This document shows, piece by piece, positions 1 to 28,494 of a stretch of 28,494 nt of DNA. The notes beneath the pieces were generated by a model that was not told the DNA's origin, ran no database searches, and was given only the letters and a program-made list of their open reading frames with translations. The translations under genes and the position numbers were made by a program. This DNA comes from a virus (lineage: Duplodnaviria > Caudoviricetes): IMG/VR virus record IMGVR_UViG_3300025372_000032, positions 1-28,494 of that record; one strand, 5' to 3'. Every line of letters starts with the position of its first letter. Within the stretch, counting starts at the first letter, position 1.

Positions 1-40
1 GGTTTTACCTGCTTGTCAAATATTATTTTGCCAAAATGAA

Positions 41-586
41 TCATTTATTTTGACCGTAGATTGTACCATCTTTATTGATATAACCTTCGAGCAAGCCTGT
101 ATCTTGCCATCGTTTACCAGATTCTTGCATATTGAGAGTAGGATGTTTTTGTTCAATTTCAAAATACTCGTCGTTAAATGCTTTTTCAATTGTATGAAAA
201 TCCACAGGTAAACTTTTTGTTATAGTTCCTGTCATCGTGGGAATTTCTACATCAACCATAGGAGCCCAAACGGCATAAATCTCTACTTTCTTACCAGCAT
301 TAATAGATTTGGTAAAGAAATTCCAAGTACAATATGATCGTTCACTATTGCCTTTTGCCCATCCGTTCAAGTACCAACCAATAGTACCTTGTATACCGCC
401 AGCATCTTGACTGCCACCAATTTTTTCAATTACTCCATCAACAACAACTGCGTATACTCGCCCACGTTTGTCTTTTAGTTGAGAAGTGGACATATTGGCA
501 TCTGGAACGAATGCCAATTTCTTTGTATCGGTTTGGGTTTTAATTTCGCCAACTCGAACCATTTGTGTGATGTGATTGATATCCAT
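41..586 (-). CDS. GIY-YIG superfamily nuclease (R.Hpy188I / T4 endonuclease II-like single domain)
   Basis: GRVYAVVVDGVIEKIGGS resembles the LVY...KIG variant motif of R.Hpy188I as I recall it; KKVEIYA strand; downstream E helix (TIEKAF) and P-x-x-N (HPTLN); AGGAG RBS upstream. Confidence 0.6.
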   Translation of the reverse strand: MDINHITQMVRVGEIKTQTDTKKLAFVPDANMSTSQLKDKRGRVYAVVVDGVIEKIGGSQDAGGIQGTIGWYLNGWAKGNSERSYCTWNFFTKSINAGKKVEIYAVWAPMVDVEIPTMTGTITKSLPVDFHTIEKAFNDEYFEIEQKHPTLNMQESGKRWQDTGLLEGYINKDGTIYGQNK

Positions 587-610
587 AAGTGCTCCTGTCT
601 ATATGTATAT

Positions 611-639
611 ATTATAAATGAAAAAACCAGGCATGTCAA
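611..639 (-). promoter_or_regulatory. sigma70 consensus promoter for the 41..586 nuclease gene
   Basis: TTGACA (639-634), 17-nt spacer, TATAAT (616-611). Confidence 0.8.
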
Positions 640-648
640 CCTGGTTTT
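621..648 (-). terminator. Intrinsic terminator after the AAA ATPase
   Basis: AAAACCAGG/CCTGGTTTT inverted repeat ending in a T-tract on the minus strand; the loop contains the -35 box of the next promoter. Confidence 0.7.
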
Positions 649-670
649 ATCAGTCATTTTACCAAATTAC

Positions 671-1762
671 TCAAAAAGCATCGAAGTAAGAGTAAGACTG
701 CTCTTTGACCTTGCTCAAAACAAGTTGGATACCTTCCGAATTGGCAAAAACAAATTTACCATTTTGGCTATCAATTTTCTTGATATCGCTAGGGTTAAAT
801 TTGATTGAATTCCAGTTCCAATCGATGTCACCGTCCTCGTCTGGTTCGTCGTCATACTTTTTAACATGAAGATGAACTTGACCCTGTAGAGGATTACCTC
901 TCCATTCAATAGTCTCCATGTCAGTCGCCTTGACTTCCTCACCATCCTTAATGACCTTCATAGTGAACTTGTTACCAGAATCGAATTCTGGTTTGACATT
1001 CAACATACGCAGAGCTTCTTCGGGCGGCTCGTCGTAACGGTTCATTTCTTCAACCGTTGCTTTCAACATGTCAAAGTTAAACTGAGCAAACAAGCTGGCA
1101 ATCTGGCACAGCTTCTCAGCATACTTCAACAAAGTTGGCTTCAAATTGTCGTTGCAGTACTCCATGATGAAGTTAGCATCAAGACCTTTGTAATCGATCA
1201 TGTAGAACAAGCGACCAGGACGGTTACGCATGTGTTGGTCAATACGCCACTTGTCATTACAGGTCAAGACAAACAATTTCTTGCTAGGGAATACACCGTC
1301 AAGCAAAGTAAGAGCTTGTTCTTGTTCTTCTGAAGAATAAACTTTTTCAAATTCATCAAACAAGACCATACATGGTTGTTCAATCATTTGCATGAACGCA
1401 TTGAACTTGTCACCAACCCAAGGTGCGTTAATAACAATGCAAGGAACACCTAACCGCTTGGCACCTTCGATAGCCAAATTCTTAGCCAGCAATGACTTTC
1501 CAGAACCTTTTTCACCAGCAAGCATAACGCCTGTTGATGCAGTACGGTCCATAAATGTATTCAAGATACGATCAGTGTTTTTATCAAGGTCGCCATAACG
1601 CTTGCCTTTGATTTCAAACGAATCGATGTGTTCAAGATACAATGGACCATCCATTGGCATTTCTTTAACTACATAATTGCCTGCGGGCAACTTCTCGTGA
1701 AGATCCATAGCTTCTTTGGTTGAAACTCGGAATGTATTGCCTGACTTCAAAAAATATGACAT
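671..1762 (-). CDS. AAA+ family ATPase
   Basis: Walker A GEKGSGKS, Walker B VLFDE, sensor-1 LTCN, arginine finger RPGR. Confidence 0.9.
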   Translation of the reverse strand: MSYFLKSGNTFRVSTKEAMDLHEKLPAGNYVVKEMPMDGPLYLEHIDSFEIKGKRYGDLDKNTDRILNTFMDRTASTGVMLAGEKGSGKSLLAKNLAIEGAKRLGVPCIVINAPWVGDKFNAFMQMIEQPCMVLFDEFEKVYSSEEQEQALTLLDGVFPSKKLFVLTCNDKWRIDQHMRNRPGRLFYMIDYKGLDANFIMEYCNDNLKPTLLKYAEKLCQIASLFAQFNFDMLKATVEEMNRYDEPPEEALRMLNVKPEFDSGNKFTMKVIKDGEEVKATDMETIEWRGNPLQGQVHLHVKKYDDEPDEDGDIDWNWNSIKFNPSDIKKIDSQNGKFVFANSEGIQLVLSKVKEQSYSYFDAF

Positions 1763-1792
1763 TTGATGCTTTTCAAAAAGTTGATTTAAGAT

Positions 1793-1867
1793 TGGTGCGC
1801 TAGGCGGGAATCGAACCCGCGGCTCAGAGGTTTAGAATCTCCTGCTATACCATTTAGCTACTAGCGC
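1793..1867 (-). tRNA. tRNA with CUA anticodon (amber suppressor type), Arg-like body
   Basis: Cloverleaf GCGCTAG/TA/GCTA-AATGGTA-TAGC/A/GGAGA-TTCTAAA-CCTCT/GAGCC/GCGGG-TTCGATT-CCCGC/CTAGCGC/A/CCA; anticodon CTA at 1835-1833; A31-C39 mismatch; CCA encoded. Confidence 0.8.
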
Positions 1868-1875
1868 ATGTGTTT

Positions 1876-1904
1876 ATTATAGCAAATAAAAAAGGGCCTG
1901 TCAA
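1876..1904 (-). promoter_or_regulatory. sigma70 consensus promoter (extended -10) for the tRNA and AAA ATPase
   Basis: TTGACA (1904-1899), 17 nt, TATAAT (1881-1876) preceded by TGn. Confidence 0.85.
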
Positions 1905-1912
1905 GGCCCTTT
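1888..1912 (-). terminator. Intrinsic terminator after the porin gene
   Basis: AAAGGGCC-TTGACA-GGCCCTTTTTT on the minus strand. Confidence 0.75.
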
Positions 1913-1930
1913 GGTTAAGTAGTTTCTATT

Positions 1931-2947
1931 TTAGAAACGTACACGGATGCCTGCACCTAATGTTTGGCCTTGGCTTAGACCAGAAACATTAGTACGTCCA
2001 ACCGTAGCGTAAACATCTGTTTTCTTGCTTAGGTTGTAGTCGTAACCAACTGCATATTCATTGTATGCTGTGATTGTGCCGTTGTCGTAACGTGTGTGAG
2101 CGTACTCAGCCATTACATTACCTGGACCTGCTGGAACCGATGTAGAGACTTGTGTAGTCTTGCCGTCCATATTCAAGTGCTTGTCGCGACCTTCTTGGTA
2201 AGTTGCGAATACTTTAGCAACTTGCAAGTCATAGCTGGCACCAACACCTTTTTCTACAGAGTGGCTGGCCGCATTACCTGTGTAAATATCATTCTGGAAA
2301 CTACCAGAGCTGTTTACTTCAGTTTTTTGCCAGTATGCTGTTAGACCTAGGTTGCCTTTGAAGTACAACACATTAGCGCCGCTGTTGTTACCTGCAAGGC
2401 TTTTTGCATTTTGCAATGTAACCTTTGCACCACCTAGACTTGGTGTTGTGTAAGCAATGCTATTGTCCCATGCTGTATCGTTATACAATTGGGTAGATGG
2501 GTTACCAGTGTTACCAAAGTAAGTGGCGTGCCATAGAGGACCATATGCACCGGAATCACCGTATGCGTTAAATAGGATGGTTGGTAAGAAACTTGGGTTA
2601 GATTGACGACCCAATGTAACGGTACCTAGTTTGTCGTTGCTTAGACCGACAAATGCTGAACGTGCAAATGTGTTAGCAGTAGTGCCGCCTAATGTAGCAC
2701 CATTACCAGCGTTTAAGAAACTGGATAACTCATAAACTGCTTTAGAGCCATTGCCTAAATCTTCAGTGCCTTTAAAACCAATGTAGCTGGTTGTCATACC
2801 GCCGCTGGCAAAATTAGTAGTTGCTGAGGCTGCGCCTGGAGCTTTGGTACTATTATATCCGGCATCCATTGTGCCAAATACACTAGCGTCCGCTTGTGCT
2901 AAACCAACTGATGCTAGTAGAGCGATTGAAAGTAAGAACTTCTTCAT
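1931..2947 (-). CDS. Gram-negative trimeric porin (Porin_4 / Burkholderiales-type)
   Basis: Signal peptide MKKFLLSIALLASVGLAQA; SVFGTMDAG; GFKGTEDLGNG; RSAFVGLS...GTVTLGRQ; GYDYNLSKKT; C-terminal GIRVRF ending in Phe. Confidence 0.92.
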   Translation of the reverse strand: MKKFLLSIALLASVGLAQADASVFGTMDAGYNSTKAPGAASATTNFASGGMTTSYIGFKGTEDLGNGSKAVYELSSFLNAGNGATLGGTTANTFARSAFVGLSNDKLGTVTLGRQSNPSFLPTILFNAYGDSGAYGPLWHATYFGNTGNPSTQLYNDTAWDNSIAYTTPSLGGAKVTLQNAKSLAGNNSGANVLYFKGNLGLTAYWQKTEVNSSGSFQNDIYTGNAASHSVEKGVGASYDLQVAKVFATYQEGRDKHLNMDGKTTQVSTSVPAGPGNVMAEYAHTRYDNGTITAYNEYAVGYDYNLSKKTDVYATVGRTNVSGLSQGQTLGAGIRVRF

Positions 2948-2994
2948 GTAAAATATTTCCTTTAGATTATAAATGACTACAAGGTCATAGTATT

Positions 2995-3024
2995 ATTATA
3001 TATGCCTAAACACAATATAGTCAA
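2995..3024 (-). promoter_or_regulatory. Probable sigma70 promoter for the porin
   Basis: TTGACT (3024-3019), 18 nt, TATAAT (3000-2995). Confidence 0.55.
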
Positions 3025-3051
3025 CAAAAACTGGACATTTTTGCCTAGTTT

Positions 3052-3783
3052 TTACCATTTAACGTCGATGATTGGTCGTTTTTTACGTTCCAACCATGGT
3101 TTAACCGGCCAAGTCTTAGCATAAGGTTGAATGGCTGTCTTTAGTATATCGATCAACACTATGGTTCTAGGTTTCGTACCTGTATGCTTGGTTCCATGCA
3201 ACACCATGCTATCGTCAAAGCCAAATAGCTCACCGTTTACCCATTCGTGTTTCTCCCCTTCTATGTCAAACAAACAACCAGGAGCATCATCTAACACAAG
3301 GTGTAGGCGTAGATAATTATAATCTAGCCCCCAATGGTGATTTAGCAAACTATTTGGTAAACATATATTATATTGTACTGATCCGATAATGTCAAAATTT
3401 TCCATTAGCCAATTTCCAATAGTTGGCATTTTTGCAATCCTATCTTCGCGAAGGCAATATGTAGGACCGCCCTTACGGAAATTAGGCCATGGCGGGATCA
3501 ACACTCCATTTTCATTTGGAAATCCAAGTGTTGCTGCCTCTCTATCATCTAACAAAGAATCTCGTATGAACGTAGGCATACATTTGAATATTCCTTCATA
3601 TACAACATCGTCTTTTTGTTGAAGGTTTGTTATGTGATTTGCTTTTTTCCCAGGGCTTTCAGGGTCTGAAAGATCTTTGATATGTGTAGGTAACCAAGCA
3701 TTAAATTCATCTCTAATTTTTTCCCAATTATTTGTTAATGGATCTAAAATAGGATTTGGATTGAAGTAAATGTATTGACTCAT
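3052..3783 (-). CDS. Aspartyl/asparaginyl beta-hydroxylase family (AspH/LpxO-like) 2OG-Fe(II) oxygenase
   Basis: PNSLLNHHWG...YLRLHL...EKHEWVNGELFGFDDSMVLHGTKHTGTKPRTIVLIDI matches the family pattern H-x-G...LRxH...W...FDDS...H...R. Confidence 0.8.
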   Translation of the reverse strand: MSQYIYFNPNPILDPLTNNWEKIRDEFNAWLPTHIKDLSDPESPGKKANHITNLQQKDDVVYEGIFKCMPTFIRDSLLDDREAATLGFPNENGVLIPPWPNFRKGGPTYCLREDRIAKMPTIGNWLMENFDIIGSVQYNICLPNSLLNHHWGLDYNYLRLHLVLDDAPGCLFDIEGEKHEWVNGELFGFDDSMVLHGTKHTGTKPRTIVLIDILKTAIQPYAKTWPVKPWLERKKRPIIDVKW

Positions 3784-3791
3784 GCTAATAT

Positions 3792-4499
3792 TTATTTTCT
3801 TATATCTGCCAATTTTAAAAATTTAAACAACTTAAACCACATCCAGCCTATGTCAAACTCCCAAGGCTTTCTGCTAAGTTTCGGATTGGCCGGATCAAGG
3901 TGATGATTGTTATGCAACTCTTCGCCGCCGACGATAATACCCCAAGGACTGATGTTATGGCTAGAATCTTTAGTTTCGCCGTTTCGATAACCTGCCCAGT
4001 GTGCGATTCCATTGATAACGCCTGCGGCCCAAAATGGAATCCATAGCATTTGAATACCCCAAACAACGAATCCAATAGGACCAAATATCAACATGTTGAT
4101 GATCAACATAAGTCCAATACCATAAGCGTTATATGGAGTATAGATATTTCGCTCAATCCAATCGTCGGGTGTGCCTACTCCGTATTGCTTAATCATTTCT
4201 TTTTCTTCACTGGCATTATGATATAGGAATGCACCAAAGAACAACACGGTGCATACACCAAACATGTGAGGACTATGAGGATCACCTTGTTGGTCGCTGT
4301 ATCTGTGATGTTTTCGATGTATTGCAACCCATTCTTTTGTAACCATACCTGTTGTTAGCCATAGCCAAAAACGCATAAAATGGCTTAGGATAGGATGGAA
4401 TGTAATTGCTTTGTGCGCTTGACTTCTGTGTAAGAACAGAGTAACGCAAATGATAGTAATATGTGTAACTATCAATGTGTATAATAATATCTCGATCAT
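3792..4499 (-). CDS. Membrane fatty acid desaturase (delta-9, DesA/OLE1-like)
   Basis: Three His boxes HRSQAH, HRKHH, HNNHH; GDPHSP; hydrophobic segments; EFDIGW. Confidence 0.93.
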   Translation of the reverse strand: MIEILLYTLIVTHITIICVTLFLHRSQAHKAITFHPILSHFMRFWLWLTTGMVTKEWVAIHRKHHRYSDQQGDPHSPHMFGVCTVLFFGAFLYHNASEEKEMIKQYGVGTPDDWIERNIYTPYNAYGIGLMLIINMLIFGPIGFVVWGIQMLWIPFWAAGVINGIAHWAGYRNGETKDSSHNISPWGIIVGGEELHNNHHLDPANPKLSRKPWEFDIGWMWFKLFKFLKLADIRK

Positions 4500-4512
4500 A
4501 TATTACTTATGC

Positions 4513-4539
4513 AAGAAAAGGTCTTTGGGACCTTTTCTT
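4513..4539 (-). terminator. Intrinsic terminator, possibly bidirectional
   Basis: Perfect 11-bp inverted repeat AAGAAAAGGTC/GACCTTTTCTT. Confidence 0.75.
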
Positions 4540-4840
4540 ATGCACTGGCACCATGTATTTCATGGTATTTTGCCATTGCTAGTTGTCTAGCTTTAGCTAA
4601 TCTCTCTAATACATAATCAGATAATTCTTCTTCATGTACTAGTTTTCCAAAGTCTTTAGCTTTTCGGTTACGCCCTAATACTAGATCGTCATCTAGTATT
4701 AGAGTGTCGTTCGAATTACTTGGAAGCCGCTGGGCTAGCTGGCTTAACTTCAGCCTTAGTAGCTTCTTTCTTTTCGCTTTTGTTAGGCTTAACGTCTGCC
4801 TTGTGAGGAGCAGGAGTTGCGGTGACTGCTGGTGCAGACT
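4538..4840 (-). CDS. Putative hidden ORF with no upstream ATG/GTG/TTG start, overlapping 4716..4922 in the +1 frame
   Basis: Open frame of 100 codons ending ...LPSNSNDTLILDDDLVLGRNRKAKDFGKLVHEEELSDYVLERLAKARQLAMAKYHEIHGASA*; stop abuts the terminator; true start unknown. Confidence 0.45.
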   Translation of the reverse strand, partial: SLHQQSPQLLLLTRQTLSLTKAKRKKLLRLKLSQLAQRLPSNSNDTLILDDDLVLGRNRKAKDFGKLVHEEELSDYVLERLAKARQLAMAKYHEIHGASA

Positions 4841-4922
4841 TTACTTCTTCTTTTTTAGCAGGTTCTGCGGCAAAGGCAGTTACGGCGACAAGGGTAGCGA
4901 TCAAAGTTGCAATAGTTTTCAT
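4716..4922 (-). CDS. Small secreted Ala/Lys/Pro-rich protein (composition like acid-shock protein Asr)
   Basis: Signal peptide MKTIATLIATLVAVTAFA/AE; low-complexity mature region; AAGGA RBS. Confidence 0.75.
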   Translation of the reverse strand: MKTIATLIATLVAVTAFAAEPAKKEEVKSAPAVTATPAPHKADVKPNKSEKKEATKAEVKPASPAASK

Positions 4923-4968
4923 TTCAAAGTTTCCTTTTGGTTAGTACACAACATTATTGCTGTGTATA

Positions 4969-5003
4969 TATATAACGCGGTAGCTCTGAACTTAGTTGAC
5001 AAG
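4969..5003 (-). promoter_or_regulatory. Putative ECF-sigma-type promoter, copy 1
   Basis: CTTGTCAAC-N16-GCGTTATATA; same motif and spacing at 14600..14634. Confidence 0.5.
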
Positions 5004-5017
5004 ATTTGGAGAAATAA

Positions 5018-5566
5018 TCACGCATTGGGATTAAATGTAAGAATATTCGGAGTCATTCGTAAACTCATCAACACTCTTGGCAAATTACTATCATTCCTTA
5101 CATCGTGTGGAATGTGAACATATACCAAAGTTGGTTCTTTAATACAATACGATTCTAACAGAACAGGTTTAGCGTTCCATGTAAGTTTTTCAGAAATGTA
5201 TCCCCCGGGTCTGTGGTATGTTTCCTGCGTGTAGTCTCCGGTATACCATAACATTTCAGAATTTTCAACATTGCAAATTGGAATGTTTAATGCCCAATTT
5301 CCTTCTGTTGGCCAACGTGGATCATTGTAGTCAACGTGTATTCCCCTGCTTTTTCCGGGAGCCACGAAAAAGTTGATACAGGACTGAATCTTATGATCCT
5401 TTCCAGAAAATGCTTTTAATGAAGGATTTACTATTGACTCTATCCATTCCCAATCTTCTTTTGGAACTAACTTTGAGTGTAGTGTAAATCCGTCTTGTAC
5501 CCAACTTGAATATTTTAAGGCAATCTGTTCCCAGCCTTCAATTTTAATAGGTTTGCTATATTTCAT
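5018..5566 (-). CDS. Cupin / 2OG-Fe(II) oxygenase-like protein
   Basis: GIHVD...ALNIPI...PHDV...R...S.R (HxD...H triad). Confidence 0.65.
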   Translation of the reverse strand: MKYSKPIKIEGWEQIALKYSSWVQDGFTLHSKLVPKEDWEWIESIVNPSLKAFSGKDHKIQSCINFFVAPGKSRGIHVDYNDPRWPTEGNWALNIPICNVENSEMLWYTGDYTQETYHRPGGYISEKLTWNAKPVLLESYCIKEPTLVYVHIPHDVRNDSNLPRVLMSLRMTPNILTFNPNA

Positions 5567-5569
5567 GAA

Positions 5570-6223
5570 TTATTTAATCTCTTTAGGTTGTCTAACAAAA
5601 GGTTTTGCTAATAGCTCATCTCTTAGAACGTAAGGCTTGCCCGGTTCTAATCCCAAATAACTGCGTTTAATATCTATTAGAAAAATCAATCGCCTGTTTG
5701 GTGTATGGTTGTGAGCACTATGTACCTTTTGATTATTAAATCCAAAAGGTTTATCCCATGTAACTTCTTCTCCGTTGACTTCTAAGAAAATATCCCCTGG
5801 CGGAACAATTAGGGGCAGATGTATTCTTAGGTATTCGCCAGTACGGTTCTCAATACCGGTGTGCCTAAGTATAGACGAGTTAGGTTCGAGTATGCTGTAT
5901 AAAACGATTCCTAAATTATCCCCAAATTCTTCTATAATTTTAGCGGCAGTAGGGAAATTATCTCCAAAATCTTTATAACGTTCTAGTGTTTTTCCGTCTG
6001 GTGTATATCTGTACAACAAGGGTTGGCTTTTCCAAGCATTTTTTTTACTTTTGAGATAATCAAAATTTCTACCACCGGGTCTAACATCAATTACCTTAGA
6101 CATGCTTTCTTGATCGAAATCTGTATGATACGCTAAGAAGTCTTTAATCAAGTTATCTTTGAATGTCATCAAATACTCAGTTATTGGTAATTCTTCAGCT
6201 GTATAGATATTCTTTTCAGTCAT
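5570..6223 (-). CDS. Aspartyl/asparaginyl beta-hydroxylase family oxygenase
   Basis: YSILEPNSSILRHTG...YLRIHLPLIVP...W...HSAHNHTPNRRLIFLIDI; close paralogue of 18805..19512. Confidence 0.85.
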   Translation of the reverse strand: MTEKNIYTAEELPITEYLMTFKDNLIKDFLAYHTDFDQESMSKVIDVRPGGRNFDYLKSKKNAWKSQPLLYRYTPDGKTLERYKDFGDNFPTAAKIIEEFGDNLGIVLYSILEPNSSILRHTGIENRTGEYLRIHLPLIVPPGDIFLEVNGEEVTWDKPFGFNNQKVHSAHNHTPNRRLIFLIDIKRSYLGLEPGKPYVLRDELLAKPFVRQPKEIK

Positions 6224-6253
6224 GAAAATATTTATTTTTAGGTAACGGTGGTC

Positions 6254-6277
6254 AAAAAGAAACCCGCCGAAGCGGGT
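6254..6277 (-). terminator. Intrinsic terminator after tmRNA
   Basis: ACCCGC-TTCG-GCGGGT-TTCTTTTT. Confidence 0.9.
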
Positions 6278-6281
6278 CCTT

Positions 6282-6555
6282 GTTATTTTCTGTTACAAGG
6301 CATAACTGCCTCGCTATTAGGCGTTTGCGGCTAATAGGAATGTATCGTCGTTTGCGATTACTTTTTTTGCTTCTACGACCGGGTTACCCCAATCCTAACG
6401 GGTTCTGCTTTCCCGAGCTGTCCACTTCAATACTCTTTGCCCTGTCGAAACCATTTTCATCCCCACCTAAATATACCTCAATACACTTAGGTGGAGATGG
6501 CGAGATTCGAACTCGCGTCCAGAACACTTTTCTCTTTGCTTCATACAGCAATAAC
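6282..6555 (-). ncRNA. ssrA: Circularly permuted (two-piece) tmRNA, tag ANDDTFLLAANA
   Basis: Order on minus strand: T-arm GCGAG-TTCGAAT-CTCGC and acceptor 3' strand CATCTCC-A-CC (to ~6490); intervening hairpin; GGGGATG...GGTTTCGAC 5' end at 6464 giving G3-U70; tag frame 6355-6320 then TAA TAG; outer ends approximate. Confidence 0.92.
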
Positions 6556-6559
6556 TTCA

Positions 6560-6588
6560 ATTGTACAATATTTATCGTACAATGTCAA
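6560..6588 (-). promoter_or_regulatory. sigma70 promoter for tmRNA, with a TAAATA inside the spacer
   Basis: TTGACA (6588-6583), 17 nt, TACAAT (6565-6560); predicted +1 near 6554. Confidence 0.75.
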
Positions 6589-7898
6589 CCTACTAATTGA
6601 GAAACTTCTGGAAGTACTGCTCTCCAATTTGTATTCCTTGACTTATCGAGGTAGTCCATAAATTTAATAAACTCTTGCAAGGCATTTGGGTCAATTTCTG
6701 TTTCAAGGTTATTTTTTAGATGTGCTACGATCAATTTTGATTTAAGACTAACATTAACAAAGGATCTGTAATACTCTAGCAATTTTAATTTTAAATCCCT
6801 GGGCAAGTGATTTACAGAAAAATGTATAGGACCTTCTAAAAACCTAATATGAAAAGGAATACCTAATCGTCTACAGAATTCCTCACTCTTAATTATATCA
6901 TAAGCTGTCAAGGTTTGAAAACACGAAGTTATAGAATCAAATACAACATTAGGATTTCTTAAGGTATGTTTTTTTAAAGTTTTTACATTTTCTACAAACT
7001 TTTCCCACTTTCCGCCGAACCTTATTAGTTCATATTGATCCCTAGTAGCATCCATGCTTACTCTAACTATAACACTTTTAAAGTTAGACCACTGATCTAT
7101 AATTTTGTTATTAAGGGCAGATAGATTTGTATCATACTCTAGTACAACGTTTTTAGAATAACCACTTGTTGATAATTTTTCCAGCATCTCGAAATGTGCA
7201 GGAGTTACCATAGGTTCACCGCCGGTGATGTAGATATGTCGAAGCCCTGGCATCAGCTGGTTAAACTTTTCCCACCAGATGGGATTTTCATACCAATACA
7301 TTTCAGGTGGAGACATCCACTTGTCTGTTTTTATATTTTTTACAAGTTTTATTTCATTCATCAATCCAAATGAATTGGTATTGTAATATTCAGTGTACTC
7401 ATCGTACCATAGGTTGCTAAAATGCGGGCCGCACATTATACATTTTTGATTACATAAGTTACCAAAGCGTATATCTAAACTACTAGGTAACCAATCAACC
7501 GAACCGTCGTCTGCAATCTTGTTGGTGTAATCTTCTTCAGTAACATGTTCAGAATTGATTAACGTCATCAATCTCACTCTACGACTTGTGTTAACATGAT
7601 TACGATTGTAGTCTGTTATTATTTCTCTATTCTCACAACATTCGCAATGAGGACTCCATTGATCAGGAGACTTTACATTTAATCTTCTAACTTCTCTATG
7701 CTTATCGCTGTTTATAATGTCACGTAAATCGTGTGTTAAGATGTGCATTAGATTGCCGTCTCTGTCTCGACAACGTTGCATATCTAACTCATCAACGCTA
7801 TTTGTACCTAATGAACATAGTCGTATATATCCGTCGGGTAATATGTGTAACCCATCCCATACGGTTTTACAAAATGTATTACGAGGAGGTACACTCAT
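6585..7898 (-). CDS. Radical SAM protein with N-terminal SPASM/twitch-like Cys domain
   Basis: CNQKCIMC (CxxxCxxC), ITGGEP, YDTN, VSMDA; N-terminal C...PDG...LC...CECC. Confidence 0.9.
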   Translation of the reverse strand: MSVPPRNTFCKTVWDGLHILPDGYIRLCSLGTNSVDELDMQRCRDRDGNLMHILTHDLRDIINSDKHREVRRLNVKSPDQWSPHCECCENREIITDYNRNHVNTSRRVRLMTLINSEHVTEEDYTNKIADDGSVDWLPSSLDIRFGNLCNQKCIMCGPHFSNLWYDEYTEYYNTNSFGLMNEIKLVKNIKTDKWMSPPEMYWYENPIWWEKFNQLMPGLRHIYITGGEPMVTPAHFEMLEKLSTSGYSKNVVLEYDTNLSALNNKIIDQWSNFKSVIVRVSMDATRDQYELIRFGGKWEKFVENVKTLKKHTLRNPNVVFDSITSCFQTLTAYDIIKSEEFCRRLGIPFHIRFLEGPIHFSVNHLPRDLKLKLLEYYRSFVNVSLKSKLIVAHLKNNLETEIDPNALQEFIKFMDYLDKSRNTNWRAVLPEVSQLVG

Positions 7899-8440
7899 TT
7901 ATTATTTTGTCTTAATGCATCTTTAATTCTATCAAATGGTGTTCCTACCCATTGCCATGTAATGAATCTTCTAACACCACTATTGGGACTATTGACACTA
8001 TGAATTTTAGAAACGTCTAACAAATATAAATCATTTTGTTGTGCAGTAAATTCTGCAACCTTTTCTACCTGATCTAAAGAATATATGTTGGCTTCTTTTT
8101 TCCCAGGATGGTTAAATCCGTATGCGTTTTCTTTTTTCTTATAAAAGTAAGTAGTAGAATTATTAGTTTCTAAATAATAATTTGCACAGGCACTGATATT
8201 ATGATCGATATGTGGTAGTAAATGACCTTCGCCATGTATCTCTGCTAATTGAACTTGTAGAGGCGGGATACCAGAAAACATTTCTTTCGGTAGTAAACTA
8301 TTAAAGTACGCAAGATCTTTTAATCTATAGTATGTAAGAACGGGCTTAGGAGCTCTTCCATATACAACAACCACAGGCCCTTTAAGTCTTTCAAAATCTA
8401 CATTGTTGTCGTCTAATAAAAAATCAATTTTTTGAAACAT
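7895..8440 (-). CDS. Cupin / 2OG-Fe(II) oxygenase-like protein
   Basis: LLPHID...ANYY...LLDVSKIHSV...R. Confidence 0.65.
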   Translation of the reverse strand: MFQKIDFLLDDNNVDFERLKGPVVVVYGRAPKPVLTYYRLKDLAYFNSLLPKEMFSGIPPLQVQLAEIHGEGHLLPHIDHNISACANYYLETNNSTTYFYKKKENAYGFNHPGKKEANIYSLDQVEKVAEFTAQQNDLYLLDVSKIHSVNSPNSGVRRFITWQWVGTPFDRIKDALRQNNK

Positions 8441-9032
8441 CTATATCTGTTCTTTCGATTAAAAAATCTCTGTCTTTCATCCACTCGGTTATATCTTTCC
8501 AATACATTCTTTCTATCATTCCTGCCCTTGCAGAAATACACCATCTAGCCTGATTATTCATTATAACCGTATGGGGAATTCCCACTCTAACCATAGTTAA
8601 CTTATTTTCAGCAAGAATATGTCTATCAATTTCTTCTAATGTATTGATGGGCCAATTATAATAAATTGTGCCTGCACCTCCTGGAGTAGGGGCACGATTT
8701 TGAATAAGAGGAGTCTTATACCAAGTCATGGGGGCATCTTGACCTCCTACTACCATGTTAAGACCGAAGGTAGAAATTTTAATAGGATGATTTCTATGAA
8801 TGTCTAAATGTGCATTATGTGTATTGTGGCCCGGCTCTCTATAAAAGACTATTGATTCTGTTATTACCAATCCTCTTTTAGCTAAGTCTTGTATCCATTC
8901 TTTGCTAAAGATTTCAAATGCTTTAAAAGACCAGACACCAAATTCTTTACCTTCTACATCTGGATATTTCCACTCAGGATTAATTGCATTATCGCAAGGA
9001 ATGTTTAGTTCGTACCAACATGGTTCTTTCAT
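8424..9032 (-). CDS. Cupin / 2OG-Fe(II) oxygenase-like protein
   Basis: AHLD...GLNMV...VRVGIPHTV...RWCISAR; tandem paralogue of 9034..9612. Confidence 0.65.
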   Translation of the reverse strand: MKEPCWYELNIPCDNAINPEWKYPDVEGKEFGVWSFKAFEIFSKEWIQDLAKRGLVITESIVFYREPGHNTHNAHLDIHRNHPIKISTFGLNMVVGGQDAPMTWYKTPLIQNRAPTPGGAGTIYYNWPINTLEEIDRHILAENKLTMVRVGIPHTVIMNNQARWCISARAGMIERMYWKDITEWMKDRDFLIERTDIDVSKN

Positions 9033-9033
9033 A

Positions 9034-9612
9034 TTATCTTTCCACTAATAAATTTTTTGAACGGAACAAATTAGCAACTTCGTCCCAAGGAATATCTTCA
9101 CTTATATGAGTTCTTGCAGAAATACACCATCTTGGATCTGACCCCATTGTAATAGCATGTGGAAGATTTGTTCTAACCAACGTTACCTGATCCTGGATTC
9201 TGCAGGATTCTATGTATTTTATTTCATCAAATTTATAGGTTAGGTATGGAGAACTAGAATCAACATCTTTAAATACTCCTTCTTCTGTAGGAAGTGTATA
9301 CCAATGCATACTGCTTTCCTTTCCTCCTACTACCCAATTGATTGCAAAGTTAACTTTTTTAAGATCTTTTATATGCGTATCAACGTGAGCTACTTTAGAA
9401 GTAGTAAATGGCGCTCTATAAAATACAAGAGCATGTTTTATATTAAGTCCTAAATTTGAAACATAGTTTAACCACTCAGGAGTAAACATAGTAGTTGATT
9501 CAACTGACCATATACCATAATCTCCAGTAGGGGTAGGAAAACTCCATTCAGGATTTAATGAATTAGCCGTTTCAATTTTTAATCTATAATAGCATATTTC
9601 ATTCACGGACAT
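9034..9612 (-). CDS. Cupin / 2OG-Fe(II) oxygenase-like protein
   Basis: AHVD...AINWV...VRTNLPHAI...RWCISAR. Confidence 0.65.
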   Translation of the reverse strand: MSVNEICYYRLKIETANSLNPEWSFPTPTGDYGIWSVESTTMFTPEWLNYVSNLGLNIKHALVFYRAPFTTSKVAHVDTHIKDLKKVNFAINWVVGGKESSMHWYTLPTEEGVFKDVDSSSPYLTYKFDEIKYIESCRIQDQVTLVRTNLPHAITMGSDPRWCISARTHISEDIPWDEVANLFRSKNLLVER

Positions 9613-10237
9613 ATCCTAGTTCGATCATCTTGTCTCGGCATTGTGTGTAAGGCCATTTTTGTATAGGATGAAAATTCCAACCAAACGCTATACGAGTTTT
9701 GTCAGATGTATTTCTAACACCATGCCATTCGTGTACATTTGTTAAGTATGCATTATCATAGATTGCATATTTGTATATAGGTTGTGGATGTACTGATTGA
9801 CTTTGTCTATTAGGACTATCTATTTTAGGTAGTTCATAGTACTCGGAATAACATTCTGGACTACACCCCTCGATAGGAATATAGATAGCCTGTGCTCTCC
9901 ATGATCTATCGATATGCGGATGCATAGTTGCTCCTGGAGGTAATTTGGTAATAACTGCATCTTTTGCCATAAAAGGTAGCATAGGTTCAAAGTGTTGTTT
10001 CCATAAAGGATCATCGGCACACTCGGGTACAGAGAACCCATAATTTTTATGGTTTATATCCTTGCCTTTTGTTGGTTCCCATTTTTCATTTGGCCACCAT
10101 AATGCAACGGTTGCTGTTCCATCATAAGTATCTGGCATGTGAGGTGCAAACCATTTATAATAAAGTTGCCTAAATGCATCTAATTGTTCTTCTGTAAAAC
10201 AGCATTTTGCATATAAATCTCGTGCTGGTAAAGTCAT
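9599..10237 (-). CDS. 2OG-Fe(II) oxygenase-like protein
   Basis: LPPGATMHPHID...IYIPI...WHGVRNTSDKTRIAF. Confidence 0.7.
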   Translation of the reverse strand: MTLPARDLYAKCCFTEEQLDAFRQLYYKWFAPHMPDTYDGTATVALWWPNEKWEPTKGKDINHKNYGFSVPECADDPLWKQHFEPMLPFMAKDAVITKLPPGATMHPHIDRSWRAQAIYIPIEGCSPECYSEYYELPKIDSPNRQSQSVHPQPIYKYAIYDNAYLTNVHEWHGVRNTSDKTRIAFGWNFHPIQKWPYTQCRDKMIELGYVRE

Positions 10238-10692
10238 ACTAACATTTTTCCTACAATAACATCTTCGTCTGCGTATCCCATACGATGTAAAATTGGCCTA
10301 AAGTCAGGTTCTCCTTTAACATGCCAGGTAATCTTATGTGCGTACTTACGCATTTCTTGCTCAGAATATTTAATTAATTTAATTCCGGTCATGCCCGCAC
10401 GTTGGTCCTTGCGTAAGAATAACACATCGTTAGATGCAACAATAGTTTCTTTATAATGAATATGTGGTTTAACAAACCAGGCACTATAACCTAACAAAGA
10501 TCCGTCTTCGCTGTCCCGTGCAGTAAGTAGATAGAAATTATTTGTTTTTTCCATCTTATCATATAGCTCCCAATCAGGGGCAAGTTTAATTTTATCTTTG
10601 TGCAATGTTAATTCTTCATAATGATCAATTAGCATTGGTTCCATTTCTGGTTTAACCATTAGCACTGGTTCGCAATTAAATATTAACGCCAT
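10234..10692 (-). CDS. GNAT-family acetyltransferase-like protein
   Basis: LLGYSAWFV...DVLFLRKDQRAGMTGIKLIKYSE (motif A-like)...RMGY; start moved to MALIF behind an AGAGGA RBS. Confidence 0.7.
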   Translation of the reverse strand: MALIFNCEPVLMVKPEMEPMLIDHYEELTLHKDKIKLAPDWELYDKMEKTNNFYLLTARDSEDGSLLGYSAWFVKPHIHYKETIVASNDVLFLRKDQRAGMTGIKLIKYSEQEMRKYAHKITWHVKGEPDFRPILHRMGYADEDVIVGKMLV

Positions 10693-11638
10693 AATATCCT
10701 CTATTCCAATGTATATCAATCCACACAGCTTTGTTTTTAAATCTGTCTTCGTCCGTCCTATAGTGTCTCCAGGAAGGCATTTTTATTTTTTCTTTGGTGT
10801 AAAAATCGTCTTTAGTAAATGTATATAATTGATCTTTTAGTGGTTGTTTGAATTTTCTAAAATCATAACCTTCCCACTTTATTTCTGCCGGAGTTGATAC
10901 AGCATAGTTATTCCAATCTGGTCCCATGCCAAAGTGAAAAAGGTTATGCCCTAGAACCATGCGCTTTACTTCTAAAAGCCACATCAGTTCTTCGCTTTGA
11001 TAATTTAACGTATAATCCAGCCACCAAAATAAATCTTTAACATTTTCAAGTTTCCTAGGACATGCATTGACTGATTTCATGTACATATCTTTAGAATACG
11101 CATTTAATGGTTTTAAAAATCGATCAATAGATTCTTCTAACTTTTCCCGGGGCATGGCAGAATAATTGTTAGAACCGAAAACAGGATCTAACAAGTGACC
11201 AGTAACTACAATTCCATCTAAAATTGCTTTTCTTAATGGATCGTCATTGTAGAAATTCATTTCAGTTGTTGCTAGTTTATCTTCTATGTATTTTTTATAA
11301 AAATCCGGATACTCTTGTTTGCTATGATTATCCATCATTACAACTAATTGATCTGCAGGAGCATATTTTAACATCTCAGATAACACTAGCGTAGAGTCAA
11401 TGCCACCACTCCATGTGACATATATTTTTCTAGAACCTGCTTTGGCTATAATGTTAGTAGCACTATTATAACACAATTCATCTATAGACTTAGGTGTATC
11501 AACTAGCTCGCCAATTGGTGTTATACACTCGATTTGAGGAATATCAATCATTGATCGAGATCTGTCAAAGACATTATACATATGAGTAGGAGCAACCATC
11601 ATAGGTGTGTATCCCGCATGGTGGTAGAATTTTCTCAT
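10676..11638 (-). CDS. Adenine-nucleotide alpha-hydrolase / asparagine-synthetase-like PP-loop ATPase domain protein
   Basis: IYVTWSGGIDST PP-loop; IVVTGHLLDPVFG (cf. TGxGxDxxFG); no glutaminase domain. Confidence 0.75.
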   Translation of the reverse strand: MRKFYHHAGYTPMMVAPTHMYNVFDRSRSMIDIPQIECITPIGELVDTPKSIDELCYNSATNIIAKAGSRKIYVTWSGGIDSTLVLSEMLKYAPADQLVVMMDNHSKQEYPDFYKKYIEDKLATTEMNFYNDDPLRKAILDGIVVTGHLLDPVFGSNNYSAMPREKLEESIDRFLKPLNAYSKDMYMKSVNACPRKLENVKDLFWWLDYTLNYQSEELMWLLEVKRMVLGHNLFHFGMGPDWNNYAVSTPAEIKWEGYDFRKFKQPLKDQLYTFTKDDFYTKEKIKMPSWRHYRTDEDRFKNKAVWIDIHWNRGYYGVNI

Positions 11639-11639
11639 A

Positions 11640-11840
11640 TTAAAAGTATATCCCTAACTTTGCTAAATTTTCTTTTATTTTTTCTGGAGATTGTAAAGGG
11701 ACTTCTTGAACCACAAGTTGTGGCGGACGCCATGCTGGGTACACTAAGATTATATTGTATGTCTCAATAGCTTCTGCACCGACATGCAAATTATATCTTT
11801 TATCTTCTTCTTCTAGATCAAGTAGTTGCTGATTTATCAT
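11640..11840 (-). CDS. Small hypothetical protein
   Basis: Fills the gap within the operon; ATG start at MINQQ inferred. Confidence 0.6.
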   Translation of the reverse strand: MINQQLLDLEEEDKRYNLHVGAEAIETYNIILVYPAWRPPQLVVQEVPLQSPEKIKENLAKLGIYF

Positions 11841-12573
11841 TTTTACCAATTAAATTTATTAAAATTGCACCAAGGTCAAAATAATAAAATTTGGTACCCC
11901 AGTCCATTAGTTTGGGTTTATTGTGATGTTCTTTGTGTAACCATTCACCCCCCATTGGTATTATAAACTCTAAAAGCCACAGATTCCTAGCGGCGTTTTG
12001 CCGATCATCATTTTCTTCTAATTTACCGTGTGCAAAAATTGTATGTAACCCGCTGGTAACTAGATATGTAGATGTAGGTAATGCCCATAAAAATAAAAAG
12101 GCATTGTAATTTATAGCAAGCAAAATAATAGCAACACCTAGTGCAATTGTTAAAGAATGGTTTAAGAACAATGTATGCATAGGATCACGCATCATTCTTA
12201 ATTCATTTTTAGTGGCAATTACACCTTCTCTTTCTTTGAATCTTAGAAAGTGTTTGATGTTAGGATCGTATGTATCTTTTTCAGTATCACTAAATTTATG
12301 ATGATTGATGTGTACACTACTCCAATGAACTGGCGCCGCATTGAGAGTTGCACATCCTACTAGACCAAAAAACCAATGCCAGAATTTAGAACAAACAAAT
12401 GCGTTATGTGTAAACAAACGATGATATCCTACCGTAACGGTAAGTGCAATAGTGATATAAATCAAAAACGATGGTATCAGCCATAAAGGATTTGCATCGG
12501 CAATATATGCCAAGTATGCAATCGGAAATAACATCCAAGCTCCTAATGATCTTTGCCAAACGTATGTCTTCAT
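11818..12573 (-). CDS. Membrane fatty acid desaturase family protein (divergent)
   Basis: His boxes HRLFTH, HINHH, HKEHH; GE motif; hydrophobic helices; start at MKTY by ATGA overlap. Confidence 0.88.
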   Translation of the reverse strand: MKTYVWQRSLGAWMLFPIAYLAYIADANPLWLIPSFLIYITIALTVTVGYHRLFTHNAFVCSKFWHWFFGLVGCATLNAAPVHWSSVHINHHKFSDTEKDTYDPNIKHFLRFKEREGVIATKNELRMMRDPMHTLFLNHSLTIALGVAIILLAINYNAFLFLWALPTSTYLVTSGLHTIFAHGKLEENDDRQNAARNLWLLEFIIPMGGEWLHKEHHNKPKLMDWGTKFYYFDLGAILINLIGKNDKSATT

Positions 12574-13073
12574 AGAAATTTTACTCCATAGCAATCATCC
12601 GAAGCCAGTGGCTTTGCTGTTGCATCTCCTGTTCTTATTCTTATCTGTGTTGGACCCGTAAATGTTTTACCGTTAACAACTAAATTTCCACGAACTAAAA
12701 AGATATTGCTGTTGTTGGGTATAATAGTTTCTTCACCTGCTTTAAATATTGCACTTTCTAGAGTAGGCAATCCGTCTTTATTATATTGATGAGGAATACA
12801 TAACCATTCTGTAGCAACTGGGAAATTTAATTGTAAGTTACCGCCTGAACTCGCATTTGCACCAGTATGTTCTGAATTTAACCAACCGGGTGTTCGATCA
12901 TCTAATTGTTCGCCAGTTTCTAATACGTGGACTTTGGCTACACCGTCAGTATAGAAATACCAGCCTGTTTTTACTAGACCATTTTCGGCAATAGGAACCA
13001 CGCGACTATCGCCTGCGTTTGTCTGTGCAAGAATAACAATTTTTCCAAATGCTGCAAACGGAGTAAATTTCAT
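12570..13073 (-). CDS. Hypothetical protein, possible cupin-like beta fold
   Basis: Beta-strand-rich pattern (FLVRGNLVVNGKTFTGP); ATGA-coupled on both sides. Confidence 0.55.
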   Translation of the reverse strand: MKFTPFAAFGKIVILAQTNAGDSRVVPIAENGLVKTGWYFYTDGVAKVHVLETGEQLDDRTPGWLNSEHTGANASSGGNLQLNFPVATEWLCIPHQYNKDGLPTLESAIFKAGEETIIPNNSNIFLVRGNLVVNGKTFTGPTQIRIRTGDATAKPLASDDCYGVKFL

Positions 13074-13564
13074 ACGGTACCTTCCGCCATTTCTTGTAAT
13101 ACTTGTTGAATCAACATTTTTAATTTGATCACATTTTGTTCTTGTGGTGATACTACCTCTTCAGGAGATGAACTTCCTGAAGGAGTTGAAGGAACTACAA
13201 TCTGTCTAGGCATCTGAACCTGTTCTAGTGCAGGGCCTTGATCTCCAGGTACAGGTGGTTGGAAACTAAATGAATTTACAGGATTAACAGGCATGGGCAC
13301 CAAAGAACTAATGTCGTGTGATGTGTTAACTAAACTAGCAGCCGCATCATGATCTACTTCTGCTGCCTGTGTCTGATTATACCAATATTCTTGAGGTGAT
13401 GCTAATGATAATTTTTCAATAATTTTATCTCTATCGTATAACGTTTCCGGGTCTAGGTGTATGTCTAATTTAATAGAATGATGTACTTCTTTTTCAACTG
13501 GTATATATTCAACGGTGTAAACACCGCTCTTGTAGTTCAAGATATTCATTGTAAACGGTATCAT
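13070..13564 (-). CDS. Hypothetical protein, possible fibre assembly partner of the upstream gene
   Basis: AAGGA RBS before MIPFT; Pro/Ser/Gln-rich linker; function inferred from position only. Confidence 0.55.
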   Translation of the reverse strand: MIPFTMNILNYKSGVYTVEYIPVEKEVHHSIKLDIHLDPETLYDRDKIIEKLSLASPQEYWYNQTQAAEVDHDAAASLVNTSHDISSLVPMPVNPVNSFSFQPPVPGDQGPALEQVQMPRQIVVPSTPSGSSSPEEVVSPQEQNVIKLKMLIQQVLQEMAEGTV

Positions 13565-13575
13565 TATATTCCTTA

Positions 13576-14151
13576 TTAACCATAATAATTTAAAGTACAG
13601 GCATGGTTCCCTGATACAGGATGGGTACCACCGGATGCCCAATTCCATCTGCGAGCTGTTCCAACAACTTGTGTACTAGCCGCAGATCCTCTTAACCCAG
13701 CGGCATCATAATCTGTTAAAGATACGGACTTAAAAGTAAGATCTGTGTTTGCAGGAGCAGATGCAGAACTTAAATGTAGATGCCATGTGTTGGTGCCCGA
13801 ACCAAAGTAAAACCCTTCGATGTTCATAGGACCATTAGGAGTTAAAAATGTAGGGTTATCGATATAACCAAAAGTTTGCCCAACGCCGAGGTTTCCGAAT
13901 CCGTAGTAATATCCTTTTCCGGATACAGCCAATGATCCTACGGTCATTGTAAATCTTAGAGTTTTATTACCCCAAGTGCTGTAAAATTCATGTAGACTAA
14001 TTGTGCTGGCAGTAGGAACAGCATTGTTTGGTGTAATGTTGGGAACATTACTACCGCCTCGATAAAAGCTATTGAACGATACAGGTGTGCCTGTACCAAA
14101 AGCATTTTGTAAGTTTTGAAATGAGATAGGACCCGAAGATGGTGTTGGCAT
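13576..14151 (-). CDS. Putative virion tail-fibre/adhesin-like protein
   Basis: N-terminus P.SGPISF..LQ..FG...PVSF..FYRGG...P...TISL.EFY resembles a common phage fibre-tip attachment module; Gly/Ser/Thr/aromatic-rich C-domain; TAAATA upstream at 14184-14179. Confidence 0.6.
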   Translation of the reverse strand: MPTPSSGPISFQNLQNAFGTGTPVSFNSFYRGGSNVPNITPNNAVPTASTISLHEFYSTWGNKTLRFTMTVGSLAVSGKGYYYGFGNLGVGQTFGYIDNPTFLTPNGPMNIEGFYFGSGTNTWHLHLSSASAPANTDLTFKSVSLTDYDAAGLRGSAASTQVVGTARRWNWASGGTHPVSGNHACTLNYYG

Positions 14152-14211
14152 ATCGTTGCTCGCAAGTTAATTTATAACTATTTAGCAAGCCAACACCTAG
14201 GGGTATTTTGA

Positions 14212-14505
14212 TTATTGAGTGCAGGTACGAGTTACGGTTACCGTACCGTCTGGATTACGAACTTCTGTCCAAGGACTGCAATTTTGCACTGGTGCAGGTT
14301 GTACAACAACTGGTGCTGGTGGAATATATACAGGTTGTTGCTGTACAACAACAGGAGGACGGGCTAATTCATAACCAATTGCGCCACCGATGATTACCGG
14401 TGCGACCCAGCCCCAACCACCACCGCGGCGTTCCCAATGTCCGTGTTGGGCAAATGCTGGAATAGCGGCTAATGTTAATACTGCAACTGCTAGAACTTTT
14501 TTCAT
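14212..14505 (-). CDS. Small secreted/membrane Gly-Pro-rich protein
   Basis: Signal peptide MKKVLAVAVLTLAAIPAFA; GWGW...IIGGAIG hydrophobic segment; PVVVQ repeats; Cys pair; GGAG RBS. Confidence 0.75.
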   Translation of the reverse strand: MKKVLAVAVLTLAAIPAFAQHGHWERRGGGWGWVAPVIIGGAIGYELARPPVVVQQQPVYIPPAPVVVQPAPVQNCSPWTEVRNPDGTVTVTRTCTQ

Positions 14506-14515
14506 AACCATCTCC

Positions 14516-14594
14516 AAAAAAAAAAATGACGGACCCGTTAAGTAGCCTCCGCCTGACCAAAACTAGACCTGCTACGCAAGTATGCTTAACGGGT
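14516..14594 (-). ncRNA. Putative structured small RNA or cis-regulatory leader, family unknown
   Basis: Perfect ACCCGTTAAG/CTTAACGGGT stem, inner GTAGC/GCTAC stem, 11-T tract at the 3' end, starts 5 nt after TAAATA. Confidence 0.55.
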
Positions 14595-14599
14595 GTACT

Positions 14600-14634
14600 T
14601 ATTTAACGCCTTACCTCTCAACATCGTTGACAAG
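14600..14634 (-). promoter_or_regulatory. Putative ECF-sigma-type promoter copy 2, overlapping a TAAATA late-type motif
   Basis: CTTGTCAAC-N16-GCGTTAAATA. Confidence 0.5.
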
Positions 14635-15072
14635 TTTACACACGATTTGGAAGTTTTCGTAGGACTTTTTTACCGCAGGATGCAACATTAATCGAAATGC
14701 TTCTTCTTCCATTGCTTTTACTGCTTCTTCTGCGGCTTCTCGAGCGCTAGGCCATTCTAAAAGCCTAGCTTCTTCTCCAAATACTCGAACTAAATTTTCC
14801 CAAGCATCTTTCTGTTCTTGAGTAATTGGCATTTTTTTTGGACGCAGGTCGCTGGCTTTTTGAAGTATAGAGCTGATAGTATCTTCAGCAATACACCCCG
14901 CGGCAATCAGCGCGGCATAATTTGGTTCCACGTTATAGCGGGTTGATTGGCCGCCGGGGTAACAGACAATAAGGTGACTACCTTTAGGCAGAGCATCCAT
15001 GAGATTGCTGTCATACTCACGAACAGGAACATATTTGCGGCCGATTTTTTCATAGTAAATCTTCTTCGTCAT
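14611..15072 (-). CDS. Hypothetical protein
   Basis: 153-aa ORF in the co-directional array; no recognised motif. Confidence 0.7.
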   Translation of the reverse strand: MTKKIYYEKIGRKYVPVREYDSNLMDALPKGSHLIVCYPGGQSTRYNVEPNYAALIAAGCIAEDTISSILQKASDLRPKKMPITQEQKDAWENLVRVFGEEARLLEWPSAREAAEEAVKAMEEEAFRLMLHPAVKKSYENFQIVCKLVNDVER

Positions 15073-15364
15073 TTGTTAATCCGTTGCTGTGTCGGTCTGT
15101 GGTTTTTTCAACATCTTGGAAAAGGCGTCTTTCTTGCTGTGTAAGTTTATCTTTGTGCGTCTTGCGAGGGTTACCGCATAGATAACATTCTGGATTACCG
15201 CAATCCATAGCATGGTGTTTTGCTAGTCTATGTGGTTCTTTTTCATCACGACTTTTGTAACCCGAAATTCCATGTTGTTTAGCAATCTTTAATTGTTTCT
15301 TGATAGCATTTTCATCTTTTTGACGACGACGTGAATTTAAATATTTTGCCAATTCATTAGCCAT
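15050..15364 (-). CDS. Basic hypothetical protein with putative Zn-binding Cys/His motif
   Basis: HHAMDCGNPECYLCGNPR; AAGGAG RBS. Confidence 0.7.
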   Translation of the reverse strand: MANELAKYLNSRRRQKDENAIKKQLKIAKQHGISGYKSRDEKEPHRLAKHHAMDCGNPECYLCGNPRKTHKDKLTQQERRLFQDVEKTTDRHSNGLTNDEEDLL

Positions 15365-15383
15365 TTGCTATCTCCTTGCTTAT

Positions 15384-15412
15384 AGTATAACAGCGTTATT
15401 TGATTTTGTCAA
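15384..15412 (-). promoter_or_regulatory. sigma70 promoter
   Basis: TTGACA (15412-15407), 17 nt, TATACT (15389-15384). Confidence 0.75.
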
Positions 15413-16260
15413 GTCTTACTTGGACGCCAGCAACTTACCCAATTTGAATTGGATGCAGGAGTTCCGCCCGGATAAGAAACGGTAACATCGCCATCATCTG
15501 GGTTATTACTTCCACCTTTGGGTGTTTGATTTCCCCCAACAAATGTATACTTGCCTCCACTGGCTCCATATACAAAGTTTACATGTCGGTAACTCCAAAA
15601 TGCAATGTCACCTGGTTGTGCTTGTTCTTTTGGAACTTGGGTTGCATTCCATCGTCCTGGATTGGTTGTAATTGCGGCAGCAGATGCAGTCTGCACATAT
15701 TTGAATCCACTAGACTTTAATGCAAAATTAACAAAACCCATACACCATGCTGTTTGATCCGTTGCCCAGGCTCCTGTTGAACCAATGCCCAACGATCTCC
15801 AAATTCCTGTAATATTAGGATTACTAGGTTTGCCGCCCTGGCCGGTTTCACGCCACATTCCTCTACCAGCTTCGTCTAGCGTATTTTTTAAGAATGGAAT
15901 GATGTCACTGAAAGATGCATCTGTGGCAATTAAACCGGCACCTGTTGTTTGATCGTCAGGTGTTCCTGCATAGTTACCTTTAACGCCACCTTCTGCGGCT
16001 GAGGCATTATAATACTGATTAGGCTGTCCATCTTGGGCAGCAACATAAGCCGATGTACTAGCATTAATTGCATCTTGTATTTGAGAAGGAATTGTTACTG
16101 ATGGAGAAACACTTACGCCTGCGTATGCCGCACTTTCTCCAGGGGTTAACCATAATGCCATCGGTACATTATTAGCGAAAACGGTAGGGCTATGATAAAC
16201 ATCAGCAACCTCAACTAATCCGCTATTTCCTTGACTGGTTCCACCTGGTACATATGGCAT
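15409..16260 (-). CDS. TIGR02594-like NlpC/P60-CHAP cysteine peptidase, putative virion-associated peptidoglycan hydrolase
   Basis: NPNI...DQTAWCMGFVNFAL...PGDIAFW...HVNFV...GGNQ; AGGAG RBS; TAAATA at 16285-16280. Confidence 0.75.
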   Translation of the reverse strand: MPYVPGGTSQGNSGLVEVADVYHSPTVFANNVPMALWLTPGESAAYAGVSVSPSVTIPSQIQDAINASTSAYVAAQDGQPNQYYNASAAEGGVKGNYAGTPDDQTTGAGLIATDASFSDIIPFLKNTLDEAGRGMWRETGQGGKPSNPNITGIWRSLGIGSTGAWATDQTAWCMGFVNFALKSSGFKYVQTASAAAITTNPGRWNATQVPKEQAQPGDIAFWSYRHVNFVYGASGGKYTFVGGNQTPKGGSNNPDDGDVTVSYPGGTPASNSNWVSCWRPSKT

Positions 16261-16282
16261 ATATTATCTCCTAATAATGTAT

Positions 16283-16570
16283 TTAACGAAGGGCAATGCC
16301 AGTAGTTCCCTGAACATATTGATCGGACGCATCTTTCTTGCTAGGAACCATAACAAATACATGTTCACGTTTCAATGTGAATGAATCAGTATCTCCTAGA
16401 AATAACCAAGGAATCATTCCTAATCCTTGTGCTCCCATAGTTAATGCTAACGGACGATTAATTTTAATTGTATCAGCATCTTCGCCGTCGTAACGTGCGA
16501 TAATTTCATCTCCGTTAACTAGTTTTAAACTAACAACGGTTCCGTCTGTGATTGGTTTACTTAATAACAT
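16283..16570 (-). CDS. Sm-like (LSm) fold small protein
   Basis: VVSLKLVNGDEIIAR...RP...PW pattern typical of phage Sm-like proteins. Confidence 0.6.
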   Translation of the reverse strand: MLLSKPITDGTVVSLKLVNGDEIIARYDGEDADTIKINRPLALTMGAQGLGMIPWLFLGDTDSFTLKREHVFVMVPSKKDASDQYVQGTTGIALR

Positions 16571-16578
16571 ATTTTCCT

Positions 16579-16986
16579 TTAATCTTCGCCGATTAGGCGT
16601 TCTAATGTTTTATAGTGTTCATATGCCTTTTTAAGGGCAGCAAATTTTTCTAGTTTCTCTGGACTAGGATCTTGTATAATAGCCAGTCTATCTTCTATGG
16701 TTTTTAGAAGTTTAACAACACTATGGCCTTGTATTTTAACATCACCGTCAAACTCAGCGTCTCCTGTAACTTTTATCGATGGGTGGGAATACGATGACGC
16801 CCAGCTAGATCCATTTGCGCCACTGCTGGTTAGAAACGCCCCACTTGGACCGTTAGCTAGAACCGTACTAATAAAAGAGGACGATGTAGATGTTATTGTT
16901 ACATTCCCGTAATAAGGACTATTCATAGAATAATTGGTCCATGATAAATCGTCAACGGTAATGTTACCGTTGAAATCTTCATCCAT
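16579..16986 (-). CDS. Hypothetical protein (Ser/Thr-rich N-terminus, helical C-terminus)
   Basis: Overlaps the glutaredoxin stop; co-directional. Confidence 0.65.
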   Translation of the reverse strand: MDEDFNGNITVDDLSWTNYSMNSPYYGNVTITSTSSSFISTVLANGPSGAFLTSSGANGSSWASSYSHPSIKVTGDAEFDGDVKIQGHSVVKLLKTIEDRLAIIQDPSPEKLEKFAALKKAYEHYKTLERLIGED

Positions 16987-17206
16987 TTAGATGTGCCTTT
17001 AGTTCTGTGAAGCCGCCGATAAGTTGGTTGTCTAAAAAGACTTGCGGAACGGTACGTGCATTTGGCACGGCTTCTAATAGATCTTCTTTGGTATATCCAT
17101 CACCGATTTTCTTTTCTTCAAACTCAATACCTTTTTGTGTTAGTAATGCCTTTGCTTGATCGCAATAAGGGCAGTGGTACTTACTCCATACAATAGCTTT
17201 TGTCAT
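16979..17206 (-). CDS. grxC: Glutaredoxin
   Basis: CPYC active site, TVPQVF, IGGF; next to the RNR genes. Confidence 0.93.
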   Translation of the reverse strand: MTKAIVWSKYHCPYCDQAKALLTQKGIEFEEKKIGDGYTKEDLLEAVPNARTVPQVFLDNQLIGGFTELKAHLNG

Positions 17207-17700
17207 TTTTTCATCTCCTTTTGTAAATCTGCAAATTCTTTTAACATGTTTTCTGTTAGTTCACGATTTTGTTTGCGTAGTTCTTCGTTGGCTTGTTCTC
17301 TAGAAGCCAACAACTCTTTCAATTGACCAATTTTTTTAGATTCCTTGGCGTGTTGGCTATCTTCTTTTTTGCGTGGAGGAATTTCAATTAGGCATGGGCT
17401 GTCAATATTACAAGCCATGACATGTACACGATTACTCCAGTTCAACAACTTATCACTGAGCCAATCCAACATACGAACACGGAGGCATTTTTCCTTAGCT
17501 TCGATTTGATTCAATTTGGCCCATACATCAGCTAAATCTTTCTTACCATTGGCAATAGCTTCAGCGTTGTTCATCAAAACTTTTTCTTTGTGTTTTAATG
17601 ATTTCAAAGTTTGTGTGGAATCAAACAAAGCAGTTGTTTTTACTTCCCCGTTTTCTAATGCTTTTATTCTTTCTTGTGTTTTTTCTAATATTGTTTTCAT
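17203..17700 (-). CDS. Coiled-coil hypothetical protein
   Basis: Lys/Glu-rich helical sequence; start moved to MKTIL behind a GAGGT RBS. Confidence 0.65.
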   Translation of the reverse strand: MKTILEKTQERIKALENGEVKTTALFDSTQTLKSLKHKEKVLMNNAEAIANGKKDLADVWAKLNQIEAKEKCLRVRMLDWLSDKLLNWSNRVHVMACNIDSPCLIEIPPRKKEDSQHAKESKKIGQLKELLASREQANEELRKQNRELTENMLKEFADLQKEMKK

Positions 17701-17707
17701 TTTTACC

Positions 17708-18808
17708 TCATAGATCTGGTAATTCATCGTAACTAACATTATCACTCATAACGCCAATGACATAGTTAGTACTTTCATTTTCTTGAAGTGCTGTTTGTTT
17801 CTTATTAATATTCACATGTTTATTAAACCATGGAATTGGGCTAGACTTAGGATGCTCTTCAAGATATTTAATTCCTACTTCTTTTAATTTAGTAAATGCT
17901 GTGTAGTCAACAAAGTCTTTTAGGATACTGGCATTTAAACCAATAACAACACCTTTCTTAAATAGGTATTCTGCCCATTCTTTTTCCTCACGAATAACAT
18001 CCATGTACAATTGATAAACTTCATCTTTGCACTCTTCTGCGATTGGAGTAAAGTCAGGATCATCTTTAATTACATTATTAATTAACCAGGCAGTCCATTC
18101 ACTATGTAAAATTTCATCTTGTAGGATTAGGCTAATGATGTTACCGTTACCAATATAGATTTTGTTTTCGACCATTGCTAGACTAGTAGCAAATGATACC
18201 ATAAAGCGTAGTGCTTCTAATGCGTAACTGGCATGTAGTGCCATCCAAATTGCTCGCTTGTGAGTATACAGGTCAATTTGCTCACCTAGTTCTTTACGGC
18301 TGTTAAGGATATGAAGGTCTTCATAATATCGCCCAACGCTAGCAGCCATGCCAGCAATTTCAGTTGTATCGTGGATCTTGTTAAATTCATCTTTAGGAAC
18401 ACCGTATACGTTTCTAATGATATGACTATATGATTTACTATGGATACTGGTCTCAAAGAAACTCCAAGTTAGTGTTAACGCTTCGAGTTCAGGTATTGAC
18501 GATACTGGCCCAAACACTTGGAAAGGAGCCCGACCCTGAATGCTATCCAGAGCAGTCTGGCGAAGTAGATTAGAAGTAAAAATATGCTTAACCGCATCGC
18601 TGGCCTCCTTATGATCCATTTTGTCTTTAGTAAGACTGATTTCTTCTGGAACCCAAAAGAATCCACGAGCCAGTTCCTCGTACTTTTGCAGTTTAGGATA
18701 TTTGACTTCTTCGAAACGTTGTACCGTTACAGGACCTTCTGGATCCAGAAACATTTTACGTTTAAGGTAGTTTGTTTGTTTACTAAAATTGTATTGTTCT
18801 TTGCTCAT
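17708..18808 (-). CDS. nrdB: Ribonucleotide reductase class Ia beta subunit
   Basis: FFWVPEE; LDSIQG; ETSIHSKSY (radical Tyr); LEALRF; DEILH; ALQENE..NY. Confidence 0.97.
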   Translation of the reverse strand: MSKEQYNFSKQTNYLKRKMFLDPEGPVTVQRFEEVKYPKLQKYEELARGFFWVPEEISLTKDKMDHKEASDAVKHIFTSNLLRQTALDSIQGRAPFQVFGPVSSIPELEALTLTWSFFETSIHSKSYSHIIRNVYGVPKDEFNKIHDTTEIAGMAASVGRYYEDLHILNSRKELGEQIDLYTHKRAIWMALHASYALEALRFMVSFATSLAMVENKIYIGNGNIISLILQDEILHSEWTAWLINNVIKDDPDFTPIAEECKDEVYQLYMDVIREEKEWAEYLFKKGVVIGLNASILKDFVDYTAFTKLKEVGIKYLEEHPKSSPIPWFNKHVNINKKQTALQENESTNYVIGVMSDNVSYDELPDL

Positions 18809-19512
18809 ATTAAATTTCTCATAAATGGTCTTGGGACATATCTAGGATTATATGGCTCCCCAGGTTCAATGCCTGCCCTTACTCTATCGATATCAATTAA
18901 AAAAATCATTCGCCACTCGTTAGATAAATTGTGAGCGCTGTGTTGTAATTGATTGTTAAATCCAAAAAGATCGTCCCAAGTAACTTCTTCTCCGTCTACT
19001 TCTAAAAAAACATCACCCTTTGGAATTATCAAAGGAATGTGAATCCTTAAAAATCTACCACTCCTATTTTCTATACCAGTGTGTCTAAATATCGAAGTGT
19101 TAGGAGCAAGTATACTATAATTCATTATAGGACAATCGTCTCCATACTCTTCCATTAATTTAAACGCTGTGGGAAATTTTCCTGCATACGGATCGTCTGG
19201 AGACATAACTTTGTTTATATCATGCTTTCGATCTTTTAAAGTATACTTAAATGAAAATCCTCTCCACGATTCTTTGTTAGGTCTATAGTAATTTTTACCT
19301 TCTACTTTAGACTGCACCATATTTTCGTAATGGCTTTCTTCAATCTGGTGATCAGGGCGATTCATTGTTGCTCCACCTAGTTCTTTTGCAGCCGCTTCTA
19401 ATGAATCCCAACCATCCATAAACTCTGACAACAAATCATCTTTGATTGACATCAGTTTATCCCCGATAGGAATTTCTTCTCTTTTCCAAATACCTTTGTA
19501 CTTAGGAATCAT
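18805..19512 (-). CDS. Aspartyl/asparaginyl beta-hydroxylase family oxygenase
   Basis: YSILAPNTSIFRHTG...LRIHIPLIIP...HSAHNLSNEWRMIFLIDI. Confidence 0.85.
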   Translation of the reverse strand: MIPKYKGIWKREEIPIGDKLMSIKDDLLSEFMDGWDSLEAAAKELGGATMNRPDHQIEESHYENMVQSKVEGKNYYRPNKESWRGFSFKYTLKDRKHDINKVMSPDDPYAGKFPTAFKLMEEYGDDCPIMNYSILAPNTSIFRHTGIENRSGRFLRIHIPLIIPKGDVFLEVDGEEVTWDDLFGFNNQLQHSAHNLSNEWRMIFLIDIDRVRAGIEPGEPYNPRYVPRPFMRNLI

Positions 19513-19714
19513 TAGGTTCCTCTAGGTAATTTACATGTTCCGTAGCTCTCCAAAGAGTTAGGCAAGGTAACCCTGTAGGCGACCCATTACTACTATCTTT
19601 ATAAGCTATACGTATTTCAACCCCTTTTTCATGTAAATCAGACATTAAATCGTTGATAATTTTTACATTTTCTTTGATTATGTTAATTTTTTCTAGAATT
19701 TCTGTGTCTATCAT
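19502..19714 (-). CDS. Small hypothetical protein
   Basis: ATGA overlap with the nrdA stop; overlaps the next gene start. Confidence 0.65.
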   Translation of the reverse strand: MIDTEILEKINIIKENVKIINDLMSDLHEKGVEIRIAYKDSSNGSPTGLPCLTLWRATEHVNYLEEPNDS

Positions 19715-22062
19715 AACTTACATGCCTCGCAGTCATCATCTAATTCTTCATAGATAATGGCATTGTCAGTGGTCATAATGCCTGTAGTCACTCCATTGAA
19801 TGTAATTTCATTTGTGCCGGTTACAGAAGTCTTAGCACCTACTTTATTAATTAAACTATAGTATATTGTCTTAAGACCCCATTTGTAAGCCAACATTAAG
19901 TTTTTGGCAATCAGTGTACCTGGAACTTTACTATCTGCAAAGTGTGCAGGATTATAGAATGTGTTAGTACTTAGACTTTGATCAATGTATGCGGCTAGCA
20001 CAGCACTGGTTTTTAGATAGTCAACACAATCAGTTTGATCCCACATCAACTGATAACGATTTCTTAGACGTTTGTACTCTGGCACGACTTGTACAAACGA
20101 TCCAGCTTTCGATTCCTTCACAGAAATCAATTCCATCGGCATTTCAATTCCGTTGGTGGAGTTTAGAACAACTGAGCTGGACTCGACCGGTGCCACGGCC
20201 ATCAATGTAGCATTACGGATGCCATATTGTTTCATACGAGAACGCAGAGGTTCCCAATCTAAACTAGGTGTAAAGTCTGTTAGTTCATTAACACCGTTGT
20301 TGCGACGTTCCCAAGGAAATACTCCCTTACCGTACCAAGTGTATTCACTACGTGTGCATGGGCCTCTTTCTTGGGCAAGCTCAACACTCATTTCGGTAAG
20401 ATAGAATGCCTGATGTTCCATCCAACGTTTAACTTCGGCTAGTGCTTCAGGTGTTCCATACTTGAAACTCTTACGTGCATGCCAGTATGCTAAGTTCGTA
20501 ATGCCAACGCCAAGAGGCTCAAACTCTTTATTGGCCAAACGGCTTTGTACACTTAGGAAGTCTTGATAGTTTAACAAGTTACTTAAACTACGTACCAATA
20601 CACGGCACGCCTTTCTCATTTCCTGCGGATTTCGGAACGCACCCCAGTTGATTGACCCAAGAGTGCAAAGAGCAATTCGTCCCGCTGGATCTTCAATTCT
20701 TTGGAAAGGTCGGGTGGGTAAAAGTATCTCTTGGCATAAGTTTGATTGATATATTGGGTCAAGCTGTGTATCAAACGGACCCTGGTTAATGACGTTGTCG
20801 ATATTGACAAGATATATGCGCCCAGTGTCAGTACGTTCTTTAAGGATACCATTTTTGAATATCTCATTCGCGGATACACTCTTCTTTTTAATCGTTGGGT
20901 GTTTTTCATAATTCAAATATAGGTGTTCAAATTCTTCTGTATCTCTGTAGTACGCTTCGTACAAGTCAGGAACCTCATGTGGATCAAACAGGGTAATGTT
21001 TTCACCATTCTTATAACGTCTCCAAAACATAGCATTAACAACTACACTATAATCCATTTGGCGTACACGAGTTTCTTCAGTACCTTGGTTGTTCTTTAAA
21101 ACAATAAGGTCTTCAAACTGATAATGCCAAACGGGAAATGTAACCGTACAACTAGCATTACGGATACCACCTTGACTGCAACTACGCAGGTCACTGAACC
21201 ATTTCTTCAAGAATGGTATCATACCCGTATGTTTGATTTCTCCGTTACGAATTGGAGCACCTAATGGTCTGATTCTGCCAATTTCGAGACCAATTCCGGC
21301 TCGTTTAGAGGCATATTTCGCCATCATTTCCCCGGCAGCAAAGATACTATCAAGAGTATCATCAGAGGAAATAAGCACACAACTTGAAAACTGCTTGGTG
21401 GTAGTACCAAGGCCGGCAAGAACAGGAGTAGCCAAAGTAAAATGGCCAGCCGACGCACATTCATAATATTCTTTAACATATTTTAATCTCGCATCTTTAG
21501 GTTCATTGTGAAATGCTGTGGCTGCGGCAACAGCATAACGCACCTGTGGCGTTTCGTAAATCTGACCAGTGGCTCGATTCTGTACTAGATACTTTTCGCA
21601 AAGTTGAGCAATGGCTGCAAATGTGTATTCTTCGTCTTTACCATGATCGATGAACAAGTCAATAATGTTCCATTCATCTTCTGTATACCAGTCGAGTAGC
21701 TCCTTGGTATACATGCCTGCTTCTACGTTAGTTTTAATAATTGAGTATAGCTTGGGAGGATCGTAATCTCCGTATACTTCTTTGCGTAGCATACTGACAC
21801 GTTGTCTGCCTGCTACATATTGATAGTTGACATTGTTAATCTCAGGGTTTTCTGTTTCGTCGATTAAGTTAACCATAGCTTTAAGCAAAAGCTCGTCTAT
21901 GGTCTTTGTTGACATTCCGTCGTGTAATTCTATTTGTGCTTTAATTTCTACCATCGATGGGCTAACTCCATCGATACCTCTGCAAGCATGGGCAACCTGT
22001 CTCTGGATTTTTGAAATATCTAGAGGAACACGCTCCCCGTTACGCTTGATAACCATGATCAT
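19711..22062 (-). CDS. nrdA: Ribonucleotide reductase class Ia alpha subunit with ATP cone
   Basis: VIKRNG ATP cone; ATPV; FSSC; SNLCQEI; LCTL; KTIYY; C-terminal CEACKL. Confidence 0.98.
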   Translation of the reverse strand: MIMVIKRNGERVPLDISKIQRQVAHACRGIDGVSPSMVEIKAQIELHDGMSTKTIDELLLKAMVNLIDETENPEINNVNYQYVAGRQRVSMLRKEVYGDYDPPKLYSIIKTNVEAGMYTKELLDWYTEDEWNIIDLFIDHGKDEEYTFAAIAQLCEKYLVQNRATGQIYETPQVRYAVAAATAFHNEPKDARLKYVKEYYECASAGHFTLATPVLAGLGTTTKQFSSCVLISSDDTLDSIFAAGEMMAKYASKRAGIGLEIGRIRPLGAPIRNGEIKHTGMIPFLKKWFSDLRSCSQGGIRNASCTVTFPVWHYQFEDLIVLKNNQGTEETRVRQMDYSVVVNAMFWRRYKNGENITLFDPHEVPDLYEAYYRDTEEFEHLYLNYEKHPTIKKKSVSANEIFKNGILKERTDTGRIYLVNIDNVINQGPFDTQLDPIYQSNLCQEILLPTRPFQRIEDPAGRIALCTLGSINWGAFRNPQEMRKACRVLVRSLSNLLNYQDFLSVQSRLANKEFEPLGVGITNLAYWHARKSFKYGTPEALAEVKRWMEHQAFYLTEMSVELAQERGPCTRSEYTWYGKGVFPWERRNNGVNELTDFTPSLDWEPLRSRMKQYGIRNATLMAVAPVESSSVVLNSTNGIEMPMELISVKESKAGSFVQVVPEYKRLRNRYQLMWDQTDCVDYLKTSAVLAAYIDQSLSTNTFYNPAHFADSKVPGTLIAKNLMLAYKWGLKTIYYSLINKVGAKTSVTGTNEITFNGVTTGIMTTDNAIIYEELDDDCEACKL

Positions 22063-22097
22063 ATTTTTTGTACCTTCAAAATGTGTTTAGATGATAT

Positions 22098-22532
22098 TTA
22101 CCAGGAGCCATTTAGTTCTACTATATTTTCTATATAAAACGGATCTAGTATATCTTCGACGCTCATTGGCTCATTATCTTTGTAGTTTATAGCCCAAGTG
22201 TCGTCAACACATACTATATTAGTATAACACGTTTTCTGAGCATTCACAATAGTTTTAATTTCAATCTTTGAATTTTTAAACCTATTGGTTAACTTTATAG
22301 TCCAGGCTATCATAACTGCCTTGGTAAAATCATCGTATTTGTTATGTACAATTATTTCCCAAGGCGTGGGCCAGTCACGTTGATTGAACGGATCTATTTT
22401 ATTGTTGTAGGGAATGTAGGGAGCATCTTTCCAATACTCCCAAACATCGTTAAGAGGTTGGTTGCTATTTTCTATTTGGCGACGGAAGTGTGCCCAATCG
22501 GATAACCGATCATCAACTAATTTTTGAAACAT
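22098..22532 (-). CDS. Hypothetical phage protein
   Basis: Trp-rich (WPTPWEI); starts 1 nt after the stop of the upstream gene. Confidence 0.7.
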   Translation of the reverse strand: MFQKLVDDRLSDWAHFRRQIENSNQPLNDVWEYWKDAPYIPYNNKIDPFNQRDWPTPWEIIVHNKYDDFTKAVMIAWTIKLTNRFKNSKIEIKTIVNAQKTCYTNIVCVDDTWAINYKDNEPMSVEDILDPFYIENIVELNGSW

Positions 22533-22533
22533 G

Positions 22534-24174
22534 TTAAACGGTTATGTCTAAAGTAAATTCTAACTGAGTAACTGCTGAAGTAAAACTAGAGCAGGTTATA
22601 CTTATATAGTTGTTTCCTGCTATCATGTATGGAGATTTTGATAAATCCGTTGAAAACAATATTAACGTTGATGCGTCAGTGGTAACTTCGGAATAATTGT
22701 AATAGTCACTGACACTGGCAAATCCATCACTCGAAATATTAACGGTAAGTCTACCTTTTCTACTCATGTCAGTATTTGATAGCTGATAGTCTATAACAGC
22801 TAATTGGTCAGCACCTGTTAGAGGAATTGCAATAACATATTGATTAGAAGAATTTCCATTAACGGTCAACGACTTTGTTCGATTGTTAATTATTTTTGCA
22901 TTTCCACTGGCCAAAGGACTATAATGAAAATTAGGAACCTTTGTTACTTCTTCTCTATTAAAATAATCATTTAATGACACATTGCCTTGTGTATTAAATT
23001 GCATAACTGACCTTGCTTGGTATGTTATGTTTTCATCCGGTGTTGATGCATTGTTACCTACATAGTAAAAACTATTTTCATTGCTTACTACTCTACTAGC
23101 ATACGTGGAAGTAGTTGTATATATTGCTTCGTTGTAGATGAAAGAAAATTTATTTTTAGAAACTAATGTATCTACAGGAACAGAAGTATTGGTATTAACA
23201 CTGGCTAATACTACACCGTTGTTAAGGTTAACAAAGTTATTTTTTTCTATTACGGTTTTGCTTACTTCACCAAGACCGTATACACCTACATTAAGTTGTG
23301 AAAATGTGCAATCAACAATTTCAATGTTTCTGCATATAACGGTGCTTTCATCAGATCCTATAGAACCTCTTATACCAATTCCTCTGCCTGTTGACACAAA
23401 CCCTGTAGTGGTGTTTGCTGTAGTAAATTCTACGTTAACTATTTTAGGATTTTCAGTATTGTCTAAAGATATCAAAGGAGTATCGTTAGATTGTGATCCG
23501 CTATACGCCAGTGTCATATTAGAGATGCTGACATTCTTAGAAGCATTACCGTTGAACTGCATACCCTGTTCGTAATGTGCTCCTAACTTGTCAACGGTTC
23601 TAAACATACCTGTGCCTGAACCATTTAGTACTAATTTAGTAATGCCTGGACCTTCTCCAACTAGGTTAACATAAGGTGGAAGATCAATTACACCTGATAC
23701 AATAAAATTACCTGCAGGTAATTTAAGTACGCAAATAGTAGAAGTAGTAAAATAAGGGTTAGCATATAGATTGCTAACCGCGGTTCCTAACAATTGAGTT
23801 ATGTCAGTACCTTCTATAACAGCCTGTGTAAAATCTGTCAAGTTGGCAAAAGTGCTATCTAACTTTTTAGCAATATTTGTTGTAGTAGATGCAAAATGTA
23901 TGTAAGGGAGGTCGTCTCGATATCTATATGTACTGGTACTTGCAACAGATCCAGTAGTTCCACCGCCCAGTGCATTGAAAATATTACGTAGATCAACTTC
24001 AGTTAAAATGCGAGTATTGTTGTCGCTGTTTGCACCTTCGCTGATTCGTTTACCAATGTAAAGATTTTGCGTATCTTCAGCCCAGCCAAGTTCGCCAGGA
24101 TCTAACATCGGTACACCTGTAACGTTTTCTTGTCCTCTTCGGACCTGAATTTTTGCAATCTCAATAACGGCCAT
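22534..24174 (-). CDS. Virion structural / tailspike-like protein with pectate-lyase-like beta-helix
   Basis: N-terminal IQVRRG...LDPGELGWAEDTQNLYIG attachment motif; LKLPAGNFIV...LVGEGPG..KL and Asn/Ile/Val ladders. Confidence 0.7.
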   Translation of the reverse strand: MAVIEIAKIQVRRGQENVTGVPMLDPGELGWAEDTQNLYIGKRISEGANSDNNTRILTEVDLRNIFNALGGGTTGSVASTSTYRYRDDLPYIHFASTTTNIAKKLDSTFANLTDFTQAVIEGTDITQLLGTAVSNLYANPYFTTSTICVLKLPAGNFIVSGVIDLPPYVNLVGEGPGITKLVLNGSGTGMFRTVDKLGAHYEQGMQFNGNASKNVSISNMTLAYSGSQSNDTPLISLDNTENPKIVNVEFTTANTTTGFVSTGRGIGIRGSIGSDESTVICRNIEIVDCTFSQLNVGVYGLGEVSKTVIEKNNFVNLNNGVVLASVNTNTSVPVDTLVSKNKFSFIYNEAIYTTTSTYASRVVSNENSFYYVGNNASTPDENITYQARSVMQFNTQGNVSLNDYFNREEVTKVPNFHYSPLASGNAKIINNRTKSLTVNGNSSNQYVIAIPLTGADQLAVIDYQLSNTDMSRKGRLTVNISSDGFASVSDYYNYSEVTTDASTLILFSTDLSKSPYMIAGNNYISITCSSFTSAVTQLEFTLDITV

Positions 24175-24176
24175 AA

Positions 24177-24200
24177 AAATATCCCTGTATGGGATATTTA
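24177..24200 (-). promoter_or_regulatory. TAAATA late-type promoter within an RBS-sequestering hairpin
   Basis: TAAATATCCC-ATACA-GGGATATTT directly before the ATG at 24174. Confidence 0.6.
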
Positions 24201-24202
24201 TC

Positions 24203-24928
24203 TTACTGAGTAAGCATTTGTTTTAGGCCACGCATACCTGTAGTGTAATATTCTTGTACTTTATCTAACCACTTGTTTTCCCAATGGGTAAATTCGTCTG
24301 GCCATAGGTCAAATTGTTGATATTGTAGATCTCTACTACACATAAACACATGACCTTCGTTGATCGTAGTACCATAAACTTCATTATGTGCTAATATATA
24401 GGCAACCAATTGAATCTTATAGTCATCAACCCATTCTTCTTTCTTGGGCTTGTTAGTTTGCTTGTAGTCGCATACACTAGGGTTACCTTTGTAAACACCT
24501 ACTAAGTCAGTAGTTCCGCTATATAGACCTGGAAAGTATAAACTCTGTTCCATGGCCCATATTTCACTCATATCCTTAAGGCCGTTTTCAATAATAACAT
24601 CTGCCATTTTGTTAGCTTGAACATGTACAGGATTATTACCGGGTTGTCGTTGTACGCCTGCAATAAATCTTTCTAAGTTGGCATGCATAGCGGTCCCCAC
24701 CCCGGCCGCCTCTGTTGTGATTTGTTGTGCTTTGGCTTCACCTACTCGTTTCTTCCATTCATTCAGTGCTGTCATATCTTTAGTAGAACTAAGGATAGTA
24801 GTTACACTAGGAAGTCTTTCTCCGTCTGGAGTTTGGTAAACTCTTTTACGAGTTACTGGATCATTAATTTGTTGGCAGTTTTTATATTGGAATCGTTCAA
24901 CGAACGGAGGAGGAGTATAGATAGTCAT
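24203..24928 (-). CDS. PD-(D/E)XK exonuclease (phage RecB/lambda-exo/MGME1-like)
   Basis: PSVTTIL; GTAMH; E..LY; GTTD; DYK; Q...Y. Confidence 0.85.
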   Translation of the reverse strand: MTIYTPPPFVERFQYKNCQQINDPVTRKRVYQTPDGERLPSVTTILSSTKDMTALNEWKKRVGEAKAQQITTEAAGVGTAMHANLERFIAGVQRQPGNNPVHVQANKMADVIIENGLKDMSEIWAMEQSLYFPGLYSGTTDLVGVYKGNPSVCDYKQTNKPKKEEWVDDYKIQLVAYILAHNEVYGTTINEGHVFMCSRDLQYQQFDLWPDEFTHWENKWLDKVQEYYTTGMRGLKQMLTQ

Positions 24929-24935
24929 AAACTTA

Positions 24936-24964
24936 ATTATAACTACCTATATCGATAATGTCAA
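24936..24964 (-). promoter_or_regulatory. sigma70 consensus promoter, probably producing a leaderless exonuclease mRNA
   Basis: TTGACA (24964-24959), 17 nt, TATAAT (24941-24936); ATG 7 nt downstream; no SD sequence. Confidence 0.75.
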
Positions 24965-25317
24965 AGATTTGACCCTAGATTTTTTGAGTTTGCCGCAGCC
25001 ATTTTATCTACACTTGGGCCTGTTGGTTTTTGTGTGCCACTAGTAGCATCTTGCGGAGTTTCGGCACCTTGAACTTTAGTGTTTAATGTAACGGTACCAT
25101 CATCGGAAATATCTTTGATAACATCGCCATCTGGGTCTACACTATTCTTTAAAGCAATAAGACCGTCTGGAGTACTAATGCCTAAACCAAACGGTTTTAA
25201 TATGTTCATCACAACGGGAAAGGGCAGTTGACTTTCCTGCCCTTCTTTGTCTGCCAGACCTTGCATTACTGCTAATACATCTCTGGCAGACCCTTGGTCT
25301 ACTTCAAATAATCTCAT
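24961..25317 (-). CDS. Hypothetical protein, possible internal head protein
   Basis: N-terminal MRLFE motif; TAATG overlap with the upstream gene. Confidence 0.65.
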   Translation of the reverse strand: MRLFEVDQGSARDVLAVMQGLADKEGQESQLPFPVVMNILKPFGLGISTPDGLIALKNSVDPDGDVIKDISDDGTVTLNTKVQGAETPQDATSGTQKPTGPSVDKMAAANSKNLGSNL

Positions 25318-26783
25318 TACTTCGCCAATTTAGCCATAATGCTATGTGCTTCAGCAAGACGACGTGCTTTACGGTCTTCTTTGCTTTCGCGCATTGCACG
25401 TCCGGAAGCTTCTGCACCACCTGCGGCTGCATCGCTTGCACCGAACTCGTCACCAGCTGGTGCTGGGTTCATCATGTCTGGACCGGCAGCATCCATACCT
25501 GGTTCTGGAGACATACCTGCGTCCATTCCCATTGGATTTTCTGGCATACCACCACCAGCTAGAGATGCAACTGCACCGCTGATTGTTTCACGTTGTTGTG
25601 TTAGCACTTCTAATGTTTGGCTTAGTGCAGGAGCAACTGCTTGTTTAAATGCTTCTGCTTCTGCTTGACCGAAGTCAGCCTTGATAGCATCTGCCAATTC
25701 AATCATTGTTTTAGTTTGATATTGACCAACACGTTGCATCCAGCTTGTGAAGTCGTTGACCATATCGCCTGCGGCAGTAATAGCCTTTGCCTTGCCTTCT
25801 TCGTCTTCACTTAATAGGAATCCAATGCTTTCGTTTACAAAACGAACATTGTGTTTGAACATAGCGTTAGCTTCTTCTAGTTTGCCTTGCTTGGCCAACT
25901 TAGCACGTACTGCACCTGCTACACGTTCACCGGCTTCTTTGCTACCATATTTCTTGCCTGCTGACTTAGCAATCTTAGCAAAGTTCTTACCTGGTTTGCC
26001 TTCGTCTTTGCCTTCCCACATGCCACTGCATTCATTGCAACCGCAATCTTTTGCGTGTGCCTTACCTTCTTTAACTTTCTTATCGCTATCAGGAGTCTTA
26101 GGAGCATCCTTACCACCGTAGTTCTTACCAGCAGTATGCTTTAGTCCTGTAGCGGTCTTTTCAATAGTACCACCAGTGCTAGACTTTTTCTTCTCGCCAG
26201 CTTTCATACCAGCTGTACCAGCGGCTGCTTTCTTAGCATCATCAACGGTTGGGAAACCTTCTTTGACTTTCTTGTCCTTAGCGGCTTTCTTCATTGGCTC
26301 TTTCTTATTGCCATCACCGTCAAGGTCTAAGAAGTCTGGCTTTGCAGCCTCAGCAACTTTCTTATCTTTAGCAGCCTTTTTCATTGGCTCTGTTTTGTTA
26401 CCATCTTTATCAAGGTCTAAGAAATCAGGCTTAGAACCCTTAGCGGTAATTTTTGTTTTTGGTGGGCGAGTACCTTTCTTAGCCTCGCTTAGTTGATCCA
26501 TACGATCACGTAGTTTTTGCATTTGTTCGCCTAGCATTTCTTTAATCCTTGTGTTGAGCAATTCTAACATTGCTTTGTCTTTTTGGTACGACTCATTTTG
26601 ATGTAGATCGTTGTAACCAGATTTTCCCTCTTGCTGGAAAACACGAGTACGTAGTTTGTTACGCATGTCTTCTAACTGCTCACGATTATACTTAGTTAAG
26701 TTCACTCTAGTGCCAAATTGTTTGGCAATATTTTCTTGTAACTTTGTACTTGTAACGCTAATGGTAAAATCTGTAGTCTTCAT
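25317..26783 (-). CDS. Large Lys/Ala-rich low-complexity protein with EF-hand-like repeats, probable head/core protein
   Basis: Two copies of KPDFLDLDxDGNKxEPMKKAAKDKKV; CGCNEC; acidic Gly/Met/Pro C-terminus; TATAAATA upstream. Confidence 0.7.
   Translation of the reverse strand: MKTTDFTISVTSTKLQENIAKQFGTRVNLTKYNREQLEDMRNKLRTRVFQQEGKSGYNDLHQNESYQKDKAMLELLNTRIKEMLGEQMQKLRDRMDQLSEAKKGTRPPKTKITAKGSKPDFLDLDKDGNKTEPMKKAAKDKKVAEAAKPDFLDLDGDGNKKEPMKKAAKDKKVKEGFPTVDDAKKAAAGTAGMKAGEKKKSSTGGTIEKTATGLKHTAGKNYGGKDAPKTPDSDKKVKEGKAHAKDCGCNECSGMWEGKDEGKPGKNFAKIAKSAGKKYGSKEAGERVAGAVRAKLAKQGKLEEANAMFKHNVRFVNESIGFLLSEDEEGKAKAITAAGDMVNDFTSWMQRVGQYQTKTMIELADAIKADFGQAEAEAFKQAVAPALSQTLEVLTQQRETISGAVASLAGGGMPENPMGMDAGMSPEPGMDAAGPDMMNPAPAGDEFGASDAAAGGAEASGRAMRESKEDRKARRLAEAHSIMAKLAK
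26265..26432 (-). repeat. Imperfect tandem duplication, 90-nt (30-aa) period
   Basis: Two degenerate copies encoding KPDFLDLD(K/G)DGNK(T/K)EPMKKAAKDKKV. Confidence 0.85.
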
Positions 26784-26810
26784 AAAGAGTTCCGAAAAAT
26801 TGGTTATTTG

Positions 26811-26818
26811 TATTTATA
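26811..26818 (-). promoter_or_regulatory. T4-type late promoter TATAAATA
   Basis: Exact T4 late consensus 27 nt upstream of the ATG at 26783. Confidence 0.6.
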
Positions 26819-27278
26819 ATATTTGCATCAGTTTTTGATAACGAGAGACTAGAGTATTCTTGTAAGAATCCTTTTTAGCCTTGGCTATCAATGTCTTAGT
26901 TACCATTAGCTCATAGTGGTCCAATGACTTTTTCTTACTATTTGCTATAAACCTCTTATGTAACTCTTCTTCAAATAACGCATATCCGTATTGTCTGTCG
27001 TAGTTGACTATATTTTCATCTTTGTATTTGCCCAATGCCATAGCGTTGGCAATTAGCACAGCACTCTGCGGCAAGTTTATACGATCAACAACAATATCCC
27101 CTGATGGGTTTAGCAAATCGTAGCCTAGTGGTGTTTTAACTATTTTAAAATAACCAACGGATATAGAGCCGTCGTCATTTTCTACAGGTACTACGATACC
27201 TTTTTTTCTAAGGTCGCGCTTTACTTCTTCAGAAAGATCTTGTATCTTCTTGTAAAGTTTATTTGGAATGTTTTTCAT
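26814..27278 (-). CDS. Hypothetical protein
   Basis: 154-aa ORF in the overlapping gene array. Confidence 0.7.
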   Translation of the reverse strand: MKNIPNKLYKKIQDLSEEVKRDLRKKGIVVPVENDDGSISVGYFKIVKTPLGYDLLNPSGDIVVDRINLPQSAVLIANAMALGKYKDENIVNYDRQYGYALFEEELHKRFIANSKKKSLDHYELMVTKTLIAKAKKDSYKNTLVSRYQKLMQIL

Positions 27279-27471
27279 TCAGATTGTTTATCAAAGTATT
27301 GTTATCTTTACTTATTTGATATATACCCTTACGTACCAAACTTTGAGCTAACCATTGATCATGTTCATCTAAACTTGTAATCTTTACACTAGAGTCGTGC
27401 CTACTAACGAACTTGTGTTCTTCGTTAGTAAGAGGTATCCTGATGCCATTTAAGAGTTGTTCTATTTTCAT
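27259..27471 (-). CDS. Small hypothetical protein
   Basis: ATGA-coupled; N-terminus MKIEQLL. Confidence 0.7.
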   Translation of the reverse strand: MKIEQLLNGIRIPLTNEEHKFVSRHDSSVKITSLDEHDQWLAQSLVRKGIYQISKDNNTLINNLNEKHSK

Positions 27472-27851
27472 GGCGCTGGTTGTTGCAACTGCTGTTGCAT
27501 TTGTTGTTGTTTTTGTTTTAGGCCAACAATCTGTGCGGCAATTTTATCTAAGTCAGTCATAGTGTCTTTAGATTGTTGCGCCATTTGTTGTTGCTGTTGT
27601 TGCTGTTGCGGATTGGCCTGCGGTGTTGCTCCTGCGCCCATTGGTTGTCCGACTTGCGGAGTATTGGGATTAGGTGGTGTAGCTGGTGCTGGTTGTCCTG
27701 CTGTAGTCGGCGGTGTACCTGTTGGTTGATCAGTCTGAGGAGTGTTAGACGTGTTAGGCGGACCTTCCGTGGGTTGTGTAGTAGGTAACTTTTGCCCCTG
27801 TCCAGGAGGAGTAGGTGCTACGGTTTGTTCAAATAATTCGAATATTCTCAT
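27468..27851 (-). CDS. Pro/Thr/Gln-rich low-complexity protein with polyQ tracts
   Basis: MRIFELFE N-terminus; Q9 run encoded by mixed CAA/CAG codons. Confidence 0.7.
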   Translation of the reverse strand: MRIFELFEQTVAPTPPGQGQKLPTTQPTEGPPNTSNTPQTDQPTGTPPTTAGQPAPATPPNPNTPQVGQPMGAGATPQANPQQQQQQQQMAQQSKDTMTDLDKIAAQIVGLKQKQQQMQQQLQQPAP

Positions 27852-27852
27852 A

Positions 27853-28092
27853 TCAATGTTTTTGTAATACTACTACAACTAGTCCTAGAATACCTGTTAG
27901 TACCGTTCCTGCTGTACCGATTAGTATTTTGGTCATGCTATTCTGACCACTTTCGATTAGTTTCTGTAACTCTGAAAATTTACCTTCTATCTTAGTTAGA
28001 CGTTCATCTAACGATTGGTAACGTTGAGCACATAAATCTACGTGTGCAGATAAGTTTTCCTTCTCTGCGTCAATTGGTCCCTGAACGGACAT
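27853..28092 (-). CDS. Small coiled-coil protein with C-terminal transmembrane helix
   Basis: Heptads followed by ILIGTAGTVLTGILGLVVVVL; AAGGAG RBS. Confidence 0.7.
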   Translation of the reverse strand: MSVQGPIDAEKENLSAHVDLCAQRYQSLDERLTKIEGKFSELQKLIESGQNSMTKILIGTAGTVLTGILGLVVVVLQKH

Positions 28093-28104
28093 AAAACAAT
28101 CTCC

Positions 28105-28494
28105 TTAACTCGTGCCCTTAAAGGCCCTGATAATAGTGTTTTTTACACCTGGATCTTTACAATTGAAGATCGCTTTGTCTATATTTACCGTTTCTAATAA
28201 ATTTTTAATAATTGGTACAGAGTGTATGTCTTCTAATAGACTGCCCACAGGATCACCGTCGGCGCTGGTATATACGCCTACTCTATCTGGAATTATCTTA
28301 AATGTCCATACACGATGCTTACCTTTAAACTCTGATCCAAAGTCCATAGATTTAATATCTACTACTTCACTAGATGGAGGATTATCGTAAGAAACAATAC
28401 TACGGATTTCTAAGCATTGTCGTAGTGTGATAAAATTTCTATTTTGATCATATTCAAGTTGACTACCTTGGTTAGATCTAACCACCCGTGTATT
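28105..28494 (-). CDS. Hypothetical protein, probably 5'-truncated by the window edge
   Basis: Frame stays open to position 28494, upstream of the GTG used by the ORF track. Confidence 0.6.
   Translation of the reverse strand, partial: NTRVVRSNQGSQLEYDQNRNFITLRQCLEIRSIVSYDNPPSSEVVDIKSMDFGSEFKGKHRVWTFKIIPDRVGVYTSADGDPVGSLLEDIHSVPIIKNLLETVNIDKAIFNCKDPGVKNTIIRAFKGTS

Follow-up and report, generated by a model that had tools for sequence, protein, structure and literature searches.

A family of CUA-anticodon tRNAs in freshwater jumbo phages as candidate accessory amber suppressors alongside the standard genetic code

Introduction

Amber suppressors made in the laboratory from the tRNAs of phage T4 or E. 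coli have an elongator body, the anticodon CUA with A37 and A38, and are charged by host synthetases. When a stop-reading tRNA is found in a phage, it is usually taken as the flag of an alternative genetic code. In the preprint by Borges et al., suppressor tRNAs are described for recoded gut phages whose replication genes follow the standard code and whose late genes are enabled by the suppressor tRNA. A standard-code relative that acquired a suppressor is also reported there, and the proposed model proceeds from stop-codon depletion through suppressor acquisition to recoding. For megaphage G, a tRNA-Sup(UUA) is listed among the translation genes, and no recoding is claimed in that passage. 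A genome paper on cluster C mycobacteriophages gives 34 tRNAs and one tmRNA; among the cluster C records, a tRNA(cta) is annotated as tRNA-Pyl or tRNA-OTHER. In phage Yucca (KX721255.1, Bixzunavirus, cluster C) this tRNA(cta) is located in a large tRNA array and adjoins the gene for peptidyl-tRNA hydrolase. The presence of an amber-suppressor tRNA in a standard-code phage is already known from cluster C and from relatives of the recoded phages, and the family described here is an addition to these cases.

We analysed a tRNA gene with the anticodon CUA in a 28,494-nt stretch of phage DNA (IMG/VR record IMGVR_UViG_3300025372_000032), hereafter referred to as the window, for which a preliminary description had been made from the sequence alone. 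When the phage collection was searched with this tRNA, 98 records matched a part of it, and 95 of these were Mycobacterium phages. As in cluster C, where the tRNA set is nearly complete, the CUA tRNA is here carried by a large, tRNA-rich and tmRNA-bearing myovirus. The host phylum and the phage lineage are, however, unrelated, and the sequences resemble each other (82% over 50 nt) in no more than the anticodon arm and the T arm, a likeness that falls short of showing homology. Moreover, the tRNA(cta) of cluster C stands inside the array, whereas the present gene stands apart from the array, behind a promoter or between protein genes. With the TAG-recoded phages (crAss-like, Lak and others) and their standard-code relatives the window shares a phage-borne CUA tRNA, an AT-rich genome and few TAG stops. 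By contrast, the carriers of the present tRNA keep TAG as a stop, and the sampled fragments yielded neither an in-frame TAG nor a rise in coding density, nor any module of release factor or synthetase; they are phages of freshwater and of likely Burkholderiales, not of gut Bacteroidetes or Firmicutes. Megaphage G has in common with the window a stop-reading tRNA in a very large phage, but its tRNA reads UAA instead of UAG, and both phage and host are unrelated. The laboratory amber suppressors are single-step mutants of sense tRNAs, whereas the present tRNA belongs to a natural lineage of which every known member has CUA. No published report of the freshwater-phage CUA tRNA family was found in literature searches, and the word "suppressor" does not occur in Morgado and Vicente (2019).

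Results

Structure of the tRNA gene

By ARAGORN, a single tRNA was detected in the whole window, on the minus strand and with the anticodon cta (Table 1). The same segment matched Rfam RF00005 (E 9.1e-13) with 67.0 bits, where the gathering score is 29. The CUA cloverleaf with encoded CCA that had been claimed in the preliminary description was thus confirmed. In the Rfam alignment, the anticodon loop is UUCUAAA of 7 nt, with CUA at positions 34-36 and with U33 and A37 present. The gene also has a 5-nt variable loop, G18G19, the GTTCGA T loop and A73, and the 3' CCA is encoded. Position 20, as read from the D loop AAUGGUA, is U, in agreement with the earlier statement that the Arg determinant A20 is absent. 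One non-standard pair was recognized by Rfam, A31.C39 in the anticodon stem next to the loop, and this stem, which also includes a G.U pair, is weak. The minimum-energy fold of the window copy is not a cloverleaf (z = -2.42); for the relatives described below, the minimum-energy fold is a cloverleaf in L002 and L009, and in L071 the anticodon helix is shifted.

The label tRNA-Pyl that was given by ARAGORN derives solely from the anticodon. A tRNA-Pyl is compact, with a short D loop devoid of G18G19, a 3-nt variable loop and an anticodon stem of 6 bp. This identity was ruled out for the window tRNA by G18G19, the GTTCGA T loop, the 5-nt variable loop and the 5-position anticodon stem. By these features, the gene encodes a tRNA of ordinary elongator build and of the amber-suppressor type.

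Contigs from four other public runs (X3 to X6, all freshwater metagenomes) span the tRNA gene, and zero differing letters are listed. A normal Arg loop, which had been considered as a possible finding in reads or orthologues, was seen neither in these runs nor in the relatives, five of five of which have CUA. With identical letters in the four runs and with five CUA relatives, the tRNA can be dismissed neither as an error nor as an isolated mutant.

Table 1. Positions of the features in the window
Feature	Position	Strand	Evidence or detail
Endonuclease gene	41-586		
AAA-ATPase gene, 363 aa	671..1762	(-)	PHROG 2376, E 1.4e-85; Pfam AAA, E 1.1e-10
Spacer of 30 nt from tRNA CCA to ATPase ATG, rest of the ATPase 5' UTR	1763..1792	(-)	sequence
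tRNA gene, anticodon CUA	1793..1867	(-)	ARAGORN; Rfam; family alignment A2; four other runs
Sigma70-type promoter, TTGACA-17-TATAAT	1904..1876	(-)	12/12 consensus matches; extended -10 TG
Terminator-like hairpin after porin gene	1912..1891	(-)	9 pairs, 5 G-C, then TTTATTT
Porin_4 Gram-negative porin gene, upstream, TAA stop before hairpin	1931..2947	(-)	Pfam PF13609, E 2.7e-39
Six near-consensus promoters	611-639, 1876-1904, 3367-3395, 6560-6588, 15384-15412, 24936-24964	(-)	promoter scan
Permuted two-piece tmRNA, betaproteobacterial type	6226-6602	(-)	near-consensus promoter 6588..6560
Host-like envelope/lipid genes: the Porin_4 porin, three of the Asp/Asn beta-hydroxylase family, two of the fatty-acid-desaturase family	1931-2947, 3052-3783, 3792-4499, 5570-6223, 11818-12594, 18805-19512	(-)	Pfam

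The CUA tRNA family

The IMG/VR collection was scanned with a pattern of the 3' two-thirds of the window tRNA, in which the anticodon was left open as NNN. Five stretches matched, and all five were found to be CUA tRNAs (L002, L009, L071, L072 and L074). Including the window copy, the family consists of six members in contigs of related freshwater jumbo phages. In the alignment of the six (A2), 95.2% of the pair cells are standard, compared with 86.5% in shuffles, and 8 of the 21 pairs are altered on both sides, a level of compensatory change that none of 500 shuffles reached. When the 3' partners were slid along the alignment, pairing decreased to 36-39%. The anticodon loop YUCUAAA is invariant among the six except for position 32, CUA and U33 being present in every member, and the A31.C39 mismatch was found in five. 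Position 20 is U in the window and L002, C in L071, L072 and L074, and A in L009. The compensatory changes in the stems and the invariant CUA in six diverged copies argue that this tRNA lineage is under selection both for its shape and for its anticodon.

Two more sequences were observed beside these six. In run X3, one contig agrees with the tRNA over the 5' half (window 1827-1868), the anticodon region included, and its T arm, the 3' strand of its acceptor stem and its upstream context are all different; this is likely to be a further member of the CUA family. With a relaxed pattern of the 3' half, a metagenome locus of 529 nt (L171) was found that carries a 79-nt CUA tRNA; its body is like that of bacterial tRNA-Arg, A31 pairs with U39, and the 529-nt context cannot separate phage from cell.

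Amino-acid identity of the tRNA

The CUA tRNAs were compared with 132 tRNAs of the phages themselves. They were nearest to each other (72-74% identity), and no donor isoacceptor stood out among the 132. For the window tRNA, the nearest neighbours over the whole length have the anticodons CAU, UCU, GAA and CUU (75-80% identity). The relaxed 3'-half pattern matched about 1,800 stretches in metagenomes, and among the 120 matches listed, 99 are tRNA-Arg and the others are 8 Lys, 6 Phe, 3 Leu, 3 Met and one CUA. The acceptor stem of the clade's own tRNA-Arg(UCU) differs from that of the CUA tRNA. In E. coli the identity elements for Arg are A20 and C35, and C35 is absent from the CUA family, all six members having U35. 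The resemblance of the body to tRNA-Arg(UCU), noted at the outset, has some support from the 3' half, which is mostly Arg-like among the listed matches; over the whole length the neighbours are mixed, and A20 and C35 are lacking in the window copy. In E. coli, Lys or Gln is commonly attached to CUA suppressors of this type, which makes these two residues candidates for the present tRNA.

The tRNA arrays of three related contigs also contain CAA tRNAs of 77-78 nt, which are Leu by anticodon (G003 151608, G002 64464 and G004 91667). These have a variable region of 5 nt and not the long arm expected of bacterial tRNA-Leu.

Promoter and position of the tRNA gene

The -10 hexamer of the promoter listed in Table 1 ends 8 nt upstream of the tRNA 5' end, and its -35 hexamer is located within the loop of the terminator-like hairpin. 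No terminator was found in the spacer between the tRNA and the ATPase gene. Among the relatives of the ATPase gene, TATAAT or TACAAT was detected 30-42 nt before the ATPase start in 31 of the 36 that could be assessed, all of them without a tRNA at that place, and a full -35/-10 pair was present in 23 of the 36, mostly embedded in a hairpin followed by a T run. In the window the tRNA is flanked by 8 nt on the side of the -10 hexamer and by 30 nt on the side of the ATG. The sum of 38 nt equals the normal -10-to-ATG distance in the relatives, which argues that the tRNA is a clean insert of 75 nt in the ATPase 5' UTR, at the expected transcription start. The "own consensus sigma70 promoter" of the preliminary description is a full consensus promoter as stated (12/12), but it is not private to the tRNA, because it belongs to an ATPase cassette that is also found in relatives without the tRNA.

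In four of the six family members (window, L071, L072 and L074), 8-9 nt separate the end of a -10 hexamer from the tRNA 5' end. In the other two, L002 and L009, the tRNA is located inside operons and has no promoter; a stop codon precedes it by 10-11 nt, and the next ATG follows after 14-16 nt.

In the window as a whole, six near-consensus sigma70 promoters were detected, all on the minus (coding) strand, where 0.43 would be expected by chance. At two of them, 639..611 and 1904..1876, the -35 hexamer was observed inside a terminator-like hairpin. Mobile cassettes of promoter and stem-loop have been described for T4-type phages, and the window cassette resembles those. From this arrangement we infer that the ATPase gene may be co-transcribed with the tRNA, and early expression of the tRNA from the consensus host-type promoter is plausible.

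Distribution of the tRNA gene

Relatives of the window AAA-ATPase were found in IMG/VR at 37 loci (55-90% identity). At two of these 37, L002 and L009, a CUA tRNA was detected by ARAGORN, and the tRNA is placed at a different site in each carrier. On the ATPase tree, the four carriers with both genes (window, L002, L009 and G008) are scattered among non-carriers. The window and L002 fall into a well-supported clade of 13 rows, 11 of which are without the tRNA, several of these 11 with full 10-kb flanks; L009 and G008 are located elsewhere. In runs X3 and X5, contigs were found that match the ATPase start and then diverge from the window tRNA, leaving loose ends at 1763/1764, and these contigs are, in our reading, tRNA-less variants in the same waters. 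Endonuclease genes are located close to the tRNA in the window, in G006 and in G007. The insertion into the UTR, the varied sites, the scattered carriers, the tRNA-less variants and the nearby endonucleases altogether argue for an accessory and mobile nature of the CUA tRNA gene, and its patchy distribution implies that the gene is dispensable.

Stop-codon usage in the window and its relatives

The list of minus-strand open reading frames of the window (n=41) gave 21 TGA, 20 TAA and no TAG. With the addition of the 68-aa ORF at 4716-4922, which ends with TAA, the total for 42 genes is 21 TAA, 21 TGA and 0 TAG, and the count in the preliminary description was exact. For the comparison of contigs, genes were called not by Prodigal but by a simple ORF caller of our own (pooled codon model, greedy choice), which gave 0/40 TAG stops for the window. 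In the five other carriers together, TAG ends 33 of 409 genes (8.1%; G001 9/103, G002 9/99, G006 10/118, G007 3/47 and G008 2/42), and in the three contigs for which no CUA tRNA was found it ends 26 of 871 (3.0%; G003 2/208, G004 8/273 and G009 16/390). If TAG stops occurred at the frequency of 26/871, 0/42 would have a probability of 0.28; with the pooled frequency this probability is 0.14, and with that of the carriers (33/409) it is 0.03. The missing TAG stops of the window are not clearly above chance within the clade.

The TAG-terminated genes in the carriers are real. Homologues in other contigs were found for 17 of them, for instance the exonuclease and a desaturase-like gene, and the orthologues, those of the window included, are terminated after the same residue by TAA or TGA. 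Since conserved carrier genes end in TAG, an efficient suppressor would extend them. TAG stops are commoner in carriers than in non-carriers (Fisher P = 1.5e-4), a comparison of few lineages and of unequal genome regions; in the homology-supported subset the TAG stops are 17/219 for carriers and 6/403 for the others. The proposed coupling between the tRNA and TAG-free genes thus fails, because TAG is rare throughout the clade, including the contigs without the tRNA, and the carriers themselves have TAG-ended genes. For the idea that read-through would be directed at the host "while sparing phage genes", the opposite pattern was observed, as the carriers end more of their genes in TAG.

Test of an altered genetic code

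Coding density was highest under code 11 in all nine contigs tested with our ORF caller, and reading of TAG as sense lowered it everywhere, from 0.925 to 0.910 in the window and from 0.891 to 0.836 in G001. The standard code also applies to a relative of 357.6 kb, rated as 100% complete, in which no CUA tRNA was found. For the in-frame TAG screen, every called gene was prolonged in frame past TAG, and the product was matched to the proteins called in all other contigs and loci. No TAG position was spanned by a homologue across 8 contigs (about 312 kb from carriers, mostly early and metabolic regions). This result, together with the decrease in density, speaks against the gating of TAG-interrupted genes that had been suggested, within the 312 kb of carrier sequence.

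A screen over all stop-to-stop frames gave 233 positions, which were mostly shadow frames of conserved DNA and were discarded. One candidate for read-through was rejected: the G001 gene at 35670-36113, which ends with TAG, is followed by an in-frame ORF of 455 aa, but an ATG belonging to this ORF lies three codons further, no fused homologue was found, and it was taken as an adjacent gene.

Six genes of the window and the carriers that have PHROG labels for virion-structural or tail proteins form uninterrupted frames under code 11. The carrier contigs represent mainly early and metabolic regions, and the genes for capsid, portal, terminase and lysis are outside the sampled parts. No gene with an RF-1 domain was found in five carriers, and no synthetase of the PF00749 (Glu/Gln) or PF00152 (Lys/Asp/Asn) type was found in three carriers and two large relatives, all of these being fragments. 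Helpers of a code change, such as release factor 2 and a matching synthetase, are optional in the known recoded cases. As far as it has been sampled, the phage uses the standard genetic code.

The phage and its host

The window encodes ribonucleotide reductase subunits, an exonuclease, a thioredoxin-like protein, a porin, a radical SAM enzyme and a two-piece tmRNA, together with three Asp/Asn hydroxylase-like and two desaturase-like proteins. The clade consists of freshwater phages with genomes of roughly 350 kb, and the related contigs carry 27-43 tRNAs, many with a tmRNA in addition. These contigs are fragments; by CheckV, 71.7 kb was rated as 20% complete and a single relative, of 357.6 kb, as 100%. 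Among the listed homologues of the porin, those with a named taxon are Burkholderiales, at not more than 42% identity, some records being named to phylum or class only, and the window tmRNA fits the betaproteobacterial model of Rfam. The taxa of the porin homologues and the tmRNA type point to a betaproteobacterial host, likely one of the Burkholderiales.

The predicted tag of the window tmRNA is ANDDTFLLAANA, with ANA as its last three residues where LAA would be usual, and UAA UAG comes directly after it; the tags in the relatives end with LAA, MAA or QAA. In the 216-nt gap at 4500-4715 on the minus strand, a coding-like frame of about 60 codons was observed that has no ATG, GTG or TTG start and ends at a terminator-like hairpin near 4516-4543. 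By megablast of the window region 1-12000 against the phage collection, no match was obtained. Distant blastn matches of 68-86 nt at 4741-4858, to segments annotated as tRNA-Leu or tmRNA in Stenotrophomonas phages, were taken as chance; this segment is within the low-complexity 68-aa ORF and gave no match to an RNA family.

Discussion

We consider it probable, with a likelihood of roughly 60%, that the window tRNA, as one of six in a conserved CUA-only family, is an accessory amber suppressor of a phage whose code is otherwise standard. The tRNA would be transcribed early by the host RNA polymerase as the near-leaderless head of the ATPase transcript, trimmed by host enzymes, and charged by whichever host synthetase accepts or makes use of U35. 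The charged tRNA would then compete with release factor 1 at UAG, leading to partial read-through at UAG stops of both the host and the phage. As to the payoff, and following the logic of Borges et al., we think it more probable that nonsense alleles of the amber (TAG) kind are buffered in this large, AT-rich genome than that the host is shut off.

A different role would be that of a code switch in a partly TAG-recoded phage, in which the early genes are standard and the late structural and lysis genes contain sense TAGs. The gut-phage pattern described by Borges et al., with standard-code replication genes and suppressor-enabled late genes, provides a precedent for such a switch. It would also agree with the absence of TAG from the 42 stops of the window, and the contigs of the carriers are mostly early or metabolic, so that 75-90% of each genome, with the core late genes, is located outside them. 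We nevertheless regard this role as quite unlikely, because TAG is a true stop in the 33 carrier genes, read-through of TAG lowers the density in all carriers, no homologue spans an in-frame TAG in the 8 contigs, and those structural-type genes that are present in carriers are open under code 11. The RF-1-domain gene was likewise not found in the five carriers. Occurrence at just two of the 37 ATPase loci, scattered on the tree, is unlike that of an essential decoder, and the complete 357.6-kb relative is a standard-code phage in which the CUA tRNA was not detected. Similarly doubtful is a stop-to-sense takeover caught midway, in which a mobile promoter-suppressor cassette that moves among standard-code relatives is combined with late genes of the carriers that already have sense TAGs or TAG-gated read-through forms; if true, it would account for the higher share of TAG-terminated genes in the carriers (8.1% versus 3.0%). 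The early stage of recoding that had been considered in the preliminary description corresponds to the published model of Borges et al., and may or may not apply to the present phage.

The remaining alternatives leave the tRNA without a role in reading UAG. As a tRNA-shaped RNA, it might serve as a decoy, for example for a host anticodon nuclease or some other defence that binds tRNAs, or it might mark the head of a transcript for processing. Its position at the extreme 5' end of a strongly promoted transcript in four of the six members would fit such a job, as would the conserved A31.C39 mismatch, which is odd for a decoder, the lack of a UAG target in the contigs screened, and the tRNA-repair-type genes of the clade, such as RNA ligase. 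This is, however, rather unlikely in our judgement: the full elongator set is kept (G18G19, the GTTCGA T loop, U33, A37, A73 and CCA), the CUA is strictly kept while the stems vary, which is most simply explained by codon reading, and the tRNAs of L002 and L009 are promoterless and stand within operons. The tRNA could also be a neutral or decaying passenger, spread by recombination of promoter cassettes or by the nearby homing endonucleases and now functionless. The patchy distribution, the different site in every carrier, the endonuclease genes beside the tRNA in three of the contigs and the tRNA-less variants in the same samples are all compatible with a passenger, but six diverged copies that keep both the cloverleaf, with 8 double-sided pair changes, and the anticodon loop do not look like decay, and we take this explanation to be very unlikely.

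The accessory amber suppressor thus remains our preferred reading of the CUA tRNA, and it carries a caution: the combination of a suppressor tRNA with a local absence of TAG stops is insufficient for calling a phage recoded. The freshwater clade would represent, after cluster C, a second and unrelated group of tRNA-rich, tmRNA-bearing large phages with a CUA tRNA. A cultured or completed carrier would offer a clean system in which to learn what an amber suppressor buys a virus that uses the standard code.
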